64,000 bases of DNA from an uncultured delta proteobacterium. Lineage in GTDB: Bacteria > Myxococcota_A > Polyangia > Polyangiales > Polyangiaceae. The notes beneath the pieces were generated by a model. That model did not search any database and had not been told where the DNA came from. It worked only from the letters and a program-made list of their open reading frames with translations. Location: positions 3,360,001-3,424,000 of the forward strand of contig CAWAIF010000003.1 of the NCBI GenBank assembly GCA_963782055.1, written 5' to 3'. The position numbers and the translations under genes are program-made. Positions 1 through 64,000 of the stretch are shown here, piece by piece. Numbering within the stretch: position 1 is the first letter of the stretch; each line of letters opens with the position of its first letter.

Positions 1-407
1 GTGGTGTCGGCGGTCTGGCCCTGCGTCGCGGCGTGGAGGTCCCACGTCCCGGGCATGAACAGGTCCACGTCGGTAGCCACGTAGCGGCCGGAGCCGAGCG
101 CGGTGACCGTGGGAACCACCGACGTGCCGTGGCCCATCGTCGGCATCCACGGCGTGACGGTCATGGTGAGGCCATCCACCGGTTGCGAGCTCGCGGCGTC
201 CTGCACGGTGAGCTCCACCGCGTTGACGCCGCGCACGATGCCGGTGTCCTGGGCGCGCAGGGTGAGCTGCAGCGCCCCGGAGTCGCTCGTCGCGCTGTCC
301 AGCGCAGCCGGCGCGAAGCGCAGGCTCGCCGGATTGGCCGTGGTCGGTCCGGACGAGGCGCACGCGACGGCGCCGAGCAGCATGGCGCCTGCCAGCCAGG
401 GTCTCAC
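1..407 (-). CDS. YtkA/FixH-like lipoprotein, 3' end beyond the window
   Basis: Read manually. GTG at 407 overlaps the upstream stop (GTGA). N-terminus MRPWLAGAMLLGAVAC is a lipobox. Contains PWMPTMGHGTS and VDLFMPGTWDL motifs typical of YtkA-like Ig-fold proteins. Confidence 0.75.
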   Translation of the reverse strand, partial: MRPWLAGAMLLGAVACASSGPTTANPASLRFAPAALDSATSDSGALQLTLRAQDTGIVRGVNAVELTVQDAASSQPVDGLTMTVTPWMPTMGHGTSVVPTVTALGSGRYVATDVDLFMPGTWDLHAATQGQTADT

Positions 408-1027
408 GGGACGCTCACGTAGAACGCCGCGTGGCCGTGAGGCGAGTCCTCGGTGTCCGTGCACTCCTCGCGGAAGTGGAAGCGCACCGTCCACTGCCCC
501 GGCTTGTCGAAGCGGATGGGCCCGACGGTGTAGACGCCGGGGGAGGTCTCCGTCGCGTGCGGCGAGGAGTTGGGCGCCGGGTGGGTGTCGTTGAGGAACA
601 CCTCCAGGTCCGGGTTGGCGTCGGTGAGCGGCGTGCCGTCCACCTTGGTCGTGGCGGTGACGGTGAAGGTCACGTCGGCGTTCTCGCAGACGGGGCTGGA
701 CGACCACTTCACGTGGTACTTGCAGTCGTCGTCGTCGCCCTCCTGGTTGAACATGGTATCGCCGTAGTCCCCCGTCGCGCCGGCGTCGGGATCGGCCGCG
801 CCGGCGTCGGCGGTGCAGGCCGCGGGGTCGACGGTCACGACGATCGGCCCGGCGTCGCCGCTGCAGTGGGTGTCGGCGGCGCCGGAGACCGGGCCTCCGG
901 GGGTGGAGCAACTGGCGTTGTCGCTGGACGTGGAGCACGCGGCGATGACGACGGCGAGCGCGGCGATCGCGCCCGCGGTCCGGATGGAACCTCGAGACGA
1001 AGACAACGAATGGACGTGTACGGACAT
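404..1027 (-). CDS. YtkA-like lipoprotein with a His/Cys-rich C-terminus
   Basis: ATG at 1027 with a GGAGG RBS. Lipobox AVVIAAC. Motifs PGVYTVGPIRFDKPGQWTVRFH and C-terminal ECTDTEDSPHGHAAFYV. Confidence 0.75.
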   Translation of the reverse strand: MSVHVHSLSSSRGSIRTAGAIAALAVVIAACSTSSDNASCSTPGGPVSGAADTHCSGDAGPIVVTVDPAACTADAGAADPDAGATGDYGDTMFNQEGDDDDCKYHVKWSSSPVCENADVTFTVTATTKVDGTPLTDANPDLEVFLNDTHPAPNSSPHATETSPGVYTVGPIRFDKPGQWTVRFHFREECTDTEDSPHGHAAFYVSVP

Positions 1028-1083
1028 GCAGGCCTCCTGCAGACGTGGGAACGTGCGCGCGGACCCCCACCGCGCGAGGTGGA
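1026..1083 (-). promoter_or_regulatory. Intergenic stem-loops that sequester the RBS and start codon of the 404-1027 gene
   Basis: Minus strand reads TGA-TCCACCT-CGCGCGG(TGGGGGT)CCGCGCG-C-ACGT(TCCC)ACGT-C-TGCAGG(AGG)CCTGCA-TG. The last hairpin contains the SD and the A of ATG. Confidence 0.55.
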
Positions 1084-1503
1084 TCACGCCGCGAGGGCTC
1101 GAGGAGGCGGGGTGGGCGGCTCGTCCGGACCGCGGGAGCGAAGGGGCAACGGCTGCGGCGCGCGCGTCACCGTGACCACGCGCGGGAGGGGAGCCAGCTC
1201 GGCGGTGAGCCCGGCGGGGCTGCACGTCGGCAGCGCGGGGGCCGGCGCGGGCGGGTCGGTGTCGCAGGTGGAGTGGATGACCGGGTAGGGCGTGGCGCGC
1301 CGCTCCAGCAGGCGCTCGTGCGCCAGAGCCTCGCACTCCGGGCAGTGGCACTCCCCCATCTTCATCCCGCACATGCAGTGATGCTCCTGCACGCCACCCA
1401 GCGCGCGGATCACCGGCATCGTCGCGGGGCCCAGCCACACGGGCGCCAGTACCACGAGCAAGCAGCAGAGCTTGACCACGGCGTGCACCGCAGCCCTGGA
1501 CAT
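1084..1503 (-). CDS. Cys/His-rich exported leader protein with a Pro-rich C-terminus (DUF2946/CutF/CruR-like)
   Basis: Hydrophobic N-terminus, HHCMCGMKMGECHCPEC metal motif, C-terminal RSRGPDEPPTPPPRALAA. Lies directly upstream of the YtkA-like genes. Confidence 0.6.
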   Translation of the reverse strand: MSRAAVHAVVKLCCLLVVLAPVWLGPATMPVIRALGGVQEHHCMCGMKMGECHCPECEALAHERLLERRATPYPVIHSTCDTDPPAPAPALPTCSPAGLTAELAPLPRVVTVTRAPQPLPLRSRGPDEPPTPPPRALAA

Positions 1504-1546
1504 CCTGCGCGGTCTCGCGGAGAGGGCCCGCGCCACCACCGACCGC

Positions 1547-1580
1547 GCGTCGGATTGCAAGGACCCTTGCAATGCGACGC
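1547..1580. promoter_or_regulatory. Palindromic candidate operator
   Basis: GCGTCGGATTGCAAG-GACC-CTTGCAATGCGACGC, a 14/15 bp inverted repeat with an AT-richer core, about 44 bp upstream of the 1503 start. Confidence 0.55.
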
Positions 1581-1780
1581 CAGGCCGCGGGAAACGGCCA
1601 CGGACCACGCCATCCGACCCTGGCCGAAGGCCGGGCGACGGCTGCAGAGGCGCGCAGAGGAAGGGCCGCCAGGGCATCACGGCTCCTCTGCTATAGATGC
1701 GGGTCGCGCCCGGGGCAAGTCGGCTCATGTGGACTTCCCGCGCGCGATCCCTTATTTCAAGGGCCCCAGAGGACACCCCG

Positions 1781-2008
1781 ATGATCGAATGGCCCCACGA
1801 AGACGCGCAGACCGAAGGCGCCTCGCGAGTTCTCGAGCTGTTCAAGAAGACGGGCTTCGCCGCCCAGCTGGAGGAGGACACCCACACCTGGACCTTCCGG
1901 AGCTGGGCGCGCAGCCCGGAGGCGCCGGCCCGCATGCTGCTGCGCAACGACGCCGGCGAGTCGCGCGCCTTCGTGCGCGAGGTCACCGGGCTCTGGCGCG
2001 TGGAGTAG
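1781..2008 (+). CDS. Small hypothetical protein (75 aa)
   Basis: ATG at 1781 preceded by AGAGG. Protein-like composition (MIEWPHEDAQ...LWRVE). Confidence 0.6.
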   Translation: MIEWPHEDAQTEGASRVLELFKKTGFAAQLEEDTHTWTFRSWARSPEAPARMLLRNDAGESRAFVREVTGLWRVE

Positions 2009-2057
2009 CCTCACCCTCCGCCCCTCTCTCCACTGCCTGGAGAGGGGGAGGAGAAGG
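2009..2057. repeat. REP-like palindromic element, copy A
   Basis: cctcaccctccgcccctctctccactgcctggagagggggaggagaagg forms a hairpin CTCTCCA/TGGAGAG. Near-identical to 15489-15537. Sits at a convergent gene junction. Confidence 0.6.
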
Positions 2058-2892
2058 AGGCGAGGAGGGTGCGGTAGGCGGGCTCGGCTTCGGGGAGGCC
2101 GATGGCCACCAGACCCGGGACCACGTCCTCCTCCATGCCGTCGAAGAAGGCGCGCGCGTAGCCGGCGTCGGTGAGCGTGCCGAAGTTGGGCTCGGGCTGC
2201 GCCTCCGGCTCGCCGCGCGCCCACTCCGGCCCGCGGGTGGCGAGGCACAGGCGTGCAAAGTGGGCGAAGAGGCCCGGCAGCTCGCCGGCGAGGCGATCGC
2301 GCTCGCCAGGGTCCGCCTCACGCATCAGCAGGGCGCCCGCCTCCCAGCCGAACTCGCCGTGGAAGGTCTCGTCGACCAGGATGGCCGACACCACCTCCCG
2401 CGCCAGCGGCACGGTGGCCGCGCGCAGCGCGCGCCGGAACATGCGGCCGCTCAGCGTCTCGCCGATGCAGAAGGCGGCGACGAGCATCTGTCGGACGTGC
2501 TCGCGCAGCGAGGCGCCGGCCACCTCGTGGTGGAGGGCGTCGGCGTCGACCTCCGGCGCGGCGGGTCGGCCGAAGGCCTCGCACATGCGCATGCACAGAT
2601 CCGTGTGGCGGACCTCGTCGGCGATCATCCGGGCGAAGGCGCCGGACCAGTCGAGCGGCGCGCCGAGGAGCTGCACGTGGGCCGCCAGCTCGGTGAAGAG
2701 GGTCAGCGAGTGGAGCTCCTGCACCGCCCGCGTGCGCCAGAGGAGCGCGGCGTCGTCGAGCGCGTGGGCGTCGTAGCCCGCCGGATCGAACGCCTCGAAG
2801 TGGACCTCGCCCCGGCGCGGTCGCACCAGGAGCTCGTGCTCCTCGGTCAGCGCGAGGTCCTCGCCGCTGCTGCGGCGCAGCGTGAAGGTCAC
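2011..2892 (-). CDS. Ferritin-like diiron-carboxylate protein
   Basis: Paired E...ExxH motifs: QELHS, DEVRH, CIGETLS, DETFH. GTG start at 2892 is inferred. Confidence 0.8.
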   Translation of the reverse strand: MTFTLRRSSGEDLALTEEHELLVRPRRGEVHFEAFDPAGYDAHALDDAALLWRTRAVQELHSLTLFTELAAHVQLLGAPLDWSGAFARMIADEVRHTDLCMRMCEAFGRPAAPEVDADALHHEVAGASLREHVRQMLVAAFCIGETLSGRMFRRALRAATVPLAREVVSAILVDETFHGEFGWEAGALLMREADPGERDRLAGELPGLFAHFARLCLATRGPEWARGEPEAQPEPNFGTLTDAGYARAFFDGMEEDVVPGLVAIGLPEAEPAYRTLLASFSSPSPGSGERGGG

Positions 2893-2905
2893 GGCGCCTT
2901 GCGCG

Positions 2906-3223
2906 CTACCGGGGGAGGCCCCTGGGCGGGGCGTTGATGATGCGCGGGCGGAAGCTCGGCGGGCCGCTCGGCGCGGGCGCCGCGCTGGCGGAGCCGGACG
3001 GCGCGGCGGACGGGGCCGCGCTGTCCGACGGCGCGGGGGTGGCGGTCGCGTTGGTGTGGACCTGCTCGGTCGGCGCCGGCCCGTTGACGTGCGGCTCGGA
3101 GGTGTCCGGCGCGTTGACGCCCGGCGGGTTGTCCTTGGTGCAGGCCACCGCGAGGGTGCCGATGCCCACGAGCGCCACGCCTCGGGTGAGGGCGGTGAGC
3201 CGTTGGAGTCGATGACGTCGCAT
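2906..3223 (-). CDS. Small low-complexity lipoprotein with repeated xx-N-[AG]-[PT] motifs
   Basis: Lipobox TLAVAC. Motifs GVNAP, HVNGP, HTNAT and IINAP within a Pro/Ala/Ser linker. Confidence 0.65.
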   Translation of the reverse strand: MRRHRLQRLTALTRGVALVGIGTLAVACTKDNPPGVNAPDTSEPHVNGPAPTEQVHTNATATPAPSDSAAPSAAPSGSASAAPAPSGPPSFRPRIINAPPRGLPR

Positions 3224-3287
3224 GCCCGCAGCCTACCCCAAACGGCTCCCCCCGCCATCCCCGCCGCGCTCCGGCCACCGCAAGACC

Positions 3288-4274
3288 TCAGCGGTCGGAG
3301 TCCACCGCGCGCAGGGTCTCCTCAATCCCGCGGCCCGGCTGGAACGCGAGCACCGTCCGGGCGCGCGTGTCGTCCACCATGCAGACGTAGCGGATGTGGT
3401 CGAGCTCCGGCGCGGGGAAGCTGGTGAGCCGCAGCGAGAACATGCGCTGGAGCGTGGTCTTCGCCAGCGAGTACGGCACCGGCACCCGCTTGCGGCCGAG
3501 GATGGAGATGACGCGCGAGAGGGGCAGCGGCTCCGGCCCCGCCACGTTGAAGATCCCCCGCACGCCCGGCGCGAGCGCGGCCTGGAAGGCGCGCACCACG
3601 TCGCTCTCGTGGATGACCTGCACCATCGGGTCGTAGCCGAGCAGCGTGGGCATGCGCTGCAGGCGCAGGAAGTTGGAGGCGGCGTTGCGCACCGTGCCCA
3701 GGATGTGGACCGGCCGCAGGATGACGGTCTCGGTATCGGGGTGCTTCCAGAAGAAGCTCTGCGCGAGCATGTCGACCTCGATGAGGTCGCGGATCTCGGA
3801 GAAGCGCGCGCCGCCGAGCAGGGGGGCCTCCTCCGTCAAGAACTGCGGGTTGTGTGGCTGCGGGCCGTACACGTTGGCGCTGGAGAGCACCACGAACTTG
3901 GGCACGTGGAACTGCGCGACGTACTCGAGCAGCTTGGTGAAGCCCTCCACGTTCCACGAGTGGTGCTCGGCGGCGGAGGCTCGCGGGTCGTGCATGACGC
4001 CCAGGTGCACCACCGCCTCCACGTCCCCGCCGCGGAAGACCTCCTTCAGCTTCTTGCGGCGCAGGTCGAGCTGCTGGTGCTCCACGTCCTTCGGCTTGTC
4101 GGGGAAGGCGCGGCGATCCACGCCCACGACGGTGCGCTCGCGGTGGAGCACGCGGGCGAGGCGCCGGCCGAGCCGCCCGCAGATGCCCGTCACCACCACC
4201 TTCCCGCCGCCGCGCGGGGCCGTCTTCGGCCCGGACGCGTGCGACCTGGGCTTGGGCTTGGACGCGCGGGGCAT
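3288..4274 (-). CDS. NAD-dependent epimerase/dehydratase (extended SDR)
   Basis: VVVTGICGRLG Rossmann motif and LSSANVYG. ATG at 4274. Confidence 0.85.
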   Translation of the reverse strand: MPRASKPKPRSHASGPKTAPRGGGKVVVTGICGRLGRRLARVLHRERTVVGVDRRAFPDKPKDVEHQQLDLRRKKLKEVFRGGDVEAVVHLGVMHDPRASAAEHHSWNVEGFTKLLEYVAQFHVPKFVVLSSANVYGPQPHNPQFLTEEAPLLGGARFSEIRDLIEVDMLAQSFFWKHPDTETVILRPVHILGTVRNAASNFLRLQRMPTLLGYDPMVQVIHESDVVRAFQAALAPGVRGIFNVAGPEPLPLSRVISILGRKRVPVPYSLAKTTLQRMFSLRLTSFPAPELDHIRYVCMVDDTRARTVLAFQPGRGIEETLRAVDSDR

Positions 4275-4279
4275 CGGCG

Positions 4280-5146
4280 TCACCAGAACACGTGCGGCCT
4301 CTCCATGAGGCCGCGGTTGATCATCGACTGCACCTGGGCCTTGACCACCCACACCTTCTCCTCGATCACCGAGTCGTCGTCGTCGGCGTCGCCGGAGAAG
4401 CGCATCGGCTCGCCGAAGTAGATGCGGTAGCGCGTCGGCAGCGGCAGCGCGCCGCCGGGCAACAGGAGCTGCGGCATGATGGGGAAGGCGGGCATGCGGA
4501 AGAGGCGCGCGAGCGACTCCAGGTTGGCGACCGAGACGTACTGCTCCTCGCCGCCGATGACGGCCACCGGCACGATGGGCGTGTTCGTCTCCACGGCGAG
4601 GCGCATGAAGCCCAGCCCGAACTCGACGAGCTGGTAGCGGTGGTCGAAGGTCTTGGAGATGCCCCGCGAGCCCTCCGGGAAGACGAGCAGCGCCTCGTCG
4701 TGCTCCAGCAGGCGGCGGGCGTTCTCCGGCACGCCGACCACCTGGCCCACGCGCGAGAAGAGCAGGGAGACGAAGGGCAGGGTGCCCGCCCACTTCTCCA
4801 CCATCGCCCGGACGAAGCGCGGGGGCTCGACGTCCATGAACATCGCCGCGCCGATGAGCGCGCCGTCGATGGGCAGCTGCCCGGAGTGGTTGGCGATGAG
4901 CAGCACCCGGCCCTCCGGCACGTTCTTGGCCCCGAAGACCTGCGTGCGGAAGTAGCGGCGGTGCAGCAGCGCGACCGCGGAGAGCGCGTACTTGGTCCAC
5001 TCCGGGTCCTGGCCGAAGGAGTCGACGCCGCTCGGGCCCAGGTTGAGGGGCACGCGACGCAGCCGCTCGTCGAACTCCTCGCCGAGCATGGACGTCATGC
5101 TCCGCTCCACGGCGCGCGTGGCGAGGCCCGTCGCCGCGCGGATCAT
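4280..5146 (-). CDS. Lysophospholipid/glycerol acyltransferase (PlsC-like)
   Basis: NHSGQLPID (HxxxxD), VFPEG and PIVPVAV motifs. Start is uncertain (5146 or 5260). Confidence 0.85.
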   Translation of the reverse strand: MIRAATGLATRAVERSMTSMLGEEFDERLRRVPLNLGPSGVDSFGQDPEWTKYALSAVALLHRRYFRTQVFGAKNVPEGRVLLIANHSGQLPIDGALIGAAMFMDVEPPRFVRAMVEKWAGTLPFVSLLFSRVGQVVGVPENARRLLEHDEALLVFPEGSRGISKTFDHRYQLVEFGLGFMRLAVETNTPIVPVAVIGGEEQYVSVANLESLARLFRMPAFPIMPQLLLPGGALPLPTRYRIYFGEPMRFSGDADDDDSVIEEKVWVVKAQVQSMINRGLMERPHVFW

Positions 5147-5373
5147 CTCGCCGCCCAGGCCGCTCCAGCGCGACCTGACGAGCGCGCCTGACGCCCCGTC
5201 GCGCGGTGGCCCCTGGCGCCCCGCCCCGTCCCGTCCGGGATGGCCTTGCTCGCGCAGCACGATCCAAGGACTACGCCGCGGTCGCGCGGGGGGTCAAGCA
5301 CCGGAGGGGAGGGGGACCGGGTCGGTCGCGATTCTCGCCGCGGCGGGGCGCGCGCGATTTACGCTGGACACCC

Positions 5374-6267
5374 ATGCGAGAGCCGCCGCCGCTTCGACCC
5401 GGGGACCGCGTCGCGATCGTGGCCCCGTCCAGCCCGTTCCCGCGGCCGGCGTTCTTCGGCGGGCTGGAGTGGCTGCGCGAGCGCTACGCCCTCGCCGTGC
5501 GCCCGGAGATCCTCGCGCGGAGCGGCTACCTCGCCGGCGACGACGACCGGCGCGCCGCGGAGCTTGGTGGATACATGCAGCAGCCGGGCATCCGCGCCAT
5601 CGTGTGCGCTCGCGGTGGCTACGGGGCGACCCGTATCGCGCGGCGGCTGCCGTGGGACGCCTTCGCCCAGCACCCGAAGTGGATCGTCGGCTTCTCCGAC
5701 GTCACCGCGCTGCTGCTCGAGGCGGCGGCACGCGGCGTCGCGGCGGTGCACGGGGCCAACGTCACCGGCCTGGGTCCCGCCTCCGGCCCTGCCCGCGCGC
5801 GGGTGCGCGCCTCGTGGCTCGCCGCGCTGGAGCGGCCGGGATCGCCGCGGGCGTGGCCCGGTCTGCAGGTGGTGCGCACCGGCCGGGCGAGCGGACCGGC
5901 CTTCGGCGGCAACCTCTCGCTGGTCGCGACGATGGCGGCGGCCGGCACCCTGCGGGTGCCCGACGGCGCGGTGGTGCTGCTGGAGGACGTGACCGAGCGC
6001 CCCTACCGCGTCGACCGCATGCTCACCGCGCTGCTCGACGGGGGCCACCTGGCCCGCGCCTCCGCCTTCGTCTTCGGCTCCTTCGCCCAGTGCACCCCCG
6101 GGCCCGATGGCGTGCGCGTCGAGGAGGTCCTCGCCGACCGCTTCGGCACCCTCGGCGTCCCCGTCGTCACCGGCGCCCCCTTCGGACACACCGACGACAA
6201 CGAGGCCTTCGTCGTGGGCTCCACCGCCACCCTCCACGGCCCCACCCTCACCTTCACCTCCTCGTAG
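5374..6267 (+). CDS. ldcA: LD-carboxypeptidase (peptidase S66)
   Basis: ARGGYG, GFSDVT (Ser), GGNLS, LLEDV (Glu) and PFGH (His), the S66 catalytic triad. Confidence 0.9.
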   Translation: MREPPPLRPGDRVAIVAPSSPFPRPAFFGGLEWLRERYALAVRPEILARSGYLAGDDDRRAAELGGYMQQPGIRAIVCARGGYGATRIARRLPWDAFAQHPKWIVGFSDVTALLLEAAARGVAAVHGANVTGLGPASGPARARVRASWLAALERPGSPRAWPGLQVVRTGRASGPAFGGNLSLVATMAAAGTLRVPDGAVVLLEDVTERPYRVDRMLTALLDGGHLARASAFVFGSFAQCTPGPDGVRVEEVLADRFGTLGVPVVTGAPFGHTDDNEAFVVGSTATLHGPTLTFTSS

Positions 6268-6294
6268 GGAGAGGGGGGAGCGGCCGGGATGAGC

Positions 6295-9200
6295 TCAGCG
6301 GCCGGGGAGCGGGGGCGGGACGGATCCGGTGCCGCCCTCGTCCTCCTCGTCGTCCTCGACGATCTCGGCGATGTCGTCCACCACCATGATCTCCTCGTCG
6401 TCCTCGCCGGCGGCCTCCGCGCCCTGGAAGGGGCGGGCGATGGTCTCGTCGTTGAAGTCGATCGCCGGGCGCTCGTCGGTGGAGGAGAGCATGTCGCTCG
6501 GGGGGGGCACGGGCGTCTTGCTGGCGTCGGCCAGCGCGGGGTGGGAGCCCGGCTCGGCCCGCGAGGGCGAGTTGGCCTGCATGATCGCCGCGACCTGATC
6601 GGCCGGGACGGCCACCGTCGGGAACTCGGAGTCGCGCTGCGACTTGGGCGGCTGCGATCTGGGTGGCTGCGACCTGGGCGGCTGGCCGGCTGGGGTCTCC
6701 GAGGTGTCCGTCAGGGCCGCGACGATGGCGCCGGTGTCGGTCGGCATCTCCATCGGCCGCGGGGTGAAGGCGACCGGGGTCGGCTGGCTCAGCTTGCCGG
6801 TGGAAGGCGTCGGCATCGACGGGTTGGTGCTGTCCGGCAGATCCTCCAGCGTGGGGGGCTTGGGCGGCGCGTAGGCGTCGGAGGCGCCCGGGTCGGGCTT
6901 CTTGAGCATGTTCGCCTTGGCGCGCTCCAGGCCGGCCTGAGCCTCCGGGTCGCCCGACTTCATCCGCAGCACGCGGCGCCAGGCGTCGGCGGCCTCCCGC
7001 GGGTCCTGGAGCTGCTCCTCCCACATCCGCGCGACCTTGCGCGCCAGCTCGGCGCGGGTGGTCATGTCCTTGCCGCGCAGGATCTGGTCCTCGTACAGCT
7101 GCACCATGCCGCGGTAGTCGCCGAGCTCGGTCAGCAGAGAGGACAGCTCGTCCATCACCGCCGGCTCGTTCGGGGAGAGGTCGTGGAGCTTCTTGAGGTC
7201 GGCGGCGGCGCCGGCCTTGTCGTTCAGCTCGGTGCGGCGGAGCTTGGCGCGCTGGGAGAGGAGCTGGCGGACCAGCGGCCCGTCGAACACCTCCGTCAGC
7301 GCGTGGCTGATGGCGGCCTCGGCGCGGGAGAGGTCCCCCACCTCCTTCGCGAGGTCTTCCAGCGCATCGAGGGTGGAGGGATCGACGTGCGCGACCAGGG
7401 CGTCCCCCATCCAGCCGAAGGCCTGGTCGACGTCGCGCAGGCCGCGGAAGGACAGGGTGGCCGCGCGCCGCAGCAGGGCGCCGCGCGTCTTGCCGCCGTC
7501 GCGCGCGCCACCGCCTCCGGCCGCGAGCGCGGCGCAGAGCGCGCGACGGAGCTTCTCCACGCCGGTCTGCCGGTCGCCCTCGGCGGCCGTCTCCTCCAGC
7601 AGGGTGAGCGTCTCGTCGGTGGGCACGCCGGTGAGGGCGAGCTCGAAGAAGGTGCGGGCGCGATCGGTCATGCCGCGCGCGCCGGCGACCTGGGCGGCCC
7701 GCGCGAGGGCGCGGGTGCGGTCCGCGGGCGCCTTGCAGCGGGAGACCTGCCGCTCGTAGAGCTCCACCACGTCGGCTGGCTTGTCGGCCAGCGCGGCGAG
7801 ACGCTCCAGCAGGGGCTCGGCGTCGGTGGGGGCGACGCTGGTCATGCCCTGCTCGCCGTGGTTGATGGCCTCGGCGCTGGTGGCGCCGGCCTTCGCCCGC
7901 GCCTCCGCCTGGCGCACCAGCTCCGTCGCGCGCTCCGGGCCGGAGAGATCGCGCAGCAGGATGTCGTGCGCGACGAAGAGCGCGTCCTGGTCTGCCGCGC
8001 GCACCGCGAGCTCCTCCAGGCGACCAGCGAGATCCAGGTCGGCGCCCTTGGCGCGCACGATCTCCATCGCCACGCGCATGGCGTCTTGATCGCGCCCCAC
8101 CTCGGCGAAGCGATCGAAGGCACCGCGCAGGGCCTCGGTGCGCTCCGGCCCGCCGCGCGCGTCCATCCACCAGTCGCAGAGCTTGCTGGCGACCAGGCCC
8201 TTCCAGCCGAGGCGATCCCCCAGCTCCACGTAGGCGGCGCGCAGGTGCAAGTTGCCGAGATCGGCGAGCTCGGTCAGCGCGGCGAGGGCCTCGTCGCCGC
8301 GGTTGAGGCGGTCGGCGAGGATGGCGCAGAGCTTGAGGGTCATGTCGGCGGCGTCGTCCTCGTCGCCCTCCACCTCGATGCGCTGGGCGAGCAGCTCCGC
8401 CACGCGGTCCCACTGCTCGATCTTCTCGCAGAGCTCGCACAGGCGGGCGAGGGCGTCGAAGTCCTCCGGGTCCGCCTTGCGCACCAGATCCAACGCGCGG
8501 ATCGCCTGCTTCGGGTCGTCCAGGCGATCGTAGAGGCGCGCGAGGCGCGCGGCGATCTGCCCGCGCTCGGTGGTGTCCGCCACCAGCTTGAGCTCGCGCT
8601 CCAGCGCGTCGGCCGCGGAGGCGAAGTTGTCCCGGGCCTCCTGCAGATCGGCGATGGCCTGCAGGGCGGGCCGGCAGGTCGGGTCCAGATCGCTCAGCAC
8701 CGACTCGTAGCGCAGGATGGCGGTGTCCACGTCGCCGACACCCTCGGCGAGGAGCTCGGCCTCGCGCAGGGCGACGCGCGCCTTGTCCGCGGTGTCCACC
8801 GCGATGCTCCCGAGGCGTCGCAGCAGGGTGGTGGCCTCGGTGTGATCCTCGCGCTCGACGGCGTAGTCGATGAGCTTCTCCAGCGCCTCGCAATCGTCGC
8901 CGTCCTCCAGGACCTTGAGCCACTGCTCGCGGGAGGCCTCGCGGTCGCCCAGCTTGGTGGCGTAGAGCGTCGCCGCCTCGCGGCGGATGGCGACGCGCTT
9001 GGTCCTGTCGGTGATGCGGTTGCCGCGCTTGGAGAGGAAGGCGACGAGCTCCGGCCACGAGTCGGTCGCGGTCAGGCGCTCGCCGAGGGCGCCCGCGTAC
9101 TCGTCGTTGACGGGGTCGAGATCGGTCGCCTGCTGGAGCTTCTCCAGCGCGCCCGGCTCGTCGCCGGCGCGCAGCAACAGCTCCGCGGCGTGGGCGTAGA

Positions 9201-11367
9201 GCTGCGCCTCGGCGCGCGGCTCGCCGGCGCTCTGCCCGCGCTGCGTGGCGGCGAAGGCCGCACGGTCCCAGCGCTCGGCCGCGACGAAGCACCGCTCCGC
9301 CGCCTCCCACAGCTTCGCGCTGCGCTGCGCCTCGGCGGCGTCGACGTAGGCCTCGCCCGCGGCGTCGGCGTCGCCGAGCTGCTCGCGCAGCTCGCCGAGG
9401 CGCTCGAGGAGCTGCCCGCGCGCGACGACGTCGTCGAGCGACCCGGCGCTGTCGGCGATGACCTGCGCGGCCTCGACGATCTGCCCGCCCTTCTCGAAGA
9501 GCTTGGACGCGGTGCTCACCGCGCGGTCGTCGTCGGGCGTCAGGGCGGCGATGCGCGACCAGGCCTCCGCCGCGGCGATGAAGTCCCGGCGCTTCTGCTC
9601 GTGGAGGCCGGCGAGCTTCTTCTCCAGGGCGATCTTGGTGTCGACGTCGGCGGCGGCGCTCGCCTCCGACTCGAGGAGGTTGGTGAGATCGTCCCAGCGC
9701 TGCGCCTTCTCCAGGATGCGCGTGAGGGACTGCCGCGCGCTGTCGTCGCTGCGGTCGATGGCGAGCAGCTGCTTGAGCGCGGCGACCGCGCCGTCCACGT
9801 CGCGCAGGTTGCCCTCGCAGATGCCGGCGACCTCGCGCAGACGCTCCTTGCGCGTGTCCAGCGACTCGCGCGAGCCGGACACGGCGCGCACGCTGTTGAG
9901 CAGGACGTCACGGAGGGTGGAGTAGTCGCGCTTGCTGCGCAGGTAGTCCTCCACCCACGCCAGCGCCTCCGGGTGCGTCGGGTCGGTCTCCAGGACCTCC
10001 TTGTATTTTGCGAAGGCCTCGGCGCGCTTGTTCTTGCCGGCGAGCATCTGCGCGGCGTCGAGCACGCCCTGGAGGCGATCGGGCGGGAGGCCGCTGACGC
10101 GCTTGGGCTCCACCGCCACGGGCGCGGCGGAGATGGCCGCGGCAGGTGGGGCGGACGCGGACGGCGCGGCCTGGGGAGGGGGACGGCGCGACGGCACCGG
10201 CGGCGGCGCGCCCTGCGGGGCGCCCTGCGCGTACAGATCGGCGAGCTTGGCGGCGGCCGCGGCGTCGGAGTCGCGGATGGGCTCCAGGATGGAGGCGGCC
10301 TCCGCGAGCTGGCCGTTCATCTCGTAGCTGAGCGAGAGCGCCTGGCGCGCGTCGGCCGCCATCGACCCGCGGGGGTTGCTCGTCACGTACGCGAGGTAGC
10401 GCGAGAGCGCCTCCGGCTCGCGCTGCATGGTACGTGCATAATACACGAGAAGCTGCATGCCCCGCTCGTGGGCGGGGTCGAGGTCCAGCGCGGCGCCGGC
10501 GTAGGCGAGGCCGTGGTCGCCGTCGTAGACCTCCGCCAGCCCGACGAGGAGCTCGGCGGCGGGGGCGCGCTCGTCCATGGCCACGTTCTCGCCGGCCTGC
10601 ACGCGATCCAGGATGCTCGACGCGTACTCCTGCTGCAGCGCGGGATCCTGGTCGTCGACCTGCCGCGCGCGGCCGAGCGCGCGCGAGGTGCCGGGCAGGT
10701 CTCCGGCGGCGCGGCGGGCGGCGGCCTCGTCGCGCAGCAGCGCGGCCTGGCGGGTGGGGTCGGTCTCCAGCGCGAGCTCCGCCTCGTACAGGGGGAACGC
10801 TTCTTCGTACTGGCCGAGCGACTTGAGCAGCTCGCGCGCCTGGAAGATGGCGTACGCGCTCTGCGGGTCGATCTCCAGCGCGCGGCGGTAGCTGTCCACC
10901 GCCTTGCGCGGCTGCGAGAGCGGCGGCTCCGACCAGAGGCGACCGAGCTCCTCGTACATGCCGGCGACCTCGCCGCGCAGCTCCGGGCTCTGCGTGAGGA
11001 GCGGCGTGAGCGCCTTCGCGCGGCGGTCGAGCAGCGCGACGAGCGCCTTCACGTCGCCCTTGTCGCGGTAGAGCTGCGCCAGCCGCTCGGCGGCGACCTG
11101 CTGGGTGGGGTCGCGGTCGATGGCGGTCATGAGCACGCGCGCGGCGCGGTGCGCGTCACCCAGCGCGGTCATCCACACGTTGGCGGCCTCGCTCAGCCAG
11201 TGCGCGGAGTAGGCGGCGTCGGGCGTCTCGTTGCCCACGCGCTCGAGCAGCATGGCGTACGACTTCGGATCCGTCGCACCGGCCTGGTGCGCGTACGCGA
11301 GCGCTTCTTCGTCGTGCGGGTTGGCGACGAGGCGCTGAAGGAGCGCTTCGATTTCGCTCGGATCCAT
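6295..11367 (-). CDS. Giant TPR-repeat protein (~1690 aa) with a Pro-rich, acidic C-terminal tail
   Basis: Many TPR-like repeats (A..Y..ALE.DP, LA.LYE....W..L..LL). No signal peptide seen. Resembles myxobacterial AgmK-type TPR proteins. Confidence 0.85.
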   Translation of the reverse strand: MDPSEIEALLQRLVANPHDEEALAYAHQAGATDPKSYAMLLERVGNETPDAAYSAHWLSEAANVWMTALGDAHRAARVLMTAIDRDPTQQVAAERLAQLYRDKGDVKALVALLDRRAKALTPLLTQSPELRGEVAGMYEELGRLWSEPPLSQPRKAVDSYRRALEIDPQSAYAIFQARELLKSLGQYEEAFPLYEAELALETDPTRQAALLRDEAAARRAAGDLPGTSRALGRARQVDDQDPALQQEYASSILDRVQAGENVAMDERAPAAELLVGLAEVYDGDHGLAYAGAALDLDPAHERGMQLLVYYARTMQREPEALSRYLAYVTSNPRGSMAADARQALSLSYEMNGQLAEAASILEPIRDSDAAAAAKLADLYAQGAPQGAPPPVPSRRPPPQAAPSASAPPAAAISAAPVAVEPKRVSGLPPDRLQGVLDAAQMLAGKNKRAEAFAKYKEVLETDPTHPEALAWVEDYLRSKRDYSTLRDVLLNSVRAVSGSRESLDTRKERLREVAGICEGNLRDVDGAVAALKQLLAIDRSDDSARQSLTRILEKAQRWDDLTNLLESEASAAADVDTKIALEKKLAGLHEQKRRDFIAAAEAWSRIAALTPDDDRAVSTASKLFEKGGQIVEAAQVIADSAGSLDDVVARGQLLERLGELREQLGDADAAGEAYVDAAEAQRSAKLWEAAERCFVAAERWDRAAFAATQRGQSAGEPRAEAQLYAHAAELLLRAGDEPGALEKLQQATDLDPVNDEYAGALGERLTATDSWPELVAFLSKRGNRITDRTKRVAIRREAATLYATKLGDREASREQWLKVLEDGDDCEALEKLIDYAVEREDHTEATTLLRRLGSIAVDTADKARVALREAELLAEGVGDVDTAILRYESVLSDLDPTCRPALQAIADLQEARDNFASAADALERELKLVADTTERGQIAARLARLYDRLDDPKQAIRALDLVRKADPEDFDALARLCELCEKIEQWDRVAELLAQRIEVEGDEDDAADMTLKLCAILADRLNRGDEALAALTELADLGNLHLRAAYVELGDRLGWKGLVASKLCDWWMDARGGPERTEALRGAFDRFAEVGRDQDAMRVAMEIVRAKGADLDLAGRLEELAVRAADQDALFVAHDILLRDLSGPERATELVRQAEARAKAGATSAEAINHGEQGMTSVAPTDAEPLLERLAALADKPADVVELYERQVSRCKAPADRTRALARAAQVAGARGMTDRARTFFELALTGVPTDETLTLLEETAAEGDRQTGVEKLRRALCAALAAGGGGARDGGKTRGALLRRAATLSFRGLRDVDQAFGWMGDALVAHVDPSTLDALEDLAKEVGDLSRAEAAISHALTEVFDGPLVRQLLSQRAKLRRTELNDKAGAAADLKKLHDLSPNEPAVMDELSSLLTELGDYRGMVQLYEDQILRGKDMTTRAELARKVARMWEEQLQDPREAADAWRRVLRMKSGDPEAQAGLERAKANMLKKPDPGASDAYAPPKPPTLEDLPDSTNPSMPTPSTGKLSQPTPVAFTPRPMEMPTDTGAIVAALTDTSETPAGQPPRSQPPRSQPPKSQRDSEFPTVAVPADQVAAIMQANSPSRAEPGSHPALADASKTPVPPPSDMLSSTDERPAIDFNDETIARPFQGAEAAGEDDEEIMVVDDIAEIVEDDEEDEGGTGSVPPPLPGR

Positions 11368-11469
11368 GTGCGCGCGGAGGCTATCCCCTTTCGTTTCTGC
11401 AATCAATCAGCGGAAAACCGGGCCAGGCCTCGTCGCGCGAGTCCGGCGCCGGCGAGGGCGGGTCGAGGG

Positions 11470-13020
11470 CTATTCGAGAATGCCGTAGCGGCCGGACGTC
11501 CCCGTCGAGGAGGCGGCCGGAGCGGTGTGCTTGGGCGTGCGGATCGTGTGGCGCGGGTGGTGGACCGTGTGGGTCGGCGCGGGGGCGGCGGTGGCGACGG
11601 CGGAGGCCGAGGCGGTGGGCTCTGCCGTCGCCGTGTCCGCGGTGGTCGCCGCCGTGGTCGCGGGCGGGGGCGGCACCGGCGCGGCGGTGGCCACGGTCGG
11701 CTCGGGCGGAGCATCCGACCGCATCAGCCACACGGCCAGCGCGCCGCCTGCGAGCAGCAGCAGCAGGGCGGCGAGGCCGACGCCCAGCGCCAGCGGCCAG
11801 CGCGAGGTCGGCAGGACGACCGCGGGCGCCTCCAGCGAGTCGGCGGCGTTGGGCGGGGGCGGGTTGGAGAGCACGCGGCGCGCCTCGGCGAGCGTCGCGC
11901 CGGCGAGCGACGCGCGCACCCCGCTCGTCATGGACCCGCGCGCGAGCTCCATCGCGTGCCCGAGCTCGCTCGCCATGGCGTCGGCGTTCGGCGGGCGCTT
12001 GTTCGGGTCCTTCGACATCGCCCGGAACACCACGCGCTCGAGCTCCGGCGGGATGCGCGCCTCCGGGCACACGTCGGCGAAGGGCTTGGGGTTGGACTTG
12101 ATGTGCCGCGCCATGACGATGATGGCGTCGTCGTCGGTGTACGGCGGGCGGCCGCTCAGCATGTGATAGAGGATCACGCCAAGCGAGTAGAGATCGCTGC
12201 GCGCGTCGAGCGGCTTGGCCTGCGCCTGCTCCGGCGACATGTAACGTGGCGTACCGAAGACCGTCCCCGCCTGCGTCTCGATGGCGTTCATCGGGCCGGC
12301 GCCCTCGCCGAACATCTTGGCGATGCCGAAGTCCAGGACCTTGATGATCTCCTCCGGCTGGCCGCTGGCGTTGACCACGTGGGCGAAGAAGAGGTTGTCC
12401 GGCTTCAGGTCACGGTGGACGATGCCCTTGTGGTGCGCCTCCGCCAGGGAGCGCAGCGCCTGGCGCGCCACCTCCACGGCGACCTCGGCGGTGACGCGCT
12501 TCTCCCGCTGAAGGCGCTGGCCGACCGACTCGCCCTCCAGCAGCTCCATGGCGAGGTAGAGCTCGCCCGTCTCGCTCTGGCCGAAGTCGTAGACGGTGAC
12601 GGTGTTGGGGGAGACGAGCACGCTGTTGGCGCGCGCCTCCCGCAGGAAGCGGGCCTTGGCGGCGTCGTCGACGGCGCGGTCGCTGCGCAGGATCTTGATG
12701 GCCACCTCGCGCCCGATGGCGAGCTGCCTGGCGCGGTAGACCGCGCCCATCGACCCGGCGCCCAGCTTGGCGACGACGGTGAAGCGCTCGGCGAGCGTGC
12801 GGCCGAGCATGCTGTCGCCGGAGGCGTCCGCCATGTCCTGCGCGCGCAGGAGGAAGCCGCCGTCGTGCGGGCAGTGTGTCGGCGCGCCGGCGCCCTCGTC
12901 GAAGCGACGGTGACACGTCGGACACACGAGGCCGTGGACCTTGCGCAGCGAGGGCGCGGTGTCGTCAGGGTGATGTCGGGAAGGGAGCGACACGCAAATT
13001 TCCGGGCGGTCCGGGCCCAT
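11470..13020 (-). CDS. Membrane Ser/Thr protein kinase with an N-terminal Zn-ribbon
   Basis: CPTC..CPHDG, LGAGSMGAVY, VAIK, HRDLKPDN, DFG, GTPRYMSPE, and a TM helix near the C-terminus. True start is probably slightly downstream of 13020. Confidence 0.9.
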   Translation of the reverse strand: MGPDRPEICVSLPSRHHPDDTAPSLRKVHGLVCPTCHRRFDEGAGAPTHCPHDGGFLLRAQDMADASGDSMLGRTLAERFTVVAKLGAGSMGAVYRARQLAIGREVAIKILRSDRAVDDAAKARFLREARANSVLVSPNTVTVYDFGQSETGELYLAMELLEGESVGQRLQREKRVTAEVAVEVARQALRSLAEAHHKGIVHRDLKPDNLFFAHVVNASGQPEEIIKVLDFGIAKMFGEGAGPMNAIETQAGTVFGTPRYMSPEQAQAKPLDARSDLYSLGVILYHMLSGRPPYTDDDAIIVMARHIKSNPKPFADVCPEARIPPELERVVFRAMSKDPNKRPPNADAMASELGHAMELARGSMTSGVRASLAGATLAEARRVLSNPPPPNAADSLEAPAVVLPTSRWPLALGVGLAALLLLLAGGALAVWLMRSDAPPEPTVATAAPVPPPPATTAATTADTATAEPTASASAVATAAPAPTHTVHHPRHTIRTPKHTAPAASSTGTSGRYGILE

Positions 13021-13075
13021 TCCGGGCGGATCGGGGTATCGTCGCTCGCCCGGGGCGAACGCGCAAGCGCGGACG

Positions 13076-13912
13076 TTACTTGCGTGGGTCCTTGCGCAGG
13101 GGCAGGACGTTGCGGGGGTCGCAGACCACCGAGACCTCCGGGGCGAGCAGCCGCGCCGGGGGGGTGATGGTGGTGATGTCCACGCCCTCCCGCACCCGCC
13201 GCGCCTCCAGGTGCAGGTGCACCAGCTCGGGCGAGCCCGTGTCCCCGACCGTGCCCACCACGTCCCCCGCGCGCAGGCGCGCGCCCTTGGTCAGGCCGGG
13301 CGCCGGCGCGTCCAGGTGCCCGAAGAGCACGATGTAGTCGCGCAGGCCGCCTCCCTCGCGCAGGGTGTGGCGGGTGACCACCGTGTTGCCGAAGAGGGGG
13401 CCGACGTAGACCACGTCGGCGTCGCCTTGCTGGTTCTCCAGCGGCACCATGTGGATGGGGGTGCCCTTCGCCTGCGGCAGGTCCACGCCGCCGTGCCCCA
13501 CGGCGTGGAGGGTCGGTCCGCGGCGCTGCGTCAGGTCCGGCCGGTCCAGGTCGAAGCCGGACACGACGCTGTGGCCGCCGGGCAGCCCGGGGGGCACCGG
13601 GTAGACGTACGCGTCGTAGTCCGCGGGTCTGTCGGGGCGTCGGGGGATCTCGTCGTAGACGATCCACTCGCCCGAGCGGTTGTGGTGGGCGTTGCGCGCC
13701 AGCGGCGAGGCGGGGACCGAGGGCGTGAGGTGGACGCACGCGCGGCCGTCGGCGAAGAGGCCCGGTCCGCACTCGGCGCCGTCGGTCGCGGGATGGGCCG
13801 CGGTGGCGGGGGCGGCGGAGGCCTCGTGCACCACCCAGTGCGGCAGGCTCCCCCGGGGGGCGAGGACCCCCACGGCGAGGGTGGCGGCCGCGAGGGCGAA
13901 CGTCCGGTGCAT
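13076..13912 (-). CDS. M23 family metallopeptidase
   Basis: Signal peptide, HGGVD (HxxxD), GTVGDTG and HLH motifs. Confidence 0.85.
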   Translation of the reverse strand: MHRTFALAAATLAVGVLAPRGSLPHWVVHEASAAPATAAHPATDGAECGPGLFADGRACVHLTPSVPASPLARNAHHNRSGEWIVYDEIPRRPDRPADYDAYVYPVPPGLPGGHSVVSGFDLDRPDLTQRRGPTLHAVGHGGVDLPQAKGTPIHMVPLENQQGDADVVYVGPLFGNTVVTRHTLREGGGLRDYIVLFGHLDAPAPGLTKGARLRAGDVVGTVGDTGSPELVHLHLEARRVREGVDITTITPPARLLAPEVSVVCDPRNVLPLRKDPRK

Positions 13913-13991
13913 CTCCCAAGGATAACCCGCCCGGGCGGCCGCGGCTTCCCGTCCGTTGCGCCCGCCGAGTCGCGCGCGCTACAAGAACGCC

Positions 13992-14642
13992 ATGCCAAGC
14001 GATCTCGCGCCGCGCCTCGCGTCGCTCTTCGAGGCCGAGCGCACGGTGCGCCGGCTGCACGCCGAGCTCCTCCGTGGCGATCACGCCGCGCTCGCGGCCG
14101 CCCTGGAGCGGGCGGCGAAGGAGGCCGCCGGCCTGCCCGACGCCCCCGAGGCGAACGTGCGTCTGGTGCGCGTGGCCGAGCTGCTCGCCGAGGTGGAGGG
14201 CGCGCGCTCGGTCGACGTGCTGGTCGACATCATGGGCAGCGATCACCCGGAGGCGCGTCTCTCGGCGGGCGAGGCGCTGGAAGAGCGCGGCTACTCCCGC
14301 TTCAAGGAGCTCGCGCTGGGGGTGGAGCGCGCGCTGGAGCGACTCCCGCCCAGCAGCCCCGCGCTGGTCGAGCTGCCGTACCTGCTCGCCGAGATCCCCG
14401 AGCCTGGCGTGATGAAGCTGCTGGGCATGTTCCTGAAGCAGAAGGAGCCGGGCCCGGTGGCGGCGGCGATCGAGGCGCTGGTGGAGGTGGGCGATCCCGC
14501 CGCCAAGCGGCTGCTCGAGCCGCTCTGCGCCGACGAGCGGCACGTCTCGATGGAGGACGAGGGCGGCGACGAGGGCCACGTGGCCATCGGCGAGCTGGCG
14601 ACGGAGGCGGTGGAGATGCTCGAGCGCGGCGGGCGTCCATGA
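13992..14642 (+). CDS. HEAT-repeat protein
   Basis: Repeats such as PEARLSAGEAL and PVAAAIEALVEVGDPAA. ATG at 13992. Confidence 0.75.
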   Translation: MPSDLAPRLASLFEAERTVRRLHAELLRGDHAALAAALERAAKEAAGLPDAPEANVRLVRVAELLAEVEGARSVDVLVDIMGSDHPEARLSAGEALEERGYSRFKELALGVERALERLPPSSPALVELPYLLAEIPEPGVMKLLGMFLKQKEPGPVAAAIEALVEVGDPAAKRLLEPLCADERHVSMEDEGGDEGHVAIGELATEAVEMLERGGRP

Positions 14643-15484
14643 CGACGCCCGCGCCGTCGGAGGTGGCCTCGCGCCCCGGCCCGCGGCTCGGCCCGGCGGA
14701 CGCGGCCATCTTCGAGACGTTCGTGGTGCCGCGCTACCTGTCCCTCTTCGGCGAGCTGGCGCTGGAGAGCGTCGTGGAGAGCGAGGGCGCGCAGCTCGTC
14801 CACCTGGGCTGCCGCACAGGCTACCCCGACCGCGGCCTGGCGATGAAGCTGCAGGGCGCGGCGGTCTTCGGTGTGGACGAGTCGCACGCCGCCATCGAGC
14901 TGGCCGGGGCGAAGGCCGCGACCATGCCGAACATGATGTACAACTACCGCGTCGGCGACGCCTACCCGGCGCCGCTGCCCGACGCCGCCTTCTCGCACGC
15001 GCTGTCGATCCATCCGCTCGCCGCGCCGAACTCGCGCGCGCTGCTCATCGCCGAGATGCACCGGCTGCTCGCGCCGTCCGGGCAGATGGTCCTGGCGCTG
15101 CCGATGCGCGGGTCCTTCCTGGAGGTGGCCGACATCCTGCGCGAGTGCGGGCTCAAGACCGACGACTCCGCGCTGACGGCCGCGGTCGACCGCGCGATGG
15201 CGCGGCGTCCGACGGTGGAGGCGCTCGCCTCCGAGATCGAGGAGGCGGGGTTCGAGTACGTCGACGTGAGCCTGCGCCCCGCCACGATCACCTTCCCGAG
15301 CGGCCGCGCCTTCGCCGAGGACCCGATCACGCGGCTCCTTCTGCTGCCCGAGTTCCGGATCAACCTGGAGATGGAGGACCTCTCCGGGCCGATGGACTAC
15401 GTGCGCGACGCGATCGACAAGTACTGGAGCGAGAGCGAGTTCGAGCTCACGGTCAACGTCGGCTGCGCCACCGGCCGCCGCTGA
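14639..15484 (+). CDS. Class I SAM-dependent methyltransferase-like protein with a degenerate motif I
   Basis: LVHLGCRTG, VFGVD, LPDAAFS and EMHRLLAPSG motifs. ATGA overlap with the HEAT gene. Confidence 0.75.
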   Translation: MTTPAPSEVASRPGPRLGPADAAIFETFVVPRYLSLFGELALESVVESEGAQLVHLGCRTGYPDRGLAMKLQGAAVFGVDESHAAIELAGAKAATMPNMMYNYRVGDAYPAPLPDAAFSHALSIHPLAAPNSRALLIAEMHRLLAPSGQMVLALPMRGSFLEVADILRECGLKTDDSALTAAVDRAMARRPTVEALASEIEEAGFEYVDVSLRPATITFPSGRAFAEDPITRLLLLPEFRINLEMEDLSGPMDYVRDAIDKYWSESEFELTVNVGCATGRR

Positions 15485-15488
15485 TCTG

Positions 15489-15537
15489 CCTCACCCCCCA
15501 GCCCCCTCCTCTCCACCACGTGGAGAGGGGGAGAAGG
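15489..15537. repeat. REP-like palindromic element, copy B
   Basis: cctcaccccccagccccctcctctccaccacgtggagagggggagaagg with hairpin CTCTCCAC/GTGGAGAG, between convergent genes. Confidence 0.6.
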
Positions 15538-15548
15538 AAGGAGGGGCC

Positions 15549-16532
15549 TCAGCGGCAGTAGCCGTCGATGCAGACGAGGCCGTTGGCGCAGTTCTTCCCG
15601 ATCGTCGGGTCGCAGTCGCTGCCCAGGTTGGAGTCGGAGCCGCACACCTGGTAGCTGCCGCTCTGGGTGGTGACCTGCTTGCAGATGTTGAACTTGTCGG
15701 CGTTCTTGCAGGAGTTCGGCGTGCCGTCGCAGGCGATGTAGCAGTTGTGGCGCAGGCAGATGCTGCCCGTCGCGCAGGCGTCCTGCACGCCCTCCTTCGC
15801 GCAGACGAAGTTGGGCTTCTGGTTGGGCATACAGCCGTCGTTGATGCACACCAGGCCGCCAGAGCAGCTGTTGCCCGCGCCGCACGGGGCGTCGCAGTGG
15901 CCCTGCACGCAGACGTCGCCGCCGGTGCACTGCGCGTTGGTGGTGCAGGGGTTGGGGTTGCCGGTGCACACGCCCTTGCCCAGATCGCACGCGTAACCGG
16001 TGGGGCAGGGGGTGTTGGCGTCGCAGGAGGGGGTGCACACGCCCTGGACGCACTGCTCGTTCGCCCCGCACTGCGTGGCGTCGGCGCACTGATCGGGGGG
16101 GGCGGTGCACTCGCTGTTCAAGCACTTGGCGCCGGCGCCCAGGCCGGAGCACTCGCTGTCGCTGAAGCACCCGGAGTAGCCGGCGTCGGTGCCGCCGTCG
16201 GTGCCGCCGTTGGAGACGCACGCGGCCTGGCCGTTCTGCACCTTGCAGGTGTAGCCGCTCACGCAGCCGTTCTGCGAGCAGTCACCGGGGTGGCAGGTGC
16301 CATCGGAGCCGCAGGTGCTACCCACCGAGCACTGGCTCGGGGCCGAGCAATCGTTGCCACCCGGGGCGAGCTGGCACTGCCCGCTCACGCACTGGTAGCC
16401 GTTGCCGCAGTCGGCATCCGTCCCGCAGTTCTGACCGACGTAGTGTCCGCCGTCGCCGGAGTAGATGGGGCAGCCGCCGAGCAGCGCGATGCCGAGCCCA
16501 CCGAAGAAACACAACGAAAAGAGTCGCTTCAT
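15549..16532 (-). CDS. Cys-rich repeat lipoprotein
   Basis: Lipobox ALLGGC and tandem CxxxxxC..C..G.C repeats. Confidence 0.85.
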   Translation of the reverse strand: MKRLFSLCFFGGLGIALLGGCPIYSGDGGHYVGQNCGTDADCGNGYQCVSGQCQLAPGGNDCSAPSQCSVGSTCGSDGTCHPGDCSQNGCVSGYTCKVQNGQAACVSNGGTDGGTDAGYSGCFSDSECSGLGAGAKCLNSECTAPPDQCADATQCGANEQCVQGVCTPSCDANTPCPTGYACDLGKGVCTGNPNPCTTNAQCTGGDVCVQGHCDAPCGAGNSCSGGLVCINDGCMPNQKPNFVCAKEGVQDACATGSICLRHNCYIACDGTPNSCKNADKFNICKQVTTQSGSYQVCGSDSNLGSDCDPTIGKNCANGLVCIDGYCR

Positions 16533-16580
16533 GGCGTATCGTCTCCGCGACGGCTCCAAGGGCCGCCTGCTCAGCAGTCT

Positions 16581-16596
16581 AGCAATGCGCGTGCCT
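16581..16596 (-). promoter_or_regulatory. sigma54 (-24/-12) promoter
   Basis: Minus strand AGGCACGCGCATTGCT fits GG-N10-GC and TGGCAC-N5-TTGC, about 50 bp upstream of the ATG at 16532. Confidence 0.65.
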
Positions 16597-16797
16597 CGGA
16601 CAATGCGTGGAAGACCTAGGCATTTTTGGGCAGGCCGTGGGGCGCCTGTGCACGGGGGTTCACGCCCGATGTGGACCGTTGGCCTGCTTCTTCGTAACGT
16701 TGGGCGGTCCGGCGCCAACCAAGCCGGGCGGCTGGCACCAGGCCCGTGGCCGGAAGGTTGTCGGCGACTTGCTCTCGTGTGACAAGACCCACGAACG

Positions 16798-19131
16798 ATG
16801 TACGTCCAGTGCGAGCGGTGCAAGACCGAGTATGACTTCGACGACGCGCTCGTCAGCGAGCGCGGCACCACCGTCAAGTGCACTCAGTGCGGCCACCAGT
16901 TCAAGGTGCGCCGGGCGACGGAGGGCACCGGCGACCGCTGGGTGGTGAGCACCGTCTCGGGCAAGACGCTGGTGTTCACCTCGCTGCGCGAGCTGCAGAA
17001 GGCCATCCTGGGCAAGCAGGTGGGGAAGGGCGACTCCCTCGCGCGCGGCGCGGGGCCGCCGCGGCTGCTCGGGGCCATCGCCGAGCTCGAGCCCTTCTTC
17101 GACAAGCGGGCGAGCGTGCCGCCGGGGCACGAGACGCGTCGCACCTCGTCGCGTCCGCCGCCCGGCGCGCAGCCCACCTCGCTCACGCCGCCCAAGCGCG
17201 CAAGCACGCCGCCGCCGCGCGCCCGCATCGACACGCTGCGCCCACCGGTGGACCACGCGGCGGCGATGCCGCCGCCCGCGCCGGCGCCGCGAGCCCCCTC
17301 GATGGACGGACCGCGCACCTCGCCGCTGGCGCAGACGCACGGCCCGACGATGTCCGCGGCCGCCGCGCTCGCCAACACGCTGCAGCACGTCGCGACGACG
17401 CCCGCGCACAGCACGGGCCTGCCGATGCTCCCCCCCGTGCCGTCCGCACCCGACCCGCCCACGCTGCCCGCGCTGGAGCCGACGGAGCCCGCGTTGATGG
17501 TCGGCCCGTCGCACCCTGCCGCGGCGATGGTGGCGCAGGTGGCGCCGCAGACGACGCTGGCCATCCCGCAGCAGGCGATCCAGCAGCAGGCGGCGCGGCA
17601 GCAGGCGGCGCAGCAGCAGCAGGCGGCGCAGCAGCAGACAGCGCAGCGTGTGGCGCCGCCGCCCGGCGTGGAGATGTCCTCGCCGCTGCCGCCGCCCACC
17701 ATGCCCATGCGCGCGCAGGAGGATTCCATCTTCCCCCAGCCGTCGGTGCCCGACGACTATGTGGCGCCGCCGCGTCGCCGTGTGGGCGGCTGGGTGGTCG
17801 CCTTCGTGCTCCTCGCCGGCGTCGGCGTGCTCGGCTGGTTCGTCGCCAAGCCATACCTCGCGCAGCGCGCCAAGCAGACGGCGGCGCTCGCGCCGCTCGA
17901 CCCGCGGGCGCAGCAGTTTCTCACCGAGGGCGAGCGCGCATTCAACGACGGCGACCTGGACGGCGCCAAGGAGGCGTTCGACCGCGCGAGCGGCGTCGCG
18001 GAGAAGGACCCGCGCGTGCTGCTCGACGTCGCGCGCGTCGACGCCGCGCAGGCGGACGTCGCGTGGCTGCGCGTGCGGCTGGTGGACCCGACGGCGGCGG
18101 AGCAGCTCACCCTCGCCAAGAAGGACCTGGACGATCTCTCGGTGAAGGCCGGTCAGGCGGCCGACGCGGCGTTCGCGGCGGCGCCCGACGATCCGGCGGC
18201 GACGCGCGCCAAGATCGACGCGCTGCGCATCGCGGGGGATCTCGCCGGGGCGCGCGCGCTCATCCCCAAGATCACGTCGATCGCCTCGCAGCCGGAGAGC
18301 GCGTACGTGCTCGCCGCGCTGGACCTGTCCGACCCTGGCCCGCCGACGAGCCAGGCGCTCGAGCGGCTGCGCGACGCCGCGGCGAGCGAGGGCAACCTGG
18401 GGCGCGCGCGGGCGGCGCTCGTGTACGCCCTGGCGCGCAACGGCGACACCGCGGGGGCGCGCAGCGAGCTGCAACGTCTGCTCGGACTGCCGCACCATCA
18501 CCCGCTGCAGGCGGCGCTTCGCGACTACGTCGATCGCGCCCCGCAGAGCCCGGTCGGTGACGCCGGGCCGGTCGCCGTGGTGAACGTCAACTCGTTGCCC
18601 GGCGGGGGTGGCGGTGGCGGTGGCGGTGGCGGTGGCGGCAGCGACCCGCGCGTCTTGCTGGAGGAGGCGGACAAGGCCAAGTCGCACGGCGACCTGCTCA
18701 AGGCCAAGGACCTCTACGGCCGCGTGCTGGAGAAGAACCCCAACGACTCGGAGGCGCTGGCCGGGCTGGGCGAGGTCTCCTACGGGCAGCACGACCTGCC
18801 GAACGCGCAGACCTATTACAAGCGCGCGATCGCGGTAAACTCGTCCTTCCTCCCCGCGCTCGTGGGCCTCGCCGACGTGCTCTGGGACTCCGGGGACAAG
18901 GCGGGCGCGATCAAGATGTACAAGGACGTCGTCGATCGCTTCCCGGAGCAGGCGTACCCCGCGCGCGTCAAGACGCGGGCGACGTCGGGCGGCGGCGGGG
19001 GCGGGCAGACGGCCCCGACGGCGACCGCGACGGCGACGGCGACGGCGCCCACCGCGACGGCGACGGCCACCGCGACCGCGACAGCCGCGCCGAGCGCGAC
19101 ATCCGACAAGGGAGCGGGAGACAATCCTTGA
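16798..19131 (+). CDS. MJ0042-type zinc-ribbon / TM / TPR protein (GltJ/AgmX-like architecture)
   Basis: MYVQCERC..Y..DD....G..VKCTQCGHQF, then a Pro/Gln-rich linker, one TM helix, C-terminal TPRs and an Ala/Thr tail. Confidence 0.85.
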   Translation: MYVQCERCKTEYDFDDALVSERGTTVKCTQCGHQFKVRRATEGTGDRWVVSTVSGKTLVFTSLRELQKAILGKQVGKGDSLARGAGPPRLLGAIAELEPFFDKRASVPPGHETRRTSSRPPPGAQPTSLTPPKRASTPPPRARIDTLRPPVDHAAAMPPPAPAPRAPSMDGPRTSPLAQTHGPTMSAAAALANTLQHVATTPAHSTGLPMLPPVPSAPDPPTLPALEPTEPALMVGPSHPAAAMVAQVAPQTTLAIPQQAIQQQAARQQAAQQQQAAQQQTAQRVAPPPGVEMSSPLPPPTMPMRAQEDSIFPQPSVPDDYVAPPRRRVGGWVVAFVLLAGVGVLGWFVAKPYLAQRAKQTAALAPLDPRAQQFLTEGERAFNDGDLDGAKEAFDRASGVAEKDPRVLLDVARVDAAQADVAWLRVRLVDPTAAEQLTLAKKDLDDLSVKAGQAADAAFAAAPDDPAATRAKIDALRIAGDLAGARALIPKITSIASQPESAYVLAALDLSDPGPPTSQALERLRDAAASEGNLGRARAALVYALARNGDTAGARSELQRLLGLPHHHPLQAALRDYVDRAPQSPVGDAGPVAVVNVNSLPGGGGGGGGGGGGGSDPRVLLEEADKAKSHGDLLKAKDLYGRVLEKNPNDSEALAGLGEVSYGQHDLPNAQTYYKRAIAVNSSFLPALVGLADVLWDSGDKAGAIKMYKDVVDRFPEQAYPARVKTRATSGGGGGGQTAPTATATATATAPTATATATATATAAPSATSDKGAGDNP

Positions 19132-20939
19132 CCCATCAACGAATTGGCGTGGCCCGTGGGGTTCTCTTCGCCGCCGCCCTCGCCGCGGCGGCGTGCGAGG
19201 GCCGTCCGCAGGCGGGAGGCAGCTACGGCGCCAAGAGCACGCCGCGCTCCGGGCCGGCCGTGGTGGTGCTGGACCTCTCGGTGGGGATCCCCGAAAAGGA
19301 GCAGGCGGGACTGCTCGGCCCGGCGCCAGGGCGGCGCCGCAGCTTCGACTCCCTGCTCAAGACCATCGACCAGGCCCGCCACGACAAGAGCACGCGCGGC
19401 TTCTACGTCCACTTCGGCCAGACGACCTTCGGCCTGGCGCGCGCGCAGGAGCTCGGCGAGAAGCTTGCGGGGGTGCGCAAGGACCAGCCGGTGTACTGCC
19501 AGGCCGACGCGCTGGACAACGCGACGCTCATGGCTGCCGCGCTCGGCTGCTCCAAGATCTACGTCGCGCCGGCGGGTGAGGTCGCCGCGGTCGGCATCGC
19601 CGCGCAGATGATCTACATGCGCAAGCTGCTCGCCGACGAGCTGCACCTGTCCATCGACATGCTGCAGGTCGGCAAGTTCAAGGGCGCCGAGGAGCCGCTC
19701 ACCCGCGACGGCCCCAGCGACGAGGCGCGCCAGTCGCTGGAGAGCGTGCTCGTGGACCTGCGGCGCGCTTGGCTGGAGGGCATCGCCAAGGGGCGCGCCG
19801 GTCAGCAGGGCGCGGCCGTGGCCGCGGAGGACGGCCCCTTCTCCGCGCCGGGCGCGAAGGCGCGCGGCCTCATCGACGAGGTCGGCTACGACGACGACGC
19901 GCTCGAGGCCGCCAAGAAGGCGTGCGGCGCGGTGCGCTCGGTGGTGCGCTACGGCTCCGGCGCGCACGCCGCGGGCCCGGCGGTGGACGACGTGCTCCGC
20001 ATCTTCGCCGGGGACGAGAGCTCCGAGCCGCAGGTCATGGTGCTGCGCGCGGTGGGCAGCATCTCGTCGGGGGGCGGGAGCCTCTTCGGCGACAGCGGCA
20101 TCACCGACAGGGAGCTGGTCCGGCGCGCCAAGCGCGCCGCCGACGACGACGCCATCAAGGCGGTGGTGCTGCGCATCGACTCGCCTGGCGGAAGCGCGCT
20201 GGCGAGCGACCTCATCTGGCACGCGCTGATGAAGCTGCGCGAGAAGAAGCCGCTGGTGGTGAGCGTGGGCGGCATGGCGGCGAGCGGCGGCTACTACCTC
20301 GCGTCGACCGGCAACGAGATCTTCGCCGAGCCGACGAGCATCGTGGGGTCCATCGGCGTGGTGGGCGGCAAGGTCGCCGTCGGCGACGCCCTCGAGCAGA
20401 TCGGCGTTCACGCCGAGACCTTCTCCGCCAAGCCGGGGGACCCGGCGGCGGCGACGCGCGCGGGCTACGAGTCGCCCCTCATCGCGTGGGACGACGCGAC
20501 CCGGCAGCGCGTCTTCGAGTCGATGAAGGGGATCTACGACCTCTTTCTCTCGCGCGTCGCGGAGGGTCGCAAGACGACGGTCGACAAGATCGCCGTCTCC
20601 GCCGAGGGCCGCATCTTCAGCGGGACCGAGGGCAAGGCCCGCGGCCTCGTCGACACCCTGGGCGGGCTCGATGCCGCCATCGCGCGGGCGCGCGTGCTCG
20701 GCGGCCTGCCCCCCGACGCGCCGGCGCGCGTGTACTCCCCGACGCCCAAGTGGGTCGAGCTGCTCGGCGGTCAGGACGACGGGGTGAAGGCTCCGGTGTC
20801 CGGCCTGACGGGCCCGGTGGACCTCTCCTGGATCGCCCGCGCCGCGCCCGACATCGTGCCGTACGCGAGCAGCCTGCTCCCGCTCGCTACCGGGGAGCAC
20901 TCGCTCTGCGCGCTGCCCTTCGCCCTGCGCATCCGGTAG
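19128..20939 (+). CDS. sppA: Signal peptide peptidase SppA (S49, tandem domain)
   Basis: VGKFKGAEEP (Lys), RIDSPGGS, MAASGGYY (Ser), GSIGV, AEGRIFSG. Lipobox-like LAAAAC. Confidence 0.85.
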   Translation: MTHQRIGVARGVLFAAALAAAACEGRPQAGGSYGAKSTPRSGPAVVVLDLSVGIPEKEQAGLLGPAPGRRRSFDSLLKTIDQARHDKSTRGFYVHFGQTTFGLARAQELGEKLAGVRKDQPVYCQADALDNATLMAAALGCSKIYVAPAGEVAAVGIAAQMIYMRKLLADELHLSIDMLQVGKFKGAEEPLTRDGPSDEARQSLESVLVDLRRAWLEGIAKGRAGQQGAAVAAEDGPFSAPGAKARGLIDEVGYDDDALEAAKKACGAVRSVVRYGSGAHAAGPAVDDVLRIFAGDESSEPQVMVLRAVGSISSGGGSLFGDSGITDRELVRRAKRAADDDAIKAVVLRIDSPGGSALASDLIWHALMKLREKKPLVVSVGGMAASGGYYLASTGNEIFAEPTSIVGSIGVVGGKVAVGDALEQIGVHAETFSAKPGDPAAATRAGYESPLIAWDDATRQRVFESMKGIYDLFLSRVAEGRKTTVDKIAVSAEGRIFSGTEGKARGLVDTLGGLDAAIARARVLGGLPPDAPARVYSPTPKWVELLGGQDDGVKAPVSGLTGPVDLSWIARAAPDIVPYASSLLPLATGEHSLCALPFALRIR

Positions 20940-20981
20940 GGCGCAGAGGTCCTCGAATCCGGTGGTATCGTTCGTCCCGGC

Positions 20982-23900
20982 ATGAGCGGCGACGAGACCA
21001 ACGTCCACACGCGCATCACGCTGCCGCCGCCGGAGTACATGCCGGCGCCGGCCGCGCAGGAGGGCGGATTCACGATCGAGCCGCTCTCCCGCCATGATGG
21101 ACGGAAGGCGGAGGAGGCGAGCCTGCGGGCCGAGCTGGACGCGGCGCGTGGCAGCGGGGACGCGGAGGCGGAGCTGCGGGCGGCGGCCGGGCTGGCGCGG
21201 CACCTCGCGGCGCGCGAGCGCGACGTCGACGAGGCGGTGGAGCTGGGCCTGCGCGCGCTGGACCTCGGCGAGGACGGGGAGCTGCGCAAGGAGGTGGCCG
21301 GCTGGCTGGAGAGCCTGGGCGAGCCGGGGACGGCGGCGGCCGTCCTGCGGAGGCTCGCCGCCCAGGACGGCGCGCAGGGCGGCGCGACGATGGTGCGCGC
21401 CGGGGTGCTGCTGGCGCGCGCTGGCGACGCGCGCGGGGCGGCCGCGGCCTTCGACGAGGCCGCGAGGCTGGATGCGGCGGACGCCATGGCGCTGGAGCTC
21501 AAGGCGGCGCTCTGCGGCTGGGCCGCGGAGGTGGTGGGGTCCCGGGCGGCCTCGCGCGCGTACGTGGACGCCGCGGCGCGCCGGCGAGAGGCGGGCGCGC
21601 TGCCGGCGGAGCTGGAGGACCTGCTGCGCGCCTTCGAGGCGGAGCCCTCCAGCGAGCTGGCGGCCCGCAGCCTGGCGATGGGCTTCGTCGAGCGCGGCAA
21701 GCCTCACGTGGAGGCGGAGGTGTGGCGGGCGCACGCGGCGGAGCTGGAGGGTCCCCCGCAGCGGCTGGTGCTCGTGCGGCGGATGCACGAGGCGCTGCGC
21801 GCCCACGACCTGCTGGGCGCGCTCGGCGCGGCGCTCGACGCGCACCTGGACGGCGTGCTCGAGGGCGACAACGCCGCGGCCTTCGACGACGTACTCTTGC
21901 GCATCGGTCTGCTCGAGCCGCTGGCGGCGCGCCTTGAGGTGGAGGCGGAGCGGCTGGAGGCGGAGGACCGGGCGCGCGCCGTCGAGCAGCTCGCCCAGCT
22001 CTTCGCGGGACCACTCGCCAGCGCGGACAGGGCGGCGGTGCAGTACGTGCGCATCTTGGCGGAGCACCCGGAGCGCTCGGAGGCCGTGGAGGCGCTGCGC
22101 GCGCGGGCGGCTGCCGGCGACCGCGTCGCGCTGGTGGAGGGGCTGGTGCGGGGCGCGGCCGCGCGATCGGCGGACAGCGCGGGTCGCGCGCGGTGCGCGC
22201 GGCTGCTGGCGCAGCTCGCCGACGAGGAGCTCCGGTCGCCGCAGCTCGCCGCGTGGGCATTCGGGATGCTGGCGGAGGCTGAGCCGGAGGACGCGGCGGC
22301 CCATGCCGCGGCGGAGCGGCTGGCCGTACGCGTGGGCGACACCGCCGAGCGAGCCGCCTTCCGGAGCGCCCTGGAGGCGGAGCTCGGCAAGGAGGCGCGG
22401 CGGCTCGGCCTGGGCCGGTGGCTGCTCAAGATGGAGCTGCAGGCGCCGGACGAGACGGAGGCGCGCGCCGCGCTCGCCGCGACGGCCCGCGCCCGCGGGG
22501 ACGTGGAGGAGGCGGCGGCGATCACCGCGCCTCTGCTGGACAAGCCCGCGCCGACGCCGCGCGACGTCAGCATCGCGTGGGTCGGCGCGGCGCACGCCCG
22601 CGACCCGCGCACGAGGGCGCGCGCGCTGGAGGCGCTCGCGCCCTCGGCCGCGCCGCAGGTCGCCGCGCTGCTCCTCGCCGTCGCCGCCGACGGCTACGCC
22701 GCCGCCGGCGACGCGGCCGCGGCGCGTCGCGCGGCGGAGCACGCGTGTCAGGCGGATCCGGGGTCGGTGCGGGCGGTGGTCGCGCTCGCCCGCGCGAGCG
22801 CGGGCGAGCGGGACCGCACGTCGGCGTCGGCGCTGGAGCGCGGGCTCACCGTGTCCTTCGCGAGAGGCTCGCTCTGCGAGGCGCTCGCGTCGGCGCTGGA
22901 GCAGCTCGGCGAGACGGACTACGCGGTCGCCTGGACGCAGCGCCTGGTGGCGCTGCGGCCGGGCGACCTGGGGACGACGCGCGCGCTCGTGCGCCGCGTG
23001 GCCGCGGCGCAGGACGCCTCGCGGCTGATGGACACGCTGCTGTGGCTGCTGCCGCAGCCACAGCCGGCGGGTCCGCTCGGCGATCTCGATCGCCGAGGGT
23101 CTGGTCGCGCTCTCGGAGCTCGAGCCGGCGCGCGCGGCGGCGGTCGCGCGGCGCACGCTCGACGCTTTGGGGTCGCGCCACGACGGCCTGCGCGCCGCCA
23201 TCCACACGTGCGCTGCGCGCGCGCGCGACGGCGCCCTGGCGGCGGCGGAGCTGGCGCGCCGTATCGCCGCCCAGACCACCCCCTCCGAGCGCCCGGCGCT
23301 GCGAATCGAGCTCGCGCGCATGCGTCTGGAGCTGGGCGAGCCGGAGGCCGCCGCGCGGCAGGTGGTGCTCGCGCTCCGCCACGGGTTCGATCCGCTCGAC
23401 GCCGTCGATCTGATCGCCGGCCTGGAGGGCGCCGCCGCGTCCCCCGACGGCGAGCTGTGGCTCGCCGAGGCGCGCGCCTGGCAGCTCGCCGCGGAAGCCG
23501 ACGCCGCCCCCGCCCCGCTCTCGCGGCGCGCGGTCGCCCGTCCTCCCTCGACGCGCGGCGGGCCCGCGGAGGCGTCGGCGCGCGCGTGGCGTGCGCTCGG
23601 CGGCGCCCGCTGGGATCTCGCCGCGGACCGGCGCGGCGCCGAGGAGGCGTGGCTCCGCGCGGCGCGCGTGGCCCCGTCGGGCGGCTACCTCGCGCTCGGC
23701 GTGGACCTGGCGAGCTTCGCGGGGGCGCGCCCTGCGCTGGAGCGCCTCAACGAGCTCATCGCGCTGGAGCGCGATCCGGTGCGCGCCGGCGCCATCGCGG
23801 GGGAGGCGGCGCGCGCGGCCCTCGCCGTCGGGGAGCCCGCGCGGGCGATGGAGCTCGCCGAGACCGCCCTGGCGAAGAACCCGATGCTCGCCGGCGCGGT

Positions 23901-26900
23901 GGAGATCGCCGAGCGCGGCGCGCTGGAGGCGGGTACGGTGCGCGACATGTCGCGCGTCTACGAGACGCTCGGCTCGCAGGCGCGCGGCCGCTTTGGACGC
24001 CGCGCGGCGCACTACCGCGGCGCGCGCTTCTTCGAGCAGCGCGGGGAGGTGCAGCTCGCGATGAAGCACGCGGCGCAGGCGTTCGCCGCGGTGCCCTCGG
24101 AGGGCGCGACCTTCCTTCTGCTCGCGCGCATCGCCTCCAAGGCGGGCGACCCCTCCTACGCCGTGCACGCCATCGAGGAGGTGGCGGAGACGGCGCAGAG
24201 CCGCCGGGCGCGCGCGAGCTGGCTCCTCCGCGCGGCGAGCGTGGCGGGCAGCGGCGAGGAGGGCGTGCGGGTGCGCGTCGACGTCCTGCTCAAGGCCGCG
24301 TTCCTGCAGCCGACGCCCAGCACGCTGGCGCTCCTCGCGGACGCCGCCCGCGCTCTCATCGCTCGCCTGCCGGAGGAGCGCTCGCTCTTGCAGGTGCGGC
24401 TCACGCGGGCGAGCGCCGCGCTCGCCAAGCGGCTCGCGGGGCCGGACGGCGCGCGTGTGGCGCTCTCCTTCGCCAGGCTGGCGCTGGAGCTGTTCGACGA
24501 CGCCGGCGGCGCCGTGCAGGCGCTGGAGCGCGCCTTCGCGTCGGACGCCGACATCGAGGAGTACCTTGAGCTGCTGCCGCTGGCGCCACGGCTCGCCACG
24601 GCGCCGGACGCCCCCGCGGTGCTCGCGCGCGGCCTGGATCTGGTCGATCAGCCGTACAGCAACGTGGGGGTGCCGGCGCTGCGTCTGCTCGGCGCGGTCG
24701 CCGCCGCGCGCGAGGACACGCCCACCGCGGCGCGGTTCCTCATGCTGGCCGCGGAGCGCGAGAGCGACGACGATGCCCTGGTGCGCGAGGCGGACCTGGC
24801 GGCGGCCACGGCCTCCGGTCCCACGCGGGAGCGCTTCGAGAAGCGCATCCCGGCGGCGCGCCGGGCCGAGGTGCACGCCGCCTTCGCGGAGTCGGAGCGG
24901 CTGGCCGGGCGCCTCGAGTCGGCGATCGGTGCGCTGGAGCGCGCGTCGGCGCTGGCGGAGGGCGAGGAGAAGAAGGCCCTGGAGACACGCACGAACGAGA
25001 TCTACGAGGCCAGCGGGCGGGCCGACGAGCTGGTGCGCCGCGCCCTCGCCGAGGCGCAGGATCCCGAGCGCCTGCCCGTCGACCGCGCGGCGCGGTGGAC
25101 GGAGATCGCGGCCAACCGGGAGGCGCGCGGGGACGTCGTCGGGGCGGTGGAGGCGCTGCACGAGGCCGCTCACCTCGATCCGGAGCCGCTGGAGCGCTGG
25201 AGCCAGCTGGAGCGCGTCTCGGCGATGGCGGGCACCCACGAGGCGCGGGTGGAGGCGCTGCGCGAGATCGAGGTCCGCGTCGCGACCGACGCGCGCCCGG
25301 CGGTGCTGCGACGGCTCGCCCGCGCGCTGGAGGAGACGGCCGACCTGCGGGCGGTGGAGCAGACGTGGCAGCGCATCCTGGAGCTGCAGCCGGACGACGA
25401 GGAAGCGGACCGGGCCATCGAGGACATCGTCGCGCGGGAAGGGGACCACGCGCGTCTGGCGGCACACCTGGCGCGGCGGGCGGACCGCCTTGCACGTTAC
25501 CCCGAGCACCGCGAGACGCTGCGCGTGGTGCGGCTGCGCCGCGCGGCGATCCTGGAGCAGCGCCTCGGGCAGGTGCAGCAGGCGTGCGAGGAGCTCAAGC
25601 GCGTGGTGGCGGAGTGGCCCAACAACGAGAGCGCCCTGCGTTACCTGGGCGACCTGCTGGAGCGCGAGGGAGATCACATCGCCGCCATCCCGGTGTGGCG
25701 TCACCTGGCGAGCCTGGCCGCGGACGAGACCTCGCGCGCCGAGCTGATCGTGCGCGCGGCGCACGCCGCGCGCTCGGCGAACGACGTCGCGCGCGCGGAG
25801 GAGCTGGCGCGCTCGGTGCTGGTGCGATCGCCCGGGCACAGGGAGGCGCTGGAGCTCATCGTGGAGATCGCCCGCGAGCGCGGGGACCACGCGGCGCTGG
25901 CCGACGCGCTGGCGGCGCTGGCGGGCGGACCGGGTGAGGACCCGGGGCAGCGGGGTGAGTGGCTGGTGGAGGCGGCGCAGTCGGCGGCGCGCTCGGGGGA
26001 CGCGCAGTCGGCGCTGGGTCACGCGCAGCGCGCGGCGGAGATCGCCCCGACGCGCGCGGCCACGCAGCTCTTCGCGCGGGGGCTGGAGTATCGCGTGCGC
26101 GGCCCGGGCAACGCGGAGGACGCGCGCCGCACGCTCGCCGAGCTGGACCGCGTCGAGGACGCGATGACGGGCGACGATCTGGCGCTCTCGTTGTTCTTGC
26201 GGGCCGAGGCGCTGGACGTCGCCCAGGGCGGCGACGCGGGCCTGGTGTCGCTGCAGCGCGCCTCGGGGGAGGCCGCGGAACACCCGCTCGTACAGGTGGC
26301 GATCGCCGAGCGGCTGGTGGCCAAGTGGCAGTTCGCCGAGGCGCTCCCGCACTACGAGAGCGCCCTCGCGGGGAACCTGCTCGGCCTGCGCGTCCCGTCG
26401 ATGGTGGCGCTGGAGGCGGCGGAGGCGGCGTCGCGCGCGGAGCGGCCGGAGGAGGCGATCGCCTTGCTGCAGCGCGCGGCCGACGACCCTGCGGCACGCG
26501 AGCCCGCGCTGAAGAAGCTGGCGCACGTGGCCGCCGTGATGGGCGACGCCCCGCGCGCCCGCGAGGCGCTGGAGTCGTTGCTGCGGACGGGGAGCGGCGA
26601 CCGCGCGGCGACGCTGGCGCAGCTGGGCCGGCTGCTGTTCGCGGTCCCGGGCGAGCGCGAGGCGGCGAGCGCGGCGTTCCGCGAGGCCATGGAGGCCGCG
26701 CCGGCGGACAGCGTGCTGCGCGCGCAGCTGGAGGCGGAGCTGGGGGCACTGACGCTGCGGCGGTCGGGGCAGATGGCGGCGGAGTCGGTGCCGCGGAGCG
26801 ACAGCGCGCCGGCCCCGGCGCCGCTGGAAGAGGGGGCGTCGCTCGGGCAGCTCGCCTCCTCGGTGGCGGAGGCGCCGCCGGGGCCGGACCGCACGCGGGC

Positions 26901-28125
26901 GCGGGCGTCGCTGGCGCGAGCACACCTCGCGCGAGGCGACCTGGCGGTGGGGGAGTCGCTGCTGCTGGAGTGCCTGTCGGAGGGCGACGTGGAGGCGGGC
27001 GATCAGCTCGCGGCGATGCTCCAGCGCGAGGGCGATCGCGGTGGCGACCTGGTGCGCGTGCGGCGCCTGCAGGTGGAGCACGCGCCGGGCGACGTGCGGC
27101 TGCTCGTCGCGCTCCGTGAGGCGGCGCTGGGGGATCGCAACCTGACCTACGCCCGGGCGATCGATCACGTGCTGCGCGCGCTGGACCCCGGCGCAGGCCC
27201 GCTACCGCCGCCGCCGCTGTCGGTGCAGGTGGAGCACCAGGGGCTCCTCACGCTGCTCGCGCGTCCCGCGCTGGACGCGGTGGGGGAGGCCCTCGCGCTT
27301 GTTTGGGAGGGCGCGGGCTCGGTGCTGGCGCGCGATCCGGCGAGCTACGCCATCAGCGGGCTGGAGCGCGTGGCGCCCGGATCGCAGACGACGATCGCGC
27401 GGCTCTACGAGCTGGCGCTGCGACTGCTGGGGTCACCCAACATCCCGCTGTACGCGCGGCGGGCGCCGGGGACGAGCGGGGAGGGGCCCGCGTCCACGAC
27501 GCGGGTGCCGTCCACTCCACCGGGCGGCCTCGCGGCGGGGGTGGCGCTCTTGCCGGTGCTCTCCGCCACGCTGGTGGGGGACGTGCGGGAGGACAGCGTG
27601 GCGCTGCGCTACGCGCTGGGGCAGGCCGTCGCCGCGGCGCTGCCGCAGAGCGCGCTGGTGATGGGGCTGCCGGAGAGCGAGGGGCGGGTGCTGTGGAACG
27701 CGGTGCTCGCGTCCTTCGGGCCGCCGGAGTTCGGGAAGCTGAGCGATCCGTCGGGCACCCGCCTGGTGCAGACGTTCTGGAACACGGTGCCACCGCGGGT
27801 ACAGCGGCGGCTGCAGGAGGTGCTCGCCAAGGTGCCCACCGACTTCGACGGGATCGTGGAGCGCTCGCGGCAGAGCCGGCGGCGGGTGGGGATGTTCCTG
27901 GCGGGCGACTTCGGGTACGCGGCGCGGGTGACGGCGGCGGACCTGGGCCTGGACGCGGCGAAGCTGCACATCGACGACCTGGCGGTGGTGTGCCGGTCGT
28001 TCCCGCCGCTCGCCGACCTGGTACGCCTGGCGGTGAGCCCGGAGTACGCCGACGCGCGGTTCCGGCCGATGCCGGAGGGCGCGCCGCGTGCCACACTCTC
28101 CAGCGGACGGTACAGGATCCTGTGA
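20982..28125 (+). pseudogene. Giant TPR-like alpha-solenoid protein (~2380 aa) split by a +1 frameshift near 23088
   Basis: The 20982 frame is protein-like up to ...PLGDL. Removing G23088 gives IAEGLVALSELEPARAAAVARRTLDALGSRHDG, which joins the 23167-28125 ORF. Confidence 0.75.
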
Positions 28126-28727
28126 AGCGGCGTGGCAGGCGGTGGCTGGGGGTGCTCGGAGCGTCGGCGCTGGCGTCGGCGCTGGTGGGCCCGGCCTGCA
28201 TCCTGGCGGACCCGCCGCCGGAGCTGGTGGTGCCGGGGCACAGGCGACCGGCGATCGTGACCATGTCGGTGCGACCGGTGCTCTCGGAGAAGATCCGGTC
28301 GGTCGCGGACATCCCGCCGCCGGCGGGGATGGCGGCGTTCGTGGAGGTGGATCCGGACGTGCCGCTGGAGTGGCGGGTGTTCGTGGACGGCGAGGTGAAG
28401 CGGTTCGGGACGGTGCAGCCGCAGCCGCAGACGGCGTTGGCGGAAGCGGGGACGGTGGACACGCGCACCATCACCTTCGGCCTCGACCCCACCGACGGCG
28501 TGGACGACTCGGCGTGTCACGTGATCCAGCTCTCCGTCGCGCTGGCGTTCACCGCCGACAACAAACCGGTCGAGCCGCCCGGGGGCGACACGGCGTACTG
28601 GTTCTTCGAGCCGGTGGACTGCGCGCTGTTCGACGCCGGTCCGGTGCCCGACGCCGGCGACGCGGGGGACGGCGGCGACGCGAGCGACGACGCGGCGGAC
28701 GCGGACGACGCGGGGGTCGACCCGTGA
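28122..28727 (+). CDS. Lipoprotein with an acidic DAG-rich tail
   Basis: GTGA overlap with the preceding gene. Lipobox LVGPAC. Cys pair SACH...VDC. Confidence 0.75.
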   Translation: MKRRGRRWLGVLGASALASALVGPACILADPPPELVVPGHRRPAIVTMSVRPVLSEKIRSVADIPPPAGMAAFVEVDPDVPLEWRVFVDGEVKRFGTVQPQPQTALAEAGTVDTRTITFGLDPTDGVDDSACHVIQLSVALAFTADNKPVEPPGGDTAYWFFEPVDCALFDAGPVPDAGDAGDGGDASDDAADADDAGVDP

Positions 28728-30604
28728 GAACGTGGCCGCTCGTCGCGGCGACGACGCTGGTCTTCGCGGCGTGCGACGCCGTCGACGTGCCCGTAGACCC
28801 GCTCCCGCCGTACAACCGCTGCGAGAGCGACGAGCAGTGCAACACGCGCTACCCGGGGCTGGGGACCACGTGCGACCCGACGGCGGGTGCGTGCGCGCGC
28901 GCGGGCCTGAGCGGCATCGTCTACCTGGTCTCGATGCCGGACGATTCGCCGTACGCGCCGGGGATGGATTTGCTCATCGACGGCACCAGCTTCCCGAAGA
29001 ACTACGTGGCGTGCGGGAGCGAGAAGTGCACCGCGCCGCCGCCGCTGAACACGACGACGGGGATCGTGACGGTGTCGATCACCCCCGCGCAGGCGCTCTG
29101 GCCGCCGGACGGCCTGCGCCCCAACACCCCCCTCCCGACGAGGAACTCGCCCACGAGCCTCCCGGTCGCGGCGGTGTTTCGCCCGATGTGGAAGGACCCG
29201 GCCACCACGACATGGCTGGAGGCGAGGGATCTCGGCATTCAGATCGCCGACCGGCGCTCGGTGCCGACCACCACGCCCACCCCACCGGCCCCCACCAACG
29301 GGACGACGGATGGCCCCGGAGTCGGGTACTCCGTCCAGGTTCAGTCGGGGACGCCGGCGGCGCCGGCCTACTTCGACATCGAGCTGAGCCCCAGCGAGCC
29401 CTACACGGCCTTTCCTCCGGTGTTGCTCGCGCAGACGCCGGTGTCGTCGGGCAGCGCCGTCCTCAACGTGGAGAACGTCGGCGGGCAGGGATTGCTGGTG
29501 CTGGACGACATCACCTACACGTTGCAGCTCGGCGCGGGCGCCCCCAACCTCGCCGGGTGGTCGCTCTACCTCGTCGACGCGCACGACCGCCGCATCTCCT
29601 CGCTCGGCGTCCTCAGGGGGACGCCTGGCGAGCAGGTGGTGCTGCACCGCCCGCTCGTGACCACCGGGACGCAGCAGGCGCTGCTGCTCCAGCCACCGAT
29701 CGGCTCCAAGGCGCTGCCCTACCTCCGCATCGAGGCGCAGAGCGGGGTGATTCCCACGGCCATCCAGCTCTCGGCGCTCCCCGCGCCGGTGCTGGTGCGC
29801 GGGAGCGTGACCTCGCAAGCGGACTTCACACGGCACGTGCAGGCGGACATCGTGTTCGACGCGCCGGCCTATTCGGTCGACGGGCTGACGCCGCCCAACG
29901 TCGTCCCGTACGCGTACCGTACGCGCGTCTCCACCGACGCCGACGGCAAGTACGAGGTGACGCTGCCGCCCGGCGAGTACAAGGTCTACGTCGCCCCGAA
30001 GGATCCGGACCTCGCTCTGACGGTGCTCTCCGCCAAGGTGGGCGCCGCGGATCCGGTCATCAACGGTCGCGGCCTGGAGGTGGTGGCGCGGGCGCACCTG
30101 CGAGGACGCGCGCTCACCTCCAGCGGCGCTCCGCTGAGCTTCGCGACGGTCGTGGTGACGGCGGAGCCGGCGGCGGACCGGCGGCTGCAGAAGACGGCGG
30201 ACCCGCTCGCCGTGCCGCGGACGGTCAGGGCGACCACCGGCGGCGACGGGACCTTCGACGCGCTCGTGGACCCGGAGCTCGGGACCGCCTACGACGTCAC
30301 GGTCGAGCCGGCGGGTGGGACCAACTTTCCGTGGGTGGTGATGCACTCGGTGGTGGTGGACAAGGCCGATGTGACCCTCCCCGACGTGACGGTGCCCCCG
30401 CCCTATGTGGCGGAGGGCTTCCTCTCCGATCCCAACGGCGCGGCCGTCATCCCCCATGCCATGATCCGTGCCTACGCCTTCCCGGTGCCCGCCGGCGACG
30501 CCGACGGCGGGGCGCCGCGGACGCGCGGGGCTCGCCTCGTCGGCCAGACCCTGACGGCCGCCGACGGATCCTTCCGGCTCTTTCTTTCCCTCCCACGGCC
30601 CTAG
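28724..30604 (+). CDS. Lipoprotein with tandem carboxypeptidase-regulatory-like (beta-sandwich) domains
   Basis: Lipobox VFAAC. Repeated TDADGKYEVTLPPGEY, TGGDGTF and TAADGSF motifs. Confidence 0.8.
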   Translation: MRTWPLVAATTLVFAACDAVDVPVDPLPPYNRCESDEQCNTRYPGLGTTCDPTAGACARAGLSGIVYLVSMPDDSPYAPGMDLLIDGTSFPKNYVACGSEKCTAPPPLNTTTGIVTVSITPAQALWPPDGLRPNTPLPTRNSPTSLPVAAVFRPMWKDPATTTWLEARDLGIQIADRRSVPTTTPTPPAPTNGTTDGPGVGYSVQVQSGTPAAPAYFDIELSPSEPYTAFPPVLLAQTPVSSGSAVLNVENVGGQGLLVLDDITYTLQLGAGAPNLAGWSLYLVDAHDRRISSLGVLRGTPGEQVVLHRPLVTTGTQQALLLQPPIGSKALPYLRIEAQSGVIPTAIQLSALPAPVLVRGSVTSQADFTRHVQADIVFDAPAYSVDGLTPPNVVPYAYRTRVSTDADGKYEVTLPPGEYKVYVAPKDPDLALTVLSAKVGAADPVINGRGLEVVARAHLRGRALTSSGAPLSFATVVVTAEPAADRRLQKTADPLAVPRTVRATTGGDGTFDALVDPELGTAYDVTVEPAGGTNFPWVVMHSVVVDKADVTLPDVTVPPPYVAEGFLSDPNGAAVIPHAMIRAYAFPVPAGDADGGAPRTRGARLVGQTLTAADGSFRLFLSLPRP

Positions 30605-30633
30605 GGCCCGCGTGTATCGTAGGTCCCGAGCCC

Positions 30634-31236
30634 ATGGAGCAGGACAGCAAGATCAATCTCCTCGCGAAGGTCGCGCGCACCACCATGCCGCAGGACGGTG
30701 TGCCGGAGGGGAGCACCGGGATGTCCATCCTGACGCTGGCGGCCGCGTCCTACGGCGCGCGCCCCAACGACGACGCCACCGTGCCGACGGGCTTCGATCC
30801 CAACGCCGCCAAGCTCTTCGAGGCGATCATGGAGGGCGCGTACCTGGTGGCGTCGGCCGACGGCGTCTTCGACGCGACCGAGCGCGCGACCTTCGAGAAG
30901 GTCCTCTGGGTGGCGTGCGGGGGTGTGGTGGCCGAGTCGGAGATCGGCGCGCTCGTCGCCGACTTCGCCGACCAGCTCGCCGAGGACGGCCTGGACAGGC
31001 GTGTCGCGGCGGTGGGTGAGCAGATCCAGAAGCGGAGCCACGCGCTGGAGGTGCTGCGCATCGCCGCGCTGCTCGCGCAGACGAGCGAAGACGTGAGCGA
31101 CGTGGAGCGGACCGTGCTGAACAAGATCGCGAAGGCGTGTGGGCTGGACGAGCCCGCCGTGGACACCGCGCTCGCCGACGTGCGCTCGGCGCTCGCGGGG
31201 GCGGGCAGCCGTCCGCCGCCCGCCGCGTCCTCCTGA
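30634..31236 (+). CDS. TerB family protein
   Basis: AYLVASADGVFDATER and SDVERTVLNKIAKACGL motifs. Confidence 0.8.
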   Translation: MEQDSKINLLAKVARTTMPQDGVPEGSTGMSILTLAAASYGARPNDDATVPTGFDPNAAKLFEAIMEGAYLVASADGVFDATERATFEKVLWVACGGVVAESEIGALVADFADQLAEDGLDRRVAAVGEQIQKRSHALEVLRIAALLAQTSEDVSDVERTVLNKIAKACGLDEPAVDTALADVRSALAGAGSRPPPAASS

Positions 31237-31252
31237 GCGGCGACTCGACGCG

Positions 31253-31297
31253 CCCTCCCTGTCCCCCCTGTCCCCCCTGTCCCTCCCCCCTGTCCCC
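31253..31297 (-). repeat. Tandem TGTCCCCCC repeat forming a G-quadruplex-type tract
   Basis: Plus strand ccctccc-tgtcccccc-tgtcccccc-tgtccctcccccc-tgtcccc gives seven G-runs on the minus strand. Confidence 0.6.
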
Positions 31298-31304
31298 GGA
31301 CACC

Positions 31305-31342
31305 AAACGTCGGAGCGCAAGCGTGCTTGCACTTCGACGTTT
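31305..31342. promoter_or_regulatory. 18-bp imperfect palindrome, candidate MarR operator
   Basis: AAACGTCGGAGCGCAAGC-GT-GCTTGCACTTCGACGTTT (16/18 match), about 55 bp upstream of the marR-like ATG. Confidence 0.55.
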
Positions 31343-31397
31343 CGGCCGGAAACGCGGAGAGGGGGGGCGTGGCATGGGAGGTGCTCTGCGGGGTGGG

Positions 31398-31995
31398 ATG
31401 GACCCTGTGTTCTTCACCATCAAGCGGGCCTACTACGCGACGTTGCGGCTGACGCGGCGGGCCCTCCGCGCGATGGGGCTCACGGCGGCGCGGTTCGATC
31501 TGCTCGACGCGCTGTACCGCCTCGGGACCCGCACCATTCACCTTCAGAGTCAGATTCGGCGCGCGCTCGGCGTGGCGCGCTCGACGATCAGTCGCATGAT
31601 GCGCTCGCTCGAGCAGCTCGGGCTGGTCGAGCGGCGGCGCGACGGGCGGGATTGCATCGTCGCGCTCACGCCCGAGGGGCGACGCCGCGTACGCCGGGCG
31701 TTCTTCGGGCTGGTCCTCGTCGGGCACGTCGGGTTCGCGCTGGACGGCGCGCTGGCGCCGGGTGAGCGCCGCTGGCCCGCCGCGCGCGCGTGCGCGAGCG
31801 CCCGCAGGCACCTGGAAGCGCTGTGCATGCGCATTCGAACCGGCTTCGGCGACGAGGCTACCCTCGACAGGCTCACCGAGTACGGCTTCTGGGTGCTCCG
31901 GGAGGAGGAGCGGGTGCGGCGTGCCCGCGCGCATCGCGAGCGCCGCCAGGCGCGGCTCGATTCGAGCGTACGGGCTCGGCGGTTCGCCGCAGTGA
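31398..31995 (+). CDS. MarR family winged-helix regulator, 3' end uncertain
   Basis: GLTAARFDLL, LGVARSTISRMMRSLEQLGLVER and VALTPEGR motifs. No in-frame stop before the convergent gene, so the end is approximate. Confidence 0.7.
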
Positions 31996-32003
31996 CCCCG
32001 GGC

Positions 32004-34247
32004 TCAGGGAAGGAGGGCGCCACCAAGCTGGGCGATGGTGTCGCGGAAGAGCTGGGCCTCGTGGTCATGACCGCGGTCGCGCGCCTCGCGCTCCAGCCGC
32101 GCCAGCACGTCGAGCTGGAAGGGGAGGAGCTCCGCGCGGCGCGCCGGCGTCGCGTCCTCCAGGCGGCCCGCGAGCATGGCGAGCAGCTCGTGGCTCCGGC
32201 CGAGGCGCATGAGCACGCCGGAGAGCTCGTCGACGACCCCGTCGTCGTCCGGGCTGGCGCGGAAGCGCGAGAGCAGCTCCTCGGCGCGCGCCTCGTCGTC
32301 GGCATCGTCGCTCCGGGCCTCGTCGTCATCCGCCGGGATGCCGTCGGGCGGCATCGTCCTGGGGCCGACGGTGCTCGGCGCGGTGCCTCCCTCCGCCTCG
32401 GCGTACGCCGCCTGCACCTCCGGATCCCGAGGGAAGAGGCGCGCGGCCACCGCGAGGTGTGCCAGCGCGCCCTCCAGATCGTGGCGGGAGCGCCGCTCGA
32501 AGGCGGCGGCCTCCAGGAGGAAGGGCCGGCGCTCCCCCTCGCCGGCCTCGCCCGCGAGGGCGGCGAGATCGCGCATCTGCGCGTAGGCGAGGGAGGCGCC
32601 GGCGAAGTCGCCGAGGTCGGCGCGCCACCGGCCTTCGAGCGCGCGGGCCGCCAGGGCCTCCGGGTCGGCCAGGCCAATCTCCCGCGCCCGGGCGATGGCG
32701 GCGGGCTTGTCACCCAGCGTCTCGGCGAGCGCCCGCGCGAGGGCCAGACGGTAGGGCGAGAGCGACGCCGAGGGCGCGCGCGCCGCCTCGCCCAGCTCCA
32801 GCGCGCGGGTGAGCAGCGTCACGCCGCGGGCGATCCTGCCTTCCGCCAGCAGAGCGGCGCCCAGACCAGCGGTGGCCTCCGGGTCGTCGGGCAGGAAGCG
32901 CAGGGCGCGCTCGAACAGCGGTCGCGCCTCGGCCCCGAACCCCGCCGTGTGAAAGAGCGCGCCCGCCCGGCGCCACACCGCGTGCTTCGCCGCGGCGCCC
33001 GACGCCAGCGCCTCCAGCTCCTCGGCGTCGGCCACCGCGTCGCGCAGCCGCCGGAGCGACAGGCGCATGGCCGCGCGCGACCAGCGCAGCCGCGACGACG
33101 AGGGCACCAGCGCCACGGCGCGGTCCAGCCACTCCAGCGCGTCGTGCCGATCGTTGACCAGCGTGGACACTCGCTCGAGCGCCAGGGCGGCCAGGGCAGG
33201 GTAGCGCTCCCCGTGCGCCGCGCGCAGCAGCGCCGCCGCCGCCGCGGACGAGTCGCCGGACTCGGCGGCGAGCTCCCCCGCGAGAAATCCCGAGGCCGTC
33301 CCGCCGTGCTCGTCGGCGTCGGAGAGGGTCGCTCGCGCGGCCTCCCCGCGCCCCCCCGCGACGCGGTCCAGGTCGGCGATGCGGCGGCACACCTCGGGAT
33401 GGCGGGGCGCGCGCTCCAGGCAGTACAGGTCCAGCACCCGGGCGCGCTCGTGGTCGCCGGCGGCGCGCGCCTCGTCCGCGTCGCGTGTGAGCAGCGCCGC
33501 CTCGCGGGCGCGCACAGCCTCCGCCGGCGTGTCCACCGGAACTGCCCCGACCGAGGCGTGCAGGATCCACGCGTCGGCGGCGCACGTGATCGCGCCGACA
33601 CGGACGTCCTCCGTCTCGGGTGCGCGAGCGCCCGCCTCAGGGAGCAGGCCGCGGCCGATCCGGTCGAAGACGTGGTCCACCACGTAGCGCGCTCCCTCGC
33701 GCCGCGCGGCGCGCCCCAGCGCCGCGTCCATCGCACCCATCGCCAGCGTGACGGCCGGCTTGGGGAGGCCCATGCCGCGGACGTCGAAGAGGGTGAGGCG
33801 CAGCTCCTGCTCGTGCGCGTCCACAGCGACCTCGAAGGCCAGCGCGCGTCCAAGCGCGTCATCGCAGATGCCCACCGTGGCGCCCCAGGGGCGCGACGCA
33901 ATCCACACCGCGGGCGTGCGCGGCCCGAGCAGCCCGCGCAGCCGGGGCGCCATCCAGCGCTCGGCGGCGACCCGCTCCAGCTCCACCGTGAGCCGCTCCA
34001 GCTTGCCGCGCTTGTGCCGGAAGCGCTGCACCCCCCCCGAGACGTCGATGGGGAAACGCGCCGTGGGCAGCGACGCCGCCAGCTCGGTGACGAGCAAGCA
34101 CGCGAGCGGCGCCGGCCCCCCCAGCTCCAGGCCCAGGCCCTTTCGCCCTATCGCCAGCCGCAGCTCCACGACCGGCCGCGTGGCCGGGCGCGCGCCCCTG
34201 GGGGGCGACGCCGCGCGAGCGGGTCGGGAGGAGCGATTCGCCGGCAT
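32004..34247 (-). CDS. TPR-repeat protein with an unknown N-terminal domain
   Basis: TPR motifs such as EARPLFERALRFLPDDPEATAGLG. Codon bias fits this frame. Confidence 0.75.
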   Translation of the reverse strand: MPANRSSRPARAASPPRGARPATRPVVELRLAIGRKGLGLELGGPAPLACLLVTELAASLPTARFPIDVSGGVQRFRHKRGKLERLTVELERVAAERWMAPRLRGLLGPRTPAVWIASRPWGATVGICDDALGRALAFEVAVDAHEQELRLTLFDVRGMGLPKPAVTLAMGAMDAALGRAARREGARYVVDHVFDRIGRGLLPEAGARAPETEDVRVGAITCAADAWILHASVGAVPVDTPAEAVRAREAALLTRDADEARAAGDHERARVLDLYCLERAPRHPEVCRRIADLDRVAGGRGEAARATLSDADEHGGTASGFLAGELAAESGDSSAAAAALLRAAHGERYPALAALALERVSTLVNDRHDALEWLDRAVALVPSSSRLRWSRAAMRLSLRRLRDAVADAEELEALASGAAAKHAVWRRAGALFHTAGFGAEARPLFERALRFLPDDPEATAGLGAALLAEGRIARGVTLLTRALELGEAARAPSASLSPYRLALARALAETLGDKPAAIARAREIGLADPEALAARALEGRWRADLGDFAGASLAYAQMRDLAALAGEAGEGERRPFLLEAAAFERRSRHDLEGALAHLAVAARLFPRDPEVQAAYAEAEGGTAPSTVGPRTMPPDGIPADDDEARSDDADDEARAEELLSRFRASPDDDGVVDELSGVLMRLGRSHELLAMLAGRLEDATPARRAELLPFQLDVLARLEREARDRGHDHEAQLFRDTIAQLGGALLP

Positions 34248-34465
34248 TCCGTCAATCGTAGCAACTCCTCGCGCCCCGAGGCGACTTCCCCGCCATGGGG
34301 GCCGCTCCAGCCCGGACGCCTCCCACGTCGGACTGTCAGCACGCTTGCAATCCGACGCGTGGGCCGGATCCGCGAAAGGGGGGCGGGCACCTGGGACCGT
34401 CCGGCCAGGGTCGAGCCACGCCTCGGGAGGGAGCAGGAGGGCGGGATGGAGTAGGCTGCCGGCCG

Positions 34466-37767
<3,302 letters not shown>

Positions 37768-37806
37768 GAGGCCGAGCGGCCGGGGCGGCGCCGTGGGCCT
37801 CCCCCG

Positions 37807-37841
37807 CGCGATTCGGTTGCACGCCACGTGCACGAATCGCG
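37807..37841 (+). terminator. Stem-loop downstream of eno
   Basis: CGCGATTCG-GT-TGCACG-CCA-CGTGCA-CGAATCGCG. No U-tract follows. Confidence 0.4.
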
Positions 37842-37929
37842 ACGCGCCACGGCCGGATCCCGTGCAATTTCGCGCTGCGGCGCGCTCGGGCCGCGCGGGC
37901 ACGATACATGCGTCGACTCCGCAGTCGTG

Positions 37930-38328
37930 ATGGCTTCACACACCGGTGTTCGCGCCCTCGTGGCAGATGATGACCTGGACCTGCTCGACGCGGTCGCGGG
38001 CGCGCTCGAGTATCTCGGGCTGGAGGTGGTGCGCGTACACAGCGGCGGCGAGCTCATCGAGCGCATGGCCGAGGAGGGGGCGTTCGACCTCATCGTCACC
38101 GACGTCGCCATGCCGTGGATGAGCGGGATCCAGGCCTTGCGGGTGGTGCGGACGGCGGGCATCTCGACGCCGGTGATCGTCATGACCGCGCTGACGGACG
38201 ACTGGACGGCCGCGCAGGTCGCGGCCCTCGGCGAGAGCGCCGTCCTCCTGCGCAAGCCGTTCGACCTCAGCCAGCTGGAGGCCGCCGCCGTGCGGCTGCT
38301 CGCGGGGCGACGGAGTGACGTCGCGTGA
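37930..38328 (+). CDS. Single-domain response regulator (receiver)
   Basis: LVADDD, DLIVTDVAMP, VMTA and LRKPF motifs. Confidence 0.9.
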   Translation: MASHTGVRALVADDDLDLLDAVAGALEYLGLEVVRVHSGGELIERMAEEGAFDLIVTDVAMPWMSGIQALRVVRTAGISTPVIVMTALTDDWTAAQVAALGESAVLLRKPFDLSQLEAAAVRLLAGRRSDVA

Positions 38329-39794
38329 ACGGCGGCGCGCAGCCCGTCGAGGTGACGCACGCCCGCCGCGCCATCGCGCTCTTGCCCCTCGTCGCCGCGC
38401 TCGCCGTCACGTGGGCGATGCGCGGTCTGGAGGAGCCCTACCACCACTGGTTTCTCTTCTACCCGGCGGCCTTCGTCAGCTCGTGGATCGCGGGTCGGCG
38501 GTGGGGCTTGCTCGTCACCCTCCTGGCGACGTCCCTCGTCTGGTGGTTCTTCATCCCGCCGACGCAGTCGATCGTGAAGCCGCCGGGGGAGCTCCTCCCG
38601 GCGGTCGTCTTCGCGGTGATGGGCGTCTTCTTCGCCGTGTTCCACGACCGTCTGAGGACGGTGAACGCGCGCATGAAGAAGCTCCTGGACGAGCGGCGCG
38701 TGTTCTCCGCGCTCATCGAGAACTCCCCCGACTTCATCGGCATCACCGACGCCACCGGCAAGCCGGTGTACGTGAACCCCGCCGGACGCCGCATGGTCGG
38801 CATGGCGCCCGACCACCCCCTCGCCGAGACGACGATCCCGGAGTACTACCCGGCGGAGCAGCGCACCTTCGTGAGCGAGGTGATCCTCAAGGAGATGGCC
38901 GAGCGGGGTCAGTGGCGAGGCGAGACGTACTTCCGCAACTGGAAGACGGGCGAGCCGATCCCGGTCTCCGACGAGCACTTCATCATCCGGGAACCGGAGA
39001 CCGGGCGCGTCATCGGCATGGGCACGGTCACGCGCGACATCTCCGACGTCAAGCGCGCGCGCGACGAGGTGGAGGCGGCCAACCGGAAGCTCGAGCGGGC
39101 GCTCGAGGCGCGGGACGAGGTGCTCGGCATCGTCGCGCACGACCTGCGCAATCCGCTCAACGCGATCGTCATCCAGTCGCAGCTCCTGCGGCGGTCCGGC
39201 GCGGCGGAGCGGCGAAACGTCGCGCCCGTCGAGGGCATCCGGCGGGCCGCGATGCGCATGAACCGCCTGATCCAGGATCTGCTCGACGTCGCGCGCCTGG
39301 AGGCGGGGCAGACGCTCGCGATGAACCGGGCGACGCTCGTGCCGCGGACGGTCGTCAAGGCGGTGCTCGAGTCCCACGGCCCGGCCGCCGCCGCGGCTTC
39401 GATCGAGCTGGTCGCCGACGTCGGGGACTGCGCCGACGTCTGGGCCGACCGCGGGCGATTGCTCCAGGTCTTCGACAACCTGGTGGGCAACGCCATCAAG
39501 TTCACGCCCCCCCACGGGCGCGTCGCGGTGGGGGTCGCGCCGCACGACGGCGACGTGCTCTTCTCCGTCAGCGACACGGGCGTGGGCCTCGCGCCGGATG
39601 CCGCCGAGCGTCTCTTCGACCGCTTCTGGCAGGCGCAGGCGCAGGACCGTCGCGGCGCGGGCCTGGGGCTCTCGGTGGCCAAGGCGCTGGTCGAGGCGCA
39701 CGGGGGCCAGATCTGGGCCGAGTCGCGCGTGGGCGAGGGGACGCGTGTCTGCTTCACCATCCCGGCGGCGACTCCCTCCGCCATCGCGGTCTGA
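38325..39794 (+). CDS. Membrane PAS sensor histidine kinase with a DUF4118-like TM region
   Basis: TM helices, PAS domain (YVNPAG), HDLRNPL H-box, NAIKFT, DTGVG and GAGLGL motifs. Confidence 0.9.
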   Translation: MNGGAQPVEVTHARRAIALLPLVAALAVTWAMRGLEEPYHHWFLFYPAAFVSSWIAGRRWGLLVTLLATSLVWWFFIPPTQSIVKPPGELLPAVVFAVMGVFFAVFHDRLRTVNARMKKLLDERRVFSALIENSPDFIGITDATGKPVYVNPAGRRMVGMAPDHPLAETTIPEYYPAEQRTFVSEVILKEMAERGQWRGETYFRNWKTGEPIPVSDEHFIIREPETGRVIGMGTVTRDISDVKRARDEVEAANRKLERALEARDEVLGIVAHDLRNPLNAIVIQSQLLRRSGAAERRNVAPVEGIRRAAMRMNRLIQDLLDVARLEAGQTLAMNRATLVPRTVVKAVLESHGPAAAAASIELVADVGDCADVWADRGRLLQVFDNLVGNAIKFTPPHGRVAVGVAPHDGDVLFSVSDTGVGLAPDAAERLFDRFWQAQAQDRRGAGLGLSVAKALVEAHGGQIWAESRVGEGTRVCFTIPAATPSAIAV

Positions 39795-39857
39795 CGCCTC
39801 CCGAGCGGCGCGCAGGCTACCTTCCCCCAGCCGCGCGCCGGCGGATGGAGTGAGGCC

Positions 39858-41441
39858 TCACGCCGCCCGGCGCGCGTAGCGCGGCCAGTCGTCGAGCATC
39901 CGCCGCGCGGTCTTGAGGGAGACGCTCATCACCGCGAGCTGCGAGTTCACCCCGATGCTCGTCGGCAGGACGCTGCCGTCGGAGATGATCAGGTTGTCCA
40001 CCTGCCACGTCTCCCCGGTGGGCTTCACCACGCCGTGGCGGTCGTCGACGCTCATCTTCGCCGAGCCGAGCGGGTGGAACGCCATGCACTCCACCCGCCG
40101 CGCGGACGGCGGGTGCTCGGTGAGGAAGTCCAGGTCCTCCACCTTGTCGATGGGCTCGCTCCCGAACACCGGGAGCAGCACCTGCTTCGCCCCGGCCGCG
40201 AAGGCCATCTGCCCGAGGAGCTGGATGCCCTTGAACATGCGCGCCCGGTCGCGGTCGCTCATGCGGTAGGTGAGCATCGGCTCGCGGGAGATCCAGCGCC
40301 GGACCGCGCCGCCACCGTCGTCGTGCACCATCCCGCCGAAGACGGCGAGGTTGGGGTACTGCTTCATGAGGTCGAGGTGCGGCTTGCCCACGCCGGGGAA
40401 GGCGGCCGCCAGGACGTTGGGCGGGTTGAAGACGCTGACGAAGGTCAGGCCCTCGTCCATGAGGTGATCGCTGTAGACGCTCTGCATCGCGCCGTCCCAG
40501 CCGCCGACGACCTCGTCGAAGGTCGCCGAGACGCGGAAGGCCGGGTGCAGCGTCAGGTGACGCCCCAGGTGCGGCCCGCCCAGGCCGCTGCGCCGGAGCA
40601 AGAGCGGGGTGTGCATCGACCCGCAGGCGACGACGACCAGCTTCGCCTTCACCTCGAAGGGGACGCGCGGCTCGCCCGTCCGCTGGTCCAAAAAGCGACC
40701 GCGCACGCCCACCGCCCGGCCGCCGGCGATGTCCACCCGCTCGACGAGCGCGTCCGCCCACACGCGCGCCCCGGCGGCGTACGCGTCGGGGAGCACCGAG
40801 ATGTCCACGCTCATCTTGGCGCGGTTGGGGCAGCCGAAGGTGCAGCGCGACGCGCCCTTGCAGTGGTGGGTGTTGCGCCGGAGGCTCTTCATCGGGATGC
40901 CGAGCTTCGCCGCGCCCTCGACGAAGATCTGCGTGGAGCGCGAGCGCATCGTCTCCGGCACCGTCTCCACCTGCACAGTCTCCTCCACCGAGGAGAAGTA
41001 AGGGTCGAGCGCCTCCGGCGTCATCCCGGTGAGGCCGAGCCCGGTGGACCAGTGGTGCAGCACCTCCTCCGGGATGCGGAAGCACACCCCGCCGGTGAGC
41101 ACGCTGGAGCCGCCGACGACGCGCCCGGCCATCGAGGCGATGAGCGGCGTGTCGCCAAGCCCGACGGCCGTGTTGAGGCCGCACTCCCGCGCGATGCGCC
41201 GCAGGCTCTGCGAGGGCGGCAGGGCGCCGTACTCCTCCGGCGTGTAGTAGCCGCCCTCCTCCAGCACCAGCACCGAGAGGCCGGCCTGCGACGCCTCGCG
41301 CGCCATGATGGCGCCGCCCGCGCCGGAGCCGACGATCACCACGTCCACCTTCGCGCTCGCCGGGCGGCCAATCTCGCGGCCGCGCGTCACCGCGCCGCGA
41401 GGGACGTCGCGCGTCTCGTACGCGCCGGCCGGCTCGTTCAT
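39858..41441 (-). CDS. GMC family FAD oxidoreductase
   Basis: IVGSGAGG, VGGSS, CKGASRCTFGC, HPLGSAKM and DGSVLP motifs. Confidence 0.9.
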   Translation of the reverse strand: MNEPAGAYETRDVPRGAVTRGREIGRPASAKVDVVIVGSGAGGAIMAREASQAGLSVLVLEEGGYYTPEEYGALPPSQSLRRIARECGLNTAVGLGDTPLIASMAGRVVGGSSVLTGGVCFRIPEEVLHHWSTGLGLTGMTPEALDPYFSSVEETVQVETVPETMRSRSTQIFVEGAAKLGIPMKSLRRNTHHCKGASRCTFGCPNRAKMSVDISVLPDAYAAGARVWADALVERVDIAGGRAVGVRGRFLDQRTGEPRVPFEVKAKLVVVACGSMHTPLLLRRSGLGGPHLGRHLTLHPAFRVSATFDEVVGGWDGAMQSVYSDHLMDEGLTFVSVFNPPNVLAAAFPGVGKPHLDLMKQYPNLAVFGGMVHDDGGGAVRRWISREPMLTYRMSDRDRARMFKGIQLLGQMAFAAGAKQVLLPVFGSEPIDKVEDLDFLTEHPPSARRVECMAFHPLGSAKMSVDDRHGVVKPTGETWQVDNLIISDGSVLPTSIGVNSQLAVMSVSLKTARRMLDDWPRYARRAA

Positions 41442-41941
41442 ACAGACACCTCGTCGCGTCGCGCCGCGGCGGAGGGGAGGGGAGCGGCGGCGACGGGGAG
41501 CGAGCGCTTGTAGTGCTCGCGCTCCGGACCGGGGTAGCCGATGGCCCGCTGCCGCGCCTCGTCCTCGAAGAAGGCGATGGTGAGCATGGTCTTGAAGGCG
41601 ACGACGATGAGGGTGAAGGGCACGAAGCGGGAGGCGTCCATCCGCCCGAGCATCTTCACGCGGTCCTCCCGGGAGAGGTCGTCGAACGCGGCGAAGCGCC
41701 CCACGACGAGCAGCGGCAGGAAGCGAAGGATGTCCAGCATGCCCGTCAGGCCGAAGCGCAGCGTCTTGCTCGCCGGGCTCATGAAGCCGTCGGCGCTCTC
41801 GACCAGCGCGTCCAGATCGGCCTCGGCGAGCGGCTCGTCCCCCGTGAACATGGCCTCGCCGAGCGCCCGGACCACGGCGCGGTGGCGCGGCCGGAGGGTG
41901 GTGCGCGCGAAATCGCGCGTCCGGAGCAGCGGCAGCGGCAT
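41438..41941 (-). CDS. GMC partner protein (gluconate 2-dehydrogenase subunit 3-like)
   Basis: FDDLSREDR and IGYPG motifs. ATGA overlap with the GMC gene. Confidence 0.65.
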   Translation of the reverse strand: MPLPLLRTRDFARTTLRPRHRAVVRALGEAMFTGDEPLAEADLDALVESADGFMSPASKTLRFGLTGMLDILRFLPLLVVGRFAAFDDLSREDRVKMLGRMDASRFVPFTLIVVAFKTMLTIAFFEDEARQRAIGYPGPEREHYKRSLPVAAAPLPSAAARRDEVSV

Positions 41942-41969
41942 CGAAGGGTTAGCATAGCGCGCAACACCC

Positions 41970-42572
41970 ATGACTCGACGGCGAAAGTGGATGGCAGGGC
42001 TCGGCGCTCTACTGCTCGTAGGCGGCGCGGCAGGGCTCATCTTCGCGTGCGGCGGCAGCCTCGTGCAGCGGCCGGACGGCGGCAAGGGCCTGCTCCCGGT
42101 CGGGGCGTCCGCGCCAGACTTCACCGCCACGACGAAGGCGGGGGAGCCGGTGCGGCTCTCCTCGATGCACGGCGAGCCCGTCGTCGTCTACTTCTACCCC
42201 AAGGACGGCACCCCCGGCTGCACCAAGGAGGCGTGCTCCTTCCGTGACGCGTGGCAGAAGTACGCCGCGCACCACGTGGGGATCGTGGGCGTCTCGGCGG
42301 ACAGCGAGGAGAGCCACCGCAAGTTCGTCAAGGAGCACGATCTGCCGTTCCCGCTCGCCTCCGACGAGAGCGGAGCGATCGCGAAGAGCTACGGCGTGCC
42401 GCAGCACCTGGGCATGGACTCGCGCGTCTCCTTCTTGCTCACGGCCGACGGCAAGGTGGCGAAGGTGTGGCCGAGCGTGGACCCCGGCGTCCACGCCGAC
42501 GAGGTGCTGGCCGCCGCCGCCCCGCTCGCGCCCGCCCCCGCCGCTCCCGCGGCGAGCAGCGCCGCGCCGTAG
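41970..42572 (+). CDS. bcp: BCP/PrxQ peroxiredoxin with a lipoprotein-type signal
   Basis: YFYPKDGTPGCTKEAC and VGVSAD motifs. N-terminal hydrophobic stretch ending LIFAC. Confidence 0.85.
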   Translation: MTRRRKWMAGLGALLLVGGAAGLIFACGGSLVQRPDGGKGLLPVGASAPDFTATTKAGEPVRLSSMHGEPVVVYFYPKDGTPGCTKEACSFRDAWQKYAAHHVGIVGVSADSEESHRKFVKEHDLPFPLASDESGAIAKSYGVPQHLGMDSRVSFLLTADGKVAKVWPSVDPGVHADEVLAAAAPLAPAPAAPAASSAAP

Positions 42573-42645
42573 CTGTCGTGCACAAAAACGAAAGAGGCGC
42601 GACGTCCGCAGACGCCGCGCCTCTCCGTCCCCGTGGGTGGATCGC

Positions 42646-44238
42646 TCAGAGCTGGCAGACGCCGTTCGGGCTGGTGTACGTGAGGATCACCATCCCGCCG
42701 TTGCCGCCCTGTCCGGAGACCTTGCCTCCGGCGCCGACCGCGGCGCCGAGGGTGGTGGACTTCCAGGTGTTGGCGCCCACGCCGCCCGGCGTGGGTGTCG
42801 CGTTGGCCGCCGTCGCGCCGTTGCTCCCGCCAGCAGTCGGCTTCGCGCCGTTGCTGTTGTTGTAGCAAGCGCCGCCGCCGCCGCCGAAGCCCGCGCCGCC
42901 GCCGCCGCCGTTCCACACGGTGGCGCCAGCGCCGCCGGTGCCCGCGTTGCCACCGGCGGCCTTGGTCGTCCCGCCGGCCGTGCCGCCCTTCATGCTGGCG
43001 CCGCTACCGGCGCCGTTGACGCCGACGCCGCCCGTGTTGGTGCCGCCCGCCGCACCGGAGGACCCGGCGCCCAGGGCCTCTCCCCCGGCGCCGCCGAAGT
43101 AGCCGCTGCCGCCGCCGCCACCGTAGTCCCAGCCCCCGCCGCCGCCGCCGCCGCCCGAATACACGTCCAGCTGGGCGCCGGGGTCGATGCTGAACGTCCC
43201 GGTGACGATGGCCCCGCCAGCACCCGCGGTGACCGAGCCGCCTTCCTTGCCGCCGGCGCCTCCGGCGGCATAGGCCACCTCGGCGCTGGCGTTGACGATG
43301 CCGCTGCTCCCGCCGCCGCCGCCGGTCGACCAGTAGTTGATGCCGCCGCCGGCACCGCCGCCGCCGCCCGCCATCGCGTAGCTGACGGAGATGGAGACGT
43401 TGTAGGCGTTGGTCTCGCTGAGTGACGAGGTGACGACGGTGGTGCACTTGCCGTCGGGATCGGCGAGTCGCACGCAGGCACCCTCGCTGCAGGCATAGCC
43501 GTCGCCGCACTTCACGCCGCAGGCGCCGCAGTTCTGGTTGTCGCTCTGGATGTTCGCGCAGTACGGGTAATTGACCGTCTGGCCGGCGTCGGCGTCGGCG
43601 CCGCCATCATCCGAGGCGTCCGCCGAGGCGTCGTCTGCGGCATCGTTCGAGGCATCGTTCGAGGCGTCGCTCACCCCACCGTCGGGGGGGGCGGGCGTGT
43701 TGCAGAGCGTGAAGCCCACCTGGCAGGAGCCCGCGCACTGGCCCGCGCTGCAGACCTCACCGGCGCCACACGCAGTGCCGCACGAGCCGCAGTTGTTCGG
43801 GTCGGTCTGCGTGTCGACGCACGTGTCGTTGCAGACCGTCTGCGACGCGCCGCAGGTGCTGGCGCACTTGCCGGCCGCGCACACCTGGCCCGCCGCACAC
43901 GCGCTGCCGCAGGAGCCGCAGTTCTGCGGATCGTTCTGGGTGTTGGTGCAGGACTGCCCGCACGCAGTCTCGCTGGAGCCGCAGCTCGTAGCGCACTGGC
44001 CCTGCGAGCACACCATGCCGGCGCTGCACGCCGTGCCGCATGCGCCGCAATTGGAGGGATCCTTCTGCAGGTTGGCGCACTCCGAGCCGCAGAGGCTCTG
44101 CGTGGAGGGGCAGACGCTCGCGTCGCCGCCGTTGCCGTTGTTGGCGTCGCTGGAGCAGCCCTCGACGGCGATGGCTCCCACGAGCCCGACCGCGCCTGCC
44201 ACGATGAGCGTGGACCAGTTTCTCAAGTGTCGAAGCAT
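42646..44238 (-). CDS. Cys-rich repeat (DPxNCGxCG) lipoprotein with a Gly-rich C-terminal domain
   Basis: AAGGAGG RBS, lipobox AVEGC, four D(P/N)xNCGxCGxxC repeats and a GGGGG-rich domain. Confidence 0.85.
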   Translation of the reverse strand: MLRHLRNWSTLIVAGAVGLVGAIAVEGCSSDANNGNGGDASVCPSTQSLCGSECANLQKDPSNCGACGTACSAGMVCSQGQCATSCGSSETACGQSCTNTQNDPQNCGSCGSACAAGQVCAAGKCASTCGASQTVCNDTCVDTQTDPNNCGSCGTACGAGEVCSAGQCAGSCQVGFTLCNTPAPPDGGVSDASNDASNDAADDASADASDDGGADADAGQTVNYPYCANIQSDNQNCGACGVKCGDGYACSEGACVRLADPDGKCTTVVTSSLSETNAYNVSISVSYAMAGGGGGAGGGINYWSTGGGGGSSGIVNASAEVAYAAGGAGGKEGGSVTAGAGGAIVTGTFSIDPGAQLDVYSGGGGGGGGWDYGGGGGSGYFGGAGGEALGAGSSGAAGGTNTGGVGVNGAGSGASMKGGTAGGTTKAAGGNAGTGGAGATVWNGGGGGAGFGGGGGACYNNSNGAKPTAGGSNGATAANATPTPGGVGANTWKSTTLGAAVGAGGKVSGQGGNGGMVILTYTSPNGVCQL

Positions 44239-44424
44239 TCTTCCTCCTTGGGTAGATCGGCCACCCATAGACCCTGCGCCACGACATCACAAGCGGGAAC
44301 TGTGAGGCTTGCAGTCGCCGCGGCCAGTCAGAGGTCGAAATGCACGGCTTGCCGGCGCGAGTCGCAGCGGCTCTGCGGCACCTCGGGATGGACTCGCGCG
44401 CCCTCTGCCGTCACCCGGATCAGG

Positions 44425-44859
44425 TCACTTCGGCACGCAGACGTTGGGGACCGACGCGTCGTCGCCGAAGCCGGCGTCGCCTGGCAGGAACGCGGTCCCG
44501 CAGGTGTAGTTGCACGGGCACGGATCGCCGCAGCCGCACACGTAGTACCGCAGGGTGCCGCTGAAGTTCTGCTCGATCCTGACGCGGGAGACGCCGGCGT
44601 CGCTGACGCAGGTCGTTGGGTCCTCGGTGAAGAGGCCGCCCTCGGCGGTCTTGCAGGCGGGGTCGCTCGCGGGGTCGATGGTGCCCGCGTCGGACGCGTC
44701 GGAGGCGCTGCCTGCGTCCCCGCCGTTACCGCCCGAGTCGGCGGTGGTGCCCGCGTCGGTCGTGGTGGTGGTGCTGTCGCTGCACGCGGAGCCGAGGGCG
44801 AGGGCACCCAGGAGCAGGCCGCCGAGTCCGATCCCGCCCGTGAGTCGCCATCGCGTCAT
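44425..44859 (-). CDS. Small Cys-rich lipoprotein
   Basis: Lipobox LGSAC, DAG/DSG linker, CGCGDPCPCNYTC motif. Confidence 0.75.
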   Translation of the reverse strand: MTRWRLTGGIGLGGLLLGALALGSACSDSTTTTTDAGTTADSGGNGGDAGSASDASDAGTIDPASDPACKTAEGGLFTEDPTTCVSDAGVSRVRIEQNFSGTLRYYVCGCGDPCPCNYTCGTAFLPGDAGFGDDASVPNVCVPK

Positions 44860-44928
44860 GTCGCCGAGCGTAGCAACGTCCAGCCCGCCCAGGAACCCAC
44901 CGCGAGCACCGACGCGAGAGGCGAGCCG

Positions 44929-46629
44929 CTACTTGCGCAGGTAGTCCCGCCCCATCTTCTCGAGGAACTCGTCGTACCGACCCCCGAAGTCGTCGAGCAC
45001 CGTGCAGTGCTGGTCCTCGGCGTTCTTGCCGTGCTGCAGCTCGATGACGCGGGTGCAGAGCTCGCCGACGAAGTGGCGGTCGTGGCTGACGACGACGACG
45101 GTGCCCTTGAAGAGGTTGAGGCCGTCGAGGAGGCCCTCGATGGACTCGATGTCCAGGTGGTTGGTGGGCTCGTCCAGCACCAGCACGTTGTGGCGCTGGA
45201 GCAGGAGCTTGCAGAGCAACAGGCGCGCGGCCTCGCCGCCGGAGAGCGACTCGGTCTGCTTGAGCGCTGCCTCGCCGGAGAAGAGCAGGCGCCCCATGAT
45301 GCTGCGAATGGCCTCCTGCGGCGCGTTCTTGTCGAACTGGTAGAGCCAGTCGAACGCGGTCATCCCCTTGGCACGCTCGCCGAGCGCCTCGTGGTGATCC
45401 TGGGCGAAGTAGCCGACCGAGGTGTCGTGGCCCCAGCGGATCTCGCCCTTCTCCGCCTGGAGGGTCTCCTCCCTGGTCTCGGCGTCGACGCCGGGGGAGC
45501 CGCCCACCATCAGCTTGAGGAGCGTCGACTTGCCGATGCCGTTCGGCCCGATGACGGCGACCTTGTCGCCCCGGTTCACATTGAGCGAGGCGCCCTCGAA
45601 GATGCGCTTGCGGCTGCCGTCGGGCTGGTCGAACCCCTTGACGATGTCCGTCATGCGCAGCACGTCGCGGCCGCTGGGCTTGTCGATCTCGAAGCGGATG
45701 AACGGCCGCACCAGGCTGGTGCGCTTGCTCCCGCGCGCCTCGATCTGCTCCTCCAGCTTCTCGATCTGCTTGAGGCGGCTCTGCGCCTGGCTGCTCTTGG
45801 ACTTGTGCGCGCCGAAGCGCTGCACGAAGCCCTTCAGCTCGCCCACCTTCTTCTGCGCGGCGGCGTTCTGCGCGTCGGCGCGCTGCTTCTGCTCGTACTT
45901 CTGCTCGACGAAGTCGTCGTAGCCGCCGGTGTAGATGGTGATGGTGCGGTAGTCGATGTCGGCGATGTGCGTCGCGACGGCGTTGAGGAAGTGGCGGTCG
46001 TGGGAGACGCACACCAGGGTGCCGCGGTACTCGTCGATGAGGAAGCGCTCCAGCCAGCGGATGGACTCCAGGTCGAGGTGGTTCGTCGGCTCGTCGAGCA
46101 GCAGCACGTCCGGGTTGCCGAAGAGCACCTGCGCGATGAGCACGCGCAGCTTGTAGCCGGCGGGCAGGGTGCTCATGGCGTCGGTGTGCTTCTCGGCCGG
46201 GATGCCCAGGCCCTCCAGGAGCTTGGCGGCCTCCGGCTCGGCCATGTAGCCGTTCTCCTCGGCGATGACGCCCTCCAGCTCGCCCAGGCGCACGCCAATC
46301 TCGTCGGTGATCTCCCCGGCGAGCAGGCGCTCCTTCTCCTGCAGCACGTCCCAGAGCACCTTGTTGCCCATGAGCACGGTGTCGAGGATTCGCTCCTTGT
46401 CGTACTCGTAGTGGTTCTGCTTCAGCACGCCGAGGCGAAGCGACCCGGGGATCTCAATCGTCCCGGTGTCGGTGTCCTCGTCGCCGCCGAGCATCTTCAC
46501 GAGGGTGGACTTGCCGGCGCCGTTGGCCCCGGTCAGGCCGTAGCGTTTCCCGGGGTCGAACTGCATCGAGACGTTCTCGAAGAGGACCGTGGGACCGAAG
46601 CGCTTGGTGACCTTGTCGAGCAGAATCAC
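44929..46629 (-). CDS. ybiT: ABC-F ribosome-associated ATPase (YbiT-like)
   Basis: Two NBDs (GANGAGKS, GPNGIGKS), two LDEPTNHLD motifs, PAGYKLRVLIAQVLF, and no TM segments. Confidence 0.85.
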   Translation of the reverse strand: MILLDKVTKRFGPTVLFENVSMQFDPGKRYGLTGANGAGKSTLVKMLGGDEDTDTGTIEIPGSLRLGVLKQNHYEYDKERILDTVLMGNKVLWDVLQEKERLLAGEITDEIGVRLGELEGVIAEENGYMAEPEAAKLLEGLGIPAEKHTDAMSTLPAGYKLRVLIAQVLFGNPDVLLLDEPTNHLDLESIRWLERFLIDEYRGTLVCVSHDRHFLNAVATHIADIDYRTITIYTGGYDDFVEQKYEQKQRADAQNAAAQKKVGELKGFVQRFGAHKSKSSQAQSRLKQIEKLEEQIEARGSKRTSLVRPFIRFEIDKPSGRDVLRMTDIVKGFDQPDGSRKRIFEGASLNVNRGDKVAVIGPNGIGKSTLLKLMVGGSPGVDAETREETLQAEKGEIRWGHDTSVGYFAQDHHEALGERAKGMTAFDWLYQFDKNAPQEAIRSIMGRLLFSGEAALKQTESLSGGEAARLLLCKLLLQRHNVLVLDEPTNHLDIESIEGLLDGLNLFKGTVVVVSHDRHFVGELCTRVIELQHGKNAEDQHCTVLDDFGGRYDEFLEKMGRDYLRK

Positions 46630-46757
46630 GGGGTCGCGTGTGTAGCACACGAGGCTGCTCTTCGCACCGTGGCTGAGGCCACTGCGGCTCCGGTCGACCG
46701 GCGCCCGGCGCCCAAGGTCTTTTACCCATCAAGCATTTCGCCGTATCGTGGAAGACG

Positions 46758-49700
46758 ATGCGCGGCGCGTACGTCGGGGGGCTTCTGGACTTGCCCGGAC
46801 TCTCGGGCAACGACGAGCGTCGGGCGGTCTTCCGGCAGTCGATGGCGGAGCTCGCCCGGGCGTGCACCGAGGACGGGCCGGGCCCGCTGGAGGGCCTGCA
46901 CCCCGAGGCGGTGCTCTCCGGCGTGAAGGTCGCGCTCGCGGACGGGCTCTTCAATCGGCTGGACTGGCTGGCGCCGCCGGCGGCGGGCGCCGCCCTCTAC
47001 GAGGTGGCCTCCGCCATCCCGCTGGGCGCCGAGCAGCGCGAGCTCGGCCGGCACGTGCTCTCCTCAATGCTCGGCGGCAGCGCGGAGACCTTCGCCTCCA
47101 TCGCCACCCGCATGGCCCTCGGCAACGGCAAGGGGCTGGGCTCCCAGGGGGCGCGCGCCCGCGTCTCCTTGCTGGTGGAGCTGCCCATCGCCGCCGGCGT
47201 GGCCGACGGACCGCTGGCGCTGGCGCTGGTCGCGCGGCGGCAGCTGGTGCGCGACTTCGTCATCCGACCGTCGACCGAGTCGCTGCCCTCCCGGCGCCTG
47301 GCCGCGCGCCTGTTCGAGCGCGCCGCGCGCGAGGCGGCCCGGCGGGCGCAGCAGGGCGACTCGCACCCGCTGCGGGCCTTCGTCGCCGACGGCGTGAACG
47401 CGGCGTTCGAGCGGCTCCTCTTCGACCGCGAGCCGCTGGTGTGGCGGCACGTGGCCATCGCGCGGGGGCTGCTCGCGCCGTGGGTGACCGGCCACAACGA
47501 CGCCGTGGCCGGCGGCCTGGACACGAAGCTCTCGCCCACCGAGTGGCGGCGCGCCGCGACGAGCATCGCGGCCATGACGGCGGTGAGCCCGGAGGAGGCG
47601 CAACGGTTGACTCGTCAACTGTTCGGCGCGGCGGGCGTCTTCGAGCGCGACCGCGGCGCGGCGAGCGCCTTCGTGTGGGGCCTCGGGCGCGCGGCGGAGG
47701 CGGAGCCCGACGCCGCGGGGGAGGCGCTGGCCGACGTGGTGGAGCGCGCCCCGATGGAGGTCGCCGAGGCGGTGGCGGAGCTGGGGACCGAGTACGGCGC
47801 GGCGGCGGCGTTCGAGCGGCCCATCACCCGCCTGCTGGCGCACCTGCGCACCGCACCCGCCGCGCAGGGCGGGGACGACGGGCAGGCCGTGCTGCTGCGC
47901 GAGGTCATGACGGACATCGAGCGCATCCCCCGCCGGCGGGTCTCCCTCTCCGACGCCGAGCCGGTCGCCCAGGACGGGCCGCTGCGCGTGCAGGTGCAGC
48001 GGGCGCTGGACGCCTTCGCCGCCGAGGGCGCGCGCGCCGCGTACGGCATGGCGAAGGAGGCGCTCTCGTCCATGAGCGGGGCGATCGACACGCTGCTCGC
48101 CGTCGCCGAGGAGGAGACGAGCGACGACCAGGCGGGCGCGCTCGCGCGTCGCACCGCGCTCTCGGTGCTGCGCGACGTCGACGCCAGCCTGCTCGAGCGC
48201 GGCACGCTGCTCGAGCTGCTGCGCCTGGGCCCCGTCGCCGGCGACGTGCGCGGGCACGAGGACGCCGTGGACGCCGCCCGCGAGACCATCGCCGAGTGGA
48301 TCCTCGCCCGCGACGCGGAGGTGCCCGCCGCCAAGGTGGACGCGCACCGCACGCTGCGGATGCGCCGGCTGCGCGCGCTCTTGCACCTGGTGGACAGCGA
48401 CGTGGGCGACGAAGACCCCGCGCGCGCGGCGAAGCTGCGCCGCCGCTTCTCCCGCGTGGCGGCGGTGCTGCTCGGCCGCCTGGAGAAGGGCGTCCCGCCG
48501 TCGCTCCGACGCGCCACCTCCGCCGCGCTGGCGCGCGCCCTCGACGCCCTGGTGCGCGCGCAGGCGCTGGACCCGGCCGACGCGCTCTTGCAGGTGGCGC
48601 GCGTCATCGTGGACCCGGCGGAGTACCAGGTGCTGGCCGAGGCCTCGATGGACCCCGAGCTGCGCCACGCCTTCTCGCGCTACGCGGCGTTCGTCGGGGC
48701 ATGGTCGGACCCCGGGCTGGGCGGTCAGGACCGCGTCCGGGCGATGCTGGAGGCCTTCGAGGCCTGGACCGAAGACCTCTTCGTCGACCCCTCCAGCCGC
48801 GCGGAGGCGGTCCGCACGATGATGGTGCGCATCCACCAGGCGCTGCGTGTCGTCGCCGAGACGCCGTCGCTGGTGGGGCTGTGCAGCGAGGGGGAGACCG
48901 AGCCGGACGTGCTCGCGTCGATGGAGTCCTCGCTGCTGTCGCTCGGTCAGCTCACCGTGGGCTCGCGCGCGCGACTGATGGCGGACCCGGTGCGCACCGT
49001 GCCCGCGCACGCCGGCGCCTCCATCGCCATCGCGACCTCTCGCGTGCTCTCCGGCGCCGAGCCGGAGCTGGACGAGCGCGTCTTCGACGCCAGCGTGGCC
49101 GAGCTGGTGCGGGAGGTGCCGCGCGCGGTGGCGGTCGTCGTGCGCGAGTGCCTGGCGCGCCTCCCCGGCCTGCCGCGTCGCGCCGCCGAGATGTCCGGCG
49201 CGGTGCGCGTGAGCGAGCAGCTCCCGCCCTGGCTGCCCGCCCGGCGCACCCTCGGCGGCTTCTACGTCATCCGCGCCCTCGGCAGCGGCGCGGTGGGCAG
49301 CGTGTTCGTCGTGTGCCGCGTGGAGGAGCGCCACGACAATCAGGCCGAGCACTTCGCCCTCAAGGTGCCGGACTACTCCGGTGGCGCGGCGCGCAGCGTC
49401 TCGGAGACGGAGTTCCTCCAGATGTTCCGGCAGGAGGCGTCGGCGCTCATGTCGCTGCCCGCGCACAAAAACCTCGCCAACTTCGTCACCTTCGACACGG
49501 CCGCCCGGCCGAAGCCCATCCTGGTGATGGAGCTGGTCGAGGGCACGACGCTGGAGCACGTCATCGAGTCGCGCGCCATGACGACCGCCCGCGGCCTCCA
49601 GGTCCTCGATGACGTGCTCGCCGGGCTGGAGGCGATGCACGCGGTGGACGTCGGCCACCTGGACCTCAAGCCCTCCAACGTGATGCTCCGCGGCGGGCAC

Positions 49701-50114
49701 GAGGCTGTGCTCGTGGACTTCGGCCTCGCCGGCCGCCACATCCGGCCGGGGTGCGCCACAGGCCCGTACGGCGCGCCCGAGGTGTGGGGGGCGGAGGTGC
49801 CGGGCGCCAAGCCCACGCCGGCCAAGGCGGACGTCTACGCCTTCGGCTGCCTGGCGTTCGAGGCGCTGACGGGTCAAACCCTCTTCATGGCCGACAACGA
49901 GCTCGCGCAGATCTCGATGCACCTGGCGCACGACGGCTTCCCCGACAAGCTGCGCGGCCTGGCGGCGCGGCCGGAGCTGCAGCCCCTGGCCGAGCTGCTC
50001 TTCTCCACCCTCCGGCGGGATCCCGCGAAGCGCCCTGTCGCTGCCACCCTCCGCGCCGAGCTGCGCAAGCTCGGGCCCAGCCTGGCGCAGGCGCGCTGGC
50101 CGCTGGGGGCGTGA
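46758..50114 (+). CDS. Large protein with ~830 aa helical N-terminus and a C-terminal non-RD Ser/Thr kinase domain
   Basis: LGSGAVGSVF, FALK, HLDLKPSN, DFG, YGAPE and DVYAFG motifs. Confidence 0.85.
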   Translation: MRGAYVGGLLDLPGLSGNDERRAVFRQSMAELARACTEDGPGPLEGLHPEAVLSGVKVALADGLFNRLDWLAPPAAGAALYEVASAIPLGAEQRELGRHVLSSMLGGSAETFASIATRMALGNGKGLGSQGARARVSLLVELPIAAGVADGPLALALVARRQLVRDFVIRPSTESLPSRRLAARLFERAAREAARRAQQGDSHPLRAFVADGVNAAFERLLFDREPLVWRHVAIARGLLAPWVTGHNDAVAGGLDTKLSPTEWRRAATSIAAMTAVSPEEAQRLTRQLFGAAGVFERDRGAASAFVWGLGRAAEAEPDAAGEALADVVERAPMEVAEAVAELGTEYGAAAAFERPITRLLAHLRTAPAAQGGDDGQAVLLREVMTDIERIPRRRVSLSDAEPVAQDGPLRVQVQRALDAFAAEGARAAYGMAKEALSSMSGAIDTLLAVAEEETSDDQAGALARRTALSVLRDVDASLLERGTLLELLRLGPVAGDVRGHEDAVDAARETIAEWILARDAEVPAAKVDAHRTLRMRRLRALLHLVDSDVGDEDPARAAKLRRRFSRVAAVLLGRLEKGVPPSLRRATSAALARALDALVRAQALDPADALLQVARVIVDPAEYQVLAEASMDPELRHAFSRYAAFVGAWSDPGLGGQDRVRAMLEAFEAWTEDLFVDPSSRAEAVRTMMVRIHQALRVVAETPSLVGLCSEGETEPDVLASMESSLLSLGQLTVGSRARLMADPVRTVPAHAGASIAIATSRVLSGAEPELDERVFDASVAELVREVPRAVAVVVRECLARLPGLPRRAAEMSGAVRVSEQLPPWLPARRTLGGFYVIRALGSGAVGSVFVVCRVEERHDNQAEHFALKVPDYSGGAARSVSETEFLQMFRQEASALMSLPAHKNLANFVTFDTAARPKPILVMELVEGTTLEHVIESRAMTTARGLQVLDDVLAGLEAMHAVDVGHLDLKPSNVMLRGGHEAVLVDFGLAGRHIRPGCATGPYGAPEVWGAEVPGAKPTPAKADVYAFGCLAFEALTGQTLFMADNELAQISMHLAHDGFPDKLRGLAARPELQPLAELLFSTLRRDPAKRPVAATLRAELRKLGPSLAQARWPLGA

Positions 50115-50503
50115 GGGTGCCCTCCCCGCTCCTCGGCCCGCCGGACCCCGGCGGCGGCGATTGCGTTTCGTGCGGCCGGTGCTGCCACCACGGCCCGGAC
50201 ACCGTCCACCTGCTGGAGGAGGACGACGCGCGGCTGGGTCCCGATTTACTTGCAGAATACACCGTTCTGGATCGCCGCCCGCCCGGGTGGCGCTTCATGA
50301 AGAACGAGGGCTCTCGCTGCGGTGCGCTGGACGTCTCGGTGCCCGGGCGCTTCCCGTGCGCCGTCTACGAGCTCCGTCCGGAGGACTGCCGCATCGTGGA
50401 GCCCGGCTCGCCGTGCTGCCTGGAGGCGAGGCGGCTCGGCCACCTGGGCACCTCGGTGGCGTTTCGACGAACCCCTGCGCCGCGCGCGGCATCCCACGAG
50501 TGA
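50111..50503 (+). CDS. YkgJ-family CxxCxxCC cysteine-cluster protein
   Basis: DCVSCGRCC, RCGAL and CAVYELRPEDCR motifs. GTGA overlap with the kinase gene. Confidence 0.85.
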   Translation: MRVPSPLLGPPDPGGGDCVSCGRCCHHGPDTVHLLEEDDARLGPDLLAEYTVLDRRPPGWRFMKNEGSRCGALDVSVPGRFPCAVYELRPEDCRIVEPGSPCCLEARRLGHLGTSVAFRRTPAPRAASHE

Positions 50504-51357
50504 TGCGCGCCGCCCTGCTCCTGCTCCTGGCCCCGCTCCTGGCCCCCTGCGGCTGCGCCGGTCCGGTGGAGGCGATCAAGGTGGCCTCGCCCGGGGAGGC
50601 CTCGGGCGCCAACGGCACGCCGCTCCACGCGGTGGCCATCCTGCGCGGCGATCAGCGCGCCGGCCTCCCCGCCGAGGGCGTCACCGTGCAGGGGAACGAG
50701 GTGCTCATCGCGCGCCCGGGGACCTTCACCTACCGCCTGGATCCCGGCGAAGACGTCGGCGTCGACGAGCAGGGAAGGGTGGCGGCGGTACGCACCCCCG
50801 GCAACCCGCCGACCATCACGTACTTCGTCCCCGGCACCGCGGTGCACGTGGGCAACGAGGTGCGCGGGGAGCTGAAGGGGCACCAGGAGCACGTCCCGCT
50901 GCTCCCCTCCGACAAGCTGGAGATGCGCGGCACCTTCGCGCCGGGGGAGACGATCCCGCTCGGCGGCGAGGTGGAGGTGCAGCGCGCCTGGTCGGCGCTC
51001 ATCTTCGGCGGGTCGCTCTTCGCGCTCGGCTACATCCCGTCGGTCGCCGTCGCGGCCGGCTCCCCACACGATTACGACCGGATGCTCTACCTGCCGCTGT
51101 TCGGCCCGTGGGTGGACCTGGTGCAGCGCGACAACTGCACGCCGGACCCCATCGATCCCACCAAGTGCTTCGCCGACGGGACGGCGCGCATCGGCCTCAT
51201 CGTGGACGGCATCGTGCAGGACACCGGCCTGCTGCTGATGCTGGTGGGGCTGCCCAGCTACGCGGTCGTGGAGTGGGGGAAGAAGAAGCAGGCGCGGGTG
51301 CGTGTCGGGCCGACGTTCGGGCGGGTGAACGGCGTGGGCGTGCAGGGATCATTCTGA
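50503..51357 (+). CDS. Hypothetical exported/membrane protein
   Basis: Signal/lipobox-like N-terminus, C-terminal LYLPLFGPW hydrophobic hairpin, ends GVQGSF. Confidence 0.7.
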   Translation: MRAALLLLLAPLLAPCGCAGPVEAIKVASPGEASGANGTPLHAVAILRGDQRAGLPAEGVTVQGNEVLIARPGTFTYRLDPGEDVGVDEQGRVAAVRTPGNPPTITYFVPGTAVHVGNEVRGELKGHQEHVPLLPSDKLEMRGTFAPGETIPLGGEVEVQRAWSALIFGGSLFALGYIPSVAVAAGSPHDYDRMLYLPLFGPWVDLVQRDNCTPDPIDPTKCFADGTARIGLIVDGIVQDTGLLLMLVGLPSYAVVEWGKKKQARVRVGPTFGRVNGVGVQGSF

Positions 51358-51738
51358 GCCGCGACGGGTCAACGCGGTCGCCGCCTCCGTCTCGAGGAAG
51401 CGGAGGAGGGGCGCGCAGGCGTCGACGAGCTCGCTGGAGGTGGGGGCCTCGATGCGCAGGACCATCGGTTTGCCTCCCGGGGTGTGCGCGTCCTCGAAGG
51501 AGACGAGCACGCGGCGGGTGCGCAGGTCGATGGAGAGGGCGCGGAGGGCGACGCCGGGCTGTCGCGCGCAAAGCCAGGCGATCGCCGGCTCCGCGAGCCG
51601 GAACGCCTCGCGCGCCGGCTCGCCGCGGAGGTCGACGCCGGGCCCGGTGAAGGGACGGCTGGCGAGATCGGTCGCCGGCAACAGACGAACGTGGCCGTCG
51701 GCGAAGCGGAGCTTCACGGTGGCGAGCTGGCAGCGCAC
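51349..51738 (-). CDS. Hypothetical protein
   Basis: GTG start after a GAGGTGAGG RBS-like sequence. Protein-like composition. Confidence 0.6.
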   Translation of the reverse strand: MRCQLATVKLRFADGHVRLLPATDLASRPFTGPGVDLRGEPAREAFRLAEPAIAWLCARQPGVALRALSIDLRTRRVLVSFEDAHTPGGKPMVLRIEAPTSSELVDACAPLLRFLETEAATALTRRGSE

Positions 51739-51756
51739 CCCGGGCTGGCCCTCACC

Positions 51757-52254
51757 TCACCCGTCCAGCATGCGGGCGAGGTCCCCGCTCACGTCCGCGC
51801 GCACCAGGTCCTCGTAGCCGCCCACCACCTGATCCCCGACGAAGACGACCGGGAGATCGTCCTCCTCGCAGCCCGCCTTGCGCGTGACGAAGGTCATCGT
51901 CGCCTCGTCGCCGGAGACATCCAGCTTGGTGAAGGCGAGGTCCTTGCTCTGCAGCAGCTCCTCCGTCCGCGCGACGAGGCGGGCGTTGCGCTGCCGGTCG
52001 AAGTACAGGGTGATGGGCGCGCGCGCCTTCTTCGCCTCGGGCGCCGGCGAGGACACCTTGCCGCCCCCGCGCAGCGACCCCAGCCGCTCCGTCGCGGCGC
52101 GCCGCCGGCCCAGCTCCTCCGCTGAGCAGAGCGGGGTGCCGAAGGTGACGTTCAGCCGGCGGGCGAGGTCCTTCGGGACGCGGACCGCGCCGATCTCGTC
52201 GCCACGGGGGCTGGTGATCACCGAGTGGAGTCCTGTACGGAGGCGGTCGAGCAT
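51757..52254 (-). CDS. Glutaredoxin-fold protein lacking CxxC
   Basis: ITLYF..., FTKLDV, LPVVFVGDQVVGGYEDL and GDLARML motifs. No Cys at the active-site position. Confidence 0.7.
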   Translation of the reverse strand: MLDRLRTGLHSVITSPRGDEIGAVRVPKDLARRLNVTFGTPLCSAEELGRRRAATERLGSLRGGGKVSSPAPEAKKARAPITLYFDRQRNARLVARTEELLQSKDLAFTKLDVSGDEATMTFVTRKAGCEEDDLPVVFVGDQVVGGYEDLVRADVSGDLARMLDG

Positions 52255-52307
52255 GGGCGATGGTTTGGCCTCACCGCCGCCGGCCGTCAACCCTTCTGAT
52301 GCGCGCT

Positions 52308-52370
52308 ACTTGGGCGGGGAGGGGCCCCGCCCAATTCACTTGGGCGGGGAGGGGCGGCGCGTGCCGCCCC
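52308..52370. repeat. Direct and inverted repeat cluster (18-bp direct repeat, alternative hairpins)
   Basis: ACTTGGGCGGGGAGGGGC at 52308 and 52338. CCCCGCCCAA (52325-52334) pairs with either copy. A separate GGGGCGGC/GCCGCCCC hairpin lies at 52351-52370. Confidence 0.6.
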
Positions 52371-52375
52371 TGGGA

Positions 52376-54904
52376 TCAGTGAACGGCCGCCGGGATGGTG
52401 AGGGTGAGCTCGGTGTGGGCGTCGACGTCCGCCTTCGTGAAGGGCATCAGCATGTGCTCGCCCTTGGCCCAGTGATCCTGCTGGTCGGAGAAGTGCTTGT
52501 CGTCAGGGTTTTCGCTGGTGCCCTGGGTGAAGTCCAGCGTGGCGCGCGGGGTGCCGTCGGGGTCGAAGCCGATCACCATCCGGTAGAGGGGGCCGTCGCC
52601 GGCGTAGAAGGCGTCGCGCACGGTGTCCTTGTCGAAGAAGGGCGCGCCGGCGACGTCGATGGTGTCCGGCCCGCCGCCCTTCGGTGTGGGCGCGACGTCG
52701 AGCCGGTTGCCGTACAGCGAGGAGAAGCGCGCCGCCTGCACGTCGCCCAGCTTGAAGGTCGTCGGGTCGAGAGAGCCGAACTTGCTCTGCAGCCACGTGG
52801 CGGCGTCGTCGAGGGACGCCATCAGCAGCGCGTGCACGCCGCCCTGCGGCAGGAGCTGGTCCGACCCGGCGAAGCGGCCGGTCACCACGTTGCGCAGCAG
52901 CGCGAGGAAGTAGGCGGCGGAGGCGTCGTTGATGGCCGCGTAGACGTTCGGCGTGGCGAGCTGCTCGAAGACGCGCTTGACCGCGAACCACTCCATCGCG
53001 AGAAACACCACCGGCTCCCCGCGGTCCTTGTCCATCACGTGGTCCCAGGCGCCGAGCGCGGCCGCGAGGCTCTTCAGGTCGTCGCGGCTGGCATAGGCGG
53101 CCAGGTCCGGCTCGGTGCCGATGGCGGCGACGGCGTCGGCCAGCGGCGGCAGCAGGGTATCCGCCAGCACGCTGTGCTCGTCGAGCTGCATCGTCTCCAT
53201 GTCCTGGCGCGTGATCTTGCTCGGGGACGCCGTCATCGCCGTCAGGTCGTCCTCGATGCGCTGCAGCCGGAAGCCGCTGGCGAAGAAGGAGCCGTAGTAG
53301 AAGGGGTCGTTGTCCACGTTGCCGTCGGCCGTGAAGCCCCACGGGTCGGTGTTGGCGGTGGCGAGGAAGCCCTTCGGTGGGTCGACGATGCGCGGCAGCG
53401 CCGCCTGACCGAGGTCCCCGCGCGTCCAGAGGGTCGCCGCGTCGCTGCCGGGCACCACGCGGTAGGGCATGGGGTGGGTGCCCGGCGTGCCGCGGTCGGG
53501 GATGGCGGCGTGCACGTCGTAGACGATGCTCTTCTGGTCGGCGGCGACGAAGTTGTTGGCGCCCACGTCCAGGAAGGTGTCGGCCGCCTCCACCCCCGCC
53601 ACGTCCTTCGCCCGGTCCAGCCCCAAGAACGCCGAGAACTCGCGCGTGGCGCGGAAGCCGGTCCAGTCGAAGAGGATCGCGTTGCCCTTGACGAGGAAGG
53701 AGTGCGGCACCGGGAGGATGCTGTCGGGCAGCAGCACGCCGTAGCCGGGCACGTCGTAGAGGTCGACCGTCTCGTCGTGGCCGGCGGCGACGGGGTAGCC
53801 GTCGTCGCGGACGCGGATGGTCTCGGTGCGCGTCACGACGTCGTGCGCGCCGTCGCCCAGCGTCACGTGCGCCATGTCGGGGTCCACCGTCACGTCCCAC
53901 AGGTCCATCACGTCGGCGAAGTTCGTCGTCGCCGTCCACCCCACGTGCGCGTTGTGCCCGATCTCCACCGTCGGCGTGCCGGTGAAGGCGAAGCCGATCA
54001 CGTCCAGCGTGCCGCCCCCGGCGGTCGAGCTCATGGCGAGCGGGTAGAGGCGCGTGGGCTCGGTGTACGCCTGGTGCGGATCACCGCAGACGTACGGCAT
54101 GCCGGTGTCGGTGAAGGCGCCGGAGACCGCCCAGTTGTTGGACGCGAAGTGGCGGGCCGGCCACGGCGGCGGCCGGAGCAGGCGCGCGACGTCCAGCGGG
54201 GCGCTGGGCGTGACGATCGGCGGCGCGGGCGGCGGCTTCGGCACCGGGGCGGGCTTGGTCTGGTCCACCATCGGGAAGGCGTCGTACGCGGGCTGCAGGA
54301 TGGGCACCTTCGCCACCATGTCCGGCGCCAGGTTGCCGAGGAGCGTGGCGAGGAGCTCGGCGTCGAGGGTGTTGGAGTTACCGAAGGCGAGCGCCTTGGC
54401 GATGGCGAACCCGTCCTGCGCCGTGAAGGGCGCCGGGACGTAGTTCAGCTCCCCCGGTCCGAGACCGTACGGGCGCAGGGCGGTCCCCGCCTCCACCTCG
54501 TGGATGCGCTTGTTGACGCCGTCCACCCACGCGTCGACCAGCTTCGCCTCGTCGGGGCTCTCCTGCTGGAGCCGCGCCCAGTCGGCGGCCCCCAGCCTGG
54601 CGAAGTCGAAGGTTCGCGACGCGATGTCGTCCTGGAGCTTGGAGGCGCCGAAGACCTCCGAGAGCGTCCCGTCCGCCTGCCGTCGCGCCAGGTCCATCTG
54701 GAAGAGGCGGTCGCGGGCCATCGTGTAGCCCGCGCCGAAGAAGGCGTCGGGATCGTTCTGCGCGTAGACGTGGGTGATCCCGAGGTCGTCGGTCACCAGG
54801 GTGATGGGCTGGGTCGGGTAGGGCGAGGTCCGGTCCGGCTCGCCCTGGAGCGAGCAGGCCACGACAAGCACCACGCACGAGCTCACCGCAAGAAAGCGCC
54901 TCAT
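52376..54904 (-). CDS. Penicillin acylase / AHL-acylase family Ntn-hydrolase lipoprotein
   Basis: DDLGITHVYA, DRLFQMD, SNNWAV (beta-chain Ser), GDPH and TANTDP motifs. Lipobox LVVAC. Confidence 0.9.
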   Translation of the reverse strand: MRRFLAVSSCVVLVVACSLQGEPDRTSPYPTQPITLVTDDLGITHVYAQNDPDAFFGAGYTMARDRLFQMDLARRQADGTLSEVFGASKLQDDIASRTFDFARLGAADWARLQQESPDEAKLVDAWVDGVNKRIHEVEAGTALRPYGLGPGELNYVPAPFTAQDGFAIAKALAFGNSNTLDAELLATLLGNLAPDMVAKVPILQPAYDAFPMVDQTKPAPVPKPPPAPPIVTPSAPLDVARLLRPPPWPARHFASNNWAVSGAFTDTGMPYVCGDPHQAYTEPTRLYPLAMSSTAGGGTLDVIGFAFTGTPTVEIGHNAHVGWTATTNFADVMDLWDVTVDPDMAHVTLGDGAHDVVTRTETIRVRDDGYPVAAGHDETVDLYDVPGYGVLLPDSILPVPHSFLVKGNAILFDWTGFRATREFSAFLGLDRAKDVAGVEAADTFLDVGANNFVAADQKSIVYDVHAAIPDRGTPGTHPMPYRVVPGSDAATLWTRGDLGQAALPRIVDPPKGFLATANTDPWGFTADGNVDNDPFYYGSFFASGFRLQRIEDDLTAMTASPSKITRQDMETMQLDEHSVLADTLLPPLADAVAAIGTEPDLAAYASRDDLKSLAAALGAWDHVMDKDRGEPVVFLAMEWFAVKRVFEQLATPNVYAAINDASAAYFLALLRNVVTGRFAGSDQLLPQGGVHALLMASLDDAATWLQSKFGSLDPTTFKLGDVQAARFSSLYGNRLDVAPTPKGGGPDTIDVAGAPFFDKDTVRDAFYAGDGPLYRMVIGFDPDGTPRATLDFTQGTSENPDDKHFSDQQDHWAKGEHMLMPFTKADVDAHTELTLTIPAAVH

Positions 54905-54920
54905 GCGGACATCCTACGCC

Positions 54921-55679
54921 TCAGTCTTCCGAGCGTCTAAGCCCCAGCCGCTTGCGGAGCTCGCGCGCCGCCTGCCGCGACACCTCCACCGCGTGCCCGC
55001 GCGTCGTGCGCGCCACGTACCCGCCCGTCTCCAGCGGCTCGAGCCGCGTCACGTGCGCCAGGTTGAGCAGCGCGCGCCGGTGCACGCGCGAGAGGCGCGG
55101 CAGCTTCGCCTCCAGCTCGCCCAGGGAGAAGTCGGTGACGTACTCGGCGTCGGTGGTGACCACGCTGACCAGCGCGCCGTCGAGCACCGCGTGCGTCACG
55201 CGCTCCGGGTCCACCAGCACGATCCCTTGCCGCGTCGCGATGGCCAGGCGTTCGGGCGGGGCGGGCCGCGTCTCTGCGCGACCCGCCGCCGGTCGGGCGG
55301 CCTCCACGCGCTCGCGCGCCCGCGCCACCGCCTTCTTCAGCCGCCCTAGCTCGATGGGCTTGAGCAGGTAGTCGACCGCTCCGCCGTCGAAGGCGGACAC
55401 CGCGTGGTCGGCGTGCGCGGTGCAGAAGACCACCGCCGGACCGCCCTGCATCATGGCGAGCGCGTCGATGCCGGAGAGGCCGGGCATGTGGATGTCCAGC
55501 AGCGCCACGTCCACGCCCCCCGCGCGCACGCGCTCCAGCGTCTCCTCCGTGTTGGTGCACTGCGCCACAATCTCCACGCCCTCCACCTCGGTGAGGAGGC
55601 GCGCCAGACGCTTGCGCGCCAGCAGCTCGTCGTCGGCGAAGAGCACGCGCAGCGGGCGGGCGGGAGGCGGCGTGCTCAT
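54921..55679 (-). CDS. LytTR family response regulator
   Basis: ADDELLAR, LDIHMPG, DYLLKP, RVHRRALLN and VSR motifs. Confidence 0.9.
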   Translation of the reverse strand: MSTPPPARPLRVLFADDELLARKRLARLLTEVEGVEIVAQCTNTEETLERVRAGGVDVALLDIHMPGLSGIDALAMMQGGPAVVFCTAHADHAVSAFDGGAVDYLLKPIELGRLKKAVARARERVEAARPAAGRAETRPAPPERLAIATRQGIVLVDPERVTHAVLDGALVSVVTTDAEYVTDFSLGELEAKLPRLSRVHRRALLNLAHVTRLEPLETGGYVARTTRGHAVEVSRQAARELRKRLGLRRSED

Positions 55680-56737
55680 GCGGCCAGCCGCGGCCCCCGC
55701 GCGGGCAGATCGATCTCCGCGCGCGTCGTGTCCCCGTGCTGCGCGACGCGCACCGCCGCGCCGCCCTCGTAGGCGAGCGCCAGCCGCTTCTCCACCGTGG
55801 GCAGGCCGTGGCTGCCGGCGCGCGGCCCGGCGTAGGCGCCCGGGTTCTCTACCGTCACCCGCACCGCGTCGCGCCCGCGCTTCGCGCTCACCGCGATGGT
55901 CCCGCGGTGACCCTTCGCCGGCCCGTGCTTCACCGCGTTCTCCACCAGCGGGAAGAGCAGCATGGGGGGCACCTCCACCTGCAGCGCGGCGGCGTCCACC
56001 TCCCAGGAGAGGACGAAGAGCTCCGGATCGCGCAGCTGATGGAGCGACAGCAGCGTCCGGCACAGCGCGAGCTCGCGCTCCAGCGGCCAGGAGGTCTGCT
56101 TGACGCCGCCCAGCACCCCCCGCAGCAGCGCGGAGAGCTCCAGCACCGCCTTCTCCGCCGTCTCGCCGTCCTCCCGGCACCACTCGGCGATGGCGTTGAG
56201 GGCGTTGAAGAGGAAGTGCGGGTCCAGGTGCGCCTTGAGCGCGAGGAGCTGCGCCTGCTCCGCCTCGAAGGCGAGCCGCTCGGCGCGGCGTCTGGCGCGC
56301 GCCAGGCTCGCTTCCATCCCGATGTCGCGCCCCAGGCCCCACCCGCCGACGAGGAAGAGCGCCACGTCGATGATCAGGCTGGTGCGCGCGGTGAGGAACG
56401 TCTGCGTGATCCCGAAGACGAGGCGCGGCACGTACACCCCCACCGTGAGCACCGCGCCGGCGCCGATGCCCACGTAGAGCAGGAGCCGCACCGCGCCGTG
56501 GCTGAGGTCCAGGCCCTCCGGGAACAGGACCCGGTAGGAGACCGGCGCGACGAGCACGAAGGTGGTGCACAGCGCCAGGCCCACCCACACCGCCTCCGGG
56601 TTCCGGCTGTAGCTCCGCTGCGCGAAGAGCAGGGGAATGGTGACGCACAGGATGGGCAGCGCCCGCTTCGGCGCGAGCAGCGCGAGCAGCGTGCGGCGCA
56701 CGATGGAGCCCTCCGGGGGCGCGAGGAGGCCGGTCAC
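55676..56737 (-). CDS. LytS/YehU-type sensor histidine kinase
   Basis: Several TM helices, LDPHFLFNALN, PLVENAVKHG and GSHGL motifs. GTG start is inferred. Confidence 0.85.
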   Translation of the reverse strand: MTGLLAPPEGSIVRRTLLALLAPKRALPILCVTIPLLFAQRSYSRNPEAVWVGLALCTTFVLVAPVSYRVLFPEGLDLSHGAVRLLLYVGIGAGAVLTVGVYVPRLVFGITQTFLTARTSLIIDVALFLVGGWGLGRDIGMEASLARARRRAERLAFEAEQAQLLALKAHLDPHFLFNALNAIAEWCREDGETAEKAVLELSALLRGVLGGVKQTSWPLERELALCRTLLSLHQLRDPELFVLSWEVDAAALQVEVPPMLLFPLVENAVKHGPAKGHRGTIAVSAKRGRDAVRVTVENPGAYAGPRAGSHGLPTVEKRLALAYEGGAAVRVAQHGDTTRAEIDLPARGPRLAA

Positions 56738-56920
56738 GAGGGGATCATACGGCGGCGAGGCGCGTTTCGCCCCGCGGACGGCGTGAGCGGTCGGCCGGCG
56801 CCTTCCAGCGGTCGCGGCGGAAGGGCGCGAGGCCGCTCGGTGTGCTTCGTGAGGCGAAACTACCCGTCGCCGCCTTGAGCGCCCCACCACCCGGCGACGA
56901 ACGCTCGCATCCAAACCGGC

Positions 56921-57712
56921 GTGCGATACGTCGGAGCCCGCGCATCCATTGCGACTCGCGCTCTCGCGAGCCTCGCCGCGCTCGCCGCGCTGCTCGTGGC
57001 GTCGCGGGCGCGCGGGGGCCCCCCCTACGTCACCGACAATCCCGAGCCCGTGCCCTACCGGCACTGGGAGCTGTACCTCGCCTCGCAGGGGTCTCACGAC
57101 AGGGACGGCTGGAGCGGAACGGGCCCGCACGTCGAGGTCAACTACGGCCCGGTGCCGAACCTGCAGCTCCACCTCATCACGCCCCTCGCGTACGCCGCGC
57201 CAGACGGCGCGCCGAGCACGTACGGCTACGGCGACACCGAGCTGGGCTTCAAGCTCCGCTTCGTCCAGGAGCGGAAGTGGTTGCCGATGATCGGCATCTT
57301 CCCGCTGCTCGAGGTCCCGACCGGCAGCGTGGCGGACGGCCTGGGCAACGGGAGCACGCAGGTCTTCGTCCCGGTGTGGCTCCAGAAGTCCTTCGGCAAG
57401 TGGCAGACGTACGGCGGCGTCGGCGTGTGGATCGACCTCGGAGACCGCGATCGCCACTGGTGGCTGTTCGGCTGGCAGGTGCAGCGCCAGATCACCTCGT
57501 GGCTCACCCTCGGCGCGGAGGTCTTCCACCAGACGCCGGACCACCCCGGCGGGGAGGGGGACACCCGCTTCGACATCGGCGGACAGATCGACTTCAGCGA
57601 CGTCCACCACCTGCTCTTCTCCGCGGGCCGGGGCTTCGGCGGGCCGAACCTGTTCCAGTACTACGTCGCCTATCAGGCCACCTTCGGCCCGCGGGAGGTG
57701 CCCCGCCCATGA
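56921..57712 (+). CDS. Outer-membrane beta-barrel channel (MetA-pathway/phenol-degradation 'transporter' family-like)
   Basis: Signal peptide, GPPYVTDNPEP and GYGDTELGFK motifs, amphipathic aromatic beta-strands. Confidence 0.75.
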   Translation: MRYVGARASIATRALASLAALAALLVASRARGGPPYVTDNPEPVPYRHWELYLASQGSHDRDGWSGTGPHVEVNYGPVPNLQLHLITPLAYAAPDGAPSTYGYGDTELGFKLRFVQERKWLPMIGIFPLLEVPTGSVADGLGNGSTQVFVPVWLQKSFGKWQTYGGVGVWIDLGDRDRHWWLFGWQVQRQITSWLTLGAEVFHQTPDHPGGEGDTRFDIGGQIDFSDVHHLLFSAGRGFGGPNLFQYYVAYQATFGPREVPRP

Positions 57713-57771
57713 GCGCTCCCGCGCGCCCGGTCCGTCAGGCGGCGGCGGGTCTCGCGCGTCGGATCCTGGGT

Positions 57772-59262
57772 CTACCCGGCGGGCAAGCCGTGGTAGTAAG
57801 GCGAAGCTTCTCCGGGCTGATAGCTCAGTTGGTAGAGCTGCGGACTTTTAATCCGTAGGTCGCGGGTTCGAGTCCCGCTCGGCCCACCACGGGAAACCCG
57901 CCCCGGAGTCGTCGCGGAGGCCAGGGCGGAAGAGGGCGGAGCGCCCCCCATTGGCACGCCCATTGGCACGGGCCTCCGGCCCCCGGTGCCGCCCTTCGGG
58001 TGAAGTTCGGGGATCGCTTCGTCCAGCGGAGCGAACCATCCGAGGCCGAGCTCCGCGGCGGTCCGGCTCGCGCGCTTGTAGCGGTAGATCATCACCGACG
58101 ACTTGTGCCCGGTGCGGTCGGTCACCCACGCTTCCGTGCGCCCGCTGGCGAGGGCGAGGGTCACGAACGAGCCGCGCAGGTCGTGGGCACGAAGGAGCAG
58201 GCGCCCGGCCTTCGGCTTCGTGAGCTCCGGCCGGTCGACGCCGGCCAGGGCGAGCCCTTCGCGTAGGTGGTGCGCGTAGTCCCCACGATCGCCCAGGAGC
58301 GCCTTGGGGAAGATGGCTGGCACCTTCGTAGCCTTCGCCCCGCGGAGCTTCTTCCAGGCGCCCAGGGCGCGCACCACGTCCTCGCCCAGCGCCCACGAGC
58401 GCGGGTCCTCGGTCTTGTTGGTGTCGAGCCGCACGACGCCGCGCACAAGGTCCACGTCCGCCCACGTCAGGCCGAGAGCTTCGCCGGTGCGCATGCCCTC
58501 CCTGGCCAGGAAGCCGAAGAAGAGGCGGCGGGCTAGAGGCACCTCGCGGCACTGCATGAGGGCGAGGTCCTCGCTCGGGTAGACGTAGGACTTCGCCGCG
58601 TCGCTCCGGTTCTTCGGGAGCCAGCCTTGGGGGATCGGGATGTCCTGCCGGAGCCGAAGCGGGTAGCGCCCGTACACCAGCAGCTTGCGGATCGCCTGCG
58701 CGTACTGGCGCCGCGCCGCCGCCGTGCGCGTCGTCTCGGGCAGGTGTCCCATGAGGTGATCGCAGTCGTCCAGGGTGACGCTGGCCACCGGGCGCGCGCC
58801 GAAGGTGGTCCCGTCCGGCATGCGCACCTTGTTCAGCCAGGCGAAGATCCGCGCATCGTCCTTGCTGCTCTTCTTCACGCGCACGTGGTCCGGGTAGGAC
58901 TTCGCGAGCTCGCCGGAGCTCCACGCGGCGGCGAGCTCCTCCACGGTCATCCCGTCCTTGCGGAGCCCGCCGGCGCCGGAGAGCCCGGGCGCCTTGCCGG
59001 CGAGGATCACGGCGGCCGCCTTCCGGATGGCGGCGAAGCCCTCCGCGTCGGCGGCCGCCGCTTCCTGGATCAGCCTCGGGAGCACCCCCGTGTGGCCCGC
59101 GTCCCGGAGGCGGTCGACGAGTGCGCCGATCGCGTCCTTCCGCTTGAGGGCCTCCGCCTCCGTCTTGCACGACGTCAGGAGGGCGCCCTTGCGCTGCTTC
59201 CCGGAGCCGATGACGTACCGGACGAAGTACCCGCCGGGCGTGGTGGTGAGGGTGCCGGACAT
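57772..59262 (-). CDS. int: Tyrosine recombinase/integrase whose ORF reads antisense through tRNA-Lys
   Basis: Catalytic set GMRTGE (R), TNKT (K), HDLR, GHKS and IYRY. No stop until 57772. Confidence 0.9.
   Translation of the reverse strand: MSGTLTTTPGGYFVRYVIGSGKQRKGALLTSCKTEAEALKRKDAIGALVDRLRDAGHTGVLPRLIQEAAAADAEGFAAIRKAAAVILAGKAPGLSGAGGLRKDGMTVEELAAAWSSGELAKSYPDHVRVKKSSKDDARIFAWLNKVRMPDGTTFGARPVASVTLDDCDHLMGHLPETTRTAAARRQYAQAIRKLLVYGRYPLRLRQDIPIPQGWLPKNRSDAAKSYVYPSEDLALMQCREVPLARRLFFGFLAREGMRTGEALGLTWADVDLVRGVVRLDTNKTEDPRSWALGEDVVRALGAWKKLRGAKATKVPAIFPKALLGDRGDYAHHLREGLALAGVDRPELTKPKAGRLLLRAHDLRGSFVTLALASGRTEAWVTDRTGHKSSVMIYRYKRASRTAAELGLGWFAPLDEAIPELHPKGGTGGRRPVPMGVPMGGAPPSSALASATTPGRVSRGGPSGTRTRDLRIKSPQLYQLSYQPGEASPYYHGLPAG
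57814..57889 (+). tRNA. tRNA-Lys (anticodon UUU)
   Basis: 76-nt cloverleaf: GGGCTGA/TCGGCCC acceptor stem, D-arm GCTC..GAGC, anticodon loop CTTTTAA, TTCGAGT T-loop, encoded CCA. Confidence 0.97.
57947..57970. repeat. Tandem 12-bp direct repeat, candidate integrase arm-type sites
   Basis: CCCATTGGCACG x2, about 60 bp from the tRNA 3' end. Confidence 0.6.
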
Positions 59263-59297
59263 GCCGAAAGACTACTCCGCCTCGGCCTCGCGGGCGT

Positions 59298-59783
59298 TCA
59301 CTTGCGGACCCGGCGCTTGGCGGGCTTCGCCGTGGGCTCCACGGCGATAGAGAGGGACGCGACGGCGTTGCGGACGAGCATCCGAAGCACCGCGCTCGTC
59401 GGCATCTCGTAGTGACGCGCGAGCGCCTCCAAGCGCGCCACGTCCACGTCACCCACACGCATCCGCACCACCTGCCCCTTGGTCTCCAATTCGGTCTGCA
59501 TCGGCTTCACCCTGATCCTTCCTGACGGGTCCGCTTCGATTGTAGCCACAACGGGGCGACTGTCAACGGCCGAGCCCATGAGTGCCGCCACGTCCACACC
59601 CAACACCGCGGCGACCCTGGCCAGCCATTCCACGGTGGGCGTGGCCTCGGCCCTCGTCACCCGGTAGATCTGCGCGCTGCCCACGTCGGCCGCCACGGAC
59701 AGTTGGTAGAGGGACAGCCCCCGCTCGGCCGCAACGGCCTTGATGTTCGCTGCGATGCGTCGGCGGAGCTCCCGGTCGGTCAT
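59298..59783 (-). CDS. XRE-HTH regulator in frame with a C-terminal ribbon-helix-helix-like domain (internal start at 59501)
   Basis: RGLSLYQLS..VGSAQIYRV..PTVEWLARVAAVLGV (XRE), then MQTELETKGQVVRMRV..LEALARHYEMPTSAVLRMLV (RHH/CopG-like). Confidence 0.75.
   Translation of the reverse strand: MTDRELRRRIAANIKAVAAERGLSLYQLSVAADVGSAQIYRVTRAEATPTVEWLARVAAVLGVDVAALMGSAVDSRPVVATIEADPSGRIRVKPMQTELETKGQVVRMRVGDVDVARLEALARHYEMPTSAVLRMLVRNAVASLSIAVEPTAKPAKRRVRK
59539..59566 (-). promoter_or_regulatory. sigma70 promoter inside the XRE ORF, overlapped by a TGTAGCCACA operator
   Basis: Minus strand TTGACA-16 nt-TACAAT. Operator at 59541-59550 overlaps the -10. Confidence 0.7.
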
Positions 59784-59805
59784 CCCCCGATGGTACCGGG
59801 GAGGC

Positions 59806-59848
59806 TTGCGTTTCTCTCGATCGCCTCTTACGATCGCGTGTAGCTACA
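59806..59848 (+). promoter_or_regulatory. sigma70 promoter with a TGTAGCTACA palindrome at about +1
   Basis: TTGCGT(59806)-17 nt-TACGAT(59829-59834), perfect palindrome at 59839-59848, AAGGAG RBS before 59909. Confidence 0.65.
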
Positions 59849-59908
59849 GAAACGAAACGGCCCGGCGAGGCGCAAACCTCCCGGGCCAGGCCACCAAGGA
59901 GATTACCC

Positions 59909-60241
59909 ATGGCGACGACAAGCAATGTGGACGTAGTGCGAGCGCTCGGCAAGCTGGACGACGCGATCATCGACGGCAAGCGGCTCCTGCGGGCCGAACG
60001 CATCGGGCAGCTACGAGCCCTCGCGTACGAGGCGGTGGGCATGGCTCGCCACGACACGCGCACCGGCGAGGGCGTAGGCCCCGACGATGCGGACGTGGTG
60101 TTTTTGATGTACGGCCCCGAAGGGCTGGACATGGTGGAGCGCGACGTGTTCATCAGGCACGCCAGGGCGGCGCTGGCGCCCCCGGTGCCCCTGTCCCCCT
60201 GCGACGTGGCCCGCGTCGCCCTGCGCCGGGTGCCGCGATGA
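59909..60241 (+). CDS. Hypothetical element protein
   Basis: Strong AAGGAG RBS. ATGA overlap with the next gene. Confidence 0.7.
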   Translation: MATTSNVDVVRALGKLDDAIIDGKRLLRAERIGQLRALAYEAVGMARHDTRTGEGVGPDDADVVFLMYGPEGLDMVERDVFIRHARAALAPPVPLSPCDVARVALRRVPR

Positions 60242-60474
60242 TCGGCTACGAGGCGGCGGGCTCGGTCTGCGGATCATGTGGCCACCACCACCGGACGATC
60301 GCCACGGCGTACGCCTGCGCGGACGCGCACGGGCGGGCCATCGGGCGCGCCTACCCGAGCACGTTCCCCACGCGGGCGTACAGCGATCGGGTCGTCTGCC
60401 GTCTAGACGGCGAGCCGCTGTCGGAAGCGGAGCAGGACGAGCTTGTGCAGGCGGCCGAAGCCGCGGACGAGTAG
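60238..60474 (+). CDS. Small Cys/His Zn-binding-like hypothetical protein
   Basis: MIGYEAAGSVCGSCGHHHRTIATAYAC...AYSDR. Confidence 0.65.
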   Translation: MIGYEAAGSVCGSCGHHHRTIATAYACADAHGRAIGRAYPSTFPTRAYSDRVVCRLDGEPLSEAEQDELVQAAEAADE

Positions 60475-60481
60475 CACCGCA

Positions 60482-60829
60482 TCACCTCGCAGTACGAGAG
60501 GGCTCCGCGGCTTCGGCTGCGGGGCCCTTCGCTTTGGCCCGCAGCTCCCGCACCTCTTGAAGTAGCTCCGTGCACCGCGCCTGCGTGCGCGTGAGGGCGT
60601 CGGCCACCGCGGACCGCTCCCCGGCGAGCTTGCCGATCGCTTCGTACACCAGCGCGTCAAGCATCTCGGCGCGAAGCTCCGCGGTCCAGTCGCGCGCGTC
60701 CTGCGCGATGCGGAGCTCCCCGTACTGGCGCCGCCCGGTCGCGAGCCGATCCGCAATCATGCAGAGTACACGCACCTCGTCCGGGCCCAGCGTCGCCACG
60801 ATGGCGCCCAGGCGATCCGCAGGGCTCAC
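60482..60829 (-). CDS. Phage-type all-alpha NTP-pyrophosphohydrolase-like protein
   Basis: RLATGRRQYG...RDWTAELRAEMLDALVY resembles the G..KYG...EE.LD...Y pattern of phage MazG-like proteins. Confidence 0.5.
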   Translation of the reverse strand: MSPADRLGAIVATLGPDEVRVLCMIADRLATGRRQYGELRIAQDARDWTAELRAEMLDALVYEAIGKLAGERSAVADALTRTQARCTELLQEVRELRAKAKGPAAEAAEPSRTAR

Positions 60830-61068
60830 CACGGGGACTCGTCCTCGCGCTGCCTCTGGAAGTAGTCCGGCGAGTGCGGCTTCGCGATGTCATGAGCCGC
60901 GGCAAGGCGCCCGGCCTCGTCCAGCCGCAGCGTGGGCATGTCGCGCGGGCGCTCGGGGCTTGGCGCGCCCGCGTCGCGCGGGACGATCGTCCCGTCATCG
61001 ATCAACGCGGCGCGGAGCTCGCGCGCGAAGGCCCGCCGTGCGCTGGAGTGCGTCGTCAGATCACCCAT
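60826..61068 (-). CDS. Hypothetical protein
   Basis: Part of the overlapping gene chain. Confidence 0.5.
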   Translation of the reverse strand: MGDLTTHSSARRAFARELRAALIDDGTIVPRDAGAPSPERPRDMPTLRLDEAGRLAAAHDIAKPHSPDYFQRQREDESPW

Positions 61069-61361
61069 GCTTTGTCTCCGCGCATGCGCACCACGACCCG
61101 AGCGGACTGGACGAGGCCTCGGTCGTGAACCGTGACGAACCGGCCGTGCCCCAGCCGAACTGTGGCGGTGCCGTCGTCGCAGTGCACGACCGTGCCGTCG
61201 AGCGCAGAAAGCGGCGGGTGGGCGCGCCGCAGAAAAGGAGGCCTTCCCCTCTGCGGCGCCGAGAGGGGAGCCAGCCCTCGCGCGCGGGAGGTGGATGGCC
61301 TCCCGCGGCCCGAGGCGAGGCGGCGGGATGGCGCCGCCGCATCGCCTACTACATCCTTCAC
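61056..61361 (-). CDS. Hypothetical protein with a small beta-rich C-terminal domain
   Basis: GTGA overlap. LDGTVVHCDDGTATVRLGHGRFVTV...VVVRM. Confidence 0.45.
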   Translation of the reverse strand: MKDVVGDAAAPSRRLASGRGRPSTSRARGLAPLSAPQRGRPPFLRRAHPPLSALDGTVVHCDDGTATVRLGHGRFVTVHDRGLVQSARVVVRMRGDKAWVI

Positions 61362-61777
61362 GGCGCCCGCCACAGATCGGGCGCGGCCTCTTCCGGTGCG
61401 GGGCGGACCATGGTGGCCACCTCGTACTTCGCGATCGAGGTTGTGATCGGGAGCATGATCAGCGCCCACCGATGCGTCCAGGGAAGGGGGCCGAAGTCTG
61501 GAGCGTCCCGGGCGATGATCGCTTCGACGTTCCCGCGCATCGTGCGCCCGGCGATCTCCGCGCCCCCGTCGTCGTCGCCCGGCCACATGACCACCGTGTC
61601 ATCCACCCGCGAGAGGAAGGCATCGCGGTCCGCGAAGGCGACATGGCGCGCACGGAAGACCATGTGCCCGCCGACCGTCGCGCCGCCGAGGGCTACGAAG
61701 TGATCGGTGGGGCAGTCGGCGAGCCCGGCGCGCAGCGCATCGATCAGCGCGTCGACGGTGGCGTCGCCGGTGCTCAC
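61358..61777 (-). CDS. Hypothetical protein
   Basis: GTGA overlaps at both ends. Confidence 0.6.
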   Translation of the reverse strand: MSTGDATVDALIDALRAGLADCPTDHFVALGGATVGGHMVFRARHVAFADRDAFLSRVDDTVVMWPGDDDGGAEIAGRTMRGNVEAIIARDAPDFGPLPWTHRWALIMLPITTSIAKYEVATMVRPAPEEAAPDLWRAP

Positions 61778-62124
61778 GACTCACCCGCGGCGAGGGCGAG
61801 ACGCGCGACCTTCGCCGCGTCTTCGGCCGACTGCGCCCGCACGCTGGCCAGGTGTCGACGCGCCTGCTCCGGCGTCATGTTCAGCTCGTATCGCCCGTGG
61901 ATGAAGGTCACGCCGGACCCCTGCGCGGACATGCCCATGCGCGCGGCGATGCGCGCGGCTTCGGGGCTCTTCGTCGAAGGCTTGCCGACTCCGCGAGCGA
62001 GGATCTGCCGGGCCTGCTCCCGCGTGATCGGGCCCAGCTCGTAGCGCCCGCCCTTGAAGCTCGCGACTGCGGGCGCCTCGCCGTGGAAGACGCCCATCCT
62101 GAGGTTGATCTCGTTCTTTGTCAT
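61774..62124 (-). CDS. Hypothetical protein with an internal duplication
   Basis: FKGGRYELGPITREQARQIL and FIHGRYELNMTPEQARRHL are repeats. ATGA overlap. Confidence 0.65.
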   Translation of the reverse strand: MTKNEINLRMGVFHGEAPAVASFKGGRYELGPITREQARQILARGVGKPSTKSPEAARIAARMGMSAQGSGVTFIHGRYELNMTPEQARRHLASVRAQSAEDAAKVARLALAAGES

Positions 62125-62933
62125 CTCAGCAACTCCCTCTCCGCGCTGGTGCGCTTGAGATCCAAGGCCGCAACCTCGGAGTCATCCGCCGGCGCCTGGC
62201 GCCTCCCGCGCGGCGGCGCGGGGGACGCGGGGGCGCGTGCAGCCTTTTCCGCATCGATCTGCGCGGCGCGCCTCTTCGCGATGAGCGCGGCCTCAGCGTC
62301 GCGGGCCGCGGCGTACCCATCGACGCGGCACACGCGCGAGCGCAGCGACTCTCCGCGAGCGCGCACGATCTCGGGGTCGATCGAAGCGTGGAGCCGAACG
62401 ACTGCGCGCTCCACGGCTCGCTCGAGCTCCGCCACGGAGTCGCCGAACTCGAGCGGACCGATGTCGCCGCGACCGACGCGGGCGAGCAAGCTCTCCGCCA
62501 GCGGGCCCGCGTGGTCGGATTCGTACTGCGTGAACGCCGGCGACCCGTGCATCGCGACCCGCTCGTCGCCGTGCGCCACCGCTGCGATCAGGTGCCAGGA
62601 CGAGAATTCGCCGCCGAGCTCCTCGCGAGCGCGCACGATGACCGCGCCGGCGGTCCGGATGACCTCCGCCCAGCTCGTACGCTTGCCGTCGCACGTGGCG
62701 ACGGCCTCGCGCCAGTCGGAGACGAGCGCGAGGATCTCCGCTTCCTGCCGCGCGCGGGCGGCGGCGGCGGCGGCCTCGGCGTCTTTGATCCGGGCGGAGT
62801 GATTGCTCGTCATCGCGAGCCGCGCACCCCGGTGATCGTGGTCGAGTGCGGCGAGCTCGTCCAGGCACGAGCGGGTGAGGGCGTCGAGCGCGCGAGCGCG
62901 TTCGGCGTGCGAGGTGTGGGTCACGTCGGTCAT
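62121..62933 (-). CDS. Helical/coiled-coil hypothetical protein
   Basis: ATGA overlaps at both ends. Ala/Arg/Glu-rich helices. Confidence 0.6.
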   Translation of the reverse strand: MTDVTHTSHAERARALDALTRSCLDELAALDHDHRGARLAMTSNHSARIKDAEAAAAAARARQEAEILALVSDWREAVATCDGKRTSWAEVIRTAGAVIVRAREELGGEFSSWHLIAAVAHGDERVAMHGSPAFTQYESDHAGPLAESLLARVGRGDIGPLEFGDSVAELERAVERAVVRLHASIDPEIVRARGESLRSRVCRVDGYAAARDAEAALIAKRRAAQIDAEKAARAPASPAPPRGRRQAPADDSEVAALDLKRTSAERELLR

Positions 62934-63181
62934 GCGGACACCCTGCTCCCGTCGGAGTCTACAGTTGTGGAATTCGTCGGAGGCGCGAGCCACGACGCGG
63001 GCGCGATGGCGTACACCTCGGCGAGGCGAACGGCGACGCGGAGCCCGGGCAGTCGCGTCCCCGCGAGAAGGGAGTAGAGGGTCGCGCGCTTGATCCGTGT
63101 GTGGTGCAGGACGAGCGTCAAGCCGTCGCGCGCGACCACGGCGGCGAGCGCCTCACGGCCTGCACTTCGCGCGGGGGTCAC
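62930..63181 (-). CDS. Small Cro/XRE-like HTH protein
   Basis: IKRATLYSLLAGTRLPGLRVAVRLAEVYAIAPASW. Confidence 0.65.
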   Translation of the reverse strand: MTPARSAGREALAAVVARDGLTLVLHHTRIKRATLYSLLAGTRLPGLRVAVRLAEVYAIAPASWLAPPTNSTTVDSDGSRVSA

Positions 63182-63342
63182 GGCTCGTTGCCCTCCGGCG
63201 CGGGCGCCGGCGCGCGCGAGGGCTCCGCGGCGGGGCGCGGGGCTCCGCACGTGGGGCACCGCCCCTTCTTGCGGGCGAGCTCCGCCAGTAGGCGCCTCGC
63301 GAGCGACGCCGCCGGCGAGCTCGGGGGGTCGGGCGCCCTCAC
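63178..63342 (-). CDS. Small CPxCG protein
   Basis: GTG at 63342 overlaps the TGA at 63339-63341. Contains RCPTCG. Confidence 0.45.
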   Translation of the reverse strand: MRAPDPPSSPAASLARRLLAELARKKGRCPTCGAPRPAAEPSRAPAPAPEGNEP

Positions 63343-63927
63343 GGCTTCATGCCCTCCAGCGCCGCAGCAACGGCCCCCATCGCCTCCGGGTAAGGCTCGA
63401 GCGCATCGCCGATCGCGACCTGGATCCTCGCAAACGTGGGCGTGCTCAAGAATCCGCCGGTCGAGCGCGGCGCCGTCGATCTTGTCCAGGATGGCGAGCG
63501 ATGCGCAGCACGAAGACACGAGCCGCGCCTTGGCGGAGGGCGGGAGGCCCGCGGCTCCCTTCGCGCGCAGCTCACCAAGCAAACCCGCGATCGTCTGCCG
63601 GAGCTCGCGCGCCACCGCGTCGACGTCGAGCTCGTCGCCCGCGTCGCCCCCGGCGGCGACGGGATGGTCACCCTCCGAGGCGCGTACCGGCGGGGCCTGG
63701 ACGGCCCCAGGAAGCGCCGGGCCGCACGCCTCGTCCCAGGACGCTACCGGGATGGCGTAAGCGGCCTCCAGGCGCGCCCTGGCAGCCGCGCCGGGGCGGG
63801 AGCGCCCCTTTACCCAGTGGTGTGCCGAGGTGACGGAAGCGCCGGCCGCCGTCGCAATCTCCTCCAGGGTGAGGCCAAGCCGGGAGAGCAGATCGGCGCC
63901 GGGGCTCATCTTCGCGTGTCGGGTCAT
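63339..63927 (-). pseudogene. HTH-containing element protein with an apparent +1 frameshift at about 63441
   Basis: N-terminal HTH (LTLEEIATAAGASVTSAHHWVKGRSRP). Removing one base gives ILEHPTFARIQVAIGDALEPYPEAMGAVAAALEGMKP*, which restores a GTGA overlap with the next gene. Confidence 0.55.
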
Positions 63928-64000
63928 GTAGTTTCACCTGTGAAGGTTTCAGATTTTCGGGGCGGAAAATTACAAGCAGAGCACTTGTCGGTGTTGCGCT

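What the first reader, a model, noticed from the sequence alone, without database searches (positions are those of the whole stretch)
1..1580. Candidate metal-sensing ribosome-stalling leader system controlling YtkA-like lipoproteins
Seen: four parts in order. (i) A 14/15-bp palindrome upstream. (ii) A 139-aa ORF with a hydrophobic N-terminus, an HHCMCGMKMGECHCPEC cluster and a C-terminal RGPDEPPTPPPR tail. (iii) A ~55-nt spacer where an anti-SD-like TCCACCT follows the stop and a TGCAGG-AGG-CCTGCA hairpin buries the SD and ATG. (iv) Two coupled YtkA-like lipoproteins with Met/His/Cys motifs. Known: Rhodobacter CutF and Bordetella CruR (DUF2946) are exported CxxC leaders with Pro-rich arrest motifs that control downstream copper genes post-transcriptionally. 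Inference: this is a myxobacterial variant with a larger Cys cluster, a PPTPPPR arrest tail, different cargo, and possibly an added transcriptional operator.
Basis: partly seen in the sequence, partly recalled or inferred. Interest (0 to 1): 0.8.

Follow-up and report, generated by a model that had tools for sequence, protein, structure and literature searches.

The report
Proline-stall leader before copper lipoproteins

Summary
The 139-aa leader belongs to an unnamed family (154 clusters at 50% identity, mostly Polyangiaceae) with a hydrophobic N-terminus, HxCxC-x6/8-CxCxxC, a sixth Cys held 48-51 residues before a terminal PPTPPPR (101 of 117), and no DUF2946 hit. It heads operons of YtkA-type lipoproteins (83 of 104), an outer-membrane barrel, CusF, SCO, MbnPH or YcnI. 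The conserved RNA switch is not the one proposed: the anti-Shine-Dalgarno lies in the Pro codons themselves. CCT makes up 44% of them against about 10% in controls, and they pair with the cargo SD in 45 of 84 loci against 10 of 84 after synonymous recoding, with covariation. A stalled ribosome would free the SD. The TCCACCT and the small hairpin are local features. The palindrome is one of 79 copies of a genome-specific repeat, not a leader operator. Verdict: a new variant of the CutF/CruR kind; stalling, metal and polarity are untested. The scan noted similar leaders, one with the same codon-borne anti-SD, in other genomes.

The parts
1084..1503 (-). Leader ORF, 139 aa: signal/anchor, Cys cluster, low-structure linker, PPTPPPR tail
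1438..1494 (-). Hydrophobic N-terminal segment (residues 4-22), putative Sec signal or signal anchor
   Evidence: KD19 2.31; 122 of 125 homologues have KD19 > 1.6; cleavage not predicted (no signal-peptide tool)
1333..1383 (-). His + five-Cys cluster H41-x-C43-x-C45-x6-C52-x-C54-x2-C57, putative metal (Cu) sensor
   Evidence: C43, C45, C54, C57 invariant in 114 aligned sequences; cluster pattern in 135 of 150 hits
1264..1266 (-). Sixth invariant Cys (C80), at a fixed distance before the Pro run
   Evidence: invariant; 48-51 intervening residues in 101 of 117
1099..1119 (-). PPTPPPR putative arrest motif; its PPP-R codons (1110-1099) carry the anti-SD
1028..1083 (-). 56-nt spacer; inner hairpins bring the Pro codons and the SD together; TCCACCT (1083-1077) pairs locally, not with the SD
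1032..1038 (-). Shine-Dalgarno of gene 2 (AGGAGGC), paired with the Pro codons in the free mRNA (P 0.98)
1027..1041 (-).
404..1027 (-). Gene 2: YtkA-type lipoprotein, 207 aa, invariant Cys/His/Asp (DDDCKY, FHF, SPHGH); Ig-like beta-sandwich, nearest solved fold H. pylori CrdA
1..407 (-). Gene 3: YtkA-type lipoprotein, 143 aa, MPxxxHG motif; ends 24 nt beyond the window edge. Followed outside the window by a 304-aa Phenol_MetA_deg-type barrel with a Cys-Cys motif and a 120-aa CusF
1547..1580 (.). Palindrome: core-only copy of a dispersed 36-bp repeat (79 copies); not a conserved part of the leader system

Best explanation
The ORF is a cis-acting, translation-arrest leader of the CutF/CruR kind that sets translation of the copper-trafficking operon behind it. 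Shown in sequence: export-type N-terminus, invariant Cys/His ligands, terminal PPPR, and synonymous codon choice that turns the PPP-R codons into the anti-SD of the next gene. Inferred step 1: when ribosomes run through, the Pro codons pair with the SD and the cargo is off. Inferred step 2: a ribosome paused on PPP covers exactly that strand and frees the SD, so the cargo is on. Inferred step 3: copper (or the disulfide state it alters) on the Cys cluster and C80, which has just left the exit tunnel when PPP is in the active site, decides whether the nascent chain is pulled free. Polarity, least certain, about 55:45: stalling and expression when copper is scarce, release when copper binds, that is CruR's logic with CutF's RNA output.
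For: Family conservation: 154 clusters; PPP in the last 22 residues in 129 of 150, exact PPTPPPR in 68. Ruler: sixth Cys to PPP 48-51 in 101 of 117 while cluster-to-PPP spreads over 66-77; CruR has a conserved, functionally needed 45-residue spacing (PMC9426467). CutF ends in PEPEGPPPRL and needs PPP (preprint 10.1101/2025.02.05.636593). Codons: CCT 129 of 291 in PPP against 10.5% of 1116 leader-body and 6.3% of 1244 cargo Pro codons; CGA 47 of 86 against 11%; own-genome controls CCT 38 of 369 near C-termini, 54 of 498 in internal PPPR, CGA 10 of 166. Pairing: 45 of 84 native against 10 of 84 recoded; SD-opening gain on stalling 3.0 against 0.5 kcal/mol; holds over 59, 33 and 13 similarity clusters. 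Covariation: tail CTCCT goes with SD AGGAG in 15 of 27 against 5 of 55 (p 1e-5), CTCCG with CGGAG in 9 of 16 against 15 of 66 (p 0.014). Cargo: YtkA, CusF, SCO, MbnP/MbnH, YcnI, redoxin, Cu P1B-ATPase, RegB/RegA, TonB receptor, overlapping the published CruR neighbours. B. subtilis YtkA/CtaK serves CuA assembly and is bypassed by added copper (PMC13344008). Language-model neighbours are CzcI, DUF6769, DUF6660 and DUF2946 clusters at 0.92-0.93 (a lead only).
Against: No experiment or expression data. 39 of 84 loci do not reach 0.5 pairing probability (13 of 35 do when the spacer exceeds 100 nt), and stalling opens the SD by more than 1 kcal/mol in only 55 of 84; in some it closes it. Swapping between nearest relatives favours the native pair only 24 to 17 (p 0.02); four of six word pairs tested showed no significant covariation. 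CCT and CGA are rare codons, so slow decoding could also favour them. In the window the SD stays about half paired in the stalled state. The spacing count comes from a profile search that favours similar lengths. On polarity: gene 2's nearest solved fold is the copper-resistance protein CrdA (Z 10.5, rmsd 2.6 A over 102 residues), the operon holds CusF, and the PPPR tail is CutF-like, all of which fit copper-induced expression.
Confidence: 0.7

Rival explanations
1. Same switch with CutF polarity: copper binding in the periplasm induces the stall and turns on a copper-buffering or resistance operon. This is the other polarity inside the 0.7 above; the number given is absolute.
For: PPPR tail and SD-masking stem as in CutF; CrdA is the top fold match of gene 2 in two searches; CusF in this operon; Cu P1B-ATPases in two homologous operons.
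Against: No multicopper oxidase or RND pump among the 32 cargo representatives scanned, which covered the largest cargo clusters and some singletons but not every cluster (flanks mostly 1.5-5 kb); MbnPH, YcnI, SCO and TonB receptors are the set found behind CruR, which is copper-repressed.
Confidence: 0.3
2. The leader is an arrest peptide, but it monitors periplasmic disulfide formation or Sec export rather than a metal; its six Cys form three disulfides that pull the chain free.
For: An even number of conserved Cys; the CutF model itself invokes disulfides; redoxin genes in 18 operons and RegB/RegA as first cargo in three; most first cargo genes are lipoproteins (59 of 84 by a loose lipobox pattern).
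Against: Cargo is dominated by copper-binding families, not Sec or Dsb machinery; CxC pairs with a conserved His suit metal binding, and the spacing resembles the five-Cys one-His Cu(I) motif of fungal Mac1 (C339, C341, C345, C347, C350, H353; PMC6354809).
Confidence: 0.12
3. The RNA pairing gives fixed translational coupling (Pro pausing transiently opens the SD) with no ligand sensing, or the protein is simply an exported metallothionein-like copper chaperone with a Pro tail.
For: Five Cys and a His could bind several Cu(I); two homologues score weakly, below cut-off, to eukaryotic metallothionein; 39 of 84 loci lack strong pairing.
Against: First position in its unit; coil from residue 69 to the end in the model; the fixed Cys-to-PPP distance and the selected anti-SD codons are not needed by a free chaperone.
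Confidence: 0.13
4. The palindrome is a metal-regulator operator that adds transcriptional control to this operon.
For: Strong dyad 44 nt upstream of the ATG; across copies the variable positions do not covary, as in a protein-binding site.
Against: 79 copies in all gene contexts, 45 of them inside a longer element with C-rich and G-rich arms; absent at the other 80 of 81 leader loci and from five congeners; other copper-type genes of the genome lie 7-250 kb from the nearest copy.
Confidence: 0.07

Closest known systems
CutF of Rhodobacter capsulatus (cutFOG; PMC8456105, PMC9973294, preprint 10.1101/2025.02.05.636593)
   Same: Small exported Cys leader, terminal PPPR, first in the operon, stem that hides the next SD, stalling predicted to switch the cargo on.
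   Different: CutF has CxxxC and an anti-SD described in the intergenic stem-loop, and controls a multicopper oxidase. Here there is a His + five-Cys cluster plus a spaced sixth Cys, the anti-SD lies in the Pro codons, and the cargo is YtkA lipoproteins, a barrel and CusF. I did not align to CutF itself.
CruR (Bp2923) of Bordetella pertussis, DUF2946/PF11162 (PMC9426467; arrest shown in PMC12992588)
   Same: Export signal, CxxC, fixed Cys-to-arrest spacing (45 there, about 50 here from the sixth Cys), overlapping cargo families (MbnPH, YcnI, SCO, AhpC/TSA, TonB receptor).
   Different: No PF11162 hit (0 of 11 and 0 of 116); RAPP or RGPP in only 12 of 150 tails; CruR acts through Rho-dependent termination, whereas the signal here is SD masking.
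SecM-type monitoring substrates (PMC7897499, PMC10987492)
   Same: A stalled ribosome disrupts a stem over the downstream SD.
   Different: They monitor Sec/YidC and control export genes; no metal-type Cys cluster; different arrest motifs.
Myxococcales CutF-like entries in Table S3 of PMC8456105
   Same: Same broad class, already catalogued in myxobacteria, including two Sorangium entries.
   Different: All 16 rows lie before RND efflux genes (13) or TonB receptors (3); none lists YtkA.
REP-I/REP-II Cu(I) motifs of fungal Mac1 (PMC6354809)
   Same: Five Cys and one His in CxC...CxCxxC spacing.
   Different: Analogy only: different loop length, His on the other side, a eukaryotic transcription factor; homology not tested.

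Membership tests
DUF2946 / PF11162 (CruR family) | Match to the PF11162 profile | tested here: not met
   0 hits for the leader, 0 of 11, 0 of 116 of the 150 listed homologues; none found in the genome with this profile
DUF2946 / PF11162 (CruR family) | CxxC motif | tested here: met
   C54-x-x-C57, invariant in 114 sequences
DUF2946 / PF11162 (CruR family) | C-terminal RAPP | tested here: not met
   Tail is PPTPPPR; R[AG]PP in the last 22 residues of 12 of 150
DUF2946 / PF11162 (CruR family) | About 45 residues between CxxC and the arrest motif | tested here: not met
   66-77 from CxxC in 112 of 117; the fixed distance (48-51) is from the sixth Cys
DUF2946 / PF11162 (CruR family) | Copper-triggered Rho-dependent termination | not testable with these tools
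   Only a mild C-over-G skew before PPP (mean 0.09), which Pro codons alone could give
CutF-like class (rules of PMC9973294) | Under 150 aa, PP within the last 15 residues, same-strand next gene within 1000 nt | tested here: met
   139 aa, PPP at 132-134, spacer 56 nt; spacers 25-244 nt in 84 loci
CutF-like class (rules of PMC9973294) | N-terminal Sec signal peptide | tested here: inconclusive
   Hydrophobic segment in 122 of 125 and an N-terminal helix in the model; cleavage and export not testable
CutF-like class (rules of PMC9973294) | CxxxC of CutF proper | tested here: not met
   No CxxxC in the leader; the paper allows other Cys/His motifs in the wider class
CutF-like class (rules of PMC9973294) | Stem that hides the downstream SD and is opened by stalling | tested here: met
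   In silico only:
CutF-like class (rules of PMC9973294) | Presence in the published list D of 5,334 proteins | not testable with these tools
   File S1 is not among the three supplements held; in the 2021 list no Myxococcales row has YtkA neighbours
CutF-like class (rules of PMC9973294) | Copper-dependent stalling, cis-only action | not testable with these tools
   Needs toeprinting and reporters
YtkA-like (PF13115), genes 2 and 3 | Profile score above the curated cut-off 25.9 | tested here: met
   33 bits and 40 bits
Dedicated operator (palindrome) | Conserved upstream of homologous operons and confined to a functional regulon | tested here: not met
   1 of 81 loci, the window itself; 79 copies in all contexts
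REP/MITE-like dispersed repeat (palindrome) | Many dispersed palindromic copies, some in tandem, genome-specific | tested here: met
   79 copies against 0 for the reversed pattern; tandem copies 101 nt apart at C3:4235031-4235233; 0 in five congeners
REP/MITE-like dispersed repeat (palindrome) | Cognate Y1/RAYT transposase | tested here: inconclusive
   PF01797 not found in the 97%-complete genome; other transposase families not searched

The most novel reading that the evidence does not exclude
An unnamed, often leaderless-transcribed family of nascent-chain sensors uses a Mac1-like multi-copper thiolate cluster, closed by a sixth Cys set at tunnel length, as a cooperative force switch. The same few codons serve as stall site and anti-SD, so metal loading is read out directly as translation of an undescribed copper-delivery module (YtkA lipoproteins plus a Cys-Cys outer-membrane barrel that may be a TonB-independent copper channel), switched on in copper scarcity: a combination of CruR polarity and CutF output not found in the papers read.
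Probability: 0.3. Interest if true: 0.7.

Novelty: new variant of a known kind. Interest (0 to 1): 0.5.

Why it matters
How copper changes stalling in CutF and CruR, and why in opposite directions, is open. This family offers about a hundred natural variants with three measurable constants: a larger ligand set, a fixed Cys-to-proline distance and an anti-SD inside the stall codons. That lets peptide arrest and RNA masking be separated with silent mutations alone. It also points to a conserved, uncharacterised envelope copper module in Polyangiaceae and gives a rule for finding such leaders where Pfam sees nothing.

Tried and rejected
Pfam, NCBIfam and PDB sequence searches gave nothing for the leader. 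Its model is two helices and coil (pTM 0.40) with no Foldseek match and best Z 2.8; this says nothing about novelty of fold. Rfam over 900-1800 gave one chance-level hit. No RNA holder was listed for window 1-1700, so no reads were laid. The promoter scan found no consensus promoter for the leader; a TTGCCC-17-TATAGC at 1718-1690 was seen by eye only, and the 59-codon in-frame extension behind it looks less coding (GC3 0.81, GC2 0.66) and is absent from homologues, so the ATG at 1503 was kept. TCCACCT as anti-SD, the small hairpin as the switch and the palindrome as operator were rejected. A rule-based scan found no second convincing leader of this design in the genome. The look-up of earlier findings by sequence was blank. 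Literature searches and supplement searches found no description of this family; File S1 of PMC9973294, file 10 of PMC12992588 and the preprint's supplements were not seen and could list members. No complex prediction was run.

Full report
Observation. The unit lies on the minus strand: palindrome 1547-1580, leader 1503-1084 (139 aa), a 56-nt spacer, gene 2 at 1027-404 and gene 3 from 407 across the window edge. Genes 2 and 3 pass the YtkA cut-off.

The leader is a real, unnamed family. A single-sequence search found 7 of 60 relatives, one of them spurious, and 3 further proteins. A profile of 11 sequences found 154 clusters at 50% identity. Of the 150 listed, 135 have CxC-x(5-11)-CxCxxC, 129 have PPP in the last 22 residues and 68 end in exactly PPTPPPR; one hit is a spurious repeat. 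C43, C45, C54, C57, C80 and P133 are invariant in 114 aligned sequences. The family occurs in 62 of 383 genomes of the window's family (the tally includes two unpublished genomes, on which nothing else rests, and three weak matches), in up to four copies. It was not found in 372 genomes of other families in a phylum sample, where only ten candidates per genome were scored. Record titles read Polyangiaceae, Polyangiales and Myxococcales, with one Thermoanaerobaculia locus and one Kofleriaceae protein; the nearest Atlas clusters are unnamed, mostly Acidobacteriota where known. Pfam gave no DUF2946 hit in 11 and 116 proteins.

A ruler. Among 117 hits with both motifs the sixth Cys lies 48-51 residues before PPP in 101, whereas the cluster lies 66-77 residues away in 112. 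The profile search favours similar lengths, but that applies to both distances. In CruR a 45-residue spacing is conserved and needed (PMC9426467, passages). From general knowledge, not a call: about 50 residues places C80 just outside the exit tunnel or in the translocon, and the cluster further out, so the side of the membrane on which sensing happens is open.

The RNA switch. This locus alone is not significant. I collected 111 distinct leader frames; 97 with PPP, an intact stop and a good score went into codon counts, and 84 into folding after dropping 27 without PPP, without a credible start, with short or cut cargo. CCT makes up 129 of 291 PPP codons against 10.5% in leader bodies and 6.3% in cargo; the following Arg is CGA in 47 of 86 against 11%. 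Own-genome controls give 10-11% CCT and 6% CGA. The SD pairs with the tail at P over 0.5 in 45 of 84 loci against 10 of 84 after recoding (mean of four recodings each), and stalling opens it by 3.0 against 0.5 kcal/mol on average. These differences hold over 59, 33 and 13 similarity clusters (p 3e-7, 5e-5, 0.05 for pairing). Native tail-SD duplexes beat swapped ones (-15.4 against -13.6, none of 20,000 permutations as low; kin not independent), more weakly between nearest relatives (24 better, 17 worse, p 0.02). Two of six word pairs covary. Against: 39 of 84 loci lack strong pairing, mostly with long spacers, and rare-codon slowing is not excluded.

Transcription. In 35 of 91 loci a TAnnnT lies 5-7 nt before an in-frame GTG or ATG, against 0 of 84 internal controls, with a peak at 6-7 nt; many leaders therefore look leaderless-transcribed. 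The window locus lacks this. Its palindrome is a core-only copy of a 36-bp repeat with 79 copies (reversed control 0), 45 with long C-rich and G-rich arms. By a crude gene caller 21 copies fall inside called ORFs, 17 between convergent, 30 between tandem and 11 between divergent genes. It is missing at the other 80 of 81 leader loci and in five congeners. It may bind a protein, but it is not this system's operator.

Cargo. Of 107 loci walked, 104 had cargo; 83 hold a YtkA-type gene and 68 start with one. Others are the barrel (45 loci), a His/Cys lipoprotein (22), a CxxCH lipoprotein (24), a redoxin (18), MbnP (5) with MbnH (3), RegB (3) with RegA, SCO and CusF, YcnI (2), Cu P1B-ATPases (2) and a TonB receptor (32 representatives scanned in Pfam). 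This overlaps the CruR neighbours (PMC9426467, section 10). YtkA/CtaK helps build CuA and is bypassed by copper (PMC13344008, passages). The genome has COX2-type domains and EF-P. Gene 2 folds confidently as a beta-sandwich (pLDDT 90) nearest to the copper-resistance protein CrdA, which supports copper but argues for the opposite polarity; hence 55:45.

Comparison. It works like CutF (PPPR, masked SD; PMC9973294 passages; preprint 10.1101/2025.02.05.636593 abstract, introduction and passages) and shares ruler and cargo with CruR, whose arrest has been shown (PMC12992588, passages). It is not a DUF2946 member by profile, tail or spacing, but it meets the testable rules of the wider CutF-like class. 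Myxobacterial members of that class were listed in 2021, none before YtkA (PMC8456105, passages and 16 table rows). SecM-type masking is described in PMC7897499 and PMC10987492 (passages). The Mac1 likeness was recalled, then checked against residue numbers in PMC6354809 (passages). Searches found no account of this family; unseen supplements could list it. Earlier notes of this scan describe comparable leaders in other genomes, one with the anti-SD in the arrest codons; I had reached that reading before the look-up and did not test theirs.

Verdict. A real leader system and a new variant of a known kind. Regulatory arrest leader with copper as ligand about 0.7; polarity open; interest 0.5.

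Noticed in passing
G000, 79 sites, e.g. C3:420495, C3:4235031-4235268, window 1546-1581: A genome-specific element of about 110 bp: 36-bp palindromic core with C-rich and G-rich arms. Some core positions are invariant in both arms while the others vary without covarying, as for a protein-binding site; no Y1 transposase found.
   Followed up: partly
G000 C3:100431-101087, C3:6214801-6215433, about C3:6525186: Three near-identical MarR-like genes (family judged by eye, not scanned) each begin right beside a copy of that element; they may travel with it or bind it.
   Followed up: no
G000 C3:1992888, 2002642 and others; C3:2283754, 4454795 and others: Two further families of near-perfect 32-35 bp palindromes, about 8 and 12 copies in the strict scan.
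   Followed up: no
35 of 91 leader loci, e.g. L040, L043, L044, L047: A -10-like TAnnnT 6-7 nt before the GTG/ATG start suggests leaderless transcription of the leader genes.
   Followed up: partly
L150:5079-5990 (just outside the window) and 45 homologous loci: Phenol_MetA_deg-type outer-membrane barrel with Cys-Cys or CxxC just after the signal in 42 of 45; a candidate TonB-independent copper channel.
   Followed up: partly
L133, L139, L142, L145, L083: Two leaders in one neighbourhood, divergent or convergent, each heading its own operon; in L133 and L139 the first cargo of one is a RegB/RegA pair followed by SCO and CusF, so a leader may control a two-component system.
   Followed up: partly
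L049 (Thermoanaerobaculia contig): A distant leader with a PEPPPPR tail and CCT-rich codons in front of a TonB-dependent receptor, outside Myxococcota.
   Followed up: partly
L033, L158-L165, L169 and others (22 loci): A small His/Cys-rich lipoprotein family without a Pfam match (two members scanned) is the first cargo in 18 loci.
   Followed up: no
window 2011-3258 (-): Ferritin-like protein with weak AurF and rubrerythrin matches below cut-off; the true start is probably downstream of the listed ATG.
   Followed up: no
G000 C3:3589041-3590944: A second YtkA-type gene and a CxxCH lipoprotein lie together elsewhere in the genome with no leader found by the profile.
   Followed up: no
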